A stretch of 64,000 nt of DNA from Bdellovibrio sp. (GCA_036676395.1 JAKFCY010000002.1:64001-128000), one strand, 5' to 3'; shown: positions 1-64,000, counted from the first letter of the stretch. A program made the numbers and translations. The notes: generated by a model not told the origin, from the sequence alone.

Positions 1-1388
1 GCTTATCAGAAGCAAAGACTGTTGAAGTTTGGAAAGCTCCACGCATCTATTTAAAAAAGCCTTTACCGCGTGATCGCTTAAAAACTAATGAGCCTTACGA
101 ATTTATTTGGACCACTGAAAAAGGTGTTAAAACGTACCGCGTTCAGTTTTCTTCTAATCAAGCACCATTGAAACAAGAAAAAGCCGACCAAAATTATACG
201 ACCATAAAGTTTGACCAAGAACAGGATTTAAAGTGGCAAGTGCAAGGCGAAGATGAAGAGGGCTTTGTTATTCCGCCGTTATATGACAATGAAATTTACT
301 TGCGTGATGAACCCCTGGCTGCCCCTAAGCTTAAAGTTCCTGATGTAAAAAAAGGCGCATTTTATCAACCGAAGTGGCATTGGTTGTATGCAGCTATTTT
401 TCAACAAGCGCAGGCCAAAGTTGATAATTATGAAATTGATTTCGCCTGGGAGCCCGTTGCCGGTGCCGATCAGTATATTTTAGAAGTTTCAACAACCCCG
501 GATTTTCGCCAGCCTGAATTAATTAAAACATTATCAAGCACCACTTATGTGTGGAAAAAAGTAAAGTTTAAAAAGTATTACTGGCGCGTGGCTGCCGGAA
601 GCGCCAAAGGCCGCATGGGATTATTTTCTGAGCCAATGGAATTACAATTAGACGAAATCAAAATTGTTAACATTCCAGCGCCAGAGCCACCAGCTGAAGC
701 TAAAGTAGAAACCGAGCCAGCGATTGAACCAGTTGCCAGTGAAGAAAAAAAATCATTTTCAATTGAATTGCCAGAAATTCCGTCGGGGTGGGGAATTGCG
801 TTAGCGCCAAGTTATAAGTATTCAAAAACCTCTGGTGAAAAAGAAACTCATATCGACTTACAGGGTATGGTGCCTTTTGGTGTCCAGTTAAGTTTTAAAA
901 CCGACTGGATTAATAATCATAATTATCATGTTAACTTTTGGACCAGCCATCAAACATGGAAGCCAACGCCTGAAGTTGAATTTCCATTTCAAGATAATTT
1001 AAAAGTTCGAGAATCGATATTAACATTCGATCGCGGAACTTTAAATGAACAAAATCGTCTGGGTCTGATTTTACATGAAAATTTTATAGCGAAAAGAAAA
1101 ACCGAAGAATCAATAACGATTCAATCACAGATTTTATTCGGAATTCGCACTTCGTGGTTATTTAATCCTGACGAGCACTGGCAAAATACAGCTGGTCTTT
1201 CGCTTTTAACATCCGGCAAAGTTCATGAATTGATGTTTGATGTTCAAAGTAAAAGATACTTATCAAATAAAGACAGTAAATATAGATGGTCTGTAGGTGT
1301 TGGTGCAAATGCTGTACACCAAACGCACACTAATGATGGCGGCTTGCAAAGCGATCTTATTTTTTTACTGGGGCTTGAGCAGTTTTAG
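1..1388 (+). CDS. 5'-truncated exported protein with fibronectin-III-like repeats and probable C-terminal outer-membrane beta-barrel
   Basis: Frame is open from position 3, so the start lies upstream of the window. FN3-like motifs (FAWEPVAGADQYILEVS, YYWRVAA), a Pro/Glu linker, amphipathic beta-strands and a terminal Phe (LGLEQF). Confidence 0.65.
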   Translation, partial: LSEAKTVEVWKAPRIYLKKPLPRDRLKTNEPYEFIWTTEKGVKTYRVQFSSNQAPLKQEKADQNYTTIKFDQEQDLKWQVQGEDEEGFVIPPLYDNEIYLRDEPLAAPKLKVPDVKKGAFYQPKWHWLYAAIFQQAQAKVDNYEIDFAWEPVAGADQYILEVSTTPDFRQPELIKTLSSTTYVWKKVKFKKYYWRVAAGSAKGRMGLFSEPMELQLDEIKIVNIPAPEPPAEAKVETEPAIEPVASEEKKSFSIELPEIPSGWGIALAPSYKYSKTSGEKETHIDLQGMVPFGVQLSFKTDWINNHNYHVNFWTSHQTWKPTPEVEFPFQDNLKVRESILTFDRGTLNEQNRLGLILHENFIAKRKTEESITIQSQILFGIRTSWLFNPDEHWQNTAGLSLLTSGKVHELMFDVQSKRYLSNKDSKYRWSVGVGANAVHQTHTNDGGLQSDLIFLLGLEQF

Positions 1389-2934
1389 ACTTTCGCAATC
1401 GCCAAGCTTGTATTAAGGGAATCAATAATAAAATAGAAATGAGCCATTGCATGTTTTGGGGTGGAATATTTTTAACTAAACCGCAACCGCCACTTTTAAA
1501 TTCAAAATTTTCTTTCGAGCCAGGATCAAAATTAATATACACATCATCGACTATTGTTGGATTGGCATCATCTAAATTAGTCACATTAACGCGGTATCTG
1601 ACGTAACGTTTTTTAGCGAGTGTTGAAATCGCTGCTGAATTTATCCAGCCCGAATCATCACTGATAAAGTCATCATCACTGCCGGCGACATCGAAAGTAA
1701 TATCAGAACTTGCAGGATTAGCTGTGATCGAAGTGTAAGTCGCAAGAGTTGATTCAGTGTCATAACTTTTACTGACGGCAATTTGCGTTGTACCTGAAAC
1801 AAAACCGACAATACCATCTAATAAAAGTGTGCTGCCTTGGGCTTCGCCAACGCCACCGGTAAAGTTACCATTACCAGCCATGTCCCAAATACGGCCGTCA
1901 GTGGCATCGCCACCGTCGCCCGGAAACGGAACGCTAGGGCTTCCGCCGATTCCAGCATAAGTGGTAATTACATTTCCAGAAACGCAGTGAATATTTGTCG
2001 GTGTAAAAATACTAATATTGCCGCCAGCACCGCCGCCACCGCCGCCACCAGAATCGGCTGCGCCACCATTGCCACCATTTGCCATAACTGCGCCAGTTAA
2101 AGAAATAGTCACATTACCAACGGCGCGAATAATGACTGTGCCGCCACCAGCACCGCCGCCACCACCGCCTTGAGTTGATGATCCTGATCCGCCGCCACCG
2201 CCGCCGCTGCCAGAAAGAATATCAAAGTTATGATCAAGCCCAGCTTTTCGCAAGCCCGCTGACCCGCCGGTGTTACCACCAGCAGATACGCCTGGCGAGC
2301 CATCGTTATTTGTGTAACCGGCACCACCGCCGCCACCAGCACCACTCACAGCACCAGTGAATATTCCAGCGCCGCCGCCTATAGATGTTCCGGCCAACGA
2401 TAAACCACTGGTTCCAGAAGTTGCAGCAGCGCCGCCATTACCGCCAGCAAAACCTGCGCAGCGACCGATACCACCAGCACCACCAGTAGCGCCCACGGCA
2501 GGTGAGCCATCTTCGCCAGAACATTCGATCACACCGTTAATATCAACAGTCGATAAACTATGAATAATAAGCGGGCCATTGATACTTGATAAGGTGTAAG
2601 CAGAATCTAAATTAAAACGAGTTACTTTTAGAATTGGAAATTGATTCGCATCAATGGTGATGTGATTACCAACGATGGTGCCAAATTGTGAATATGTTGA
2701 AAGCTCAAAAGGCCCATGGCTGCCATCGCTGACCGAAAAAGTAGTTTGACTGGCAACGGCCTGAGTTGAATTTCTGTAATTATATATTTGTAATTGAGGG
2801 TGTAAATAACCTAATTCGAAGTTCCATACTAAAGTAGAACTCACTAACTGAGTTGTTGTATCAAAAGTTTCAGTGAAAACCCGAGCATTGGCGGTCATTG
2901 ATGTTAATAAGATGAGCCAACTCAGCAGTTTCAT
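1357..2934 (-). CDS. Secreted glycine-rich surface protein with C-terminal GGC-TM-basic sorting-like tail
   Basis: Signal peptide (TANA|R), long GGxGG-rich core, ends SGGCG + hydrophobic helix + RLRKSK. Confidence 0.7.
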   Translation of the reverse strand: MKLLSWLILLTSMTANARVFTETFDTTTQLVSSTLVWNFELGYLHPQLQIYNYRNSTQAVASQTTFSVSDGSHGPFELSTYSQFGTIVGNHITIDANQFPILKVTRFNLDSAYTLSSINGPLIIHSLSTVDINGVIECSGEDGSPAVGATGGAGGIGRCAGFAGGNGGAAATSGTSGLSLAGTSIGGGAGIFTGAVSGAGGGGGAGYTNNDGSPGVSAGGNTGGSAGLRKAGLDHNFDILSGSGGGGGGSGSSTQGGGGGGAGGGTVIIRAVGNVTISLTGAVMANGGNGGAADSGGGGGGGAGGNISIFTPTNIHCVSGNVITTYAGIGGSPSVPFPGDGGDATDGRIWDMAGNGNFTGGVGEAQGSTLLLDGIVGFVSGTTQIAVSKSYDTESTLATYTSITANPASSDITFDVAGSDDDFISDDSGWINSAAISTLAKKRYVRYRVNVTNLDDANPTIVDDVYINFDPGSKENFEFKSGGCGLVKNIPPQNMQWLISILLLIPLIQAWRLRKSKTAQAPVKK

Positions 2935-2939
2935 TTATT

Positions 2940-3365
2940 TTATCCGGCCTTAGCCGTTTCATCAGTTATTTTTAGAGCCTGAAAAACTTTTTCGCGCAAA
3001 ATATCTGAGCGAAAAGGTTTAATAATATAACTATCAATCGCATGTAGTTTTGCATTTGTAATTTTTAAGCGCTCTTGCGATTGCTGGCTAGTTATCATAA
3101 TAAACGGTGTAGAATAGCGCAAATTATGCGCGCGCACAGCTTTAAGTAATGCTAAACCATTCGTTCGTGGCATTTCCCAGTCAGAAATAATTAAATCAAT
3201 ACGCTGAATGGTGTCCAGCACGTATCTATACGCTTCAGCTCCATCACGAGCTTCAATAAAAGTTCTAAAACCATACATGGTTAAATAATCTTTTATAATT
3301 CCTCGCACACCATCATCATCATCAACGATCATGATAGTCATGCGGCTGATGTTGATCTTAGTCAT
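2940..3365 (-). CDS. Single-domain CheY-like response regulator
   Basis: IVDDD, ISDWEMP, MITS and IIKPF receiver motifs. Confidence 0.92.
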   Translation of the reverse strand: MTKINISRMTIMIVDDDDGVRGIIKDYLTMYGFRTFIEARDGAEAYRYVLDTIQRIDLIISDWEMPRTNGLALLKAVRAHNLRYSTPFIMITSQQSQERLKITNAKLHAIDSYIIKPFRSDILREKVFQALKITDETAKAG

Positions 3366-4674
3366 GAGCTCCCTCTTGTTTAATAGGAATTTTAATTGTC
3401 ACCTCAACACCTTTTGAGGGGTGATTTGACAATGAAAATTCTCCTAGATGTTCTGCTTCAATGATTTCTTTGCAAATAGGTAAACCAAGGCCTGTGCCTT
3501 TGTTGCCTTTTGTCGTGTAAAATGGATTCATCACATAAGGTAATACATCTTTTGGGATTCCAGGGCCGTGATCACGAATTTTGATTTCAACCCATGAATC
3601 TGGAATTTGACCTTCTGGGCTGGCACATTTTGCTACCGAGATATCAATTTGTCCTGACGGAGACATAACGTGGGCCGCATTTGTAAATAAATTAATAAAT
3701 ACCTGTACTAATGAGTGGTGATTTGCATCAACTTCACATTGGTGATATTTGATTTTTGTAACTTTAATATTACGTTTGTTAAAATCATGCGCCATTAATT
3801 CTAAGGCTTCATCGACACTGGCATTTAATTTAATAGGCACTAATCCAGGTACTGATTCAACATTATTCATTTTTTTGAATTTCGATAAAACATTTGAAGC
3901 TGTTTCACCGGCCTTTAAAATTGTTGTTAAGGCCGTGCGCATTTGTGCTAAATCACCTTTCATTAAAGCGATTTCTGCATGACCTACGATATGCATTAAT
4001 AAATTTCCGAATTCATGGGCCACACTGCGGCCAACAGCTGCTACAGTACTATTACGTTCATTAACACGTAATAGTTGTGAAGCTTCTGATAGCTGTTCTT
4101 CTTGTAATTTTTTTTGCTCTTTTAAATTCCATAGTGAAACGGCATTGCGGGCTTTTTGTAAAATCGCACCATCAGTAAATGGTTTATTCATGTAATCCCA
4201 GCGATCAGATTTATTTGGCCCTAAGATTTGATTGATCGAATCTACAGTGCGGTCATGGTAAGCGGTTACAAACACGGCATGAATTTTTGGGTCCATTAAA
4301 TGAATTTGGCGAACTAATTCGATACCATCAATTTCACTTCCTAATAAAACATCAAAAAATCCCATCGCAAATGGCTTACCATTTAGAATTGATGACTTTA
4401 TATGATGAAGTGCTTCAGTTGGATTTTTTGCCCAAACAACTTCAAATTGATCTTTTTGCGCTTCGCTCGGAGTGCCCGCAGTTTTACTTGGAGCCGCTGA
4501 TCGGCTTGAGCGATTGATCGGTACCACTGAAGATGGGGCTGGCGAGATAATGGCTTTGATGCCCTCTGCAATGGCTGGTTCGTCTTCGACGATAAGCACG
4601 CGCCAATTGTATTCGTAGTCTTTTTTGGCTTGTGGCAGATCTAAAACATTTAGTTTTTTTGCAGTTTGACTCAT
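3358..4674 (-). CDS. Hybrid receiver-histidine kinase
   Basis: N-terminal REC (VEDE, FFDV, NKPF), H-box AHEFGN, N box and G boxes (DHGPG, GTGLGL). Confidence 0.9.
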   Translation of the reverse strand: MSQTAKKLNVLDLPQAKKDYEYNWRVLIVEDEPAIAEGIKAIISPAPSSVVPINRSSRSAAPSKTAGTPSEAQKDQFEVVWAKNPTEALHHIKSSILNGKPFAMGFFDVLLGSEIDGIELVRQIHLMDPKIHAVFVTAYHDRTVDSINQILGPNKSDRWDYMNKPFTDGAILQKARNAVSLWNLKEQKKLQEEQLSEASQLLRVNERNSTVAAVGRSVAHEFGNLLMHIVGHAEIALMKGDLAQMRTALTTILKAGETASNVLSKFKKMNNVESVPGLVPIKLNASVDEALELMAHDFNKRNIKVTKIKYHQCEVDANHHSLVQVFINLFTNAAHVMSPSGQIDISVAKCASPEGQIPDSWVEIKIRDHGPGIPKDVLPYVMNPFYTTKGNKGTGLGLPICKEIIEAEHLGEFSLSNHPSKGVEVTIKIPIKQEGAHD

Positions 4675-6749
4675 GCGGCACCTTCTTCTTGTTTTTGTAA
4701 CTTAATTGGTAAAATAATTTTAAAAGTTGTTTCTTTAAACGGAGTGGATGCGACAAATTCAATATCGCCCCCATGGGCGCGGATAAAACGGCGGCTAATG
4801 CCTAAGCCTAAGCCTGTGCCTTCATCTGCTGATTTAGTTGTAAACTGTTTTTGAAATAACATGGCCTGATGTTCATCAGAGATACCACTGCCGTTGTCGC
4901 TCATTAATATAATGACATTTTCATCAGTAATTTCAGTTGAAAGTTTTAGTTGGTATTTTTGTTTTTTATCTAACATCGCTTGCAACGAATTGCGCATTAA
5001 ATTGGTCATCGCCTGAATAAACTCATCACGATCCAACGACACTTCGTCATTACCAACTGCATAGGTCTCTACAACATCGATATTTTGCTGCATAAATAAA
5101 TCAGCCATAATATTTTTACAGTCGATCAGAAGTTTTTTTGCAGAATAAGTTTTAATATCAGAATTTAAACGGCTTAATTTTCTCATCCCGTCGACGATTT
5201 TTCCGATGCGGCGACTTTCGTTAATTAAAAACTGAATATCGGAATCGATAGTTTGAGTTAATTCGCCAAATGAAGCTTGTACCGAATCTAAATTATGCAT
5301 GTCTTCTTGCCATAAACTCCAAGTCTGGTCGACTTGTGAAGGCTGTTGCCAGGCAGCTGCCAAGGCTTCAAAACCACCAGTATTATGGTCGTTTTTCCAA
5401 CTGGCAAAAATGTCTTTCATTAAATTTAATTGCGGTTCAACCTGGTTTTTCACACGTTTTTCCACACCACTTAAACGGGCTAAAATTCCAGTCAGCGGAT
5501 TTAAAACATCATGGGCCGCACGACCGGCTATTTCACCGGCAGATGCCAGACGAGTTGTTTTGAGTAAGGCTTCTTGAGCCTCTTTTACGGCCTGATTTTG
5601 AATCTCTAATTGATGAGTACGATCTTTTACTTTTTGATCTAATTCGCGATTGATTTCTTGTAATTCATCGCGGGATTGTTTTAGTTCGGTGATCATCTGA
5701 TTAAACGATGTCGCTAACATGCGTGTTTCATCAGTGGTATTTACTTTGATTTGAGTCGATAAATCACCGGTAGCAACTTTTTCCATTCCACGAACTAAAA
5801 TTGAAATGGGCTCTGTTAATGAACGCGATAATAAAAATGCGAATAGTAATGATAACGTAATTACAATCAGAGCAAATGATAATGAGCGTGAAACTAATTC
5901 GTAAACCGCAGAAAAGGCGTGGTCTTTAGAAACCTTTGAAAGAATAATGATTTGCCCTTGGTAAGTTTTCGCAAAAGCTCCTAAAAATTCTTTACCGTCA
6001 TCTTTAGTTGCGGCCACGCTTAAATTAACTTTTGCTTCTTTGGCTTTTTGAAACAACGCAGTGTCGTTTAAGCTTTTGGCTTGTTTCATCCAGTCAAAAT
6101 TTGAATGTAATAAAATTTTACCCTCGTGATCAATGACTGAAACTTCACTCAGTTTTACAACGTTTAAAATTTTTAAAATTTTATCGGCCTGAATGTAACC
6201 AACAACAGCCAAGTGATCAGTGGGAATTCCTTTGCTATTTTCGATCACAACGTTGCGGCCGTAGCCAATGAGCGGTGTGCCACCTTCGATAGAAGCATTC
6301 CAAAAGTATTCGCCATTTTTTAAAATTTCTGCAAATGGTATTGGGCGTGCGGCTAAAACCATTTTATCAAAAAAATCAGCATCTAAGCCGTACGTTTCAG
6401 CATACTTTTTATCACTGTAACTTTTGATCGCTAAGCTTTGTTCTTGGCGATATAGCGAAGCAAATACGACAGACGAATTTTCGCCAAAAACTTGTTCCGC
6501 ATAGTTTTTTGTAGTTGAATTGGTTGATAGCGTTGCGAACAAACGAAATTTATCTGACACGCCTTTAAATTCAGTTTCGATCTCTGCTGCTAAATTCGAA
6601 ACCATGCTGCGATTTAGATCAAACACAAGTTCAGTTTTATCGGTCTTGAAAACTTCGACGGCGATTAATAAATATACGACAAGGCAAGTTACAAGCAACG
6701 CGCTCATAACACCTAAGAATTTAAATCGTATTGAAAAAAAGCCCTTCAT
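4671..6749 (-). CDS. Membrane sensor histidine kinase (periplasmic Cache-like domain, HAMP)
   Basis: Two TM helices, HAMP (GDL...DE...LA.SFN.M), H-box AAHDVLNPL, DNGSG/GTGLGLG. Start moved to ATG 6749, which has a GGAG SD. Confidence 0.9.
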   Translation of the reverse strand: MKGFFSIRFKFLGVMSALLVTCLVVYLLIAVEVFKTDKTELVFDLNRSMVSNLAAEIETEFKGVSDKFRLFATLSTNSTTKNYAEQVFGENSSVVFASLYRQEQSLAIKSYSDKKYAETYGLDADFFDKMVLAARPIPFAEILKNGEYFWNASIEGGTPLIGYGRNVVIENSKGIPTDHLAVVGYIQADKILKILNVVKLSEVSVIDHEGKILLHSNFDWMKQAKSLNDTALFQKAKEAKVNLSVAATKDDGKEFLGAFAKTYQGQIIILSKVSKDHAFSAVYELVSRSLSFALIVITLSLLFAFLLSRSLTEPISILVRGMEKVATGDLSTQIKVNTTDETRMLATSFNQMITELKQSRDELQEINRELDQKVKDRTHQLEIQNQAVKEAQEALLKTTRLASAGEIAGRAAHDVLNPLTGILARLSGVEKRVKNQVEPQLNLMKDIFASWKNDHNTGGFEALAAAWQQPSQVDQTWSLWQEDMHNLDSVQASFGELTQTIDSDIQFLINESRRIGKIVDGMRKLSRLNSDIKTYSAKKLLIDCKNIMADLFMQQNIDVVETYAVGNDEVSLDRDEFIQAMTNLMRNSLQAMLDKKQKYQLKLSTEITDENVIILMSDNGSGISDEHQAMLFQKQFTTKSADEGTGLGLGISRRFIRAHGGDIEFVASTPFKETTFKIILPIKLQKQEEGAA

Positions 6750-6773
6750 TTTCACTCCGTAAAAGACCATTAC

Positions 6774-6801
6774 TTATCGGCCAAGCTAATGTATTTACTT
6801 A
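6774..6801 (-). promoter_or_regulatory. Putative sigma28 (FliA) promoter for the kinase operon
   Basis: TAAG-N16-GCCGATAA on the minus strand, 25 nt before the start. Confidence 0.65.
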
Positions 6802-6843
6802 GAAAAAATGCGAACTTTCGAATTTTAAGAGAGTGAAACTAGA

Positions 6844-8010
6844 CTAGCGTGGAGTTTTGAAAGCACTTTCGTCGCTGATCGCATTTTGGCCACCAGGGGT
6901 TGTCGATAAGGCTTTAACGCCATAAAGCGTATTAGGTGCTAATCCAGTGATCGTCATCGAATGCGTCTGGACTAAGGTCGCATCGACTGCGGTCGTTCCT
7001 GATACACCGGTGCCGATATTTTTATACCAGCTTTGGCTAGTTGATGGAATATTCGTGGTCCAGGTCAAGGTCGCGCGATCGCGTAAAACGTTAGAAATTG
7101 TAAAACTTATGATCGCTAGAGGTTCTTCGTCAGGCACACAAGGATTAACTTCTTGGTTAGGAAAATTGTAATTTGTATTTTCTAAAACTTTCCAATCGCG
7201 CGCGAGTAATTCATAAAAAGGAGCTTTAGCTTCAACTGGATCTTTTGTTGAATCAAAAAATAAACTATTTCCAGAGCTTCCGCAGTAGGGATCGTTAACT
7301 GCATTCGTATTGCTTACGCCATCCGGCCAAGGACGCCACATACTCACTAAAGAAATATGATATCTTGGGCCTTGATAATATTGCATGATCATCGGAATTT
7401 TTGTGTTGTGATCCAAATACACAGGCTCAGTCGCGCAAGCCATTTTAGTCGCATGTGTTCCGTCATTGTTAACGATCGTTTTATAACCACCATTGCCATC
7501 CGGAATTTTTAACAGCGCCCCATCATCCGCAAGCACGGCCAGTTGGTAATAGCCAGCAGACTGATCCGGAGCTAATTGTAATTGTGATTCTATATGCATA
7601 CCAAAGTATTCATATAGAGTATTACCATTGGTATTAGTAACTAAAGTTCCTGACTGGGTGTAAAACCCGCGATCAAACGGGCGGGTCGGAATAAACAAAC
7701 GATCTAAATAAATATTAGCTTCAGCAATGTGCGCATTGTCCATGAAATCTGCGATATTGTTATAACGGGGTTGATCATCAGATAAAAATAATAAATTACC
7801 AATTAATCCACGATCGCGCGCTTGTGGTGAATTTGTTTTAAAAGGGTCGCAGACAGTGCGTTCTGGATCAGACTGTGGAGTCGCATCAGGTTCTGAAACG
7901 ACAGTGCTGCCACTTTCTGTTCCAGTTCCAGACTCAGTTAAACATCCAGAAATAAAAAAGGTTGATAGTATGATCAATAAAATTGCTGTTAAACCGCGTA
8001 ACGTACCCAT
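6844..8010 (-). CDS. Lipoprotein with PA14-like and C-terminal FN3 domains
   Basis: Lipobox ISGC; PA14-like LADDGA..L, NNDGTH, YYQGP; FN3-like ATLTWTT...ITGLAPNTLY. Confidence 0.75.
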   Translation of the reverse strand: MGTLRGLTAILLIILSTFFISGCLTESGTGTESGSTVVSEPDATPQSDPERTVCDPFKTNSPQARDRGLIGNLLFLSDDQPRYNNIADFMDNAHIAEANIYLDRLFIPTRPFDRGFYTQSGTLVTNTNGNTLYEYFGMHIESQLQLAPDQSAGYYQLAVLADDGALLKIPDGNGGYKTIVNNDGTHATKMACATEPVYLDHNTKIPMIMQYYQGPRYHISLVSMWRPWPDGVSNTNAVNDPYCGSSGNSLFFDSTKDPVEAKAPFYELLARDWKVLENTNYNFPNQEVNPCVPDEEPLAIISFTISNVLRDRATLTWTTNIPSTSQSWYKNIGTGVSGTTAVDATLVQTHSMTITGLAPNTLYGVKALSTTPGGQNAISDESAFKTPR

Positions 8011-8143
8011 GTGATAATCTTAACAAAGGTGTAGAACTTGTGTGTAAAAATGCACGTCTTTCTCAACTTGGAACAATGGGGCGTTTCAAACCTAGAAATC
8101 CAGACCTGACATTGTCTGATTTTAGCATACAATAAGATTCATC

Positions 8144-8890
8144 ATGAGAAAAGTTCTCGTCTTCCAGCATGTCGCCAATGAAATCTTAGGAACACTAAAT
8201 CCTGCTTTGAAACAGCAGGGATTAAATATTCGCTATGTTAATTTTGAACGTGATCCAAATGCGGCTCCCTCAGTCGAAAAATATAATGGCCTTATTGTTT
8301 TAGGTGGCCACATGGGAGTATATGAAGCCGACCAATACACCCATATCAAAACTGAAATAAAACTGATCGAGCAGGCGTTGAAAAAAGATATTCCAATTTT
8401 AGGAATATGTTTAGGCGCGCAAATTTTAGCGCATGTCTTAGGTTCAGAAGTTCGTAAAAGCCCAGAAAAAGAAATGGGCTGGTATGATATCGAACTGACG
8501 ACTGCGGGCGAAAACTCTCGGCTGTTATCGCATTTTAAAAAAACTGAAAAAATATTTCAAATGCATGGCGATACTTTTGATATTCCTAAATCTTGTGAGC
8601 ATTTGGCGGTATCAAAAATTTGCCCAGCGCAGGCTTTTAGTTACGGTACTAAGGTGTTTGGGTTACAATTTCATTTAGAAGTTGATGAAGCGATGATTTT
8701 GCGGTGGTTAAATAATCCGAAGAATCAGCAAGATATTTTACAATCCCAAGGAAAAGTATCAGAAGCACAAATGCGTGCTGACACAGCTGTGTATTTGCAA
8801 AATTCGTTAAATTTAAGTCAGCAGACTTTCAATAAGTTTATTGAGTTATTTGCTCTGAAAGAGCGCCCCATCATCCTTAAATCAAAATAA
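8144..8890 (+). CDS. Class I glutamine amidotransferase (GuaA-like stand-alone)
   Basis: GICLGAQ nucleophile elbow, HGD, QFHLE. Confidence 0.92.
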   Translation: MRKVLVFQHVANEILGTLNPALKQQGLNIRYVNFERDPNAAPSVEKYNGLIVLGGHMGVYEADQYTHIKTEIKLIEQALKKDIPILGICLGAQILAHVLGSEVRKSPEKEMGWYDIELTTAGENSRLLSHFKKTEKIFQMHGDTFDIPKSCEHLAVSKICPAQAFSYGTKVFGLQFHLEVDEAMILRWLNNPKNQQDILQSQGKVSEAQMRADTAVYLQNSLNLSQQTFNKFIELFALKERPIILKSK

Positions 8891-10063
8891 TTAATGCATG
8901 TTAATAACAACTTTAATGCAATCATCTTTTTGATCGTTAAACAGTTGATAGGCTTTGGGTGTGTCTTGTAAATTTATACGATGAGTGATCACAAATGATG
9001 GATCAATTTCACCCCGAATAATTTTATTTAACAAAAGCGGCATATATTTTTGAGTGTGGGTTTGTCCCATTTTAAAAGTCAGGCCTTTTCCGAAAGCTGC
9101 ACCAAAAGGCATTTTATCTAAAACACCGCCATACACCCCAGGTATCGAAACTGTTCCACCTTTTTTACAAGCTTGAATGGCTTGGCGTAAAGCATCGGGT
9201 CTGTCAGTGGCCAATCCTACAGCCATTTTTGCACGGTCTAACGTAGCTGTGATCGAATGACCATGAGCTTCCATACCAACAGCATCAATGCATGAATCTG
9301 GCCCCCGGCCACCCGTCAGATAACTTAATTCATCAAGCACACTGTCTGTGTTTTCAAAATTAATTGTGTGAGCTTTACTTAGTTGGGCCATTTCAAGTCG
9401 TTTATCAAAATGATCAATGGCAATAACCCGCTCTGCACCTAACATGTATGCACTTCGAATAGCCATCTGAGCCACTGGGCCTGCTCCCCAAATAGCAACT
9501 GTATCACCGGGTTTAATATTGCAATTTTCTGCAGCCATATAACCCGTGGGTAAAATATCACTTAAAAATAAAACTTTTTCATCAGGAATACCGTCAGGGA
9601 TCACTAATGAATTTGTATCGACAAAGGGTACGCGTATATATTCAGCTTGTCCGCCGGCATAACCGCCATACATATGTGAATAACCAAATAAAGCAGCACC
9701 TGAATGGCCATATAATTTATCTGCAAGATATGTATTTGGATTCGTGTTGTCGCAACTTGAGTACTCTTCAATTTCGCAATGATGGCAACTGCCACAGGCA
9801 ATATCAAAAGGAATCACAATGCGATTACCTAGTTCAACTTTTTTAACTAACTTACCGATGGCGACAACTTCGCCCATGGTTTCATGACCGAGAATATCGC
9901 CTTTTTCCATTGTGGGAATCGTGCCATTATAAATATGCAAATCAGATCCACAAATGGCGGCACTGGTTACTTTAACGATGGCGTCGTGTGGATTAAGAAT
10001 TTGCGGTTCTTTAACGTTACGTAAAGCGACTTCATGTTTTCCGAACCAGCATAATGCTTTCAT
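8891..10063 (-). CDS. Zn-dependent alcohol/formaldehyde dehydrogenase (YbdR-like MDR)
   Basis: CGSDLH, GHE, CxxCxxC...C, GAGPV, GGRGPD. Confidence 0.92.
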
Positions 10064-10071
10064 ATTAACTC

Positions 10072-10650
10072 CTAATGTTTTATTTCGGGTGCAAGGTCTT
10101 CTTCGCGACCAGATGGCTGGCCTTTGGTTGTCGGAACTTCGCCGGTTTCTAAATAAGCTTTTAAGCGGGTCAGATTTGTTAACATAATCGAGTCGGGATC
10201 TTCGCCGACTAATTGTGTAGCGATTTTTCCGATTTTTCCGGCAGGAATCGTATAAGCCATATGTAAACGAACAATTGTTCCGTATTCTTGGGGGGCTTTA
10301 GTAAACCAAATGGTTCCGGCTTGTTGCACTTCGGTTTTTCCGACAGTTTTCCAAGACAGCATTTCTGCATATTTTTCTTCGACGATTTCAGCATCCCATT
10401 CTACTATTGGTCCGTGTTCAAGCTGAACTACCCAATGAGACATCGATTCTGAATGCACGGTCAGAGAAACTAAATCTTTCATAAAATAAGGAAGATTTCC
10501 GAAATTACGAAAAAAAGTATAAATTTCAGCCGGCGATTTTTTAATCGTGATTGAACGATGAATTTTTTCTTCATCTTTTAATTTGCGCGCCATGAGTGCA
10601 TTACTATCGTATTTGGTGCGCTCTGTTTTTAGCTGATTGGTGTTCTGCAT
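10072..10650 (-). CDS. SRPBCC/polyketide-cyclase family protein
   Basis: SITI..P..Y.F...[28 protein letters not shown]. Confidence 0.88.
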
Positions 10651-10660
10651 GTTTAATCCT

Positions 10661-12265
10661 TTAAATAATTGGAACGTCAGTCACTCGTGGATATTGCTTT
10701 TCGACAGGAATAAAATCGGGCTCGATAAATTCGTCGCTATCTATTTTTTTAAGATCTTGTACGGCCGGTCCCTCTAAAACTTTGCCATAACAATCAAAGC
10801 GCGATCCATGGCAAGGGCAGTCCCACGATTTTTCGACGTTATTCCACGAGACAACGCCCCCCAGATGTGGACAAGCGGCTGACATGTAGTGCGCAACACC
10901 TGATTGATTTTTATAGACGGCTACCATACTCATGCCATCACGAAATACACTGCCTTCGTTTATACGCAAGTCATCTAGATCTGGTTTTGGACTAAATGAA
11001 AGCCATTTGCCGTATTGACCAGCCACATTTAAATTTTCTCTGAAGTAATTTGGCGTTGAAAGTAAACTAATTCGCGAAGGATTATATAAATCCTCCCACG
11101 GATTTTCTCGTTGCATGATTTGATCAGTGACAATCATCGCGCCAATAGTGCTATGGGTAATCCCGTTACCGGCATCGCCGGTGATAACATACACATTGTC
11201 GCGATCAAGCGGGTTGTGGCCTAAAAAGCCAATGCCATCAACCGGTTCCATGACTTGGCCCGACCAGCGATAAACCAAATTTACAATGGTTGAAAAGCGG
11301 GCGCGCGCCCATTCTTCAAGTTTTAAAAAGCTATGTTCGGGATGATTTTCTTGTCCGGTTTTGTGATCTTCGCCGCCAATAATTAATAAATCATATTTAT
11401 CAGCTGGAATTTTTTCAAGCCGAATGTAACGATAAGGATCACTGGTATCCCAGTATAAACCTTTGGCCACGCTGTCTTTGATGACATGAAATCCGATAGC
11501 ATAAGTGCGATAGGGAGCTTGTTTGGTGTGAATCGCAAATACATCATTCACCGGAGTATTAGTTGCGACTACAAGTGATGAACAAGTAACGATGGCGCCA
11601 TTTTGAGTTTTAACAGCTGCAAAATCACGATTATGAAATTCAATAGCATGTGTGTGTGTAAAAATTCTACCACCGCCTTCAACAATCGCGTGTGCAAGGC
11701 CTGCTAAATATTTTGCGGGGTTAAATTGCAATTGGCGTGGAAACGATAAGCAATGACCGGTTTTAAAATTTGTCAGCGGTGCATTTTCTAACATTTTTGC
11801 ATAAATTAAACCAGCTCTGCGAACAGCATGATGTTCGCGCATTAGTACATCGCTTTCTGAATCATCGCCTTGAAATAAATAACCGGTAAGACGTTCTAAT
11901 TCACAGTCTATTTTTTCGCGGTTCACAATTTGCTCGATGCGATCAAGAGCGGCCGTGTGGCTTTGGGCGATTAGGCGTGTGCCTTCTTCGCTGTGATACA
12001 TTTCTAAATCAAAATAGCGTGTGCCTAAGACACTTGACCCATGCGCAGTTGTTCGACCAGATTGGCCGCTACCAATTTCAAAACTTTCAAGCACGCAAAC
12101 GGATTTTCCTTCTTTCATCAGCGAATACGCCGTTGTTAATCCGGCAAAGCCCCCCCCGACGATACAGACATCAACATTTATGTTTTCTTTGAGCAGCTCA
12201 AAGGTTGGCATCTCAACGGTGTCTAACCATACTGACAGGCTTTCGCCAGGATGTAACTGATTCAT
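10661..12265 (-). CDS. FAD-dependent oxidoreductase with C-terminal Rieske domain (YhfW-like)
   Basis: GGGFAG dinucleotide motif, GRTTAH, Rieske CPHLG...WDCPCHGS. Confidence 0.93.
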   Translation of the reverse strand: MNQLHPGESLSVWLDTVEMPTFELLKENINVDVCIVGGGFAGLTTAYSLMKEGKSVCVLESFEIGSGQSGRTTAHGSSVLGTRYFDLEMYHSEEGTRLIAQSHTAALDRIEQIVNREKIDCELERLTGYLFQGDDSESDVLMREHHAVRRAGLIYAKMLENAPLTNFKTGHCLSFPRQLQFNPAKYLAGLAHAIVEGGGRIFTHTHAIEFHNRDFAAVKTQNGAIVTCSSLVVATNTPVNDVFAIHTKQAPYRTYAIGFHVIKDSVAKGLYWDTSDPYRYIRLEKIPADKYDLLIIGGEDHKTGQENHPEHSFLKLEEWARARFSTIVNLVYRWSGQVMEPVDGIGFLGHNPLDRDNVYVITGDAGNGITHSTIGAMIVTDQIMQRENPWEDLYNPSRISLLSTPNYFRENLNVAGQYGKWLSFSPKPDLDDLRINEGSVFRDGMSMVAVYKNQSGVAHYMSAACPHLGGVVSWNNVEKSWDCPCHGSRFDCYGKVLEGPAVQDLKKIDSDEFIEPDFIPVEKQYPRVTDVPII

Positions 12266-12342
12266 AAAATTCCTTTTTTATTCAAACATTATTTTTTTAC
12301 GGCTTAGGCTAAGCTTTATCTGTAGTCTTTTTGCAAAACTTG

Positions 12343-12359
12343 TTGCAAAACTTGTTCCC
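12343..12359 (-). promoter_or_regulatory. Putative sigma54 promoter for the yhfW-SRPBCC-ybdR operon
   Basis: GGGAACAAGTTTTGCAA = GG-N10-GC. Confidence 0.7.
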
Positions 12360-12392
12360 GCGCAGATAAGGCTGCCACCGGGGAATTTTGCC

Positions 12393-12409
12393 TAGGAATA
12401 TTTTTTGCT
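12393..12409 (+). promoter_or_regulatory. Putative sigma54 promoter for GSP26 gene
   Basis: TAGGAATATTTTTTGCT = GG-N10-GC. Confidence 0.65.
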
Positions 12410-12446
12410 AAATAAGAAAGGGTTAATACTTTACGAAAGGCTTTTT

Positions 12447-12956
12447 ATGAAAAATGAATTAAAAAAATCTCCGACCGAAGATCTGCGTATCATTGGCGAG
12501 ATTATCGATAGCGCAGGCATTTGCATGTTGACCACACACAATCATGCCGGCGGGCTTTGTAGCCGGCCAATGTATACGCAAGAGCTTGATGAAAATGGCA
12601 ACATCTGGTTTTTTACGTCTTCAGGTTCGCATCTTGTTTCAGAAATTCGAAATAATCACCAGGTTCATCTTACCTACACGGCCGGAAAAGAAAAATTTGT
12701 CGCAGCCTCTGCATTGGCTCACGAGGTTTTTGATCGCGCGCGCATGATTCAATTATGGACGCCAATGATGAAAGCTTGGTTTCCGCAAGGTATCGAAACA
12801 CCAGATTTAGTTTTATTACGTTTAGAATTGCAAGATGTTGAATATTGGGATGCTCCAAGTTCGCCGGTGGTTAAAGTGGCGGGATTTTTTAAATCTATGG
12901 TCAGCAATGAACCGTACAAACCAGCCCACCACGAGAAAGTAAATTTACATCATTAG
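12447..12956 (+). CDS. General stress protein 26 / pyridoxamine-oxidase-like FMN-binding protein
   Basis: CMLTT...SRPM, IWFFT, LW.P..KAWFP.G...PDL, EYWD; start at ATG 12447. Confidence 0.88.
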   Translation: MKNELKKSPTEDLRIIGEIIDSAGICMLTTHNHAGGLCSRPMYTQELDENGNIWFFTSSGSHLVSEIRNNHQVHLTYTAGKEKFVAASALAHEVFDRARMIQLWTPMMKAWFPQGIETPDLVLLRLELQDVEYWDAPSSPVVKVAGFFKSMVSNEPYKPAHHEKVNLHH

Positions 12957-12980
12957 ATATTACTGCGGCTTCGCCACAAG

Positions 12981-13247
12981 TTATGATGTTAGGTTTTGAA
13001 TTTTTTCTTGAATAGGACGATCTATCATGAAATGCCCTTGCGTTTTGGCGCAATGGGCACTGCAGTAAAATTCGCCCTCAGCCTCAACGCCATGACCAAT
13101 GATTAAAGTATTACAGCACGAACAATGTGGAGCTAGTTTTGAAATGGCGCATTCAAAACAATCAAATACGTGCTCTTCACCATTCATTTTAACCGTAAAA
13201 GCTTTGTCATAGTTGTTGCCGCATTTTTCACAAGTTTGCATTTCCAT
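12981..13247 (-). CDS. Small Cys-rich prokaryotic metallothionein-like protein
   Basis: CEKCGN.YDKAF, FDCFECAI..LAP.C..C..IIGHGVE, YCSAHCA; 9 Cys. Confidence 0.8.
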   Translation of the reverse strand: MEMQTCEKCGNNYDKAFTVKMNGEEHVFDCFECAISKLAPHCSCCNTLIIGHGVEAEGEFYCSAHCAKTQGHFMIDRPIQEKIQNLTS

Positions 13248-13259
13248 GGTATTCCTTTT

Positions 13260-13793
13260 TTATCTAACGGTTGATTTAATGACTCCGCAGGCAATGCGTG
13301 GAGCTGATTTTTTAGTTTTATCGTCAGGTCCGGCATGCACAATGATGGCCCGGTCAGTAATGCTATAAGTACCACTGACGGCGCCGCTAATTGATAATTG
13401 TGAAACTGAAAAGCTGCCTTCAGCCGTGCCAGTTCTATTACTGCTAATTTGTGGCAGATCACCGGCGTATAAATCCGGAAAATCCAATGAGGTGCCATGA
13501 CCTTCGTGGCCAGGCAGCTTGGCATAGTGTGCACCGGCAGATTTGCCATCGACAGATGAACAATCTGGTTTTTCATGAATGTGTAAACCAAATTTTTTTT
13601 TGTTGGGTAAGTTTTTAATTTTATAAATAACGTTAAGCTTGTCTCGATCTTGAATAAAATCAATTTGTCCCGAGACTTGCGATCCATTTTTAGGTTGTAA
13701 TTCAGCAGTCAATTTTTCGTTAATAGTTGGTGCGGCGAAAGCTAAAGTCGCGCCGAAACAGGCCGCAATAAAAGAAAACGCAGATGTTTTCAT
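13260..13793 (-). CDS. sodC: Periplasmic Cu/Zn superoxide dismutase
   Basis: Signal peptide, GLHIHE, SAGAH, GDLP, IVHAGPDD, RIACGVI; ATG 13793 with AGGAG SD. Confidence 0.9.
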   Translation of the reverse strand: MKTSAFSFIAACFGATLAFAAPTINEKLTAELQPKNGSQVSGQIDFIQDRDKLNVIYKIKNLPNKKKFGLHIHEKPDCSSVDGKSAGAHYAKLPGHEGHGTSLDFPDLYAGDLPQISSNRTGTAEGSFSVSQLSISGAVSGTYSITDRAIIVHAGPDDKTKKSAPRIACGVIKSTVR

Positions 13794-13806
13794 TGTTCTC
13801 CTGATA

Positions 13807-13849
13807 AAATAAAAAAGACCAGATACTAGACATCTCGTATCAGGCCTTT
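13807..13849 (-). terminator. Terminator-like hairpin in the sodC leader
   Basis: AAAGGCCTGATAC...GTATCTGGTCTTT stem followed by a U-run on the minus strand. Confidence 0.6.
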
Positions 13850-13973
13850 CGCGGTTACTATGAGTATCAGTCATTGTAGTCGCGATTGTCTCTGCGAGGC
13901 ATTAATTGCATTATTTTCGACAAGCGAATTAATGAATTTCTGCCCTCCATGTCACATTGACGAAATTAGATAA

Positions 13974-13990
13974 TGCAGGGGTTGTGCCAG
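13974..13990 (-). promoter_or_regulatory. Putative sigma54 promoter (near consensus)
   Basis: CTGGCACAACCCCTGCA. Confidence 0.8.
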
Positions 13991-14024
13991 CATCAGAAGA
14001 AATTTAAGCGAATTTCAAGTGGCT

Positions 14025-14060
14025 AAAAAAAGAAATCGCCCCGGGTGTAGGGGGCGATTT
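14025..14060 (-). terminator. Rho-independent terminator after small ORF 14126-14320
   Basis: AAATCGCCCC...GGGGCGATTT followed by CTTTTTTT on the minus strand. Confidence 0.75.
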
Positions 14061-14125
14061 GATCACGCGAACTCAGAGATAGCTAAGTTGCCTTAGCTAT
14101 CTCTGAAACTGCAGTGAATTAAAAT

Positions 14126-14320
14126 TTAGATGGGTGCTGGTAATCGGCGACGCTGATTGCGCTCTTTAAGCTTATTAAAAAAATTAATATCGCCAGATAA
14201 TAGTTTGCGTGTGTTCTCAACCAAAACATTGCGAACTTGCAAAGGTGATTTTTTGTTTTTCGTTTTGCGCGTAACAGCTTTTGCGCGACGTTTTAAAATA
14301 TTTTGGGCCATTTTCTTCAT
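14126..14320 (-). CDS. Small highly basic hypothetical protein
   Basis: 64 aa, AAGGAG SD, own sigma54-like promoter and terminator. Confidence 0.7.
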   Translation of the reverse strand: MKKMAQNILKRRAKAVTRKTKNKKSPLQVRNVLVENTRKLLSGDINFFNKLKERNQRRRLPAPI

Positions 14321-14366
14321 AAGCTTTCTCCTTACTCAGTCGATGAGTTTGATAGTTTTTAAAAGG

Positions 14367-14382
14367 AGCAAACAATATGCCG
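14367..14382 (-). promoter_or_regulatory. Putative sigma54 promoter
   Basis: CGGCATATTGTTTGCT. Confidence 0.75.
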
Positions 14383-14484
14383 CACGAGGGTTTTGTAATT
14401 CTTGTCCAGACTTCTAGCAAAAACAGTCCGTATCAAAAAATCTTAACCGAAAACAGCCTAAATAATAGGATGTTTAAATTATAC

Positions 14485-14523
14485 GGGGAATAATTCTACT
14501 TTTTTCTTGGGGAAATTTTCTAC
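14485..14523. promoter_or_regulatory. Tandem candidate activator (bEBP) binding sites
   Basis: GGGGAATAATTCTAC (14485) and GGGGAAATTTTCTAC (14509), 24 bp apart. Confidence 0.55.
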
Positions 14524-14565
14524 GTATGTTACAGCTTCGCTATAAATAAGAGGGGATTTATAAGC

Positions 14566-15969
14566 ATGAAAAAAGCAAAGATCTTAATGATTGATGATGA
14601 TAAAGATATTCAAGAACTTATCTCTAGTTTTTTTAAAGTTCGTAACTACGATGTGATCTGTTACGACGACGCGCAAACAGCCTTAGAAGACATCAGCAGC
14701 GCCAAAGTTAAAGGTGACGTGATTATCACTGACTTAATGTTGCCAGGTATTTCAGGGATCGAATTCACACAGCGCCTAAAAGTTTTGGGTAGCGAAATAC
14801 CGATTATTTTAATCACGGCTAACAAAAAAGTAGAAACTGCAGTTGAAGCCATCGCTGCCGGCGCTTATGACTTCGTTGTTAAGCCATTACATTTTCCACA
14901 ATTATTAGTTTCAGTTGAAAGGGCCCTTTATTTAACACGTGTTGAAGAAGAAAACTCGACTCTTAAGTCTGTAGTGCAGTTGCAAGAAGGGCATAACAGT
15001 CTAGAGGGTATTATCGGTAAAAGTGCAGGTATCAAAAATGCGCTAGAGTTGGCTCGCCGGGTCTCGCAATCAAATGCCAATATTTTAATTACCGGCGAGA
15101 GCGGCGTTGGTAAAGAAGTCATCGCGAAAGCCATTCATAATATGGGTTCACGTAAAAAAGCTCCGTTCGTCGCAATCAATTGTTCGGCAATTCCTGAAAA
15201 TCTTTTAGAGTCAGAGCTATTCGGACATTCTAAAGGGGCCTTCACCGGAGCGATCGATAAAAAAATGGGTTTATTTGAAGAAGCCGATGGCGGAACTTTA
15301 TTCTTAGACGAGATCGGTGATTTAACGTTGCCATTACAGGCAAAAATTCTACGTGTTTTACAAGAAAAGAAAATTAAACGTATTGGTGAAAATCAATACC
15401 GCAACGTGAATGTTCGTATTTTGTCAGCAACCCATAAGAACTTACGCCAAGAGATTATTGATCGTAATTTTCGCGAAGATTTATTTTTTCGATTAAATGT
15501 GATTCCGATTTGGATTCCGCCTTTACGAGAACGTAAAGAAGATATCTTGCCACTTTCAGAATTTTTCTTACGTAAATATTCAGCGTTAAATAACACCAAG
15601 ATCAAGCAGTTCAGCAAAGAGGCCCATGACTATTTGGCTACGAATGCTTGGCCGGGTAACGTGCGTGAACTTGAAAACACGATTGAGCGGGCGATTGTTC
15701 TTTCTAATTCGGCCTTAATTCGCTTAGAAGACGTGTGTTCTGCTGAAAACCGCAGTTCTGGCGAAAATAAAGAAGAGGCTGGTTTACGCTTTCCTGCCTT
15801 TGGTAATGCCAAGGTGCTAACTGTTGAGCAGTTAGTTAATAAGTACGTGCAGCATGTGTTAGATCTAAATAACGGCGCTAAAGAAAAGACCGCACGTGAT
15901 CTGCAGATCGACCGTAAAACGCTCTACAGACGCCTACGCGAGATCGATAACCATCAGCTAGAGCACTAG
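14566..15969 (+). CDS. NtrC-family sigma54-dependent response regulator (REC-AAA+-HTH)
   Basis: REC (IDDD, TDLMLP, VKP), Walker A GESGVGKE, GAFTGA, LFLDEIG, WPGNVREL, Fis-type HTH. Confidence 0.96.
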   Translation: MKKAKILMIDDDKDIQELISSFFKVRNYDVICYDDAQTALEDISSAKVKGDVIITDLMLPGISGIEFTQRLKVLGSEIPIILITANKKVETAVEAIAAGAYDFVVKPLHFPQLLVSVERALYLTRVEEENSTLKSVVQLQEGHNSLEGIIGKSAGIKNALELARRVSQSNANILITGESGVGKEVIAKAIHNMGSRKKAPFVAINCSAIPENLLESELFGHSKGAFTGAIDKKMGLFEEADGGTLFLDEIGDLTLPLQAKILRVLQEKKIKRIGENQYRNVNVRILSATHKNLRQEIIDRNFREDLFFRLNVIPIWIPPLRERKEDILPLSEFFLRKYSALNNTKIKQFSKEAHDYLATNAWPGNVRELENTIERAIVLSNSALIRLEDVCSAENRSSGENKEEAGLRFPAFGNAKVLTVEQLVNKYVQHVLDLNNGAKEKTARDLQIDRKTLYRRLREIDNHQLEH

Positions 15970-15980
15970 GGTGGTTGCAT

Positions 15981-16019
15981 AAAAAAGCCTTCTACAGTTT
16001 GGTAGAAGGCTTTTTTTTT
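15981..16019. terminator. Bidirectional intrinsic terminator
   Basis: AAAAAAGCCTTCTAC-agtttg-GTAGAAGGCTTTTTTTTT between convergent genes. Confidence 0.9.
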
Positions 16020-16035
16020 ACAAAAAATTATAAAA

Positions 16036-16314
16036 TTAAACGTGGGCGTTTTGAATGGCTGTAGAAAATTTTTCGACCAGCTCTTTTAATTGCGTTAGGT
16101 CTTTGGCTTTTGCCGCTTGTTCCATAGCCACGGCTACACCTGTCAGTTCATCAAAGCCAAAAGTGACTGCATTACCCTTAATTTGATGACCAATGCGCTC
16201 TAAAAAACCAAAATCCTGCTTAGATACGGCTTCCTGACAAGCTGTTATATCTTGTTTGCGGCGATCTAAATATTTTTGGCGAGCCTCAATGGGAACTTGC
16301 ATGGTATCTATCAT
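16036..16314 (-). CDS. Hpt (histidine phosphotransfer) protein
   Basis: IGHQIKGNAVTFGF motif, 92 aa helical. Confidence 0.88.
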   Translation of the reverse strand: MIDTMQVPIEARQKYLDRRKQDITACQEAVSKQDFGFLERIGHQIKGNAVTFGFDELTGVAVAMEQAAKAKDLTQLKELVEKFSTAIQNAHV

Positions 16315-18448
16315 AATTATCCTTGGCTTTTAAAGCAACTTTTCTGGCTGATATGTCTTTTGTTGAGTCATTAACGATGGTTAAGATTTGTTTTATAAGG
16401 GTGTCTTGGCTGACAGGTTTTGTTATTAAGCCTATGCATCCTGATTCAAGACTGCTTTTCTTTTCTGCTGATGAGGCATGGGCAGTCAGGGCTATAATTG
16501 GATTTTTAAATCCTTCAATACGCAAACGGCGAGTGGCCTCCAAGCCATCCATTTGCGGAAGCTGAATATCCATCAATATTAAGTCGTAGTCTTCTTCGCG
16601 CACGCGACGAATGGCAGAAATTCCATTATCAACAACATCGGGTATAGCTCCTACCGAGCGTAAGAAGAATTCAAAGATTTCCTGGTTATCCTCAGAGTCT
16701 TCCACAATGAGAATTCTTTTTCCGGCCAATTGGTTGTAATTCTGCAATTGGCTTGAAGCTTTCGCTTGCGCGATTTCTGTCATTACCGTTTCTGACCACT
16801 TTACATTTTCAATTTCACCGCAGGGTATTTTTAATTCAAAAGTTGAGCCCCGGCCAATACGGCTATCAATCAAAGTAACATCGCCGCCGAATTGCTGGGC
16901 CATTCGTTTCGAAACAACAAGTCCTAATCCTATGCCGCCAAAACGACGAGTACTTGAAACGTCGGCCTGTGAAAAAGATTGAAATAAATCAGCTTGATCC
17001 TGTTTAGAAATACCGATGCCAGTATCTTTCACGCGAATAGTGATAAATTTCTGTCCGGTCGGGCTTGATTCAATTTTAAAATGTACGCTGACGCCACCGT
17101 TTTCGGTAAATTTAACGGCATTGCCTAAAAGATTTGTCATGACTTGTTTAACGCGGGATTCAGCGGCGATAACGTATTCAGGTAAAGCCCCTTCGCTTGA
17201 AATATTAAATTTAATACTTTTAGCATCAGCGCGATTATTCATCGTGACCAAGACACCTTCAAATAATGATCTCAACGAAATATTTTGTGTCGTGATCATT
17301 ATTTTACCAAATTCGATATTTGAAATATCTAAGATATTATCAATGATACCGGTTAAGTGAGAGCTGTTTTTTTGGATATTTTCGATAAGAACGTGACGCT
17401 CATTCTGATTTTCGGTTCGGCTTAATATTTCAGAATACCCAGTGATCGCGTTTAGCGGCGTGCGAATTTCGTGACTCATGTTCGCTAAAAATGCTGATTT
17501 CATGCGATTAGATTCTTCGAGTAACAGTTTTTCTTTAGCTTCATGGTGAATAGTGTTTTCAAATTGTTTAAAAAAGCTTAGCAGTAGCCCAATAACTAAG
17601 ACTGTGGCTAAAGCCACAATATGGCCCAGATAGCGATCGCTGAGCGAAAGAAAGCCAGGCATGGCCACGGCGGTGATCTTCCAGCGTTTGCCATATAAAT
17701 CAATTTCTTGAATTTTGTGAAATGATTCGCTGTTCACGCTCTGTGGAAAACGTGTGTAAGCTAAAGTCTCTTTCTGGGTTTCAGGATCAATCAAAGTTAA
17801 CGAAAAATTCACATGCTCTTTATGGGGATTTGGCTGCCCCAGAATATTCGTAAATAGATCATCCATTGTTACCGGAATATATATTAAACCCAGTGATTTT
17901 TGCTGACGTTCTTTAATTGAGCCAGGTGTTTGCAATTGGCCAAAATACGGTAGCGTTAAAGTCATCGAGAATTTCTGGTAGTTATTTTTAGAGGTCTCTG
18001 TTTTGAACGGATAAGTTAAGGTAATAGAAGTTGCGTGGAGCGCATTTAAGATATCGGTTTTATGACTGTTGGGCAGTCGTTGCGCAAGTTTTTTTAATTG
18101 TGCACGTGATGAAAAGCCTAAACCAACTAGCTTATAGGTATCTGATTGCCCCTGTAAATTTTCACTGAAGCTACGAAAGTGTCTATGATCAGGTAGCTGA
18201 GCATGATGGGTATCAAGGTGGGCGCGGGTGTAAGCTAAAGAAAAAGCGTAAGTATTTAAACTGTTCGCTAAAGCCGACGTCATTGATTCAGTTTCAAACT
18301 CGAGGCGATGATTCACATCTTTTTGAATTGATTTGTGGATATGAGTCCAAGAGATAAAGCCAATGATAGTAAGACCGGCGATAAGCGCGGTGAAGATCTC
18401 CTTATCAAAGAAGACTGAAAATGTATTTTTAAGAAAAGACTTTGCCAT
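16286..18448 (-). CDS. Hybrid sensor kinase with CHASE-like input and C-terminal receiver
   Basis: TM-periplasmic (ends LYGKRWKI)-TM, FLANMSHEIRTPL, GNAVKFT, DTGIG, GGIGLGL, REC (VEDSED, MDIQLP); start at ATG 18448. Confidence 0.92.
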   Translation of the reverse strand: MAKSFLKNTFSVFFDKEIFTALIAGLTIIGFISWTHIHKSIQKDVNHRLEFETESMTSALANSLNTYAFSLAYTRAHLDTHHAQLPDHRHFRSFSENLQGQSDTYKLVGLGFSSRAQLKKLAQRLPNSHKTDILNALHATSITLTYPFKTETSKNNYQKFSMTLTLPYFGQLQTPGSIKERQQKSLGLIYIPVTMDDLFTNILGQPNPHKEHVNFSLTLIDPETQKETLAYTRFPQSVNSESFHKIQEIDLYGKRWKITAVAMPGFLSLSDRYLGHIVALATVLVIGLLLSFFKQFENTIHHEAKEKLLLEESNRMKSAFLANMSHEIRTPLNAITGYSEILSRTENQNERHVLIENIQKNSSHLTGIIDNILDISNIEFGKIMITTQNISLRSLFEGVLVTMNNRADAKSIKFNISSEGALPEYVIAAESRVKQVMTNLLGNAVKFTENGGVSVHFKIESSPTGQKFITIRVKDTGIGISKQDQADLFQSFSQADVSSTRRFGGIGLGLVVSKRMAQQFGGDVTLIDSRIGRGSTFELKIPCGEIENVKWSETVMTEIAQAKASSQLQNYNQLAGKRILIVEDSEDNQEIFEFFLRSVGAIPDVVDNGISAIRRVREEDYDLILMDIQLPQMDGLEATRRLRIEGFKNPIIALTAHASSAEKKSSLESGCIGLITKPVSQDTLIKQILTIVNDSTKDISARKVALKAKDNYDRYHASSH

Positions 18449-18588
18449 ACAGTTGTTTGGTTTTTTACACAGGGCAAAGGGGGGATTCAAAAAATTAATT
18501 TAATATAATTTTAATGGGGCAAATTTCACCAAAGCACCCAATTAAATCACTAAATTGGGCACTTTGTCGCAGTATTTGATTACAAAAA

Positions 18589-18780
18589 TTACAAAGACTG
18601 CTCAAGGCGTAGCAAACGGTGCTCGATCATTCGAGTCATGGGTATGACATAGTCATGAAGAACTCGTTTTGAAAACTCTTTTATGCGTGTCGTGGCTGTA
18701 GAGGTCGTTGAACGATGGGTCGCTGTTTTTTTATCGTTACGTGTGTCTGCGCGATGATGTTTTTTTTGAGTTTTGGTCAT
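18589..18780 (-). CDS. Small basic hypothetical protein
   Basis: 63 aa, GGAGG SD, sigma54-like promoter, downstream hairpin 18530-18566. Confidence 0.65.
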   Translation of the reverse strand: MTKTQKKHHRADTRNDKKTATHRSTTSTATTRIKEFSKRVLHDYVIPMTRMIEHRLLRLEQSL

Positions 18781-18820
18781 AATTGCCTCCGTAGTTTGAA
18801 AAATAATATTGTAAGCGCTA

Positions 18821-18837
18821 TTGCAATTTGAAAGCCG
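18821..18837 (-). promoter_or_regulatory. Putative sigma54 promoter
   Basis: CGGCTTTCAAATTGCAA. Confidence 0.65.
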
Positions 18838-18846
18838 CGAAGCTGT

Positions 18847-18862
18847 TGGAAAGAATTTTGCT
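18847..18862 (+). promoter_or_regulatory. Putative sigma54 promoter
   Basis: TGGAAAGAATTTTGCT. Confidence 0.65.
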
Positions 18863-18876
18863 TAACTAAGTTTATT

Positions 18877-19485
18877 ATGGTGAACAAACCCGCTTATGGA
18901 CGTGATTTTGACCGCGATAAGAACCTAACCTATCGACCACAGGATGAATCCGGCGATTTGGAACATATTTCGCCGTTCTTTGCCCCAATGCCCAGACCAG
19001 ATAGTGTAGTTAATATTATCATCCGACAGCATCAAGAATTACGTGAATACATTCATGTGTTTAAGATGGCCAATTCTACTCCTGCAGAAAAGCAGACTGC
19101 ACTGCTTGATTTTGTAAATCTGTGGCTGGCTCATGCGCAAGCCGAAGAAAATACGCTTTATGAAGAGGTCACCTTTTCTTCTGAATTAAAACCACTTCTG
19201 GATGAAGCTTTTGAAGAACATGCGATCGCCCAAATTTTAATTGAAGAGCTCGAAGCCTTAAACTTTCGTTTAAACTGGAATTCTATGATTCAAATCAAAG
19301 CAAAGACTTTGGCTGAAGTTGTCGAACACCATCTTAAAAATGAAGAAGAAACCTATTTAAAATTAATTTTAGATTTACTTCCGCAAGAAGACCTGCAATT
19401 ACTCGGGCGCGAGTTCGTACGCCAATTTGAAGCAATTGCAGCTCATAACAAAGTCTCGCTTAAACCTTCGCGCGTTTTATCTTAA
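18877..19485 (+). CDS. Hemerythrin/HHE cation-binding domain protein
   Basis: QH, HAQAEE..LY, EEH, HHLKNEE. Confidence 0.85.
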   Translation: MVNKPAYGRDFDRDKNLTYRPQDESGDLEHISPFFAPMPRPDSVVNIIIRQHQELREYIHVFKMANSTPAEKQTALLDFVNLWLAHAQAEENTLYEEVTFSSELKPLLDEAFEEHAIAQILIEELEALNFRLNWNSMIQIKAKTLAEVVEHHLKNEEETYLKLILDLLPQEDLQLLGREFVRQFEAIAAHNKVSLKPSRVLS

Positions 19486-19493
19486 CCGCTATC

Positions 19494-19802
19494 TTAGTAG
19501 TGATGCTGCGAAGCCTTTGTTTGTAGATGGCGAGGCGCTACATTAGAACTAATTTTTTCTAACATTCTTTTAAAAAATATTTTTACTTTTTTACTAAAAG
19601 GATCGTTTTCAAACCAACCCCAATCAGCATTGTATTCAGGAGTGACTCCTCCTTCGTCTTCCCATTTTTCGAGTTGTAATTCTGTAGGTTCTGGATGCTG
19701 ACGTTGTAAAAATTTATCGAACTGTGCTTCTGGATTGGCCGGTTTAAAGTATTTTTCATCTGGCACTTGGTGTGCGGGGTGAAGAGTTTTATCGTTGCCC
19801 AT
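19494..19802 (-). CDS. Small hypothetical protein with WEDEGG motif
   Basis: 102 aa, AAGGAG SD, sigma54-like promoter. Confidence 0.65.
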   Translation of the reverse strand: MGNDKTLHPAHQVPDEKYFKPANPEAQFDKFLQRQHPEPTELQLEKWEDEGGVTPEYNADWGWFENDPFSKKVKIFFKRMLEKISSNVAPRHLQTKASQHHY

Positions 19803-19843
19803 AAATGCTCCTTAGTTTTTCTTCGCACTAACTAGAAATATAA

Positions 19844-19860
19844 TTGCAAACTTAAGGCCT
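19844..19860 (-). promoter_or_regulatory. Putative sigma54 promoter
   Basis: AGGCCTTAAGTTTGCAA. Confidence 0.65.
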
Positions 19861-19893
19861 GCGTCAGTTTGTGGAACTATGCCCTGTATCGCG

Positions 19894-19909
19894 TGGTTAT
19901 TAAATTGCA
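19894..19909 (+). promoter_or_regulatory. Putative sigma54 promoter
   Basis: TGGTTATTAAATTGCA. Confidence 0.65.
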
Positions 19910-19938
19910 GATTAAATGACAGATGCAGGAGTAAGCTT

Positions 19939-20502
19939 ATGGAAAAAAATATAAATGGCTCAAATTCAGTATTTAATATTCAAGAAATTCGTCGTCATGC
20001 AATGACATCAATGAATCAAGGTGCGGTGACTGGTGATTATCCATTAGATATAGAAAAAGCCTGCCAAATTTTAAATGAAGCTTTAGCCACCGAAATTTTA
20101 TGTGTGTTGCGATACCGCCATCATGCGATCGTAGCTAAAGGTATTAATTTTCCGCAAGTTGCGGCTGAATTTAAAAACCATGCGGCCAATGAAGACGAAC
20201 ATGTCTGGGCTTTGGCTGAACGTATTGATCAGCTGGGCGGTGATCCTGATATGAATCCTGCAACGATTGGGGCCCGATCAGCAACTGAGTACGGAAGCTC
20301 TGGCGATCTCTTAGAAATGATTCGCGAAGATTTAGTCGCCGAACGTATCGTGATTGAAGTTTATCGCCAAATGATTGATTGGTTTGGGCATAATGATCCA
20401 ACGACAAGACGATTGCTTGAAAAAATATTGGCCGACGAAGAAGAGCACGCTAATGATTTGGCCGATTTGTTAGTCACTGCAAGCCGTAAAAATTTAAATT
20501 AA
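19939..20502 (+). CDS. Ferritin-like (bacterioferritin/DPS-like) protein
   Basis: ALATE..CVLRY..H, EDEH, ERI.QLGG.P, EDLVAER, DPTTRR, DEEEHA; ATG 19939 with AGGAG SD. Confidence 0.9.
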   Translation: MEKNINGSNSVFNIQEIRRHAMTSMNQGAVTGDYPLDIEKACQILNEALATEILCVLRYRHHAIVAKGINFPQVAAEFKNHAANEDEHVWALAERIDQLGGDPDMNPATIGARSATEYGSSGDLLEMIREDLVAERIVIEVYRQMIDWFGHNDPTTRRLLEKILADEEEHANDLADLLVTASRKNLN

Positions 20503-21131
20503 TTTTTTTCTTTTGTAATATCTGGGTATTTTTCTTGGATTAAATATTTTATTCCAAGCATTATACCGTAATGACTGCCGGATTCATTTTGCTTTTCAGT
20601 GACAGATAATCCATAGCGAATATCTGAGACCACTGAATAACGATCACGCTGCCATAATTCAGTCTGTATTGAGATATCTAAACCATAATCAACCGTATCA
20701 CGAGCCGAGGTATCAATGTTTTCGCCGACAGGAAATTCACTATGTATAATTTGTGGTTGATTAAGCGGGTAAGACGATGAAAAAGCTAAAGAGGCAGACC
20801 AAAGGGGACTTATCCAATAGCGGTAGCCCATGGTGATGTGCATAAGTTCAGTTTTTTCTGCAACGGTGATGTCATTGCTTTTGCGAATATAAACTTTCTG
20901 CATGTGAAACATGGCAATTTCCAGAGCGCCAATTTCATTAATATCACCCTGAACGATCAGGCCAAGATCGCCAAAAACCGGAGCTTTGGCACCAGTGGAT
21001 GAAAAGGGATAATCAGTGCGTGAAACAAACGGGCCGAATATAGCCGTTACGTTACCTTCCTGAGGTTCGTACGCCAAACTTTCCAGGCAGAACATCAAAA
21101 ATAACAGAAATAAAACTTTTACGTTTGTCAT
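20499..21131 (-). CDS. Putative small outer-membrane beta-barrel protein
   Basis: Signal peptide, alternating beta-strands (MGYRYW, GIMLGIKY). Confidence 0.6.
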   Translation of the reverse strand: MTNVKVLFLLFLMFCLESLAYEPQEGNVTAIFGPFVSRTDYPFSSTGAKAPVFGDLGLIVQGDINEIGALEIAMFHMQKVYIRKSNDITVAEKTELMHITMGYRYWISPLWSASLAFSSSYPLNQPQIIHSEFPVGENIDTSARDTVDYGLDISIQTELWQRDRYSVVSDIRYGLSVTEKQNESGSHYGIMLGIKYLIQEKYPDITKEKN

Positions 21132-21177
21132 AAGGCAAGATTACGGTTGATGATATTAAAAGTACAATCAAAAAATT

Positions 21178-22119
21178 ATGGGGATTTTTTTGCGCAAGTT
21201 ATTCTTTCTATTGAGCTGTTTTGTCATGAGTTTGCCGGCGTACGCCGAAAAAAAACCTCAGGATGGCGAACGCTCTGAGTGGGAAGACATATTCATTCAA
21301 AGTAACAAAAATATTTCAACGTGGTTTGACGGTTTCACTGAAGGTATTGATTTATTTCTGGTCGGTAAGCGCGTCAGCAAAGAAAAAAATAAATCCAGCT
21401 TTCGCATTGATAACACCACTACAGTTACTGAGACTGAAAATTTTAATAATAATACAAGTCTTTCAATTAAACCGCGTTTGCAAAATCTTGAAGAATTTAT
21501 GCAATTAAAATTTACTTCATATGATGAAAATGAAGAAACTCGCGGGGTCGAAAGTGGTTATTTGCGTAAAACGCAGCGTAAAAAAAATTACGGGGCCACG
21601 GTTGGATTTATTCGCAAATTAGGAAAAGTTCGTACTACATTTCAACCGCGCATCACCCTGCAAGATCCGCTAAAGGTAGCCCATTCTTTAGAGTTTGAAA
21701 GTGTTGCTGAACATAAAAAGTTTCAAACAAATCCAAAATTTGAATTATTTGCAGACCCTGATAAGGGAGCAGGAACCTTTCAGGCGGTCAATTTTCATTA
21801 TGAGATTAATCCGGTGTATGCGCTAACATTTATTAATGAAGGCGAATACCAGGAAAAAATTCATAAACTGCTGGTGACTAACGGTATAATCCTTGGTCAG
21901 GAATATTCAGAGAAAACGGCTTTTTCCTATAGCTGGATTTTTAATTCACATAATCGCGAAAGATATCATTTAGATGCTCACAATGTTTCTGTAACTTGGC
22001 ATCAAAATATTTATCGCAATATTTTAGATTTTCAATTAACCCCGCATATAAATTTTGAAAAAATTTATCGCTTTAAAGGGCGAACAGGATTAATTTTCAA
22101 TATCAGCATCAATTACTAA
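21178..22119 (+). CDS. Putative outer-membrane beta-barrel protein
   Basis: Signal peptide (AYA|E), amphipathic strands, terminal FNISINY. Confidence 0.6.
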   Translation: MGIFLRKLFFLLSCFVMSLPAYAEKKPQDGERSEWEDIFIQSNKNISTWFDGFTEGIDLFLVGKRVSKEKNKSSFRIDNTTTVTETENFNNNTSLSIKPRLQNLEEFMQLKFTSYDENEETRGVESGYLRKTQRKKNYGATVGFIRKLGKVRTTFQPRITLQDPLKVAHSLEFESVAEHKKFQTNPKFELFADPDKGAGTFQAVNFHYEINPVYALTFINEGEYQEKIHKLLVTNGIILGQEYSEKTAFSYSWIFNSHNRERYHLDAHNVSVTWHQNIYRNILDFQLTPHINFEKIYRFKGRTGLIFNISINY

Positions 22120-23129
22120 AGTCGCACTAAGGCTGAAGCCCAGGTAAAACCAGCTCCAAACGCCACCATTGAAATAGTCATACCAGGTTTAAGTTTTCCG
22201 GCTCCAAAGGCATCCCACATGCCTAAAGGAATAGTCGCCGCCGTGGTGTTGCCGAATTTATGAATGGTCGTATGCACACGCTCTATCGGAATATTCATGT
22301 CTTCGCAGATTTTTTGATTGATGCGCGCATTGGCTTGATGAAAAAAGTGCATGTCGACATCTCTTAAGGCAAGACCCGTGGCGTTTAAAGATTCGTTTAA
22401 GACTTCAGGCATTTTTGTTACGGCATGACCAAACACCAAACGTCCGTTCATTTGCGGAAAGATCTGTCCGCTATCAATCATTTCATGGGTAATACGAGTT
22501 GGTCCAAATGCGCTTCCAGGAACGGGCATCCATAATTCAGAGGCCGAAGAGCCGTCAGCGTGCAATTTAGTGGTTAGCACATGTGGATCTTTAGATTCAT
22601 CTTTAACATCAGTCTGCTGTAAAATCACAGCGCCTGCGCCATCAGCGAAAATAATTGTTACCCCTTTACCGTTCGGAGATTTGTCTAAGCCTTTAGATTG
22701 CACCTCGCAACCGATCACGACAGCGCATTTGTATTGGCCGCTTGAAATGTATACATTAGCTAGTGAAATTCCATAAATAAATCCAGAACAAGCTTGGCGA
22801 ATATCAAAATATGGAATTCCGGGTAAGCCAAGTTTTGCCTGAACAAAAGCGGCACAGCCCGGAATGTCTGTATCTGGGCTCGAAGTTGCAACCACAATAA
22901 GATCAATATCTTTCACATCAATTTTGGCATTTTGGATCGCGATTTTTGCGGCTTCAACAGCTAAATCAGACGTTGATTGTTCGTCCAGAACCCAGCGGCG
23001 CTCAACAATACCTGTGCGTTGTTGAATCCATTCATCAGTGGTGTCTAACATTTTTTCAAGATCGGTATTTTTAATTACTCTTGAAGGAACATATCCACCG
23101 AAGCCGGTAATTTTTGCTGCTTTTTTCAT
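22116..23129 (-). CDS. fabH: 3-oxoacyl-ACP synthase III
   Basis: ACSGF (Cys), HQAN, GNT catalytic triad, FGAGFTW. Confidence 0.95.
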   Translation of the reverse strand: MKKAAKITGFGGYVPSRVIKNTDLEKMLDTTDEWIQQRTGIVERRWVLDEQSTSDLAVEAAKIAIQNAKIDVKDIDLIVVATSSPDTDIPGCAAFVQAKLGLPGIPYFDIRQACSGFIYGISLANVYISSGQYKCAVVIGCEVQSKGLDKSPNGKGVTIIFADGAGAVILQQTDVKDESKDPHVLTTKLHADGSSASELWMPVPGSAFGPTRITHEMIDSGQIFPQMNGRLVFGHAVTKMPEVLNESLNATGLALRDVDMHFFHQANARINQKICEDMNIPIERVHTTIHKFGNTTAATIPLGMWDAFGAGKLKPGMTISMVAFGAGFTWASALVRL

Positions 23130-23150
23130 ACTTAATTTTAACGAGAATAG

Positions 23151-24296
23151 TTAAACTTTGGCTAGCTGAAATTTTTCAAATCTATTCAACTCGTCTTCAA
23201 TGCGTTGTTTTGTCGTCACACTTTTATGTTTACCAATCCAAGTCCACTGTTGAATCAGCAATTCACGTTTTTCGCGATCAGTCTTTAAATCTATGACGGC
23301 CTTTATTTGGTTATCCACAAGAATTGGTAACGCAAAATATCCGAAAACTCGTTTAGTTTTTGGTAAATAGGCCTCAAAACGATGGGCGTAATTAAAGAAA
23401 AATTCTAAACGTTTGCGCTGAATAGTTAAGGGATCAAAGGGCGATAAAATATGCACTAAATTTGAAGGTTTTACTTTGTTTTCAAAAATTTCAGGTGTTG
23501 TGTATAAAACTGATTTTTCTTGTCCCTTTACAGCGACTTCAACCAATTGCTTTTTTTTGATTCTGTCTGCAATAAGCTTTTTAACTTCGTTTTTACGCTG
23601 TGCTTTTTCTAAGTGGCAAATGCTATCAATATTTACCAAAGCTTGCGAGCGCAAGGCGCGATCTAACATGTAATTACTGACTTCTAAGCTGGTGGCCGCT
23701 TTTGGTTTGGCCTTCCAGTTAAAATGCCGGGCTGATAATTCGTATTTTTTTAGCATGCCTAAGCGTTCGCTGATCGTCAGTTCGCCTGAGTGAAATCCCA
23801 GCTGCAAAGCTTTCTTTGAAGGTTTTTTGCTGCCCCAGGGATGTTTTTTTTCTACCAGAACTTCATCGTCAATATCACGAATAGATAGGGCGCCTTCGCG
23901 TTTGATGTTACTAAGCACTTTTTTAAATTCTTCAGGCGTCACAGTTGAAAACCATTGGCCGGGGTCGTCTTTGCGCCGTTTCATATCGCCCATAAAAAAA
24001 CGATAGTCATTGGTTGGCACATAGGCCAAAGCGTGGGTCCAATATTCGAAGATTGATTTATCAAGTGTTTGGGCGCGATGAAGGTCGGGCACTTTGTAAT
24101 TAGGGATTCGCGTGTATAAAATGTGGTGGTGACAGCGTTCGATGACGCTAATGGTATCAATTTGCACATAGCCTAAATGAGCCACGGCATTCGCGACAGC
24201 TTGCGGCCCTTTGCCAAACGGATTTGCAACGTTCAGACATTGGGCATCGAGCAATAAATCTTGGGCTTTTACCTGAGAAATAATTTGAATCATCAC
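23151..24296 (-). CDS. ycaQ: YcaQ/AlkZ-like winged-helix DNA crosslink glycosylase
   Basis: QIDTISV (QxD), EYWTH, LSPFDPL, YRFE-like HRFEAY...R.FGYF. Confidence 0.85.
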   Translation of the reverse strand: MMIQIISQVKAQDLLLDAQCLNVANPFGKGPQAVANAVAHLGYVQIDTISVIERCHHHILYTRIPNYKVPDLHRAQTLDKSIFEYWTHALAYVPTNDYRFFMGDMKRRKDDPGQWFSTVTPEEFKKVLSNIKREGALSIRDIDDEVLVEKKHPWGSKKPSKKALQLGFHSGELTISERLGMLKKYELSARHFNWKAKPKAATSLEVSNYMLDRALRSQALVNIDSICHLEKAQRKNEVKKLIADRIKKKQLVEVAVKGQEKSVLYTTPEIFENKVKPSNLVHILSPFDPLTIQRKRLEFFFNYAHRFEAYLPKTKRVFGYFALPILVDNQIKAVIDLKTDREKRELLIQQWTWIGKHKSVTTKQRIEDELNRFEKFQLAKV

Positions 24297-24319
24297 GTGT
24301 TTCTTTCTAAGATCAATTT

Positions 24320-24892
24320 ATGAATTTAGCACTTTATTTAGCGTTAACTGCGTTTCCATATACAATACCAGTTGGTTTTTTTTCTTACAAAGGTAATGTC
24401 GTCACTGAAAATCTTCGTATTGCTGAAGTAGTTGATCACACGGTGCAGGCCGGTAAAGACCGTATTGCCGAATTACGTAAAGATAAATTTACCTGTATTC
24501 GCCAAAGCCAAGTTAAAACGATTTGTTCGAAAAACACAGGGCCTGTTGAAACACCTGAAGAATTTAAGCAAGCGGTCGCTAAAAAATTGCAAAATTTTAC
24601 TTTCGATTTTTCTAAACCTGAAAATGAACCACAAAGTTACCAAGACATTTCACAATCGCACACTTATAATGTTTTTGCGCCAGTACGTTTAGGTGGAAAA
24701 ACAATTTCAATGTATCAATTCGTGCATTACTACGAAACGGGAAAACAAGTTTTAGCTTTTCCAGTCAGTGAAGACCAGCCCATCGGTAATTTAGTTTGGG
24801 TCAACAATGAGTTAGGATTAACTTTAGTGGTTAGTCAAAAAGTCGGCGTGCAGACTTACGGATATATTTTAAAAGCTTATTACAGCAACTAA
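24320..24892 (+). CDS. Hypothetical exported protein
   Basis: 190-aa ORF, hydrophobic N-terminus, operonic with ychJ. Confidence 0.6.
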
Positions 24893-24905
24893 GACGGAGA
24901 ATTTT

Positions 24906-25439
24906 ATGAAATGTTACTGCCAATCAAACCTTGAATTTAGTGAATGCTGTGAGCCCTATTTAAAAGGCGAAAAATTGGCTCCTACCGCTGAAAAATTAAT
25001 GCGTTCTCGTTATTCAGCTTACGCGACAGCTAATATTGATTATTTGAAAAAAACTTTGGCTCCTGAATCGCGCAGTGATTTTGATTCTGCGACGACAAAA
25101 AAATGGGCGCAAAGTGCGAAATGGAAAGGCCTTAAAATCATGTCTGTCGATAAAGGTACAGAAAATGATGTTAAAGGCACTGTTGAATTTACAGCAACTT
25201 ACGAACAAGACGGTGAAGGTTTAGACCATCACGAAGTTTCAACATTTCGTAAGTCTGATACTGGTGAATGGTACTTTATTGATGGTGATGCGCACACTCA
25301 TCGTGAAGGTGAAGACCATCATCACGCTAAGCCACAAACTGTGGTGCGTGAAGAAGCTAAAGTGGGGCGTAATGAACCATGCCCTTGTGGGAGTGGTAAA
25401 AAATATAAAAAATGCCACGGCAGTTTAGAAGCTGAATAG
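24906..25439 (+). CDS. ychJ: YchJ family protein with SEC-C motif
   Basis: CYC.S...[43 protein letters not shown]. Confidence 0.92.
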
Positions 25440-25446
25440 ATTTAAA

Positions 25447-25875
25447 ATGGCGCAGCAGATAGTAGTTATCCAAAGTCAGAGTGAATTAGAGCAGGTTTAC
25501 CCGCTCATGAAAGAGCTGCGCCCTCATATCACTTTGCAAAATTTTTTAGATATTTATCAGCAATCTCATAAAACGACGGGCTATGAAATTGCAGCGTTAA
25601 AACAAGATAACCAGATCCTGGCGATTATGGGTTACCGCATATTATATGATTATGTGCATGGTAAACATTGTTATATTGATGATTTGGTTTCGTCAGAACA
25701 ACAACGGTCAAAAGGTTACGGGGCAGAACTATTAAAGTACGCTGAAAAATTTGCTCAAGCTAATGGCTGTACTGGTTTGCGTTTATGTACGGGTATTGAA
25801 AATGAGCGTGGAAAAAAGTTCTACGAAAAAAATGGCTGGAATTTGCGGGCTATTGTTTACAAAAAGAAAGTCTGA
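25447..25875 (+). CDS. GNAT N-acetyltransferase
   Basis: YIDDLV...RSKGYG, FYEK.G. Confidence 0.9.
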   Translation: MAQQIVVIQSQSELEQVYPLMKELRPHITLQNFLDIYQQSHKTTGYEIAALKQDNQILAIMGYRILYDYVHGKHCYIDDLVSSEQQRSKGYGAELLKYAEKFAQANGCTGLRLCTGIENERGKKFYEKNGWNLRAIVYKKKV

Positions 25876-25903
25876 CAATAGCTAAAAGGACTCTGAATTC
25901 CTT

Positions 25904-26926
25904 ATGGTGTATTTTTCTATTTACGAATATTGGTGGTTTTATTTAGGCTTTATCGCCTTTGTCGCTTTCGTGCTATCACTTGATCTTGGAATTTTTCATA
26001 AAAAAGCTCATGTAGTTTCAGTAAAAGAAGCCGCGGCATGGACTGGCGTGTGGGTTAGTTGCGCCATCGTATTTAATATTCTTTTTTACTATTATTGCCA
26101 TTACGTACTTTCGCAGCGGGCTTCGTTGATGCAGTTGCCAGGGTTTGATCCAGAGCTGACGGCAAAAAATCTGGCCATGGAATTTACAACAGGCTTTTTA
26201 ATCGAGAAAGCTCTGGCTATTGATAATATATTTATATTTGCGGTGGTTTTTTCTTATTTCGGTATTCCAAGAATATATCAGCACCGCGTTTTATTTTGGG
26301 GAATCTTCGGCGCACTTATTTTTCGAGGTATATTTATCGCCATTGGTGCTGAATTAATGCAATACCAAAATGTCGTTATCTTTTTTGGTATTCTGCTTAT
26401 TGCTACCGGTATTCGTATGGTTGTCATACGCGAAAAAGAGCCCGATCTGAGTAAAAACTTTTTTTTGCGTCAAATGAATCGCTTTCTAAATATCGATCAT
26501 CAGTTATCCGGCGATCATTTTTTTATTAAAAAAGATCGCAAATGGTTTGTAACCCCATTATTTGTCGCTTTAGTTTCGATTGAGTTATCAGATATTATTT
26601 TTGCCATTGATTCTGTACCAGCCATTTTTGCGATTACTAAAGAGCCACTGATTGTATTTACCAGTAATGTATTTGCGATTTTAGGTTTACGTTCGATGTA
26701 TTTTTTATTATCCGGGGCAATTGATAAATTTAAATATATCAAATATGGATTAGCCGGTGTCCTGGTTTTTGTCGGTTTGAAAATGACCGTGCTAAATAAT
26801 TATTATAAAGGGCATTTTCCAGTCTGGTTGTCTCTGGTAATAATTGTTTTAATTTTAACAATATCAATTATTGCTTCACTGGTCCTCGACAAAAAACCAA
26901 TTACTTCGACTAAGGTCTTACGCTAA
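25904..26926 (+). CDS. TerC/Alx family metal (Mn) homeostasis membrane protein
   Basis: IEKALAIDNIF, QHRVLFWGI, DIIFAIDSVPA, SNVFAILGLR. Confidence 0.93.
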   Translation: MVYFSIYEYWWFYLGFIAFVAFVLSLDLGIFHKKAHVVSVKEAAAWTGVWVSCAIVFNILFYYYCHYVLSQRASLMQLPGFDPELTAKNLAMEFTTGFLIEKALAIDNIFIFAVVFSYFGIPRIYQHRVLFWGIFGALIFRGIFIAIGAELMQYQNVVIFFGILLIATGIRMVVIREKEPDLSKNFFLRQMNRFLNIDHQLSGDHFFIKKDRKWFVTPLFVALVSIELSDIIFAIDSVPAIFAITKEPLIVFTSNVFAILGLRSMYFLLSGAIDKFKYIKYGLAGVLVFVGLKMTVLNNYYKGHFPVWLSLVIIVLILTISIIASLVLDKKPITSTKVLR

Positions 26927-27008
26927 ATAGCCAGAACATCTTGGATTTTGAATATCATTTTGATAGTCAAACTGACTCCCTATAGATTGAGAAAATGGGG
27001 ATTCTTAT

Positions 27009-28406
27009 ATGAAATCATTACTGACTTTAGGTTTGCTTGTTTTTTCTCAATCTGTTTTTGCCGGAAATTCTTTAAGCACAAAAATTCACAATCAATATGT
27101 CTCATTGCGTGCATTGGGGATGGGTAATGCTTTCACAGCCGTAGCCGATGATTATACTTTAATTATGTATAATCCAGCGGGCTTTGCGAAAAAGAAAAAT
27201 AACGAAATTCAATTCACGCTTTTGGGTGCTGGTGGCGCAAAAGAAACTATGGATTTTGCTAAAGATGTACAAGATGCCAGTGATACAGAAGGTTCAGACA
27301 CTGACAAAGCGAACGCTATTTCTACAGTTATTGATAAATACGCCGGCGACACGATGGGTGGCCGCTTTCAGGCTGCAGAAATGTTTTGGATCAGAAAACA
27401 CTGGGGTTTTGCTTTAATTCCGGTAGATCTTTCATTGGATGTCACTGTTGATAAACAACTTGGCCCAACAGTCGATTTAAATGTTATCAAAGATTCAACT
27501 TTAGCCATCGGTGGTGGTGGTGAAGTGAATAAAGAATTATCTTGGGGTTTAACTTTAAAAGGAATTCATCGTTTGCAAGTATCAGAAAAACTAGTGGCCT
27601 TACAGTTAGCGACAGAGCCTGATCTAGTTAGTGCAGATCGCGCAACAGAAGGTTTTGCATTAGATGCTGATGTCGGCTTTTTATATTCTCCGTCTTGGTT
27701 TAGTAAATCAGTAACAAAACGAGTTCCGGCACAAGCCTCTGCCACGGTAAAAGTTAAAAAAGCTAAGGCTCGTATAGAAGAAGCTAAAGTTCCAGAAACA
27801 GTAGGTGCTGATGGGTTAAGTTTAACCATTGATGGTGCTTCTGAAACAGTAAAAGTTGCGACTGAAACTGCTTCAGGTACTGTTGAAACAGTTTCGGGCA
27901 CGGCTGAAGTAAAAGAAGAACCAAAAGAAGACAAAAAAGAATCAAAAATGGTCGATGTTGTGGAAGAAACTTATCCACTTACTTTTTCATTCGTAGCCAG
28001 AAACGTTTTAGCATCAAACTTCGCAAAGCAAAAATTAATTAATAAAGATGCTACTGAGGCTCCAGAAAAATTAGAGCGCGTATTTGATATTGGTTCACAA
28101 TATGAATTCGCAACGTTTGGAAGTTTAACTTTACGTGCGATGCTTGATTTCAAAAATTTAAATCACCCGCAAGCTACAACAACAGCCAAAACCACACACG
28201 CTGGGTTAGAATTTGATTATTCACCAAGTGGCTGGTTTAAGGCGCAGTTCCGCGGTGGTATGAACCAAGGTTACTACACAGCGGGAACTACATTGCTTTT
28301 AGGATTTTTCAATATTGAAGCTGCGACGTATGGAGAAGAAGTCGGAACGGCTTCTAACAAGGTTGAAAACCGCATCTACGCCGCTAAGTTCGGAATGAAT
28401 TTTTAA
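27009..28406 (+). CDS. TraF/FadL-like outer-membrane beta-barrel protein
   Basis: RALGMGNAFTAVADD...YNPAG plug motif, RGGMNQGY, terminal Phe. Confidence 0.75.
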   Translation: MKSLLTLGLLVFSQSVFAGNSLSTKIHNQYVSLRALGMGNAFTAVADDYTLIMYNPAGFAKKKNNEIQFTLLGAGGAKETMDFAKDVQDASDTEGSDTDKANAISTVIDKYAGDTMGGRFQAAEMFWIRKHWGFALIPVDLSLDVTVDKQLGPTVDLNVIKDSTLAIGGGGEVNKELSWGLTLKGIHRLQVSEKLVALQLATEPDLVSADRATEGFALDADVGFLYSPSWFSKSVTKRVPAQASATVKVKKAKARIEEAKVPETVGADGLSLTIDGASETVKVATETASGTVETVSGTAEVKEEPKEDKKESKMVDVVEETYPLTFSFVARNVLASNFAKQKLINKDATEAPEKLERVFDIGSQYEFATFGSLTLRAMLDFKNLNHPQATTTAKTTHAGLEFDYSPSGWFKAQFRGGMNQGYYTAGTTLLLGFFNIEAATYGEEVGTASNKVENRIYAAKFGMNF

Positions 28407-29098
28407 TTAGGACAAGGTAAGCCGGGCCATGCAGCGGCACCTAATTTATATTTTAAACAAGTACCTACGTCCGCTGCTGAGTTTTCAGCTAAGGCTTCGC
28501 CTAATTCACCACAGAATTCTTGCAAAGCTTCGCCGCTGCCACTTTGGCCGGAACAGCTGCTTGTGTAAGTCGTTTGAACTAAATCGCCTAATACAGCTGC
28601 TGGAATTGAAGATACTGCAGTTGAAAAGTCAGCCGGAGTTACTGCTGATGGATCAATAGCTTTAGCTAATGTTGAAATCTGAACTAATGAACTTAACTGA
28701 GAATAAACAGCAATACCTGAGTCATTACAAACTTCAAAAGCTGCTGCTGATTGCACAGAATTGGAAAAGCTTAATTCAGAAATCATATTCATTGAGCTAG
28801 TGCCGCCTCCACTTTCAGCAGCTTCAATAGCGTCAATTAAAGCTGTCGGTGATCCAAATCCTTCTTCGATAAAGTAAGCGGCACACTTTAACTGCGATGC
28901 TTGTTCTGTATTAATAGCTGATAATTTTGAAACGCAACTCTGCGCCGTGGCTGTTGTCGCCGTATTTAAACACATCTGCGCATCTTTAATGGTGTCTAAT
29001 TCACTCTCTTTGGTACAAGAAGTAAATGTTATAACAGTCATTAATGCAGTTACAGAAATAAGTATCGAAGTTTTTGTTGCAGTAGTTTTCATATTCAT
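28403..29098 (-). CDS. Hypothetical helical lipoprotein
   Basis: Lipobox FTSC, paired Cys; ATG 29098 with AAGGA SD. Confidence 0.7.
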   Translation of the reverse strand: MNMKTTATKTSILISVTALMTVITFTSCTKESELDTIKDAQMCLNTATTATAQSCVSKLSAINTEQASQLKCAAYFIEEGFGSPTALIDAIEAAESGGGTSSMNMISELSFSNSVQSAAAFEVCNDSGIAVYSQLSSLVQISTLAKAIDPSAVTPADFSTAVSSIPAAVLGDLVQTTYTSSCSGQSGSGEALQEFCGELGEALAENSAADVGTCLKYKLGAAAWPGLPCPN

Positions 29099-29105
29099 TG
29101 TCCTT

Positions 29106-29750
29106 TTAAGCTGCTGACTTTTCATCAGAAGTTTTGTCAATAAGGTCGTCATTGGCATCTTTGTTTTTATAAACTTTTTGTAATTCAAATAATGAAGCGA
29201 AGCTAATTGGTTCTGGTACTAATATTTTTGCACGGCGATCAAAGTTATTATAACGGCTGGCGTGTTTACTTAAGGCTTTACTAACCATAACCATGTCGTT
29301 AATTAAACGCACGATATTGATTTCGTTTTTGAAATCAGTGCCCATAAAATCACATTTATCTGTATCGACTGCAGCTACATGTGCAGCTTCAGAATTTTTG
29401 TCGACATTTGCTAAATCAATAAAGCTATTAATTTTTCTGCAGAGGTCGATGTAATCCTGAAAGTCTGAGTTTTTTTCGAAACTTAAATCTGACAATTGCG
29501 TTAAGGTAATGTCGATGGGCTCACCCGTAGCAATACTTGCTGGGTATGTGGCTCTGAAACGCTTGGCTTTCTTTTTCACACGGTTTTTTAGATTGATTCG
29601 AAAGGCTGCCATTTTGGCTTCAACTTTTGAAATTTCATCGCGCAATGTGCGCTTTTTCATGCTTCGTAAAACATGCAAGACGATAAAGGTTCCAAAACCC
29701 ATAATCGTGATTTTAACTATTAAGCCGAGTAGAACTAATATGCCATCCAC
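29106..29750 (-). CDS. Hypothetical membrane-anchored protein
   Basis: N-terminal TM helix followed by a basic coiled coil. Confidence 0.7.
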   Translation of the reverse strand: MDGILVLLGLIVKITIMGFGTFIVLHVLRSMKKRTLRDEISKVEAKMAAFRINLKNRVKKKAKRFRATYPASIATGEPIDITLTQLSDLSFEKNSDFQDYIDLCRKINSFIDLANVDKNSEAAHVAAVDTDKCDFMGTDFKNEINIVRLINDMVMVSKALSKHASRYNNFDRRAKILVPEPISFASLFELQKVYKNKDANDDLIDKTSDEKSAA

Positions 29751-29907
29751 ATCTAATTCATCGGTTTCTTAGAGGTGAATATTTAATGCAGAATTCTTAA
29801 AATCAGGGGCCCTGCCATTAAAGCTCACTTTGAAACAATTTTTGTACAGTGACGATAAGTTTGACAGTGTTTGGCTGCTCAGACCCTCTTAAAATGAGAC
29901 GCTCATT

Positions 29908-29923
29908 TGGCTTAAGATGTGCT
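29908..29923 (+). promoter_or_regulatory. Putative sigma54 promoter
   Basis: TGGCTTAAGATGTGCT, 48 nt before the start. Confidence 0.55.
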
Positions 29924-29971
29924 TTGTAGTTCCTCGTTGAAGTTTATTAAAACCAATTGAGGGATTAGATT

Positions 29972-31123
29972 ATGAAAAAATTAAACGTTAAAGCAGCACT
30001 TGTTTTATCATTATTGGCTTTCTCTGCCTGTGATAAAGGTGGCGGTGGCTCAAGTACTCCACAAGTCGTGGGTGTGCCTGGTGTAACGCTTAGACAATAT
30101 AATGTGGTTGCCGGTCAAAACTGTAATGTTAATGGCGACAATACTTATGTATGTACTGAAAACGGCCGCTCAATCGGTAATATTGGTTACAGCAGCTTAC
30201 AAAATTTTTGTGAAGTCTTAATGAATGATCAAGCAAATGGATATGTGGCTCGTTACACGCGTCAAATGATGTATCAAGAGCAATGTTCTGGAGCGCAAAA
30301 TAACGGTTTTTGTGGTGCTGGCGCAGTTATGCAAAATGGCGTTTGTGTGAATAACAACGGAAACTTTCCGGGCACAATTAATCCAGGCAACGGAACTATT
30401 ATCAATGATCCAAATATGAAATCAGTATCTTGCCAACTGTATGTTAAAAAAGGCAATACGATGGGTGATACAGGTTTAATGAATGTACAAGTTATTCAAA
30501 ATAACCAATCTGGAGTAAATATTTTTGCGTTTACTAACGCTCAGTACAAAAAGAAATTTTTGGGCTTCATTAATGTACAAGGTAATAAATTTTCTAATTC
30601 TGAAAAATTAGCTAACGTAAAAATGTATTACACTAAAGAAACCGGTAAAGCTGATATGATCAAACTAGAAGCTACTGGAGTTGATGGAGAGTTAAGCGCG
30701 TCAGTAACTGGTTTTGCTGGTTCTGAAACTAAACTTGAGATCGCACCGCAAGATGAATACAGCGATGCAACAACACTTGGAATTTCTTGTGTGGCTCAAG
30801 GAGCTACAACTGGTAATGCTCAAGCTTACAAAGCTTACCGTTGTAAAGGTGAAGAAAAAGATGGAACTAAAGTAACTAAAATTGATTATGCAAGCCCCTA
30901 CAATGACGACATTATGAATCTGTCATTTGATTTAAGTAAGTCAGCAAAGTTACACACTGAAGGATCTCTTGCTACAGACGCAGGAACGGCAACGTTCGAG
31001 CAAATCGCACGTTACGGAATTGACTCTTCAGTTAGCACAAAATCAAACATCACCACGCCATCGTCTGTGAGTGTTCGTCGTGCAAATTACAAATTAAATG
31101 TTGAGTGTAAACCAGTTCAGTAG
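29972..31123 (+). CDS. Cys/Asn/Gly-rich lipoprotein
   Basis: Lipobox FSAC, multiple Cys, GAGG SD. Confidence 0.75.
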   Translation: MKKLNVKAALVLSLLAFSACDKGGGGSSTPQVVGVPGVTLRQYNVVAGQNCNVNGDNTYVCTENGRSIGNIGYSSLQNFCEVLMNDQANGYVARYTRQMMYQEQCSGAQNNGFCGAGAVMQNGVCVNNNGNFPGTINPGNGTIINDPNMKSVSCQLYVKKGNTMGDTGLMNVQVIQNNQSGVNIFAFTNAQYKKKFLGFINVQGNKFSNSEKLANVKMYYTKETGKADMIKLEATGVDGELSASVTGFAGSETKLEIAPQDEYSDATTLGISCVAQGATTGNAQAYKAYRCKGEEKDGTKVTKIDYASPYNDDIMNLSFDLSKSAKLHTEGSLATDAGTATFEQIARYGIDSSVSTKSNITTPSSVSVRRANYKLNVECKPVQ

Positions 31124-31168
31124 TTGTTAGTGGTCTGGTCTTTCGACCTAAAATTCGATGAAATTAAA

Positions 31169-31197
31169 CAAAGGGTCTTAGCAATAAGACCCTTTTG
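31169..31197 (+). terminator. Intrinsic terminator
   Basis: AAAGGGTCTTA-gcaa-TAAGACCCTTTT. Confidence 0.8.
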
Positions 31198-31269
31198 TCG
31201 TCTTATTGCGTTAAATATCTGTATTGACCATAAAATTCTAAATTCCTAGACTTAAACGATAGCAACTAG

Positions 31270-32340
<1,071 letters not shown>

Positions 32341-32349
32341 TATTGAAGA

Positions 32350-33681
32350 ATGCCGATTGAATCCTTCAAAAAACTTTGGGTAAGTTGCCACTTACTTTAT
32401 CCGAATCCATCGCAAGCGCGCGATATTTTCGGTTTGATTGTTGAATCAGGCATTGATCATAAAAGTTCTGCTTATGGCCAAGTTTTTCAGGGCCTTCAAA
32501 AATTATATAAAATTTATCGTCGTCGGATCCCGGTAAAATCGGGATCTAATAATTTTGAATTCACAATGACGCCAATGAATTATTGGAAGCGCGTCTTACA
32601 AAAATGCAATAAAGACGAAACCTTTATCGTGATGGTGATTCTTTTAGAATTAGCTACGTTTAAAGATATTTCGCGCATGACTCGTATTGCTGAAAGCAAA
32701 GTTAAATATTTATTTAATCAAAGTATTAAAAAAATGATTTCTTCGCCGGCCTTACGTTTCGAACAAAAAAAAGAAATTAAACTTAAAGAATACAACAGCC
32801 ACGATATAACAGCTTTATTTGTTAGTGAATATTTGATTGAACACACCTTGGGTTTAACCGAAGGTTCTGTGGCTGAAAAAATGGAAGCTAAGCTTAAAGA
32901 TAATAATCGCTATGCAGATTATCGTAGCGAAATTTTAAAATTTAAAGCCGAACTCGTTGATTTAACTGTCAGTCATCACTTTGATGAAGTGATGAAGATC
33001 TATGGTAATACAGCGCAGTTACAGAATTTAAAAAAATTAGAAGTTAAACAACAAAAAAGAATTTTTACAGGGCTCGTGTTTTTAATCATAATCGTCATCG
33101 GTTTGATTTTACGGCCATCATTTTTAAAAACTCCGATGAGCGAAATTAAAGCCACTAAAGTTGTTTTAGAAGAAATTGAAATTTCAAAAAAAGAGGCTCC
33201 TGAGGGCCAAGAAATATCAACTGCGGCAGCCACAACAAGTATGACAACCAGTGTTTCGATGCCTGTTGTGGTCAGCAACAAAGTGGCGGCCGTGATTTCG
33301 GCCCCAGTTGTAGCAAAAGCAAAACCAATCATTACCGCAGCCACCCAAAAGAATACGACGGCTTCGGCGCCGGGGAAAATGGTTGCGACGACCGGAGTCT
33401 ACCGCGGTACTATTACTGTGACAGATTTCGAACAGGTCACATCTATTATTCGTGACCGTGTTATTGCTGTCGGTGGTAAAAAAGCCGGCGAAGTTGAGTT
33501 AGGTTGGATTAAAAATCAGAACATTAGTTATTTTCATTTTATTTTTCCGACTGAAAAACGTGAAGAAATCGTAACTTTTATTCAGCAGTACGGAAATTTA
33601 AAATATAAATTTGAGCCCCATCCGCGAGTGCTGCCGCTAGGTCAAAGTCGTTTTATTATCGAGGTACGTAAAGGTGAGTAA
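32350..33681 (+). CDS. Membrane protein with degenerate sigma4-like and anti-sigma-like N-terminal parts
   Basis: HTH-like TFKDISRMTRIAESKVKYLF, one TM helix, Ala/Thr/Val linker, C-terminal domain. Confidence 0.55.
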   Translation: MPIESFKKLWVSCHLLYPNPSQARDIFGLIVESGIDHKSSAYGQVFQGLQKLYKIYRRRIPVKSGSNNFEFTMTPMNYWKRVLQKCNKDETFIVMVILLELATFKDISRMTRIAESKVKYLFNQSIKKMISSPALRFEQKKEIKLKEYNSHDITALFVSEYLIEHTLGLTEGSVAEKMEAKLKDNNRYADYRSEILKFKAELVDLTVSHHFDEVMKIYGNTAQLQNLKKLEVKQQKRIFTGLVFLIIIVIGLILRPSFLKTPMSEIKATKVVLEEIEISKKEAPEGQEISTAAATTSMTTSVSMPVVVSNKVAAVISAPVVAKAKPIITAATQKNTTASAPGKMVATTGVYRGTITVTDFEQVTSIIRDRVIAVGGKKAGEVELGWIKNQNISYFHFIFPTEKREEIVTFIQQYGNLKYKFEPHPRVLPLGQSRFIIEVRKGE

Positions 33682-35614
33682 AAAGAAAACTTCAACTTTA
33701 GGTAAGAATTATCGCTCGTTAAGATCAATTTTAATTGTCTGGTTTACCTTGTTTTCGATTATTCCTTTATTGTTTGTTGGTTGGTATTCAGTTTTTAAAT
33801 TCGAAAAAGCCTTTGACCAGGAAGTTTCTCAGCGTTTACAGGGTAATGGCCGCGAAATAGAATCGATCTTGGCTGATTATTATCGCGCAGTGCAAACACA
33901 AAAAGACCGTTATGCGATTGACCCCCAGGTGGCGGCATCGCTGGCTATGGCCGACCGGGGCTCATTAAATAGTATTTCTATTGATTGGATTAGCCGAAGC
34001 CCGATTACAGCGCTGTCTTTTTATGACCGCGACGGGCGTTTGATCACCACTTCGTATCGTGATGATAAGAATCAGATTCGCCATTTTGAATTGACGGCCG
34101 AAAAGATTTTATTAAATGAAAAATATTTATCAAATTTAAAAGACAAAACAGACATTGGCTTTGTTGATGAATCAAAAACCAAGGTGTCATTAATTTTATT
34201 TTCAAAAGTGATGAATGCTAATGGTAAACACGTTGGTTATTTTGAACAAATCATAGAATTAAAAGAATCATTTTTAACGCGTGTTCGCTCGCGTTTAAAA
34301 ATCGAATCATTTTTAATTTCAGATAAAAAAGAAATGATCGCGGCATCACGTAATGAATTTCGTGGAATCAACTTAGTTGGCAGCAAAATTTCTGATGATA
34401 AGTTAGTTGATTATAATCTTTATAATCAAAATTACGGCTTTATTTTGTACCCCTTAAGCTGGGATAGATCAAAATTCTTTATCGGTCTTGGAACCTTAAA
34501 AAAAGATTCGCAAGCCATCTTAAAAAACGTAAACATCGCTTTCGTGACAGTCGTTTCAGTAGTTTCGGTGTTTCTGATTCTAACAATTTTAATCACTACG
34601 AACTGGTTCTTAAAACCGGTTGAACGTTTAATGAATGGATTTAAATCGTTTGATCGCAACGAACAGCTGACCCAGCTTCCGGTAAATAATAAAACCGAAA
34701 TTGGTCTGTTAACCGAAGCTTTCAATGAAATGAGTTATAAAGTATTTCAGGCGCGAATGGATTTGCGCAAAAAAATCAAAGAGCTTGAAAAAACAAATTC
34801 TGAACTTGTTGAAGCCCAAACCAAACTCGTTCATTCGGCGAAAATGACAAGCTTAGGTCAGCTTGTGGCCGGTGTTGCGCATGAATTAAATAACCCGATA
34901 GGCTTTATTTACAGTAATATGACACATTTAAAAGAATACACGGATAACCTGTTTAATGTGATTGATTCAGTTAAAGATCAAGACCCAGAAGTTCGTAAAA
35001 AAATCTCTGATATGGATTACGAATTCGTCAAATCAGATCTGCCTAGGTTAATTAAGTCTTGCCAAGACGGTGCACAAAGAACCCGTGATATCGTGATTGG
35101 TCTGCGCAACTTCTCGCGTTTAGAAGAGGCCCAGCTTAAAGAAATCGATATTCAGGAATCTTTAGACACCACGCTTGAAATTTTACAAAGTGAAATTAAA
35201 AACCGGATTGTCGTGCATAAACAGTATGAGCCTATCCCAAAAGTATTGTGTTTTGCTTCGCAAATTAACCAGGTTTTCATGAATATTTTAGCTAATGCCT
35301 TGCAGGCGATTAAAGATAACGGCGAAATCTGGATTACGACGATCCCGTTAAAAGCTGGCCCTGATCAAATCGGCAGAGTGCAAATTTCTGTGCAGGATTC
35401 TGGATCTGGAATGGACGCGCAAACTTTAGAAAAAATCTTTGAACCATTCTTCACGACCAAAGGTGTAGGGCAAGGCACGGGGTTGGGATTAAGTATTTCA
35501 TACGGAATTATCCAAAATCATGGCGGCGAGATTCAGGTGCGGTCACAAAAAGGGGTAGGCACTGAGTTCGTAATTATTATTCCGATCAACCCGCCAAAAA
35601 ATTTGCGCGTTTGA
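33674..35614 (+). CDS. Sensor histidine kinase (HAMP, NtrB-like)
   Basis: Two TM helices, HAMP, LGQLVAGVAHELNNP, NQVFMN, FFTTK..GQGTGLGL. Confidence 0.93.
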   Translation: MSKKKTSTLGKNYRSLRSILIVWFTLFSIIPLLFVGWYSVFKFEKAFDQEVSQRLQGNGREIESILADYYRAVQTQKDRYAIDPQVAASLAMADRGSLNSISIDWISRSPITALSFYDRDGRLITTSYRDDKNQIRHFELTAEKILLNEKYLSNLKDKTDIGFVDESKTKVSLILFSKVMNANGKHVGYFEQIIELKESFLTRVRSRLKIESFLISDKKEMIAASRNEFRGINLVGSKISDDKLVDYNLYNQNYGFILYPLSWDRSKFFIGLGTLKKDSQAILKNVNIAFVTVVSVVSVFLILTILITTNWFLKPVERLMNGFKSFDRNEQLTQLPVNNKTEIGLLTEAFNEMSYKVFQARMDLRKKIKELEKTNSELVEAQTKLVHSAKMTSLGQLVAGVAHELNNPIGFIYSNMTHLKEYTDNLFNVIDSVKDQDPEVRKKISDMDYEFVKSDLPRLIKSCQDGAQRTRDIVIGLRNFSRLEEAQLKEIDIQESLDTTLEILQSEIKNRIVVHKQYEPIPKVLCFASQINQVFMNILANALQAIKDNGEIWITTIPLKAGPDQIGRVQISVQDSGSGMDAQTLEKIFEPFFTTKGVGQGTGLGLSISYGIIQNHGGEIQVRSQKGVGTEFVIIIPINPPKNLRV

Positions 35615-35644
35615 TTCAAACTGAGACAGGCCGCTAAACTATTT

Positions 35645-35671
35645 TAAGTTCATCCGGGTTTATGCCGATAA
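35645..35671 (+). promoter_or_regulatory. Putative sigma28 (FliA) promoter
   Basis: TAAG-N15-GCCGATAA. Confidence 0.72.
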
Positions 35672-35678
35672 GCTAGAC

Positions 35679-36239
35679 GTGCAAGGCATCAATAAATTTC
35701 TTAATTTAGTGATCATTTTAGGTTGTGTGGTAATCGGTTATTTTTTTTATCAAGCCAAAACTGAAAATGATAAATCAGTTCGAGCTCAGCAGCATTCTGC
35801 AGAGCAAAGTTCTGTGCGCCCTGCAATGGATCCGCAAGATTTAGCCAATAAATATCTGCAGCAAGCCCAGCAAAATTTAGCAGCTGATAAGATCAAGGCC
35901 GAGATCAACATTAAAAAAGCAATGATAGAATCTCAACAAGCACATAATCCAAAAGTCGTTGAAACCGATCCATCTAAGGTGCCAATTGATCAACAGATTT
36001 GGAAAGACCCAGTTGAGCAAAAGCCGCTTGATCAGCGCTATTCAGAACATTTAGCTCCTAAAAATGGTGAAATCGACAAACAAGAATACATTCGTCAATT
36101 TAAAGAAAATGCGCGCAAAAATGGTTACGAAATCACGGTGAACGACGATCTTGAAGTTACAAGCGTTACACCAATTCGTAAACCCCAAAATTCAAAAAAC
36201 GACTATGATTCAAATGGTTCGTCTGAATCAGAATACTAG
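35679..36239 (+). CDS. Hypothetical membrane-anchored protein
   Basis: N-terminal TM, coiled coil, YIRQFKENARKNGY. Confidence 0.7.
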   Translation: MQGINKFLNLVIILGCVVIGYFFYQAKTENDKSVRAQQHSAEQSSVRPAMDPQDLANKYLQQAQQNLAADKIKAEINIKKAMIESQQAHNPKVVETDPSKVPIDQQIWKDPVEQKPLDQRYSEHLAPKNGEIDKQEYIRQFKENARKNGYEITVNDDLEVTSVTPIRKPQNSKNDYDSNGSSESEY

Positions 36240-36260
36240 TTATCTGCTTTCAGCAGAATA

Positions 36261-36677
36261 CTAAAACAGTTTAGCATCACTAAAACTAAAATACTTATCC
36301 TGCGTGTAAATCATGTGATCTAGGATGGGAATTTCTAATAACTTTGCACATCGTAATAGTTTTTTTGTAATGCGAACATCTTCAAGCGATGGTTCAACGC
36401 TTTGGCTGGTGTGATTATGCGCAATAATCATCGCATAGCAGTTTGCATGCACAGCTTCGCGAAACAAATCGCGCGGATGAATCTTGCACGAATTCAGTGT
36501 TCCCTTGTGCACCATGACGGTTTTTATGAGTTCCATCTGATGTGTTAAGTACACACCCCAGAATTCTTCGGCATGGGGGTTAAAGTTAGGTCGTAGCAGT
36601 TCAAATACTTTTTGAGCATTATCGATAATCTGATTAGGTTTGGCGCTGAAATCGTTATCGGTGGGGATCTTAGTCAT
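36261..36677 (-). CDS. radC: RadC-like JAB domain protein
   Basis: EEF, HPRDLF, HNHTS..PS.ED, LDH. Confidence 0.85.
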   Translation of the reverse strand: MTKIPTDNDFSAKPNQIIDNAQKVFELLRPNFNPHAEEFWGVYLTHQMELIKTVMVHKGTLNSCKIHPRDLFREAVHANCYAMIIAHNHTSQSVEPSLEDVRITKKLLRCAKLLEIPILDHMIYTQDKYFSFSDAKLF

Positions 36678-36805
36678 AATGGCTTTTTAGCAACATAACG
36701 ACCTAAGTGAGGCAAATTATATTGTTTGTCGCACTTGATTATCGTCCGGAAGATCGCTTCTCGTTTTCATTCGGATCGTCTATGATTATTAGCAAGAGGT
36801 ACATC

Positions 36806-37396
36806 ATGAAAACTTTTGTTCTACTTGTTATTGTTTCTTTATCTATTTTATCGTGCGGTCCGAAAGCGTTTGTAAAAGGCACTTACGAAGATCCACAAAA
36901 AGAAAATCTTTTAAATGACCAATGGTCTGAAACAGACATGCAAGTCATGGTGAAAGAACTTGTGGCTTCAATGTTAGCTCATCCAGTGATTGCTAACGCA
37001 AAAACTCCACCGGTTGTGATGTTCACTAAGCTTAAAAACGATACGAGCGATCATATCGATACACAAAGCATTATCGACATGATGGCGGTTGAGCTTGGTA
37101 ACACAGGTAAAATCGTATTCGTAAATAAAGAAGCGCGTGATGACGTTGCAGACGAATATAACTATCAAAACTCGGGAATGGTTTCTGCTGAAACTAAAAA
37201 AGGGCCGGGCGGGCAAACTGGAGCAGATTACTTCATTGATGGACGTATCGCTTCGATCACTCAGCAAGTAGATAAAGATAAGACTGTGTATTACAAGCTT
37301 ACTTTGAGTTTAACGAATCTTCAAAAGAACACGAAGGTTTGGTCTAATCATAAAGAGATTCGTAAGAAGTTTAAGAAGAAAACTATTGGTTTATAA
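36806..37396 (+). CDS. lpoB: Penicillin-binding protein activator LpoB lipoprotein
   Basis: Lipobox LSC, NDTSDHIDT, GADYFIDG.I, YYKLTLSL; ATG 36806 with GAGG SD. Confidence 0.82.
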   Translation: MKTFVLLVIVSLSILSCGPKAFVKGTYEDPQKENLLNDQWSETDMQVMVKELVASMLAHPVIANAKTPPVVMFTKLKNDTSDHIDTQSIIDMMAVELGNTGKIVFVNKEARDDVADEYNYQNSGMVSAETKKGPGGQTGADYFIDGRIASITQQVDKDKTVYYKLTLSLTNLQKNTKVWSNHKEIRKKFKKKTIGL

Positions 37397-37405
37397 TTGA
37401 TCAAG

Positions 37406-37437
37406 AAGGCTCTGACTCAGTCAGGGCTTTTTTTTTT
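37406..37437 (+). terminator. Intrinsic terminator
   Basis: GGCTCTGAC-tca-GTCAGGGCT + T10. Confidence 0.85.
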
Positions 37438-37523
37438 ACCTTTAAATCACAGCATTTTATCTGATTTTTAGCGCAAGAAAGATAAAGCGAAGTGGGAACT
37501 TCGTAAGATTCAGTTTTAGTTAC

Positions 37524-37548
37524 AAAAAAGCCGGCTTTTGGCCGGCTT
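37524..37548 (-). terminator. Intrinsic terminator
   Basis: AAGCCGGC-caaaa-GCCGGCTTTTTT on the minus strand. Confidence 0.8.
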
Positions 37549-37553
37549 AGTAA

Positions 37554-38126
37554 TTACTGATTAAAATTTTGATTGCTGCTAGTTGGAAGAGGAAGATTTG
37601 GTGTCTCTTCTTCTTGGCTCGAACCAGGAAGCACAGTCGCTTTTTCAGCTACAACTTTTGAAGTTGCGTCTGCCGTATTTAAACGGGCAGCTGAAGCTAC
37701 GCGGTTTTCCAAGTTTTGCTTAATATCATCAGTTGATGCTCTTTCAACATTTACAGTTACAGCAGCTTGTTTAGTCATGTAGTCGATTGGGAATGCGCCC
37801 AATTTAGCTAAATAACTAGAAATGCTTCCGTTACCATGTTGAATGATTTCGCGTAATGTGAAAAGCGGAGCGTACTGAGAAGCTTTTTTCTCTGATTCAA
37901 AAATGATCTGAGTTAAAGTTGCTGCAGTAATATCATTTTTCGACTTATTGTCGATAACCATCACTTCTTCGTTAGAGCGAATCATCTTCGCGATATCATC
38001 CAGCGTTACGTAACAGCTTTGTTTAGTGTCATAAAGCTTACGATTTTGATAGCGCTTGATAATCTTAACTTTTGCGCTTGGTTTTGTGTTCAAACTATCC
38101 ATTTGATTCATCACAACGGCCTCCAT
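37554..38126 (-). CDS. PhaR-like (PHB accumulation regulator N-terminal DNA-binding domain) protein
   Basis: IIKRYQNRKLYDT..SCYVTL, DIT..TLTQII.E. Confidence 0.88.
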   Translation of the reverse strand: MEAVVMNQMDSLNTKPSAKVKIIKRYQNRKLYDTKQSCYVTLDDIAKMIRSNEEVMVIDNKSKNDITAATLTQIIFESEKKASQYAPLFTLREIIQHGNGSISSYLAKLGAFPIDYMTKQAAVTVNVERASTDDIKQNLENRVASAARLNTADATSKVVAEKATVLPGSSQEEETPNLPLPTSSNQNFNQ

Positions 38127-38535
38127 TTGCCCAGGCTAGTAACTTAATTTCAGACCTTAAAGAGCTAAACAAGATGAAGATTTCTAAAGCCTAAAACTGA
38201 AGCTTTTCGCCTATTTATTCGATGGCAAGTTAGCCCTGGCGCCACCCTATGTCAAGTAAGTCGACGGTTTATATAAGTGAATAGGTTAAATGACGGAGTA
38301 TGCCTAAATGCCTTATAATTAAGGTCATTTTTACCCTACCCAAGATGAAATAAAACTTAGTCTTTTCAGACACTTAAGTATAAATAAAAAATGGTCTAGT
38401 TTTTTCTTAAATTTTTCTTAAAAGCCGTTGACTCAAATTTTGGGGTCTAGTTTTGCGAAATCATCACACATTCCAACGCTCTAGACTCGAGCATCTGAGC
38501 GGTTTCTGCCGATAAATCCCGTAATAGGAGTGTTC

Positions 38536-40359
38536 ATGAAAACTCTCAAAATTTCGGGCGTACTAAGTTTGTTTTTTATTACAGCGTGTGTTTCGACACC
38601 GTACCCCTACTATGACTCGTCGATGAATGATCATAACCGTGCACCAGCGTCACTGGGTGTTCCGCAGAGTGCGTCAGAGATTGATGAAAGCAGTGTTGAA
38701 AAACAAGCGCAGGCAGACTTTTTATTTTTAAAAGCAGATTTAGAATCTTCAGATGGCGAACAGGCGTCATCGATTGAATATTTAAAATCGGCAATTCAAA
38801 TTGATCCAGACTCTGTGGTTTTGATGCAGAAGCTTTCTGTCGAGTATTACAAAAAAGGGCAGGTCAGTGACGCGATCTATTGGATTTCAAAAGCTTTAGA
38901 TAAAGATCCAAAAAGAAAAGATAACCTTTTGCTTTATGGTTCGATGTTAATGGCCAAAAAAGAGTTCGATAAAGCTGAAGTGGCATATAGTAAAATAATC
39001 AAGAATTACCCTAATGATGCAGAAGCTTATTTGTACTTAGGCGCATTACACTCTGAGAAAAACGATTTCACAAAAGCACATAAGTATTTTAGCAAAGTGA
39101 TCACAATCGGCACTTATGAGCCAAAACATTTACCGTATTACTATCGTGCACGTTCAATTTTAGATTCTGGCAAAAAAGAATTATTTGGTTCGGCAAAAAA
39201 AGATTTAACTAAAGTATTTGAACAAAAACCGGATTTTTTAGAAGCGATTCAGATTTATTCAAGCATCGTTGAAAAAACCGAAGGCAAACAAGCGGTTTTT
39301 AAATTCTACATTGATTATCAAAAAAAATACGGTTCTGTGACTCGTTTAGCTGAAGTCTTATCGCAGTATTACATTGAAAAAGATCAATATGATAAAGCTT
39401 ACGAACAACTAGAGTTCATCGAAGCTAACACTGATGATCCAATTCAAGTTAAATTAAAAATGGCTTTAATCCTAATCGATAAAAAGAATTATGGTAAGGC
39501 GATGACTAAACTTGAAGAGCTAAATGTGGTTGTGCCCGAGTCAGATAAAGTGAAATTCTATTTATCTGCTGTTTATGAAGAACTAAAACAACCAGAAAAA
39601 GCTATTCAAAGTTATTTGTCGATTCAGCCTACAAGCAATCATTATGATGATGCTCGTGTGCGTGCTGCGTTTTTACTTAAAAATACACAACAATTAGATA
39701 AAGCTTTAAAAACAATGAAAGACGCTGTAGCCAATAAAAAAGAAAATTTACAGCTTCATTTTATGTTGGCGCAGATCCAAGAAGACAGTACTCAGTATAC
39801 TGACGCTGTTGTAACTTTAAAAAAAGCTGATGATCAGTTTCCAAAAAACACGCAAGTGCATTACTTTTTAGGAACATTATATGATCGTCTTGAGAAAAAA
39901 GATTTAATGCTTAAACATATGCGCCAAGCGGTAAGTTATGATGATAAAAATCATCAAGCTATGAATTACGTAGCGTATTCGATCACTGAAATGGGTGGCG
40001 ATTTAGCTGAAGCTGAACAATTAGCTTTAAAAGCCTATGCTTTACAAAAAGATGATGCATTTATTATCGATACTTTAGGTTGGGTGTATTACAAAAAAGG
40101 CGAATACGTAAAAGCTTTAAATTATATCGAAAAAGCACATGAGCTTTCACCAGATGTTGGTGTCATTGCTGAGCACTTGGGTGATGTGTACTTAAAACTT
40201 CAAAAAGATGATAAAGCCCGTAACGCTTATTTAAGAGCGCGTAAAGAAGAAAAAGACACAGCTCGTCTGAAAACTTTAGACGGAAAAATCACTTCGCTTG
40301 AACAATTGGATTCGTCTTCGAAACGTAGCCCAGCTTCGTCTGATACTTCTTACCCATAA
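38536..40359 (+). CDS. TPR-repeat lipoprotein
   Basis: Lipobox ITAC, many TPRs, AMNYVAYS, IDTLGWVYYK, EHLGDVY. Confidence 0.9.
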   Translation: MKTLKISGVLSLFFITACVSTPYPYYDSSMNDHNRAPASLGVPQSASEIDESSVEKQAQADFLFLKADLESSDGEQASSIEYLKSAIQIDPDSVVLMQKLSVEYYKKGQVSDAIYWISKALDKDPKRKDNLLLYGSMLMAKKEFDKAEVAYSKIIKNYPNDAEAYLYLGALHSEKNDFTKAHKYFSKVITIGTYEPKHLPYYYRARSILDSGKKELFGSAKKDLTKVFEQKPDFLEAIQIYSSIVEKTEGKQAVFKFYIDYQKKYGSVTRLAEVLSQYYIEKDQYDKAYEQLEFIEANTDDPIQVKLKMALILIDKKNYGKAMTKLEELNVVVPESDKVKFYLSAVYEELKQPEKAIQSYLSIQPTSNHYDDARVRAAFLLKNTQQLDKALKTMKDAVANKKENLQLHFMLAQIQEDSTQYTDAVVTLKKADDQFPKNTQVHYFLGTLYDRLEKKDLMLKHMRQAVSYDDKNHQAMNYVAYSITEMGGDLAEAEQLALKAYALQKDDAFIIDTLGWVYYKKGEYVKALNYIEKAHELSPDVGVIAEHLGDVYLKLQKDDKARNAYLRARKEEKDTARLKTLDGKITSLEQLDSSSKRSPASSDTSYP

Positions 40360-40864
40360 TATGACTTAATACATAGGCTGCAACGATAGCGTAATCAACG
40401 CTAAGGAGTTGCAGCAATAATGTCGCGATCAGAAAAAACACCGTTAGTTTAAAAAAATAAAATTTACGAACTTTAATTTGCTGAATATTTTCTAGAAATA
40501 TTGCGGTGATGTTTGCGTCTTTATTGTAATCCAGAAAAAATGAAATTCCGAATAACAAAACAGCAAAGGCCACGAGCAAATGCAATAACCCGGCAAAAAT
40601 TAAAAGAAATAAGTTTAGTTCTTTCAGATAAATATTTGAAAATGATGCCACGGCACCCAGAAAAAAGAACATGGGTAATAAAGTTAATGAGTGAATCAAA
40701 CAATCGATTTGCGATTTTTTGCTAAATTCGGTTTGCCACAGGTAAAGACCCATTTGTTGCCACAGGATAATCAATAATATTGATCCGCCGGGAATGTCGG
40801 CCAGCCACAACATAAGAAAACTCGCTGCGTATAAAGAATAATGTTTTAATTTTAATTCTCTCAT
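40289..40864 (-). CDS. Hypothetical polytopic membrane protein
   Basis: About five hydrophobic segments; overlaps the TPR gene 3' end by 71 nt. Confidence 0.5.
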   Translation of the reverse strand: MRELKLKHYSLYAASFLMLWLADIPGGSILLIILWQQMGLYLWQTEFSKKSQIDCLIHSLTLLPMFFFLGAVASFSNIYLKELNLFLLIFAGLLHLLVAFAVLLFGISFFLDYNKDANITAIFLENIQQIKVRKFYFFKLTVFFLIATLLLQLLSVDYAIVAAYVLSHIMGKKYQTKLGYVSKTNPIVQAK

Positions 40865-40880
40865 CTACACTAGATAGTAT

Positions 40881-41531
40881 ATGCAAAAATATTCATTCAC
40901 AAATCTTGTTTTGATGTTCGCGGTTCTGATTAGCTTTTTTATGGCAGGTTGTGCGGGCACGCAAGAAAAGCCACAAGCCGGTGATATTAAGTATGTTGAA
41001 AGTAAGGCGCTTATCGAAGATAAGACAAAAAACTCTTCGAATTCGGCCTCGATTGATTTGTTCTATTTGCAAGATAATGTCATTCGCATGGAAGTGACCG
41101 CTCTTTTGGGTTACCGCCTTGGTAGCTTGGTTATGAATTCACAAAAAGTAGCTTACGCTCTTCATCCGCAAAAAGCATTTGTTGAAGGCCCTTTTGCTGC
41201 ACGCACGATGAAGCCGCTATTTCGCCAGGATTTAGACCCACGTTTGATTTGGGCCGTGGTGTTTGACCGCGATCTAAAAACCTTCGGCTTTAACTGCACT
41301 ACCGTCGCAAAAACACAGACTTGTCTAGGAAGTTCGGCCACTGAAGGGGTATCGGTCACGCTTCAACATATGGGCGAAAGCGAAACCGGGCCATTAAAGA
41401 AAATCACCATAGAAAACGCCAAGTTAAAGTTTGTTTGGCTCTATAAAGCGATTAAGAAACATAATAAGTCTTATAACGAGACCTTTGTCCTGAATAAGCC
41501 AGAAGAATATCGTCTAATCACTATAAAATAA
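40881..41531 (+). CDS. LolB-like / DUF4292-like lipoprotein
   Basis: Lipobox MAGC, beta-rich, RMEV.ALLG; position downstream of the TPR gene. Confidence 0.5.
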   Translation: MQKYSFTNLVLMFAVLISFFMAGCAGTQEKPQAGDIKYVESKALIEDKTKNSSNSASIDLFYLQDNVIRMEVTALLGYRLGSLVMNSQKVAYALHPQKAFVEGPFAARTMKPLFRQDLDPRLIWAVVFDRDLKTFGFNCTTVAKTQTCLGSSATEGVSVTLQHMGESETGPLKKITIENAKLKFVWLYKAIKKHNKSYNETFVLNKPEEYRLITIK

Positions 41532-41625
41532 TTTTACTTCGCTAACCGAAATAACAACGGGCATAATCTAAGTAAGAAGCTCTCGCTTTTATCTCAAAGC
41601 GAGGCACTTATGGAGGAGAACCACT

Positions 41626-43704
41626 ATGTCGTCTTCTATTAATCTTCGCACCCTGGTTGAAAAGCATCAACAGGCCAGCAATAAGAAAACAGCCTCGCAT
41701 TGGACGGGTACTTTTAATGAGTATTTAGAGCTAGTGAAGAAAAATCCTAAGTTATCCAGAAACGCTTATCAGCGTATGTATGACATGATTATCGAAGCCG
41801 GTACTGAAGAGTACGTGGATTTCAAAAAACATGTTATTCGCTATAAATTTTTTGATGATAAACCAAATAACGGCAAAGACGCTATTTTTGGTTTAGATGT
41901 TCAGTTAATGAAATTCGTAAACATTCTTAAAGCGGCATCTTTAGGATACGGAACTGAAAAACGCGTGATCTTACTTCACGGACCAGTAGGTTCTGCAAAG
42001 TCTTCGATCTGCCGTGTACTAAAAAAAGGTTTAGAAGAATATTCGCACACAGACACGGGTGCGCTATTTACCTTTGAATGGGTGATTGAAGATGCGAAGC
42101 TTTCGCACTTACTTGGAAAAGACACAAAAGTTTTTCCAACGCCGATGAATGAAGAGCCTTTATGGTTAATTCCAGATGATATGCGCCAAACTGTGTGTGA
42201 TGAAATCAATCGTTCGCAAGACGGTGATTACCGTGTGAAAATCACGGGCGAATTATGCCCGCCTTCACGTTTTATCTTTAAACATTTAATGGATCACTAC
42301 GAAGGTGATCTGATGAAGGTTTTAAATCACGTGCGTGTAAAACGTATGTTTATCTCTGAAGCTGACCGCGTAGGTATTGGTACCTTTCAGCCGAAAGATG
42401 AAAAGAATCAGGATTCTACAGAATTAACCGGTGATATTAATTACCGTAAAATTGCTGAATACGGTTCAGATTCAGATCCACGTGCATTTAACTTTGATGG
42501 TGAGTTCAACGTTGCCAACCGCGGAATGATTGAATTCGTAGAAGTTCTGAAATTAGATGTGGCCTTTTTGTACGATTTATTAGGAGCTTCGCAAGAGCAT
42601 AGAATTAAACCCAAAAAATTCGCGCAAACGTATATCGATGAAGTTATTATTGGTCACACCAATGAACCAGAGTACAGAAGACTTCAAGATAATGAATTTA
42701 TGGAGGCCTTGCGTGATCGTACTGTTAAAGTCGACGTGCCGTATATCACTCGTTTAAAGCAAGAAGTGAATATCTATAAAAAAGATTTTAACTCGCAAAA
42801 ATTGCGGGGAATTTCCATTGCGCCACATACGATCGAAATGGCTGCAATGTGGGCGATTTTAACCCGCTTAGAAAAACCGAAAAAAGCAAACTTAACAAGA
42901 TTACAAAAACTAAAACTTTATAACGGTAAAACTTTAGCGAATTACACTGAAGATAACGTAAAAGAATTACGTAAAGAAACATTACGTGAAGGTTTAGACG
43001 GGATTTCTCCTCGATATATCCAGGATAAATTATCAAATGCACTTGTTATGGCCCAGCAGATGAATAAAGGTTCTGTGAATCCATTTATGGTGATGAATGA
43101 ATTAGAGAGCGGTTTAAAAAATCACTCGTTAATTTCAGATGAAGAGAAAAAAACAGAATACCGTGAATTACTTGGTGTTGTAAAACAAGAGTACGAAGAA
43201 ATCATTAAAGGTGAAGTTCAACGTGCGATCAGTGCGGATGACAGCGCATTACAACGTTTGTGTGCAAATTACATTGATAGTGTCAAAGCTTACACGCAAA
43301 AAGAAAAAGTTCGTAACCAGTTTACCGGACAGGATGATGATCCAGATGAAAGACTAATGCGCGCGATTGAGGAAAAAATCGAAATTCCTGAATCACGCAA
43401 AGATGACTTTCGTAGAGAGATCATGAACTACATCGGGGCCTTGTCATTAGATGGTAAAAAATTTAATTACAAAATGAACGAACGTCTTCATAAAGCTTTA
43501 GAATTAAAACTTTTCGAAGATCAAAAAGACAGTATCAAATTAACGTCTTTAGTAAGCTCAGTGACAGACAAAGACACGCAGGAAAAAATAGAAATCGTTA
43601 AATCCCGTCTGATTAAAGACTTTGGATACGACGAAATTTCTGCAACCGATGTTTTACATTACGTAGCCAGCATCTTCGCCCGCGGAGATGTGAAAAAGCA
43701 ATAA
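41626..43704 (+). CDS. prkA: PrkA/YeaG AAA+ serine kinase-family protein
   Basis: [38 protein letters not shown]. Confidence 0.95.
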
Positions 43705-43716
43705 AGGAAAGAAACC

Positions 43717-44826
43717 ATGCCCATTCGCGAGGACCAAAACCGATTTAAAAGTATAGTTAAAGGGCGGGTCCGTGACGATTTTAAAAAATATGTCACGAAT
43801 GGGGAGCTGATCGGCAAACGCGAAGACGAATTCGTAAAAATCCCGCTTCCGCGTATTGATATTCCTACTTTTCGTTATGGTCCTAAACAAGATCAACAAG
43901 GTGTTGGTCAAGGTGAAGGTGAAGGCGATCCGCAACAGGGTCAAGGCCAAGGCCAACCAGGCTCTGGCAAAGGTGAAGCCGGTGAAAATCCTGGCGAACA
44001 CATGCTTGAAGTTGAAATTTCTTTAGAAGAATTAGCCGAAATTTTAGGTGAAAAGTTACAGCTTCCACGTATTTTACCCAAAGGCACTGCGAATTTAGTG
44101 ACTGAAAAAACGCGTTACTCGGGCATTGCCCCAGTGGGGCCTGAAGGACTTCGAAAATTCAAACAAACTTATAAAAAAGCATTGTCCCGTTATATTTCTT
44201 CAGGAAATTATAACCCGGATGATCCGGTGATTATCCCGATTAGAAGTGATTACCAGTATCGCACGATGAAAAAAACGCAGAAACCGCATACGAAAGCTGT
44301 CGTGATCTACATGATGGACGTGTCGGGTTCAATGGGTGAGGAGCAAAAAGAGATCGTTAGATTGGAATCTTTTTGGATCAACACCTGGCTTAAAAAACAT
44401 TACAAGGGTTTAGATACCCGCTTTATCATTCACGATGCAGCGGCAAAAGAAGTTGATGAAAACACTTTTTTTAAAACCAGTGAATCAGGCGGCACGCTAA
44501 TTAGTTCGGCCTATAAACTTTGCCAACAAATTATCGATGCCGAATACCCAGCTGATGAATGGAATATTTATCCCTTTCACTTTTCAGATGGCGATAACTG
44601 GAGCGGCGAAGACACAAGATTATGTGTGCAGCTGATCAAAGAATATTTTCTACCTCGCGTGAATGTATTTTCTTACGGACAAGTTGAAAGTAAATACGGA
44701 AGTGGTCAGTTTTTAAAAGATCTGCAAAAAGAATTTGGCGATGATGACCAAGTTACTTTAAGCCAAATCGAATCACGCGATAAGATTTTAGATTCAATCA
44801 AAGATTTCTTAGGTAAAGGCAAATAG
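43717..44826 (+). CDS. yeaH: YeaH/YhbH (DUF444) vWA-like protein
   Basis: Gly/Gln-rich linker, [20 protein letters not shown]. Confidence 0.92.
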
Positions 44827-44827
44827 T

Positions 44828-46351
44828 ATGGCAAATTTATCTCTTGAGTTAGAAGCAGAACGCAAAAAGATCAGCCAAGTCGCAAAAAATGTGGGTCTTG
44901 ATTGTTTTGAAACTATTTTTGAAATGGTTAACTTTGATCAGATCTCTCAATTTGCCAGCTATGGCGGTTTTCCCGTGCGTTATCCACACTGGCGCTTTGG
45001 TATGGAGTACGAACAACTTTCGAAATCTTATGAATATGGTTTATCTAAAATCTATGAAATGGTGATCAACACTGATCCTTGTTATGCCTACTTGATGGAA
45101 GGCAATTCCATGATGGATCAAAAACTTGTGATGGCGCACGTTTACGGGCACTGTGACTTTTTTAAAAATAATATTTGGTTTTCTAAAACAAATCGCAAAA
45201 TGATGGATCAAATGGCTAATCATGCCACCCGCATTCGTCAATACATAGATCGTCATGGTTATGAAGAGGTCGAAAAATTCATCGATCTTTGTTTAAGTTT
45301 AGAAAACTTAATTGATCGTTATTCGATCTTAAATGGTCCGACCCAGTTTACTGAGAAAAAACCGCAGGTGCGTGAATCTGATTTCGTGTTTCAGGTCGAA
45401 AAATCCTACATGAAAAATTACATCAATCCGCCAGATGTTGTGGCAGAGTTTAAAAAAGACCAAATGCAGAAGATGGCCGACAAGGCCCAGTTTCCAGCCG
45501 ACCCAGTTCGCGACATCTTAACATTTCTGATACATTATGCGCCACTTGAAGAGTGGCAGCAGGATGTTTTGTCGATCATTAAAGATGAATCTTACTATTT
45601 TGCTCCGCAAGGAATGACTAAAACCATGAACGAAGGCTGGGCGTCGTACTGGCATTCGCACATTATGACTAAGCATATTTTAAATGATTCAGAGATTGTC
45701 GATTTCGCCGATCATCACGCAGGAGCCATGTTTATGAAAATTGGCGGGTATAATCCGTACAAAGTAGGCATTGAACTGATGCGCGAAATAGAAGAAAGAT
45801 GGAATAAAGGAAAATTCGGTCGTGATTGGGAAGAGTGTGATGATGTTAATGAGCGTAAACACTGGGATAAAAAGTTAAATTTAGGGCTCGAGAAGATCTT
45901 TGAAGTTCGCAAGATTTATAATGACGTGACATTTATTGACGAGTTTTTAACAGAAGACTTTTGCATTCGAAACAAAATGTTCGTCTATAAAATGAATAAA
46001 GAAACCGGTCGTTTTGAAGTGGATACCCGTGACTTCAAGGCCATCAAGGCGCAGCTCTTGTTTCAATTAACGAATTTCGGACAGCCCATCATCAGAATAG
46101 AAAACGCGAATTTTGAAAATCGCGGCGAGCTTTTATTAAGACACGTTCATGAAGGTTTGGATCTACAGCCTAATTATATGGACGCCACAATGAAAAACTT
46201 AAACAAACTGTGGAAGCGTCCGGTAAATATGATTACGGTTATGGATAACGAGCCGCAGCTTTTCAGATTCGATGGTAAGGAATATACCAAACACAGCTTA
46301 ACAGAAAATAACAATTCTCAGGCTGAGCCGTCTCACAAAGATTCAGAATAG
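44828..46351 (+). CDS. spoVR: SpoVR/YcgB family protein
   Basis: RYPHWRFG, IYEMVIN, AHVYGH.DFFKNN, TKTMNEGWASYWH, NPYKVG. Confidence 0.95.
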   Translation: MANLSLELEAERKKISQVAKNVGLDCFETIFEMVNFDQISQFASYGGFPVRYPHWRFGMEYEQLSKSYEYGLSKIYEMVINTDPCYAYLMEGNSMMDQKLVMAHVYGHCDFFKNNIWFSKTNRKMMDQMANHATRIRQYIDRHGYEEVEKFIDLCLSLENLIDRYSILNGPTQFTEKKPQVRESDFVFQVEKSYMKNYINPPDVVAEFKKDQMQKMADKAQFPADPVRDILTFLIHYAPLEEWQQDVLSIIKDESYYFAPQGMTKTMNEGWASYWHSHIMTKHILNDSEIVDFADHHAGAMFMKIGGYNPYKVGIELMREIEERWNKGKFGRDWEECDDVNERKHWDKKLNLGLEKIFEVRKIYNDVTFIDEFLTEDFCIRNKMFVYKMNKETGRFEVDTRDFKAIKAQLLFQLTNFGQPIIRIENANFENRGELLLRHVHEGLDLQPNYMDATMKNLNKLWKRPVNMITVMDNEPQLFRFDGKEYTKHSLTENNNSQAEPSHKDSE

Positions 46352-46481
46352 AACTTTACAATTCTTAACAGATCTTTGTTGTCTCACTTCGACTCGGAAA
46401 TGACGAATTTTCATTTTTTCGCATAGCTAATTTACAATTTAGTGTATGATTTATCTATTGGGCGAGAGTCCTCTGGCGGAA

Positions 46482-46859
46482 ATGGAACGTAATCTGAATA
46501 ATAAAAACCGCGTCTTAGTCTATAGCGATGATCCAAAAGATCAGGCGATAATGTCGGGTGACGGCGAAAGAAAAGCTTTCGAAGCCCAACAAAAAGCCCT
46601 CGTCGCTGAAAAGAAGTTTGTGATTGTTTTTCGAATCGAGAAGAACGGTCGCGGCGGCAAGACGGTGACGGTTTTAGATCAATTACCTGCGTACGATCCA
46701 TTCCTGAAAGAATTAACTAAAGAATTGAAAGCTAAGTGCGGCGTCGGTGGAATGCATTTCATCGAAAATGGAAAAGGCTGCATTGAGATTCAAGGCGACA
46801 AGCGGGATGCGATTAAAAAGATATTGGATGTCAAAACCATGAAGTACAAAGGGGCCTAA
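46482..46859 (+). CDS. yciH: SUI1/YciH translation initiation factor-like protein
   Basis: LVYS, EKNGRGGKTVT, LK.KCGVGG, IEIQGD. Confidence 0.9.
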   Translation: MERNLNNKNRVLVYSDDPKDQAIMSGDGERKAFEAQQKALVAEKKFVIVFRIEKNGRGGKTVTVLDQLPAYDPFLKELTKELKAKCGVGGMHFIENGKGCIEIQGDKRDAIKKILDVKTMKYKGA

Positions 46860-46862
46860 TAA

Positions 46863-47570
46863 ATGAATAAAGTCGTCATCATTGATGATCTTGTTGATAG
46901 TTGCTCAGTGATCTCTGAAATTCTAAGTCCGTATTTTGAGTGTAAGACAACTTCTGAATCGTATTCAGCATTAGAGTTAATTTTAGAGTTCAAACCAAAT
47001 ATCGTTCTAATGGATTACCAAATGCCACGTTTAAACGGGGCCGAGTTATGCAAGAATTTAAAAGAGAACCCGCAAACTAAAGATATCCCGATTATTTTTA
47101 TGTCTGGTGTGGCCACAGAAGACGAGCGCGTTGAAACTTTAGAATTAGGTGGCGATGATTTTATTGCTAAACCTTTTCATCCTAAAGAATTAATTCTTCG
47201 CCTGAAAAAGCGTATTCATGGTTACACAGTTAAACAGCCCGTGGATAATGGGGTTGTGATCGCAAATATCAATGCGGCTACATTAACTGTGGGTAATTTA
47301 AGAATGAATTTAAATTCACGTTTAGTGTATGTGAATGAACGGGAAATTACGTTAACTCCAAAACAGTTCGAAATTTTAAAGCTGTTGATTGAAAATCAGA
47401 ACCATCTGGTATCCCGCAGCACGTTTATGGAAGAAGTCTGGGGCCATTTTGAAGTGACTCCGCGAAATGTGGATTCGCAGATTAATTACCTGAAAAAGAA
47501 AATCGAAGGATTTCAGGGAATTATCACTGCAGTTCCTAGTTTTGGTTACAGATTAGACCATAAAAATTAA
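46863..47570 (+). CDS. OmpR/PhoB-family response regulator
   Basis: REC + winged helix (LTPKQFEIL, RNVD, GYR). Confidence 0.92.
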   Translation: MNKVVIIDDLVDSCSVISEILSPYFECKTTSESYSALELILEFKPNIVLMDYQMPRLNGAELCKNLKENPQTKDIPIIFMSGVATEDERVETLELGGDDFIAKPFHPKELILRLKKRIHGYTVKQPVDNGVVIANINAATLTVGNLRMNLNSRLVYVNEREITLTPKQFEILKLLIENQNHLVSRSTFMEEVWGHFEVTPRNVDSQINYLKKKIEGFQGIITAVPSFGYRLDHKN

Positions 47571-47645
47571 AATTAGGTTCGGGGCGAAAATCTCCGAAGT
47601 GGATCAGGGATTGATCTTAGAGATAAAAGTTAGTTAAATGTAGCC

Positions 47646-48455
47646 ATGAAAACTACAAAACTAATTTTATTTACTCTTACTTTTATTATTCTCAGTTGTA
47701 AAACTAGCCCTGAATCTGCAGGGATTAGTGAAGAAGAAATCAATGCGGAAGCCGCCAAAGCCTACGCTCAAGTTAAATCCAAAGCAAAAATTTCAACAAA
47801 TCAAGAATGGACTGCGATGGTTAATCGCGTAGCTAAGCGTATCGCATTAGCTTCAGGTAAACCTTATAATTGGGAAGTGGTTCTTATCGATGACCCTCAG
47901 ATCAATGCTTGGTGTATGCCTGGCGGAAAGATGGCGGTTTACACCGGTATATTGCCAGTTGTAAAAACTGAAGCAGCCTTGGCCGCAGTTATGGGCCATG
48001 AAGTGGCGCATGCAACATTAAAACATGGGCTTGCACATTACGCTCGCGCGAAACAAAGCAATATGATTGGTGCTGTTGTTGGTGTCGGAACGATCTTAGC
48101 TGGCGAACTTCTTTGTAAAACTGATTCGTGTAAAAAGTGGGCGCAAATAGGCGGCGTGGCCGGTGGGTTTGCGGTCGCTTTCTTTGATATGAAATTTTCG
48201 CGTGAAGATGAATCTTCAGCAGATAAAGAAGGTCAAATATTCATGGCAGATGCCGGCTATGAACCAAGTGAATCAATTAAACTTTGGGAGCGTATGGGCG
48301 CGGCAGCTGGTGCGGGAAAACCCCCAGAAATTTTATCGACACATCCGTCTGATTCAACTCGTCGTGGTAATTTAACAAATTGGTTACCTGTGGCTCAAGC
48401 CAGATATCAAGCGGCTCCGCAAAAATTTGGTTTAGGCGCCACGATCGTTAAGTAG
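47646..48455 (+). CDS. M48 family metallopeptidase lipoprotein
   Basis: Lipobox LSC, NAWCMPGG, HEVAH, SREDESSAD, STHP. Confidence 0.92.
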   Translation: MKTTKLILFTLTFIILSCKTSPESAGISEEEINAEAAKAYAQVKSKAKISTNQEWTAMVNRVAKRIALASGKPYNWEVVLIDDPQINAWCMPGGKMAVYTGILPVVKTEAALAAVMGHEVAHATLKHGLAHYARAKQSNMIGAVVGVGTILAGELLCKTDSCKKWAQIGGVAGGFAVAFFDMKFSREDESSADKEGQIFMADAGYEPSESIKLWERMGAAAGAGKPPEILSTHPSDSTRRGNLTNWLPVAQARYQAAPQKFGLGATIVK

Positions 48456-48930
48456 ATTTTTTTTCGAGACGTTTTTCTTTAAAAAATTTTTTTAATAAAT
48501 GACTGCATTCATTTTGCATTAAGCCGCTTTCGGCAATGAAGCGGTGATTTAATTTTGCATGCGCTGATAAATTATCGAGTGAACCCATCGCTCCGGCTTT
48601 AGGATCATGGGTGGCAAATACGACTCGTTTAATTCGCGACTGAACAAGAGCGCCGGCGCACATAAAGCACGGTTCAAGAGTCACATACAAAGTGCAATCA
48701 ATCAGGCGCCAAGATTTTTTCGTCCGGCACGCACGATGAAGCGCTAAAAGTTCGGCGTGGCCAAGCACGGTATTTATGGTTTCGCGGGTGTTTGCAGCCT
48801 TGGCGATGACTTTGCCTTCGCCATCAACAATGACAGCGCCAATGGGAACTTCGCCATTTTTTTCAGCTTGTTGCGCTAATTTAAAGGCGATTTTCATGAA
48901 TTTATGGTCGGCTTGGGTAAATTGGTTCAT
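48448..48930 (-). CDS. tadA: tRNA adenosine(34) deaminase
   Basis: GEVPIGA, HAE, TLEPCFMC, DPKAG. Confidence 0.93.
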   Translation of the reverse strand: MNQFTQADHKFMKIAFKLAQQAEKNGEVPIGAVIVDGEGKVIAKAANTRETINTVLGHAELLALHRACRTKKSWRLIDCTLYVTLEPCFMCAGALVQSRIKRVVFATHDPKAGAMGSLDNLSAHAKLNHRFIAESGLMQNECSHLLKKFFKEKRLEKKST

Positions 48931-49073
48931 CTCTAAGCTCAGTCTTAGTATAAAACCCTGATTATTTTAACTAAATGGTCTTGCCGCGCTAAGTCATACA
49001 GTGTAAATAGACACCTCGGTTGTTAATAATCTTGTTTGCTTATAAGTCATATCGAGAGGCAGGTGAATTCCAA

Positions 49074-49280
49074 ATGGCATTAGTTAAAATCAGAGACGGT
49101 GAATCTTTTGAATCAGCATTCAGAAAATTTAAAAAGTCTTGTGAAAAAGCTGGTATCCTTTCAGAAGTTAAAAAACGCGAACACTTCGAAAAACCAAGCG
49201 TATCTGCTAAGAAAAAATCTATCGCTGCTCGCAAACGCGCTACGAAAAAAACTCGTGGTGGTTTCAGAGACCGCGACTAG
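49074..49280 (+). CDS. rpsU: 30S ribosomal protein S21
   Basis: [30 protein letters not shown]. Confidence 0.96.
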
Positions 49281-49305
49281 TTTGTAAATTAAGTTTACAG
49301 CTTAT

Positions 49306-49342
49306 AGAGCTCTTAGGGATTAATTTCTTAAGAGCTCTTTTT
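49306..49342 (+). terminator. Terminator/attenuator between rpsU and yqeY
   Basis: AGAGCTCTTAGG...TCTTAAGAGCTCTTTTT. Confidence 0.75.
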
Positions 49343-49375
49343 ATTTTAAAAACATATTTCTCAAGGGAGTCGTCC

Positions 49376-49822
49376 ATGGAATTTAAAGACCAATTAATGG
49401 CTGATATCAAAGCCGCAATGATTGCTAAAGATTCAGTAAAATTAAACACACTTCGTTTTTTACACGCGGCGATCAAGCAAAAAGAAATTGATTCACGTCC
49501 AGAACCATTAACTGCTGACGATGTTATGGCTGTTCTAAAAAAATTAGTTAAACAACGTAAAGAATCTATCGAACAATTCGGTGTTGCAGGTCGTACTGAT
49601 TTAGTTGACCAAGAAACTGCTGAATTAAAAGTGATGGAAGTTTACTTGCCAGCGCAAATGTCTCGTGAACAAATTGAAAAAGTTGTTGCTGAAGTGATCG
49701 CTGAAACAGGCGCTACTACAGTTAAAGACATGGGCACAGTGATGAAAGCTGTTCAGGCAAAAACTGCTGGCACTGCAGACGGCAAAACAATTAGCGAAGT
49801 GATTAAGTCAAAACTGAACTAA
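49376..49822 (+). CDS. yqeY: GatB/YqeY domain protein
   Basis: KQRKESIEQF..AGR.DL...E..E, YLP.Q, DMG.VM. Confidence 0.93.
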   Translation: MEFKDQLMADIKAAMIAKDSVKLNTLRFLHAAIKQKEIDSRPEPLTADDVMAVLKKLVKQRKESIEQFGVAGRTDLVDQETAELKVMEVYLPAQMSREQIEKVVAEVIAETGATTVKDMGTVMKAVQAKTAGTADGKTISEVIKSKLN

Positions 49823-49823
49823 T

Positions 49824-51743
49824 TTGGGTTACAAGCAAGAATTCATCGAGAAGGTCATCGCCGCATCAAACCTTGTCGATATCATTTCACAGTACACAAC
49901 GCTAAAACCCACTGGCCGCGGGCATATGGGGCGCTGTCCTTTTCCTGATCATCAGGAGAAGACGGCATCTTTTTCTGTTAGCGAATTCAAAGGTGTTTAT
50001 CATTGTTTCGGTTGTAAAAAATCCGGCAATGTAACGACGTTCTTGCGTGATTTTAACGGCATGAGTTTTCCCGATTCAATTGCGTATTTAGCAGAACGTA
50101 ACGGAATTCCAATTACTGATGATGCCTTTGAGAATAATCGCCCGGATTATTCAAATGAAGATAAAGATCAGAAAAAAACTTTGTTGCGTGCAAATAAAAT
50201 TGCCGCTGATTTTTTTAAAGAAATGTTGAAACGTCAATCGACAGATTCACAAATTCGCCAATATGTTTTAAAAAGAAAATTAAATCCTGAAACGATTGAA
50301 GAATTTCAAATCGGTTATGCGCCGAATGAATGGGAAGCCTTAGGCCAACAGTTGAATCGCAGTTCGATTCCCGTAGAAGTAGCTGAAGAAGCACAGCTAG
50401 TGCGAAAACGTAAAGAAGGCCAAGGCTACTTCGATATGTTTCGTGACCGTCTAATGTTTCCGATTCATTCTCCGACTGGTGATGTGCTGGCCTTTGGTGG
50501 CCGTATCATCGAACAAGGTGAACCAAAATATTTAAATTCTCCTGAGACTCCGGTATTTCATAAAGGCAAAGTTCTTTATGGCTTAGCTCAAACCGCAAAA
50601 CATATTCGTTCAGACGATTTAGTTTTAGTGGTTGAAGGTTACATGGATTTAGTTTCAATTTACCAAGCGGGATTAAAAAATGTTGTCGCCACTATGGGAA
50701 CAGCATTAACCCCAGATCACGCTAAGCTTATTAAACGCTTAACAAATAATGTGGTTGTGCTTTTTGATGGTGATGACGCTGGTAAAATGGCCGCAGAACG
50801 CAGTCTTCCAATTCTGCTTTCTCAAGGATTATTTCCGCGCGGATTAACTTTAACTGAAGCCAAAGACCCCGATGAGTTTGTTATAAAATTTGGAACCGAA
50901 GCATTGAAAAAACAAATTGATTCAGCTCCTGATTTATTCAAAGTTGTTTTGAAATCGTGGATGAGTGACTACCGCGGTGAAGCTTCGGATAAAGTAAAAC
51001 TGGTCGATAAAATCAAACCTGTGTTTGATGCCATGGCTGACCAGCGTCTAAAAGGGCTCTATGCTGATGACCTTTGCCAGATTATGGGAGTCAATAAAGA
51101 CTGGCTTAGGAATTCTTTTCAGGGTAATACCGCAGGGCGCAACCAAGGTTATGGCCCTGCAGCGAGTACGAATTATCAAAAAAATTTAGTGACAGAAGAG
51201 CCGCAGCCTGTGCTTTCGGCAGAGGTAACTTCAGCGCAAATCGAAGAAAACCCGCAAATTAAAATTTCAGATGCCTCTAAAGTTGAGCTGATGTTATTGC
51301 AAAACACCCTCAAGAGTCGTGCCAATTTCGCTATTATGAGCGAGTTGCAAGAGCCTCTTTCATTCACGCAATTATTAAGCCAAATCAAACACTTAGGTGT
51401 AAAACAAATCCTCGAAATTGCCGAGCAAGATTATAGACAAGACGCAAATAAATTTGATAGGTTGGTCAGTCAGCTGATTGATAAAATTGATAAACCTGAG
51501 TTGCTTTTTCAAAACTCTAAACTCGACATCACCCAAATGGGTGAATTCGACGAAGAAAAAGAAAAAAAACTTATCGTGGATTTAATTTCTCGCATTCAGC
51601 AGGAGTTTATAAAAGATCAGGCAAAAAAATTATCGATAGACATTCGCTCAGACAAACTGAACCTGAATGATGAAGATAAACTTAGACAATTTTCTGAGTT
51701 GCAAAAAAGCCGTCTCGCCTTAAAAAGCGAATCTAAAAAATAA
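49824..51743 (+). CDS. dnaG: DNA primase
   Basis: CPFPDH..CFGC zinc finger, FRDRLMFP, KYLNSPET, EGYMD, FDGD; TTG start. Confidence 0.96.
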   Translation: MGYKQEFIEKVIAASNLVDIISQYTTLKPTGRGHMGRCPFPDHQEKTASFSVSEFKGVYHCFGCKKSGNVTTFLRDFNGMSFPDSIAYLAERNGIPITDDAFENNRPDYSNEDKDQKKTLLRANKIAADFFKEMLKRQSTDSQIRQYVLKRKLNPETIEEFQIGYAPNEWEALGQQLNRSSIPVEVAEEAQLVRKRKEGQGYFDMFRDRLMFPIHSPTGDVLAFGGRIIEQGEPKYLNSPETPVFHKGKVLYGLAQTAKHIRSDDLVLVVEGYMDLVSIYQAGLKNVVATMGTALTPDHAKLIKRLTNNVVVLFDGDDAGKMAAERSLPILLSQGLFPRGLTLTEAKDPDEFVIKFGTEALKKQIDSAPDLFKVVLKSWMSDYRGEASDKVKLVDKIKPVFDAMADQRLKGLYADDLCQIMGVNKDWLRNSFQGNTAGRNQGYGPAASTNYQKNLVTEEPQPVLSAEVTSAQIEENPQIKISDASKVELMLLQNTLKSRANFAIMSELQEPLSFTQLLSQIKHLGVKQILEIAEQDYRQDANKFDRLVSQLIDKIDKPELLFQNSKLDITQMGEFDEEKEKKLIVDLISRIQQEFIKDQAKKLSIDIRSDKLNLNDEDKLRQFSELQKSRLALKSESKK

Positions 51744-51799
51744 ACTTAATGATTTTTGTTTTTTTAAATTTGATTTTTTTATTAGCCCCGTGAGGACAG

Positions 51800-53608
51800 A
51801 TGACGAATAACCCAGAAAAAAACGAAATCAAAACTTTGACTGCTGCTGAACAAGAAGTGTTGGCAAAAGAAGAAGTTCAAAAATTGCTTAAGATGGCTAA
51901 AGATAAAGGCCGCTTAACAATCGAAGAGATCAATGAATCTCTTCCGCAAGAAATTATTGCGGCTAGCGTATTAGATGCATTGATGCAGACGCTTGAAGCT
52001 AACGGTGTGGTTATTACAGAACATACTGAAGCCGCTCGTGAAGACGACAAAGACGAATTCCTGTCTAAAGTTGACGAAGAAGAAGAAGACGAAGAAGAAC
52101 TAAAAGAAGCCGAAGACGTAAAGGGTTCTGACCCAGTACGTTTATACTTACGTAAAATGGGATCTGTTTCATTACTTACACGTGAAGGTGAAGTTGAAAT
52201 TGCCCGTCGTATTGAAAAGGGTGAGCGCGAGATCGTTCGTGCGATGTTAATGTCTCCGTTAGGAACATTCGAGATCATCAATTTAGGTAAACGTTTAGAT
52301 CAAGGCCGTATCAAAGTTAAATCGATCTTTCGTGGTCTTGAAGATGAAGATACTCAGTACGACGAAAAAGAGTACATCGAAAAAATTCATCAATTAATCG
52401 GTATCGTTACAAAATACCAAAAAGACACAGAAAAAGCTTTCACCGCTTTACGCGATGAAAATATCAAACCTGATGTTAAAACTAAAATTTATGAAGAAAC
52501 TCGCGTAATCAACGAAGCGTTGATGGCGAATTTCGAATCAATCAATTTCAACCGTAAAACGATCAACCGCGTTGTTATTAAGTTTAAAAATTTAGTCAAC
52601 CGCATGGGCACTTTACGTCGTCGTATTAAAGACGGTATGGAAAAAACTTTCTCTAAAGACGTAGCGTCTTTAGTTGAACGTTTAAAAGTGATCGAGAATA
52701 ACGAAAAAGAATTAACTAAAACTACTCGTGACACTGGCTTAAGCTACGGTCGTTTCCGTACATACGCTATCCAGGCACAAGAAGCTGAAGTTCGTTTAAA
52801 ACGTCTTCATGAAGACACAGAAATGAACTTTCGCTGGATTCAAGAAACTTACACAGCAATTTGGAAAGGTGAGCGCGAAGCTGACCTTGCGAAATCTGAG
52901 TTAGTTGAAGCCAATCTTCGTCTAGTTGTTTCTATCGCTAAAAAATACACTAACAGAGGCTTACAATTCTTAGATTTAATCCAAGAAGGTAACATCGGTT
53001 TAATGAAAGCCGTTGATAAATTTGAATACCGTCGCGGTTACAAATTTTCGACTTATGCCACTTGGTGGATTCGTCAGGCGATCACGCGCGCCATTGCCGA
53101 TCAGGCCCGTACAATCCGTATTCCAGTTCATATGATCGAGACGATTAATAAACTTGTGCGTACACAACGTTTATTAATCCAAGAGTTAGGCCGTGAAGCG
53201 ACTCCTGAAGAAATCGCAGATCGTATGGATATGCCGGTAGATAAAGTTCGCAAAGTGTTAAAAATTGCGAAAGAGCCAATCAGCTTAGAAACTCCAGTGG
53301 GTGAAGAAGAAGATTCTCACTTAGGGGATTTTATCGAAGATAAAAAAGTGATCAATCCTGCAGAAGCGATTGTGAACTTAAACTTAGCTGAGCAAACTCG
53401 TCGTGTCTTATCAACATTAACTCCACGTGAAGAAAAAGTATTACGTATGCGTTTTGGTATCGGTGAAGAATCAGATCACACTCTTGAAGAGGTTGGTCAG
53501 GATTTCAACGTTACTCGTGAGCGTATCCGTCAGATTGAAGCAAAGGCGTTACGTAAATTACGTCACCCTTCTAGAAGCAATAAACTAAAAACGTTTGTTG
53601 ATAGCTAG
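51800..53608 (+). CDS. rpoD: RNA polymerase primary sigma factor sigma70
   Basis: [44 protein letters not shown]. Confidence 0.98.
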
Positions 53609-53650
53609 GTGCGGCCGGTCAGGCGCTAGAAAATCTAAATTAAGTTTACC

Positions 53651-53680
53651 AAATAGGAGATCATTGATCTCCTATTTTTT
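53651..53680 (+). terminator. rpoD terminator
   Basis: AAATAGGAGATC-att-GATCTCCTATTTTTT. Confidence 0.85.
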
Positions 53681-53748
53681 TGTCCTGAATAGTCCCGAAA
53701 AAGCTGGGTGTGAAATTGCAATTCTTGTACGTTATGGAGAACAACACC

Positions 53749-53946
53749 ATGAAATACAAAGATATGATTTCTGAAGAAGATTTTTTTAATGCGCAAATTG
53801 CGCGGCGGTCTTCAAAGTCACCACAGAAAGATAGTCCGGGTGATTCTGCGGCCAATGCAAATGCTGAAGTGAGTTACGGCATTGAATACCAACCGGCAAA
53901 GCGAAAACGTAAAAAAGATATTCCGGCTTTTGATAATAAAGGCTAA
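53749..53946 (+). CDS. Small hypothetical protein
   Basis: 65 aa, GGAG SD, sigma54-like TGGGTGTGAAATTGCA at 53705-53720. Confidence 0.5.
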   Translation: MKYKDMISEEDFFNAQIARRSSKSPQKDSPGDSAANANAEVSYGIEYQPAKRKRKKDIPAFDNKG

Positions 53947-55095
53947 TTGCTTATCAAACATGAGCTTGTTAGGCTTTTAGCAGTGGAAATTTCGGCAATT
54001 CATGTCATCAATAACGATCAGCGAAACGCAAAATCTGTAAATTTTGGCCCGCATTTTTTAAATTTAAGCGGTAAAACGTATTTATACAGCAGTGTGCGGT
54101 TCGAAATCGGTGGCAATAATGATTCAATTCTATTTATTCATCTCAGTGATAAAGAATTGCTATACATCGCTTTAGATCGATCAATGAAAAAGCAACTGCT
54201 GGAAATTGAAACGATCAAATCTCAGTTGCTGCCTTTGTTTAAAGTCAGCGATAAAAACCTGCACATGGATTTAAGTTATATCGCTGTGATTATAGCGATT
54301 ATTGCTTCGATGATTTATTTTCGCGGGCCCATCGCCGGAGCCTTTGCGACGTTGATTCCGGTAAGTATAGAGAAAAAAATCGGCGATAAAGTATTTAAAA
54401 CTAGTGCTACTGACGAATTTAAAAGTGTTAACAATGCTGAACTTAAATTACAGGACTTGTTAAAGCGTATTAAAGGTTATGACCAGAAAAAAATCACAGT
54501 CCATATTTCATCAAAAAAAGAAATGAATGCTTACGCAACTATCGGCGGTCATTTATTTATTAACCGCGGGTTAATTGATGAACTTAAAAAACCAGAAGAT
54601 CTACTGGGCGTCATCGGGCATGAGATGATTCATGCTGAAAAACGGCATGTGATCAAAAGCATTTTTCAAGGCGCGGGATTATTTTTATTAATTCAGACAA
54701 TTTTGGGCGATGTTACTGGGTTAGCTGCGGTCTTGGCCGATAACGGCGATTCTTTATTACAATTATCGTATTCAAGAGACTTAGAAAAAGAAGCCGATCT
54801 TTTAGCGGTTAGAATGCTGTTGGATAGTCAGATAGATCCGACTGGCCTAAAGTCAGCATTGCAAGTTATCGAAGCTGATTACAATAAAACGCTTAAAGAA
54901 ACCGTCGGCGGTGGTGCGATTGAAAAAATTTTGAATCAAAGTTTTTTACGCTCACATCCGCAAACTGAGCAGCGGTGTCTAGATATTCAGAATCAAATTG
55001 ACGAGCTTCGTAAAACTCCTAAATATGAAAACGTTGAGTACATCAGTCTAGAGACAGAATGGACAGCTTTTAAAGCTGCAATGAAAGAGCTCTAG
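53947..55095 (+). CDS. Membrane-anchored M48 metallopeptidase
   Basis: TM helix, NAYATIGG, HEMIH, YSRDLEKEAD, SHP. Confidence 0.88.
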   Translation: MLIKHELVRLLAVEISAIHVINNDQRNAKSVNFGPHFLNLSGKTYLYSSVRFEIGGNNDSILFIHLSDKELLYIALDRSMKKQLLEIETIKSQLLPLFKVSDKNLHMDLSYIAVIIAIIASMIYFRGPIAGAFATLIPVSIEKKIGDKVFKTSATDEFKSVNNAELKLQDLLKRIKGYDQKKITVHISSKKEMNAYATIGGHLFINRGLIDELKKPEDLLGVIGHEMIHAEKRHVIKSIFQGAGLFLLIQTILGDVTGLAAVLADNGDSLLQLSYSRDLEKEADLLAVRMLLDSQIDPTGLKSALQVIEADYNKTLKETVGGGAIEKILNQSFLRSHPQTEQRCLDIQNQIDELRKTPKYENVEYISLETEWTAFKAAMKEL

Positions 55096-55112
55096 CCAGA
55101 AAGCAGGGGCTT

Positions 55113-55778
55113 ATGAATGTTAAAGAAGTCGGATCATCCGCTTTTCAAATCTTAGAGTGTGAATTAAATCCAAATGAAATGATCACGGTCGAATCCGGAG
55201 CCATGGCCAGCCAAGATATTGGCTTAATGCCGACAACAGTTATGAATGGAACATTCTGGCAAGCCCTTGTGCTAAAACTTTTAGGCGGCGAAAGTTTTTT
55301 TATCAATCACTTTCAAAATGTTTCAAGTAAAACTCAAAAAATTCATATCAGTCAAAGTACCCCCGGTGATATTCAAAGTCGCCAGTTAAACGGCGAAGAA
55401 ATCTTTATTGAGACAGGCTCGTTTATCGCGCGCACCGGAGATATTAAAATTAAAACTAAATGGGCCGGATTTAAAAATCTTATTGCCGGTGAAGGTTTAT
55501 TTAAACTTTCGTTTAAAGGGACCGGCACAATTTGGTATGGCTGTTATGGTGCCGTCGTCGAAAAAGAAATCAATGGTACATACATTGTTGATTCAGGACA
55601 TCTGTTGATGTGGCCCCCGACCGTTCAGCTAAAACTAAAACTTGCCGGTGGATTAATTGATAGTTTTCTAAGTAAAGAAGGCTTTGTCTTACAATTAGAG
55701 GGCCAGGGTAAAGTGCAGTTACAAACTCGAAGTGTTAAAGGCCTTGCGCAATGGTTAAATGCGCGTTTTTGGAGATAG
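55113..55778 (+). CDS. AIM24/TIGR00266 family protein
   Basis: ESGAM, GGESFF, GEGLF, VDSGH, EG.V..G.GKV.LQTRS. Confidence 0.9.
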   Translation: MNVKEVGSSAFQILECELNPNEMITVESGAMASQDIGLMPTTVMNGTFWQALVLKLLGGESFFINHFQNVSSKTQKIHISQSTPGDIQSRQLNGEEIFIETGSFIARTGDIKIKTKWAGFKNLIAGEGLFKLSFKGTGTIWYGCYGAVVEKEINGTYIVDSGHLLMWPPTVQLKLKLAGGLIDSFLSKEGFVLQLEGQGKVQLQTRSVKGLAQWLNARFWR

Positions 55779-55780
55779 CC

Positions 55781-56458
55781 ATGAAATTTGAATTAAAATT
55801 CCAACCCTCATCAACGATTGCAATTTGTCACCTAGAGCCGCAAGAGACATTAGTTTCTGAAGGCGGAGCGATGATGGCTCTAAAAGGTGCGGTTTCAGTA
55901 AATACCACCACTCACCAAAAAGGTGGCGGCGGAGTATTATCTGGCGTTAAAAGGTTATTAACCGGTGAAAGCTTTTTTCTGAATCAGTACAAAGCCAGTC
56001 AACCAGCGCAAGTTTGGTTATGCGCTACTTTACCCGGTGATATGTTGGTAAAAAAATTGAACGGCGAAAATTTAGTGATCGCTGGCGGCGCTTTTGTTGC
56101 CTGTGATCATGACGTGCAAATTAATTTAGAATGGCAGGGTATGAAAAGTGTTTTTTCAGGAGAATCACTTTTTTGGATCAAGGCCAAAGGGCATGGCGAA
56201 CTTTTGTTAAATAGTTTTGGTTTTATTTACCCTGTGCAAGTAGACGGTGAATACATCGTCGATACCGGACACATCGTTGCGTTTGAAGAAACGCTGCAAT
56301 TTAATATTTCAAAAGCTTCAAAAAATTGGCTACAGGCTTTTATGAGCGGCGAAGGTTTTATTTGCAGATTTAGTGGTCAAGGTACTGTTTGGTGCCAGTC
56401 GCATAATCCAAGAAGTTATGGCCAAGAATTAACTCCTTATTTGAAAGCCCGTGGTTAA
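55781..56458 (+). CDS. AIM24/TIGR00266 family protein
   Basis: EGGAM, TGESFF, SGESLF, VDTGHIVAF, SGEG. Confidence 0.9.
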   Translation: MKFELKFQPSSTIAICHLEPQETLVSEGGAMMALKGAVSVNTTTHQKGGGGVLSGVKRLLTGESFFLNQYKASQPAQVWLCATLPGDMLVKKLNGENLVIAGGAFVACDHDVQINLEWQGMKSVFSGESLFWIKAKGHGELLLNSFGFIYPVQVDGEYIVDTGHIVAFEETLQFNISKASKNWLQAFMSGEGFICRFSGQGTVWCQSHNPRSYGQELTPYLKARG

Positions 56459-56460
56459 TT

Positions 56461-57123
56461 ATGAAATTTAATATTGAACATAGACCGGATTTTTCGTGGT
56501 TAACTGTTTCGGTTCCTAAAGATAAAACATTGTTTGTTGAAGCCAGCGCTATGGCCAGTATGTCGACAAACATGCAGATGACAACCAAATTTAAAGGTGG
56601 TTTGCGCCGTTTTGTTTCAGGAGAATCACTTTTTTTATCTGAATTTAAAGCTAAGGCAATGGATGGCGAAGTAACAATAGCACCAGGACCGTTTGGTGAT
56701 ATTTCACATTTTGAATTAAAAGGTGAAACAGTATTTCTTTCTTCTAGTTCATATGTGGCTCACACCGAAGGTTTGGTTTATGAAACTAAATTTCAAAATG
56801 TCACAAAGGGATTATTCTCTGGCGCAGGTTGGTTTTTAGTTAAGATGTCGGGCGCAGGGCATGTTTGGTATAACGGCTATGGTGCCTTAACTGAAATCAA
56901 TGTCGAAGACGAAGTGTTGATTGATAATAATCACCTAGTCGCATTTACCACGGGCTTAGAATATGACATGGAAAAACTGGGTAATTATAAATCACTATTT
57001 TTCAGCGGTGAAGGTTTTGTCTGTCGGTTTCGCGGTAAAGGAAAAGTTTACGTGCAAACGAAGAAGCCTTCGGCCTTAGTAAGCTGGGCGCATATCTTTC
57101 GCCCAGTCAGAAAGAATAATTAG
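56461..57123 (+). CDS. AIM24/TIGR00266 family protein
   Basis: EASAM, SGESLF, IDNNHLVAF, SGEGFVCRF.G.GKV.VQT. Confidence 0.9.
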   Translation: MKFNIEHRPDFSWLTVSVPKDKTLFVEASAMASMSTNMQMTTKFKGGLRRFVSGESLFLSEFKAKAMDGEVTIAPGPFGDISHFELKGETVFLSSSSYVAHTEGLVYETKFQNVTKGLFSGAGWFLVKMSGAGHVWYNGYGALTEINVEDEVLIDNNHLVAFTTGLEYDMEKLGNYKSLFFSGEGFVCRFRGKGKVYVQTKKPSALVSWAHIFRPVRKNN

Positions 57124-57127
57124 AAAT

Positions 57128-57874
57128 TTATTTCATCAAACGGCGCAGAATAAAATAGTAGTGATGATACATTGGTTTGGCGCGGTTTGAATCACACATT
57201 AAAGAATGCTTAAGGCAAAATGATTCTGAAGTGATGGTTTCGTATTCATCACCAAGACCTAACATGTGACCGAATTCATGAGCGATAGTTGTCGCTGACC
57301 AATTACGACCCCAGTTCGTGTCATAAGGACCTCGGGTGTCATCCCATAAAATAACTGAGTAATGTGCTTCTTTTGGGTTTGCAACGACTTGAAATTGAAA
57401 ACGATATTTAAAATCTAACGGTACCTGATTGGCGTTCCAGATTTGTTCTGCTTCGGCGAATTTCTTTTTAAAATTTTCTAAGTCTTGTTCTTTAGGGTTA
57501 AGAAAATTTACTTTTACACGTAAAGTGACATCTGTTGAATTCGGTGTGTAGATCAAATCATAGTTATATTTTTTAGGAAAAAATTCGACGTAAGTGATTT
57601 TACCCTGAATGTTTGGCTTTAAATTAAAATGATTACCGCTTAAATGACTTGGCGTTGGGTAATTTTCATAAGTGTCTTTTAAGTGCACATTAAATGACTT
57701 AAAGGCATGGTCAGGTTGAGCTGAACGGTCTTTGGCCGGCATCACCAATTCATAAAGCCAACGGTACTTTTCGGGGTTAACAGATTCGATCGTCTGTTCT
57801 GGGGCAGAGTTGGCAAAAGCTGGATTAAGTAAAAAGGCGACAAATAATGCAAAAAATTTAAGTGAACTCGTCAT
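57128..57874 (-). CDS. Secreted metzincin-type zinc metalloprotease
   Basis: Signal peptide, HEFGHMLGLGDEY, SLM Met-turn. Confidence 0.85.
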   Translation of the reverse strand: MTSSLKFFALFVAFLLNPAFANSAPEQTIESVNPEKYRWLYELVMPAKDRSAQPDHAFKSFNVHLKDTYENYPTPSHLSGNHFNLKPNIQGKITYVEFFPKKYNYDLIYTPNSTDVTLRVKVNFLNPKEQDLENFKKKFAEAEQIWNANQVPLDFKYRFQFQVVANPKEAHYSVILWDDTRGPYDTNWGRNWSATTIAHEFGHMLGLGDEYETITSESFCLKHSLMCDSNRAKPMYHHYYFILRRLMK

Positions 57875-57932
57875 AGCTGCAAGTAAATCGCAAAAGAAGT
57901 GAGCCCTGCAAGCTTTTTATCAGCGTCGTGGA

Positions 57933-57961
57933 TTGATCTCCTATTGGTGTTTTGCTAGGCT
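57933..57961 (+). promoter_or_regulatory. Putative sigma70 promoter of the tRNA
   Basis: TTGATC-N17-TAGGCT. Confidence 0.5.
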
Positions 57962-57991
57962 ATAACTATCGTTTTAATCAAACATTCCGGT

Positions 57992-58068
57992 GGGGGTGTA
58001 GCTTAGTTGGTTAAAGCAATCGGCTCATAACCGATGGATCCGGGGTTCAAGTCCCTGCGCCCCTACCA
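57992..58068 (+). tRNA. tRNA with CAT anticodon, probably tRNA-Ile2 (lysidine)
   Basis: Cloverleaf: acceptor GGGGGTG/CGCCCCT, D-loop AGTTGGTTA, stem ATCGG/CCGAT with loop CTCATAA, TTCAAGT, encoded CCA. Confidence 0.93.
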
Positions 58069-58252
58069 AATTTCATCAGTCTCATTCTGAGATACACGTC
58101 AACCAACTCGAAGATGTTACCAAAAATTGTTACATCGGATTTACTGATTAGGTCATCACCCATATAAACACCTTAGCCGTAAATAAAGCGGTACAAAAAT
58201 AGCAACTCCATTGAGATAGGCCTAAATTATTGGGTCTTGGTTAGGTGGAAAT

Positions 58253-61200
58253 ATGACAAAGACATACATGACACGAGTTTTAGCGTTCTTATTCATTTTT
58301 ACGAATAACGCTGGTGTATTTGCGGCAAGCCGCCAAGAACCGACCTTAAAAAACGGCCTATCAAAGTATTTTACTCTGTCGCCTGAGATTATTGATGTTT
58401 TAACAGAACGCTACAATACAGTCGCTTCAAATATTCAAGATGGATCACCCAACATTCAAAATACAGACAAGCTGCTAACAGAAATATTAAACGGCGCAGA
58501 TCAACAGAAGATAAGTGATTTGGTGATGCCAATTCTAACAAATGGCTCGTTAGACCCTAAGGCATTAGAGACCCAAATTCCACAATTGATTCAAAGAATT
58601 TCGCAAAATTTACCGGCAGAACAAATCAACAGATTAAGGGATCCTCAATTTGCAGAAACGATTAAGCAACAGCTTATTCAAACTGTAACTAAAGCTTTAG
58701 AAGATAAAGGCTTCACTTTAAATCAAACTTCTGGAAAGTACGGACTGACTTTCAATGGGTTTGAAATTAAAGGAATGAAGTTTTCATTAAGTGCAGACCG
58801 TCGATTTATTATCATTGATAATTTTAAGATCACACGCGGAGACACGACGATTACCTCAGACCGTGTAACTATTGATAGATCTCAATTACAAAACGGAAAA
58901 GTCGCCACTTTAGATGCCGTTAATTTAAATGTAAAAAATAAAGACAATAATATCAGTTTTGGTTGGTCTCAGCTAAGTGCTGGGCGTGATTCTCAGTCAA
59001 AAGTTTCAAGTTTAAAAGTGGTTTCTTCTCAGATCAATATCACTGAAAACGGTATGACGAAGTTCGCAACCAAAAAAGGTCCTACGGGGCTTGAGGCTAT
59101 TCATACAAGTATCGAATTGCTGCCATCAAACGGTGTGAAGCTTAGTTTAAACACTGAAGTTGGGTTTGATTTTAATCGTAATCCTTTAGCTCCGCAAAAA
59201 GATCTTCGCGTTGAAACAATGGGTGGTTCATTATTGTCAGCCGAGTTGAATTTAAACTCTCAAGCAGCAAACGTGACTTACAAATTTCAAAACGAAAGTG
59301 ATTTGAAAGTTTTTGATCCCATTCGTGGTCAGAATGTTGTTTTGGCAGGAAATTCTGAAATTAAGGCCATTGAAAATAGATCAACAACAAACGGCCAAAC
59401 AATGACAATTGATTATGTACTTGAAACAGATCAAATACTGGTTGATAGCTACAAAAAAGGTGAAAAAATTGTTATTCAAGGTGCGAGCGTTAATATGCAA
59501 GACAACAAAATCGGTCAATTCACGCAAGGAAACGTAGCCATAGATTATGCCAGCAAAAAAAATAGTCTTAAAGAATATCAGATTTACAATGCTGTTTATC
59601 ACTTTAAAGAAGACGCGACATTAAAGACTGAAAATCTAAAAAGTGATAAAGCCATTTATATCAGCGATAAAGGCACAATCCAAATCGCCGGAAACATAGC
59701 TTTTCAACAAACCACAAACAAAAAAAATGGCGAAAATGCTTCTTATTTATCTGGTGATAAAGTGACTTATTACAAAGAAGATAAATGGACTTCAGTTTTT
59801 TACAATGTGGAAGCAACCACGACAAAATACGCCGATAAAAGTGAAAAAAGTTATTTGACAGCTCATAATGGCGTTCTTAATAGCAACGATACTCAGGTTA
59901 AATTAAACGGTCTTACTCATCTTGTTAAAGAGACGACTGATAATAAGCAAACAACGAAGTACAGCTTAGTCAACGAATCGGTACTAAGCGGCGAACAAGA
60001 TAAAAACGGTCATCGACAATTATTTTCTTTGGCTCATGCCGATATTCAATCTTTAGAAGCCAAAACTTCAAGCTCGAAAGCAACCCATTTTACATTAAAG
60101 GGTGATGATTTTTATTTTGAAGACCAAAGCAAAGGACAAACCATCACTTCAAAAAATATTTCAATTATTTCTAACAAAACAGAAACAACTGACGATACGA
60201 CAGAGAATTATGCGGTTGAATTGGGTGAAACTTTATTAAAAGATTTAAATAAAGGAAAAAACGATTACGTTTTAATTTCTTCAACGGTTTTATATGAAAA
60301 ATCGGCAAAGGCTCAGGAACAAAAAGGCAGTATCTTGGTTAAAGACTTAACCGGAGAAGTCGAAGGTTATAAACTTTCATTTAAAATTAATAAACCAGAA
60401 GATGCTTTGCAAGGAAAGACCGTAGATATTTATTTTAATAAAAGCAAACAGCTTGAGTACTATTCAATTAAGAATGAGCACGGGATTATCGCAGCCGAAA
60501 AAGATGGTAAAAAAATCGTTTGGACGGGCGGATCGATTGATGTTTACAAAGATGGTGAAGTGAAACTATCAAATATCACCGGAACAGAAATGATGGTTTC
60601 GGATGATAAATTTGCCGGACATATTAAAATCGGTCAAGCGTCGGCTTTAGAAACAGCTACCACTCAATCACTTAAAGCCGCGAATGTTTCAGTAGATGGA
60701 AAAAGCAATAAAGGTGAACTTGGAACAATTAGCTTTGGCGATCTTGAAATTTTAAAAGGATCTGGAATCCAAAACTTATCCGCAACGAAGTTTAGTGCAC
60801 TTTTAAGTAAGCTTGATTCGAAAGATAATCAAAGTGTGGCCATCACCAGCGACGGGATCGAAGCTGCTCAAGTCGATGGCGTTTCGCGTGGTATGACGAT
60901 TACGAATGGCGGAATCATTGGAACAGACAATAATAAAGGTCAAAACGTGAAACTTAACTTTTCGAATTTCGCCGGAAGCGAAAATATTGCGGATAAGTCA
61001 AAAGGCTTAACCATCGAACAAGCTAAAATCAGTTTCTCAGAACAATCATCGGCGCAGCAGCTGATCGGAGATCTTACTATCGGAAAAGTAGTTAGCTTTG
61101 CTAACAAAGAAAAAGACACTTCGATTATTGAAATCAGCGACATGAAGCTTTTAGTTGTCGATGCTAATAAAAATACCTCATTAAGCGGTAGTATTGGCTG

Positions 61201-62455
61201 GGCTAAAACATATCGTGATTCTGAAGTGAATTATCTTGAATTGAAAGATTTAAATCAAATCAAAGTCGACGATACGGCTAAGGCTCGCAGTTTACTTTTT
61301 AACGGAAAAAGAATTGCGCATTACAAAAACGAAAATGGCACTGATGTCGTGATCGTTGAACAAGCTCAAATTCAAGCGACAGATCCTAAAGGCACACTTC
61401 AAGTGGATGTAAAAGCTTTAGAATATTTTAGTAATAACAACACCGACTTAAAAGTCATTAAAGAAGCTGATATCAAGGGTCATGTTGTTTACGACGGGCA
61501 AAAAACTGATTTTCAATTGAATGCGAAAAACATTAAATTCGTTAATAATACCTCTACGGATGGTCAAACGACGGTTCGCTACTTCGGTATCGAGCCCACG
61601 GCTGACGACTCACATGTCGAATTAAAAATTGATCACAAGCCAATCACGATCGAATTAAAAGGAAAAAGTGTCGGCGTTCAATTGATCACCGATAAATCAA
61701 TGGCAAGATATACTTTTATCGGTCAATCAAATGGTGGCGACAAATTTAAAATTAAAGCTGGTCCACTCGAAATAAATGGTAAAAATAGAAACGGAAATTC
61801 GCAAGTTCTGTTGAACATGACGGCGATTGGTACTCAGCACCAAGTTTTACTAGAACAAGTGGCTGGTCTAACCAATGAAATGCCGCTTACGAAGAATTTA
61901 TCGTACAATAAAGAAGGTTTTTTAAAATTTCAAGTTTGGATCACAAAATCAACAGCGATCAAAGTGTCATACAGTGGTACGCTGCCAGGACAGGAATCTA
62001 GTAAATTCACTTACAATAATACTGCAAGCTCATTGATCTTATCAGTTGTTCGAAAAATGAAATCCGAAACAAGATACGGAATCGATTTCGGTCTTTTAGG
62101 TGCTTCAGCGGCCGAGATGACCGCAAACGATCGTTGTGCGATGAAACTGTACAATCAGTGTTTGGGTAATCGTATGTTGATCCCCATGACCGCATATGTG
62201 GGTATGAATCGCTGTAAAGTCAAAAACGGTAGAACAGTTTGTACAGATGTAGGCGCGACTTATGATCTAACAACTTCGATGATACAAGACGCCGCCAAAG
62301 ATGCTCCGGGTCGCATGCAGGGTCGAACGGCCGGGGGAGCGAATCTTGTATTAGGTACTTCTTTCGTAACCAAGGGCGGAGTCGCGAACACACTTAGCAT
62401 AACCGCGGGCGAGTTGAATGGATTTTTATATAAGCTTTATGTTCCGTTGAAGTAG
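58253..62455 (+). CDS. Very large exported beta-strand-rich protein of unknown function
   Basis: 1400 aa, signal peptide (VFA|A), short helical N-domain, then about 1200 aa of short amphipathic beta-strands. Confidence 0.8.
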   Translation: MTKTYMTRVLAFLFIFTNNAGVFAASRQEPTLKNGLSKYFTLSPEIIDVLTERYNTVASNIQDGSPNIQNTDKLLTEILNGADQQKISDLVMPILTNGSLDPKALETQIPQLIQRISQNLPAEQINRLRDPQFAETIKQQLIQTVTKALEDKGFTLNQTSGKYGLTFNGFEIKGMKFSLSADRRFIIIDNFKITRGDTTITSDRVTIDRSQLQNGKVATLDAVNLNVKNKDNNISFGWSQLSAGRDSQSKVSSLKVVSSQINITENGMTKFATKKGPTGLEAIHTSIELLPSNGVKLSLNTEVGFDFNRNPLAPQKDLRVETMGGSLLSAELNLNSQAANVTYKFQNESDLKVFDPIRGQNVVLAGNSEIKAIENRSTTNGQTMTIDYVLETDQILVDSYKKGEKIVIQGASVNMQDNKIGQFTQGNVAIDYASKKNSLKEYQIYNAVYHFKEDATLKTENLKSDKAIYISDKGTIQIAGNIAFQQTTNKKNGENASYLSGDKVTYYKEDKWTSVFYNVEATTTKYADKSEKSYLTAHNGVLNSNDTQVKLNGLTHLVKETTDNKQTTKYSLVNESVLSGEQDKNGHRQLFSLAHADIQSLEAKTSSSKATHFTLKGDDFYFEDQSKGQTITSKNISIISNKTETTDDTTENYAVELGETLLKDLNKGKNDYVLISSTVLYEKSAKAQEQKGSILVKDLTGEVEGYKLSFKINKPEDALQGKTVDIYFNKSKQLEYYSIKNEHGIIAAEKDGKKIVWTGGSIDVYKDGEVKLSNITGTEMMVSDDKFAGHIKIGQASALETATTQSLKAANVSVDGKSNKGELGTISFGDLEILKGSGIQNLSATKFSALLSKLDSKDNQSVAITSDGIEAAQVDGVSRGMTITNGGIIGTDNNKGQNVKLNFSNFAGSENIADKSKGLTIEQAKISFSEQSSAQQLIGDLTIGKVVSFANKEKDTSIIEISDMKLLVVDANKNTSLSGSIGWAKTYRDSEVNYLELKDLNQIKVDDTAKARSLLFNGKRIAHYKNENGTDVVIVEQAQIQATDPKGTLQVDVKALEYFSNNNTDLKVIKEADIKGHVVYDGQKTDFQLNAKNIKFVNNTSTDGQTTVRYFGIEPTADDSHVELKIDHKPITIELKGKSVGVQLITDKSMARYTFIGQSNGGDKFKIKAGPLEINGKNRNGNSQVLLNMTAIGTQHQVLLEQVAGLTNEMPLTKNLSYNKEGFLKFQVWITKSTAIKVSYSGTLPGQESSKFTYNNTASSLILSVVRKMKSETRYGIDFGLLGASAAEMTANDRCAMKLYNQCLGNRMLIPMTAYVGMNRCKVKNGRTVCTDVGATYDLTTSMIQDAAKDAPGRMQGRTAGGANLVLGTSFVTKGGVANTLSITAGELNGFLYKLYVPLK

Positions 62456-62561
62456 GAGCCTGTAAATAAACCTGGCAGGCTAGCTTACATTTGTTGTAAG
62501 TCCAATTAAATATTAAGCCATCTGCCTACCATTTTTTAAATACGTAGTCTATACTTCTTAA

Positions 62562-64000
62562 ATGCTACATATCGATAACTTATTAGCAAAATCATACGCC
62601 GATAAAGACTATTCTGATCAGGTTCAGTGGTTGGTCAATATTTTTACGTGGCTAAGATTACCACGAGATGTTGAAAATTTAAAAATTACCCGAGAGCGCG
62701 TTTATTCAATTCGTATTAAGTATTTACTGTTTTTGTTATCACGCAATCCAGAATGGCAAAGAAATTTTGTTTCAACCGTAACTGCTATCATGCAGACGAT
62801 GTCATCAGTAAGTATCTTCACCGATGTAGGTATGTCTTTGAATTTCAGCTTTATTCAGGATTTCATTCGTCGTCTTGAAGAAAAAATTCTTCCGCAAAGT
62901 GCATTGACCGAAAACCTATCAAGCTTACTTTTGGAAGTTTTTCCGGATGAAGACGAAAGTCTTCTGGTTGATGGAATTGATGAAGAAGTTTTTGCAGCGT
63001 TATTGGCCTTGTTTCAAAATGAAGGGCGCTTAATTGGCCTTCTTAGAGATAATATTTTCTTATCTTTACATGTTCTGACGACTCAGTTGCTGTCGAATGC
63101 TTTTTCTGTTCAAAGAGAAATCGAAGGAGCTATCAAAGACAGTAAAGGCTTACCAGAAGCCAGACTACAGGAATTAGTATCGCAGAATAAAATTGAAGCT
63201 GTGCAGTCAGTGTTGCCAGAAATGTTTGCTTGCCTTGGTGCTAGTGAGAAGTTGCAGCAGCATTACTATAATTTAATGCAGGACAAAGGCATTAAAGTTG
63301 ACTGCGTTTTTCTTCTCGAATCTCAGAGACGAAGAATAGACAGGATCAGAATTTTATTGAATCTTCTCAATACGACCCAGCCGGTGGCTAAGTCAGTGCG
63401 GTTATTTATTTCGACACTGATTTTGGATATTCATCATCAAAAAAGTTTACGATCATTTTTTGCAGAGAATATGAATCTTTTAACTCAAAGAATTGTCAGT
63501 CGCAATTCTGACGTGGGTGAACATTACGTCACTACAACGTGGAGCGAGTTTAGAAGAATGTACAATTCAGCCGTAGGTGGCGGAGCTGTTACATCGGCTA
63601 CTGTGTTTTTAAAATTGGTTATTTCTTCAATCGGTATAGCGGGTTTTGCCAAGGGCTTGCTTGATAGTCTGAATTACTCTTTTAGTTTTCTTTTTATTCA
63701 AAGTCTTGGGTGCACACTGGCAACAAAACAACCTTCTGCTACGGCACCTTACTTAGCGCAGTCACTTAAACAATCGGTGTTAGAATCGCGAAAGGCTGTC
63801 ATTGCCATTCTGCGCACACAGTTTATCGCTGTTCTTGGAAATTTAACTTTGGTTTTTCCGATTTGTTTTTTTGTATCCTGGATTTTTATGTATTTTGGAA
63901 GCCCGATAATGTCGGTTTCAGAGGGCATGGCTGCCATAAGTTCTACAGATATTCTAGGGCCGTCTCCGATTTTTGCGATATTCACAGGTTTTCTTTTATT
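62562..64000 (+). CDS. Gcr/'SpecificRecomb' family membrane protein (3'-truncated, absent from the ORF track)
   Basis: Manual translation MLHIDNLL...; family motifs GEHYVT, SAVGGGAV, LNYS.SF, TLATKQPSATA; no stop seen before the window end. Confidence 0.8.
   Translation, partial: MLHIDNLLAKSYADKDYSDQVQWLVNIFTWLRLPRDVENLKITRERVYSIRIKYLLFLLSRNPEWQRNFVSTVTAIMQTMSSVSIFTDVGMSLNFSFIQDFIRRLEEKILPQSALTENLSSLLLEVFPDEDESLLVDGIDEEVFAALLALFQNEGRLIGLLRDNIFLSLHVLTTQLLSNAFSVQREIEGAIKDSKGLPEARLQELVSQNKIEAVQSVLPEMFACLGASEKLQQHYYNLMQDKGIKVDCVFLLESQRRRIDRIRILLNLLNTTQPVAKSVRLFISTLILDIHHQKSLRSFFAENMNLLTQRIVSRNSDVGEHYVTTTWSEFRRMYNSAVGGGAVTSATVFLKLVISSIGIAGFAKGLLDSLNYSFSFLFIQSLGCTLATKQPSATAPYLAQSLKQSVLESRKAVIAILRTQFIAVLGNLTLVFPICFFVSWIFMYFGSPIMSVSEGMAAISSTDILGPSPIFAIFTGFLL

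What the first reader, a model, noticed from the sequence alone, without database searches (positions are those of the whole stretch)
8891..20502. Candidate self-contained sigma54-driven general stress response system (sensor + Hpt + activator + regulon in one island)
Seen: a CHASE-like hybrid kinase, an Hpt and an intact NtrC-type activator (GAFTGA) sit centrally. Around them are eight effector units: YhfW-SRPBCC-YbdR, GSP26, SodC-metallothionein, hemerythrin, ferritin-like and three tiny orphan proteins. Each unit is preceded by a sigma54 -24/-12 element. Established: homologues such as GSP26, ferritin/Dps-like proteins and SodC are typical of general-stress regulons run by SigB, RpoS or EcfG in other phyla. 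Inference: this organism wires the same cargo to RpoN through a dedicated phosphorelay, a different regulatory solution, possibly for prey-free survival of a predator. I do not know of a description of this architecture.
Basis: partly seen in the sequence, partly recalled or inferred. Interest (0 to 1): 0.88.

Follow-up and report, generated by a model that had tools for sequence, protein, structure and literature searches.

The report
Sigma-54 stress regulon with phosphorelay and sRNA
A predatory bacterium of the Pseudobdellovibrio group keeps a sensor kinase, a phosphotransfer protein and a sigma-54 activator next to eight stress-protection gene units and a very abundant small RNA, all carrying conserved sigma-54 promoters, which suggests that this group, lacking the usual stress sigma factors, runs stress protection through sigma-54.

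Summary
Window 8891-20502 encodes a CHASE hybrid kinase, an Hpt protein and an NtrC-type activator with GAFTGA. Around them lie eight units: DAO/Rieske-SRPBCC-ADH, a GSP26-like protein, SodC plus a Cys-rich protein, a hemerythrin, a Dps-like ferritin and three small orphans. Each unit has a GG-N10-TGC element. GG and TGC are kept in 40 of 40 sites (8 units x 5 genomes) while the spacers vary. More distant genus members keep the three regulators but carry other classic stress cargo (BON, CsbD, DUF883, YflT, DUF1328, Dps) behind textbook TGGCAY-N5-TTGCW promoters. A shared upstream motif (GGGGAAWWWTTC/TGCCCCA-like), learned from relatives only, is about 50-fold enriched in the island's intergenic DNA. 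The genome has rpoN but no RpoS or SigB.

- The "SodC promoter" first drives a conserved ~160-nt structured RNA with its own terminator. That RNA reaches about 31,000x depth in one soil metatranscriptome.
- The regulon is probably not self-contained.
- The region is syntenic chromosome, not an inserted island.

The relay-to-EBP layout is known (LuxU-LuxO, ShpA-TacA, NmpRSTU), and Nla28 is a precedent for an EBP acting as a stress regulator. Verdict: a new variant of a known kind. Stress induction is untested.

The parts
8891..10063 (-). Zn-dependent alcohol/formaldehyde-dehydrogenase-like gene (YbdR-like), last gene of a three-gene operon
   Evidence: Pfam ADH_N and ADH_zinc_N. NCBIfam fdhA_non_GSH scores 203 bits, below its cut-off.
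10072..10650 (-). SRPBCC (polyketide cyclase/dehydrase-like) gene
   Evidence: Pfam Polyketide_cyc, E 4e-8.
10661..12265 (-). FAD oxidoreductase + Rieske gene (YhfW-like), first gene of the operon
   Evidence: Pfam DAO E 4e-47 and Rieske E 2e-11. A 43%-identical homologue lies next to the regulators in L010.
12344..12359 (-). -24/-12 element of the DAO operon (GGGAACAAGTTTTGCA)
   Evidence: GG and TGC are kept in 5 of 5 genomes. A window-specific 12-nt tandem duplication follows at 12332-12355.
12379..12395 (.). Upstream motif site 1 (GGGGAATTTTGCC), lying between the two divergent promoters
   Evidence: 14.0 bits with a PWM trained on relatives only. Conserved in 5 of 5 genomes.
12394..12409 (+). 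-24/-12 element of the GSP26-like gene (AGGAATATTTTTTGCT)
12447..12956 (+). PNPOx-like 'general stress protein 26'-type gene
   Evidence: Pfam Pyrid_ox_like E 2e-40. PDB 2i02 'general stress protein of COG3871', E 1e-26.
12981..13247 (-). Cys-rich 88-aa gene downstream of SodC
   Evidence: Conserved cysteines. Pfam metallothionein only at E 1.1. Nearest Atlas clusters are auto-named 'Metallothionein', score 0.96.
13260..13793 (-). Periplasmic Cu/Zn superoxide dismutase (SodC). The likely start is at the signal peptide MKTS.
   Evidence: Pfam Sod_Cu E 2e-26. Translation.
13804..13965 (-). Conserved structured RNA (~160 nt) ending in a hairpin plus U-run just before the SodC ribosome-binding site
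   Evidence: More conserved than coding DNA, with a 1-nt indel. Covarying hairpins. No Rfam family. Mean word depth about 31,000 in RNA run X1 against at most 12 for the other bins. Found in 9 of 52 genus genomes.
13974..13989 (-). -24/-12 element of the RNA/SodC unit (TGGCACAACCCCTGCA)
   Evidence: The two distant RNA copies also have TGGCA[TC]-N5-.TGCA upstream.
14126..14320 (-). orf64, a small basic orphan protein
   Evidence: 62-100% identical in six relatives. Codon-position differences 103/48/223. Terminator at 14033-14060.
14367..14382 (-). -24/-12 element of orf64 (CGGCATATTGTTTGCT)
14484..14524 (.). Two tandem upstream motif sites (GGGGAATAATTCTAC, GGGGAAATTTTCTAC). They lie 102-142 nt upstream of the orf64 -24 element and about 40-80 nt upstream of the activator's start codon.
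   Evidence: 14.4 and 18.8 bits. Conserved in 5 of 5 genomes.
14566..15969 (+). NtrC-type enhancer-binding protein (REC - AAA+ with GAFTGA - HTH_8)
   Evidence: Pfam. Motifs ESELFGH, GAFTGA and DEIG. Orthologues at 60-99% identity in relatives.
16036..16314 (-). Stand-alone Hpt phosphotransfer protein
   Evidence: Pfam Hpt E 3e-11. H43 in HQIKG.
16286..18448 (-). Hybrid histidine kinase with a periplasmic CHASE-like sensor. The ORF is open to the TTG at 18490; the likely ATG is at 18448.
   Evidence: Pfam CHASE (31.9 bits), HisKA, HATPase_c and REC. TM segments 31-49 and 286-304; H-box HEIRTP.
18515..18531 (.). Upstream motif site 4 in front of the kinase-Hpt operon, overlapping a sigma-70-like -35 hexamer
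   Evidence: 16.8 bits. Conserved. Sigma-70-like GTGAAA-16-TATATT at 18529..18502.
18589..18780 (-). orf63, a small basic orphan protein
   Evidence: 60-95% identical in relatives. Codon-position differences 174/87/307.
18822..18837 (-). -24/-12 element of orf63 (CGGCTTTCAAATTGCA)
18847..18862 (+). -24/-12 element of the hemerythrin gene (TGGAAAGAATTTTGCT)
   Evidence: It lies only 15 nt before the conserved ATG, so the mRNA would be nearly leaderless.
18877..19485 (+). Hemerythrin-domain protein
   Evidence: Pfam Hemerythrin E 2e-10. Hemerythrin genes lie next to the regulators in L004, L005, L006, L010 and L045.
19494..19802 (-). orf102, a lineage-restricted orphan with a conserved WEDEGG motif
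   Evidence: Only 16 clusters found, all at least 66% identical. Codon-position differences 135/109/384.
19845..19860 (-). -24/-12 element of orf102 (AGGCCTTAAGTTTGCA)
19870..19886 (.). Upstream motif site 5, sandwiched between two back-to-back promoters
   Evidence: 14.0 bits. Conserved.
19894..19909 (+). -24/-12 element of the ferritin gene (TGGTTATTAAATTGCA). In relatives the same promoter precedes a BON-domain gene plus the ferritin gene.
19939..20502 (+). Dps-like ferritin
   Evidence: Pfam Ferritin E 3e-29. PDB 8w1d 'DPS-like protein', E 1.5e-47.

Best explanation
The region is the core of a sigma-54 regulon run by a phosphorelay.

Proposed mechanism:
1. A membrane hybrid kinase with a periplasmic CHASE-type sensor autophosphorylates.
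2. It passes the phosphate through its own receiver to the 92-aa Hpt protein.
3. Hpt passes it to the receiver of the NtrC-type activator.
4. The activated protein binds GGGGAAWWWTTC/TGCCCCA-like sites and, using ATP, opens sigma-54 promoters.

The promoters lie in front of at least eight neighbouring units:
- oxidative and metal protection (SodC with a Cys-rich protein, a Dps-like ferritin, a hemerythrin)
- a GSP26-type flavoprotein
- a redox operon
- three small orphan proteins
- an abundant ~160-nt terminated RNA that sits between one of these promoters and sodC

Shown here: the gene content, the motifs, their conservation, the co-conservation of regulators with stress cargo, and the abundance of the RNA.

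Inferred: the phosphate flow, which protein binds the upstream motif, and that the output is a broad stress or prey-free-survival programme standing in for the missing RpoS/SigB-type response.
For: 1. All catalytic and signature motifs are intact: H-box, Hpt HxxKG, GAFTGA, Walker B and HTH_8.
2. 8 of 8 units carry an oriented GG-N10-TGC element, against a 7-9% genome background. GG and TGC are kept at 40 of 40 orthologous sites in 5 genomes while the spacers change.
3. In six more distant loci, the genes around the orthologous activator carry near-consensus TGGCAY-N5-TTGCW promoters. These genes include hemerythrin, BON, CsbD/DUF1328, PLD, a small response regulator and Hpt.
4. EM on the 22 relatives' upstream regions gives a 17-nt motif with information content 11.87. 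Twenty-five random upstream sets give 9.18 +/- 0.80, maximum 10.55.
5. That PWM, trained without the window, finds 4 intergenic positions of at least 14 bits in the island's 1,159 intergenic bases. The rest of the genome has 13 in about 195 kb of intergenic DNA. All island sites are conserved.
6. In relatives the motif starts 53-96 nt upstream of the -24/-12 element. By recall, that is the usual enhancer range.
7. An Hpt homologue lies within the fetched flanks of 21 of 23 loci with an activator at least 63% identical. Two of those hits are only 23% identical, and one of the two misses is a 3.4-kb contig.
8. The genome has one rpoN, about 12 EBPs, and only RpoD, FliA, an RpoH-like sigma and two ECF sigmas.
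9. The RNA has covarying hairpins (12 of 37 pairs) and a sigma-54 promoter in all copies inspected. Its depth in an RNA run is about 31,000.
Against: - No expression, TSS or binding data exist for the protein-coding units. The only RNA run is kept as contigs and cannot show starts or strand.
- Seven of the eight window promoters have a weak -24 half (GG only). The strict-consensus scan is not enriched.
- At two divergent promoter pairs the upstream motif lies only 7-20 nt from the -24 elements. That is too close for ordinary enhancer looping. The hemerythrin/orf63 pair has no motif of at least 12 bits in its intergenic DNA.
- A paralogue (59% identity) and more distant EBPs share almost the same recognition helix (IDRKTLYR+L). 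The binder is therefore not uniquely identified.
- Of about 18 intergenic motif hits outside the island, only 5 have a relaxed sigma-54 element beside them.
- The cargo in this genome is mostly oxygen, iron and ROS related. A narrower signal is as likely as 'general' stress.
Confidence: 0.7

Rival explanations
1. Same wiring, but a narrow oxygen/iron/reactive-oxygen response rather than a general stress response. It would be analogous to the Myxococcus NmpRSTU-NmpR oxygen-utilisation regulon, which also includes a hemerythrin.
For: - The window cargo is SodC, a Dps-like ferritin, a hemerythrin, a flavoprotein and a Rieske oxidoreductase.
- Hemerythrin is the cargo most often kept next to the regulators (L004, L005, L006, L010, L045).
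- NmpR is a phosphorelay-fed EBP that controls oxygen-related genes (PMC11841059, passages read).
Against: - Relatives place BON, CsbD, DUF883, DUF1328, YflT, PLD, PPK2/CHAD and Usp next to the orthologous activator. Several of these have sigma-54 promoters, and they are osmotic, desiccation or general-stress types.
- Candidate sites also lie before OsmC and LOG-like genes elsewhere in the genome.
- The binding motif differs from that of NmpR, GCGCA-N5-TGCGC.
Confidence: 0.3
2. The promoters are sigma-54 dependent, but the neighbouring activator controls only some of them. The others are served by the 59%-identical paralogue or by other EBPs, so the cluster is a meeting place of several circuits.
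For: - The genome has about 12 EBPs.
- The paralogue has a near-identical recognition helix.
- Not every promoter has a well-placed upstream motif.
- A second, orthologous hybrid kinase lies elsewhere in this genome but inside the cluster in L010.
Against: - The same motif recurs at 5 sites in 4 of the island's intergenic regions (the fifth site lies before the kinase-Hpt operon, which has no sigma-54 element) and at the orthologous clusters of six other genomes.
- No motif hit of at least 13.5 bits lies near the paralogue's own locus.
Confidence: 0.15
3. The GG-N10-GC elements and the upstream motif are chance matches or belong to an unrelated factor. The genes would be ordinary sigma-70 genes that merely sit near a two-component system.
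For: - The strict sigma-54 consensus is not enriched in the window.
- The -24 halves are weak.
Against: - 8 of 8 units against a 7-9% background.
- 40 of 40 sites conserved with variable spacers.
- Textbook sigma-54 promoters at the orthologous clusters.
- Sigma-70-like sites are not enriched: 26 found, 30.8 expected.
Confidence: 0.03

Closest known systems
Vibrio LuxN/LuxQ/CqsS - LuxU - LuxO - sigma-54 - Qrr sRNAs (recalled; NCBIfam LuxO and LuxQ models seen)
   Same: Hybrid kinases feed a stand-alone Hpt protein. That protein phosphorylates an NtrC-type activator, and the sigma-54 targets include small RNAs.
   Different: - Not an orthologue. The LuxO model scores 349 bits against a cut-off of 800, and the LuxQ model 272 against 1200.
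- The sensor here is CHASE-type.
- The targets are mostly protein-coding stress genes.
- The RNA matches no Rfam family, Qrr included.
Caulobacter ShkA - ShpA - TacA phosphorelay (recalled from memory, not seen in a call)
   Same: A hybrid kinase, a single-domain Hpt and a sigma-54 activator form a dedicated three-protein relay.
   Different: TacA controls stalk and developmental genes. ShkA is cytoplasmic and c-di-GMP regulated. Here the kinase is a membrane CHASE sensor and the cargo is stress protection.
Myxococcus xanthus NmpRSTU - NmpR (PMC11841059; abstract and passages read)
   Same: A multi-step relay ends in an NtrC-like EBP. The EBP binds tandem sites upstream of sigma-54 promoters. 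Its regulon includes a hemerythrin and is autoregulated.
   Different: No Hpt or CHASE kinase is involved. The binding site is GCGCA-N5-TGCGC. The regulon is framed as oxygen utilisation and is scattered, not clustered round the regulators.
Myxococcus xanthus Nla28 (PMC9765219; abstract and passages read)
   Same: [quoted passage not shown] It sits in a lineage formerly grouped with Bdellovibrio.
   Different: Nla28 is a conventional two-component partner with an 8-bp direct-repeat site. Most of its promoters are intragenic, and its targets are mostly regulatory and developmental rather than the classic CsbD/BON/Dps/GSP26-type cargo.
General stress responses run by SigB (Bacillus), RpoS (Gammaproteobacteria) and EcfG-PhyR (Alphaproteobacteria) (recalled)
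   Same: The cargo types overlap: GSP26/YdaG-like, Dps, CsbD, YflT, OsmC, BON/OsmY, DUF883 and SOD.
   Different: Those systems use a sigma-70-family sigma factor controlled by partner switching or proteolysis. Here no such sigma is found, and the promoters are sigma-54 type, which need an ATPase activator.
merRNA and attack-phase sRNAs of Bdellovibrio bacteriovorus (PMC3627812; passages read)
   Same: Very abundant, terminated small RNAs in a predatory bacterium. Some of them lack a FliA promoter.
   Different: merRNA contains a c-di-GMP riboswitch, and this RNA has no Rfam match. No homologue was found outside the genus in 151 genomes of the order.

Membership tests
Bacterial enhancer-binding protein, NtrC class (REC-AAA+-HTH) | Sigma-54 interaction AAA+ domain with a GAFTGA loop | tested here: met
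   PF00158, E 3e-71. GAFTGA at residue 224; ESELFGH and DEIG present.
Bacterial enhancer-binding protein, NtrC class (REC-AAA+-HTH) | N-terminal receiver domain and C-terminal Fis-type HTH | tested here: met
   PF00072, E 5e-26, and PF02954, E 9e-6 (25.8 bits, cut-off 22).
Bacterial enhancer-binding protein, NtrC class (REC-AAA+-HTH) | ATP-dependent activation of sigma-54 holoenzyme from upstream sites | not testable with these tools
   Needs in vitro transcription or genetics.
Sigma-54 (-24/-12) promoter | GG and GC dinucleotides exactly 10 nt apart, upstream of and oriented towards a gene | tested here: met
   8 of 8 units. Background is 7.3-8.8%.
Sigma-54 (-24/-12) promoter | Close match to TGGCAC-N5-TTGCW | tested here: inconclusive
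   Only 1 of 8 window sites matches with at most 1 mismatch. The orthologous clusters in more distant relatives do match.
Sigma-54 (-24/-12) promoter | Evolutionary conservation of the two elements with a free spacer | tested here: met
   40 of 40 sites keep GG and TGC.
Sigma-54 (-24/-12) promoter | rpoN present in the genome | tested here: met
   One rpoN; TIGR02395 scores 447 bits against a cut-off of 277.
Sigma-54 (-24/-12) promoter | Transcription start about 12 nt after the GC; dependence on RpoN | not testable with these tools
   The only RNA run is kept as contigs.
His-Asp-His-Asp phosphorelay (hybrid kinase + Hpt + response regulator) | Hybrid kinase with HisKA H-box, HATPase and a C-terminal receiver | tested here: met
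   Pfam. HEIRTP at residue 340.
His-Asp-His-Asp phosphorelay (hybrid kinase + Hpt + response regulator) | Hpt domain with a phospho-accepting His in HxxKG | tested here: met
   PF01627, E 3e-11. HQIKG at residue 43, conserved in 5 of 5 genomes.
His-Asp-His-Asp phosphorelay (hybrid kinase + Hpt + response regulator) | Demonstrated phosphotransfer among the three proteins | not testable with these tools
   Inferred from adjacency and co-conservation only.
CHASE sensor domain | Pfam CHASE match above the gathering score, between two TM helices | tested here: met
   31.9 bits against a cut-off of 25, but covering only model positions 94-187. TM segments 31-49 and 286-304. Orthologues in L005 and L010 give full matches, E 1.5e-29 and 3.8e-24.
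General stress response (SigB / RpoS / EcfG type) | Driven by a dedicated sigma-70-family alternative sigma factor | tested here: not met
   Only RpoD, FliA, an RpoH-like sigma and two ECF sigmas were found. None reaches the rpoS or SigB cut-offs. The promoters are sigma-54 type.
General stress response (SigB / RpoS / EcfG type) | Regulon of GSP-type protective proteins | tested here: met
   In the window: GSP26-like, Dps-like and SodC. At orthologous clusters: BON, CsbD, DUF883, YflT, Usp and PLD.
General stress response (SigB / RpoS / EcfG type) | Induction by several unrelated stresses and cross-protection | not testable with these tools
   Needs experiments.
Prokaryotic metallothionein (PF02069) | Pfam match at the gathering score | tested here: not met
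   E 1.1, 9.9 bits against a cut-off of 33. The Atlas neighbours are only auto-named 'Metallothionein'.
Known RNA families (Rfam 15: Qrr, 6S, riboswitches, leaders) | Covariance-model match at the gathering score for 13804-13965 | tested here: not met
   Best hit 16.1 bits against a cut-off of 45. 6S RNA lies elsewhere, at C3:162450.

The most novel reading that the evidence does not exclude
Pseudobdellovibrio, and perhaps Bdellovibrionota more widely, lack RpoS, SigB and PhyR-EcfG. They have built their general stress or prey-free-survival response on sigma-54.
- One or more hybrid kinases (CHASE and HAMP types) feed a single Hpt and an NtrC-type activator.
- The activator switches on a modular, fast-evolving set of classic stress proteins.
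- The most abundant output is a new ~160-nt sigma-54-dependent small RNA, a functional parallel to LuxO-Qrr.
- Some promoters would be activated from a binding site that sits almost against the -24 element.
Probability: 0.3. Interest if true: 0.85.

Novelty: new variant of a known kind. Interest (0 to 1): 0.64.

Why it matters
General stress responses are textbook examples of control by alternative sigma-70-family factors. It is an open question how bacteria without such factors organise the same protection. This locus gives a concrete, testable answer for a whole lineage of predatory bacteria:
- a sensor, a relay and an activator
- a defined DNA motif
- eight promoters
- an abundant small RNA

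All of this lies within 12 kb, and cultured relatives exist (Bdellovibrio qaytius, Pseudobdellovibrio sp. HCB154) in which to test it.

Sigma-54 promoters are silent without their activator. A stress regulon built on them would therefore be switched all-or-none. That may suit an organism alternating between a non-growing hunting phase and growth on prey.

The small RNA and the unusually close activator sites are also new material for sigma-54 mechanism studies.

Tried and rejected
- **Strict consensus scan.** TGGCAC-N5-TTGC with at most 1 mismatch gave 5 hits in the window against 4.07 expected, so it is not enriched. One of its two island hits (19761-19776, +) is not conserved in L003. I dropped it in favour of 19894-19909.
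- **Sigma-70 and terminator scan**. Not enriched: 26 against 30.8, and 14 against 11.6.
- **Rfam on the island and on the RNA alone**. Nothing near a gathering score. 6S RNA lies elsewhere.
- **RNA model R1 on 24 sources**: the window, 8 loci fetched for the RNA (L071, L073-L079) and 15 mid-distance loci. Matches came only from the window and the 8 RNA loci; none of the 15 mid-distance loci matched.
- **RNA model R2 on 151 genomes of the order**. It matched 4 genomes, all in the same genus. A link to the attack-phase sRNAs of B. bacteriovorus could not be made.
- **BLAST of the RNA in 41 relatives**. It matched 3 genomes.
- **RNA-seq evidence for TSSs.** Only one RNA run holds the stretch, sharing 0.06 of the sampled words and kept as contigs. 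It cannot show starts, strand or the level of the mRNAs. Bins without cover say nothing.
- **Supplementary tables of PMC3627812** searched for hemerythrin, CsbD, general stress and Hpt. There was nothing usable: only rpoN Bd0843, with RPKM 169 and 271 in the table's two RPKM columns, and one SOD.
- **Family searches for the three orphans.** Pfam and NCBIfam gave no family. The Atlas gave no lead for orf64, best score 0.76.
- **Earlier notes of this scan**. Nothing.
- **Complex prediction for Hpt with the receiver** was not sent.

Full report
**What is there**

The window lies in a 3.4-Mb, 99%-complete genome. Its closest named relatives are 'Bdellovibrio sp. qaytius' and Pseudobdellovibrio sp. 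HCB154, whose activators are 93% and 91% identical.

- an ADH-like, an SRPBCC and a DAO+Rieske gene in one minus-strand operon
- a Pyrid_ox_like protein, whose PDB relatives are deposited as 'general stress protein (26)'
- a Cu/Zn SOD followed by a Cys-rich 88-aa protein
- an NtrC-type activator
- a 92-aa Hpt protein
- a hybrid kinase with a CHASE match
- a hemerythrin
- a ferritin whose nearest solved relative is a 'DPS-like protein'

The signature residues are intact: GAFTGA, ESELFGH and DEIG in the activator, HQIKG in Hpt, and HEIRTP plus two transmembrane segments in the kinase.

The three 'tiny orphans' (64, 63 and 102 aa) match no family. orf102 has only 16 close relatives among 5.8 billion clusters. 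All three are nevertheless coding: differences among five genomes fall mainly on third codon positions (103/48/223, 174/87/307 and 135/109/384), as they do in Hpt.

The label 'metallothionein' for the 88-aa protein is a lead only (Pfam E 1.1; an automatic cluster name).

**Are the promoters real?**

A strict TGGCAC-N5-TTGC scan is not enriched (5 hits against 4.07 expected). Only the SodC-side site is near consensus.

A relaxed element, GG and TGC[AT] at sigma-54 spacing, stands in the right orientation 15-80 nt before the start of all eight units. The same pattern occurs before only 7.3% of 3127 ORFs, or 8.8% of 1518 ORFs with at least 40 nt of intergenic DNA (crude ORF calls of at least 70 aa on contigs C2 and C3).

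The stronger argument is comparative. In alignments of the six intergenic regions from the window and four syntenic genomes (L021, L022, L027, L028), the flanks and spacers change or carry indels, while GG and TGC are invariant. That holds at 40 of 40 sites. The search pattern required these letters, but the aligned columns show them independently.

In more distant members of the genus (activator 70-81% identical) and in a genome of another family (L010, 60%), the genes around the orthologous activator carry near-perfect TGGCAY-N5-TTGCW elements.

Sigma-70-like sites are not enriched in the island. The genome has a single rpoN.

**Are regulators and cargo linked?**

The whole region, flanks included, is syntenic in L020, L021, L022, L027 and L028, and partly in L026. 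It is therefore conserved chromosome, not an inserted island.

Farther out, the trio of activator, Hpt and CHASE kinase persists while the cargo turns over. It includes hemerythrin, BON, CsbD, DUF883, DUF1328, YflT, PLD, SodC, Dps, PPK2/CHAD, FMN reductase and DAO-Rieske. In MAGs beyond the genus it includes DUF1328, Usp, GSP26-like and hemerythrin.

An Hpt homologue lies within the fetched flanks of 21 of 23 loci whose activator is at least 63% identical. Two of those hits are only 23% identical, and one of the two misses is a 3.4-kb contig.

Most distant loci also carry a ~175-aa single-domain response regulator with its own sigma-54 promoter. It is absent from the window.

**A shared upstream motif**

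Expectation-maximisation on the 160 nt upstream of the 22 relatives' promoters gave a 17-nt motif, TGTGGAAAATTGCCCCA-like, often read as GGGGAAWWWTTC. Its information content was 11.87, against 9.18 +/- 0.80 (maximum 10.55) for 25 random upstream sets.

In the relatives the motif starts 53-96 nt upstream of the -24/-12 element. By recall, that is the usual enhancer range.

Scanned over the window's own genome, this PWM, which never saw the window, marks five island sites of at least 14 bits: 12379, 14484, 14508, 18515 and 19870. By the crude ORF calls, 4 distinct positions fall in the island's 1,159 intergenic bases, against 13 in the other ~195 kb of intergenic DNA. All five sites are conserved.

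The pair at 14484-14524 is canonical for the orf64 promoter and also sits just upstream of the activator gene. The site at 18515 overlaps a sigma-70-like -35 hexamer of the kinase-Hpt operon. Both placements suggest autoregulation (inference).

**What does not fit**

At the DAO/GSP26 and orf102/ferritin divergent pairs, one motif lies only 7-20 nt from each -24 element. That is too close for ordinary looping.

The orf63/hemerythrin pair has no good motif in its 96-nt spacer. The hemerythrin -12 element is 15 nt from the conserved ATG, which implies a nearly leaderless mRNA.

The recognition helix IDRKTLYRRL is almost the same in the genome's 59%-identical paralogue and in more distant EBPs. 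The identity of the binder therefore rests on adjacency.

**The regulon is not self-contained**

Motif hits also cluster on contig C3. Motif-plus-promoter pairs lie before a LOG-like gene, a PRTase-OsmC operon and a DUF4440 gene.

The same region holds a HAMP hybrid kinase that is 45% identical over its full length to the one inside the cluster in L010. This hints at several kinases feeding one Hpt, as in Vibrio (inference).

Outside the island, only 5 of about 18 intergenic motif hits have a relaxed sigma-54 element beside them. These are leads, not findings.

**The small RNA**

The 160-170 nt between the best promoter (13974-13989) and sodC are more conserved than the neighbouring coding DNA. 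They contain a 1-nt indel, so they are not coding.

They fold into conserved hairpins ending in a hairpin plus U-run about 25 nt before the sodC start. In the five close genomes, 5 of 51 pairs covary. With two distant copies added, 12 of 37 pairs covary.

A covariance model finds the RNA in 9 of 52 genus genomes. The two distant copies (56.8 and 44.3 bits) again have a TGGCA[TC]-N5-.TGCA element upstream and a terminator. Their downstream genes differ from those in the window, and one copy lies about 1.3 kb from an Hpt gene. It therefore behaves as a stand-alone gene.

It matches no Rfam family and is not 6S RNA. No copy was found outside the genus in 151 genomes of the order.

In the one RNA run that holds the region (a soil metatranscriptome, kept as contigs), the two bins covering the RNA have a mean word depth of about 31,000. 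The other 28 bins range from 0 to 5.2. Adapter junctions bound the fragments at about 13833-13854 and 13951-13954.

Contigs cannot give strand or true ends, and this is a single run. A ratio of this size, however, cannot be DNA carry-over.

sodC expression would need read-through of the terminator or a promoter of its own (inference).

**Sigma factors**

Only five sigma-70-family genes are found: RpoD, FliA, an RpoH-like 377-aa protein and two ECF sigmas. None reaches the RpoS or SigB cut-offs. This is the same set that Lambert et al. list for B. bacteriovorus HD100 (PMC3464611, passages read). PhyR was not searched for specifically.

**Comparison with what is known**

The wiring hybrid kinase -> Hpt -> NtrC-type activator -> sigma-54 is established in Vibrio (LuxU-LuxO-Qrr) and Caulobacter (ShpA-TacA). 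Both are recalled from memory; the LuxO and LuxQ NCBIfam models score far below their cut-offs here.

M. xanthus NmpRSTU is a multi-step relay ending in an EBP whose regulon includes a hemerythrin (PMC11841059). [quoted passage not shown] Borrelia uses Rrp2-RpoN to switch on RpoS (abstracts in the listing).

My searches found no paper describing a sigma-54 stress regulon in Bdellovibrio-like organisms or linking CsbD/BON/GSP26-type cargo to sigma-54. The searches were Bdellovibrio + sigma-54 + stress, Bdellovibrio + rpoN, sigma54 + CsbD + hemerythrin + EBP and qaytius. These cover open-access text only.

**Verdict**

The regulatory reading is well supported by sequence and comparison (about 0.7).

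The functional label 'general stress' is plausible but untested, and a narrower oxygen/iron/ROS response is a live rival.

This is a new variant of known kinds, namely a phosphorelay-fed EBP regulon and an EBP acting as a stress regulator. It has two features worth follow-up: an abundant sigma-54-linked small RNA, and activator sites abutting the -24 element.

Noticed in passing
window 13804-13965 (-): A conserved, structured, terminated ~160-nt RNA lies between a sigma-54 promoter and sodC. It matches no Rfam family. Its depth is about 31,000 in one soil metatranscriptome, against at most 12 for neighbouring genes. It occurs in 9 of 52 genus genomes, and two distant copies have the same promoter type but different neighbours.
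   Followed up: yes
window 14074-14105: A perfect 14-bp-arm palindrome (CAGAGATAGCTAAG..CTTAGCTATCTCTG) lies right after the orf64 stop codon and before its terminator. It is conserved in five genomes, with one compensatory change in L021. It could be an RNA hairpin in the 3' UTR or a protein-binding site.
   Followed up: partly
window 19803-19938; L002/L020, L003, L022, L027, L028: A small BON-domain gene sits between the shared promoter and the ferritin gene in most syntenic relatives, including the 99%-identical L020. It is missing from the window and from L021, which suggests two independent deletions that fuse the promoter to the ferritin gene.
   Followed up: partly
G000:C3:438000-457000 (L013) and C3:594000-602329 (L012): A second cluster of upstream-motif hits. 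Motif plus sigma-54-like pairs lie before a LOG-like gene, a PRTase-OsmC operon and a DUF4440 gene. The cluster also holds a HAMP hybrid kinase 45% identical to the one inside the cluster of L010. These are possible further regulon members and a second input kinase.
   Followed up: partly
window 12332-12355 (-): A window-specific 12-nt tandem duplication (ACAAGTTTTGCA x2) copies the -12 half of the DAO operon promoter. It is absent from the four aligned relatives.
   Followed up: no
window 12379-12395 and 19870-19886: The putative activator site lies only 7-20 nt from the -24 elements of two back-to-back sigma-54 promoters. This geometry is unusual for enhancer-binding proteins. In more distant relatives the site starts 53-96 nt upstream of the -24/-12 element.
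   Followed up: partly
window 18847-18879: The hemerythrin -12 element is 15 nt from the conserved ATG, so the transcript would be nearly leaderless. This subclade's hemerythrin also has a 44-aa N-terminal extension that the shorter homologues in L004 and L006 lack.
   Followed up: no
L004, L005, L007, L008, L010, L043: A ~160-180-aa single-domain response regulator with its own sigma-54 promoter is kept beside Hpt in distant relatives. It is absent from the window's subclade. It could act as a phosphate sink or a feedback branch.
   Followed up: no
window 19761-19776 (+): A near-consensus TGGCACTTGGTGTGCG lies inside orf102 on the opposite strand. It is not conserved in L003 and is probably a chance match.
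   Followed up: yes
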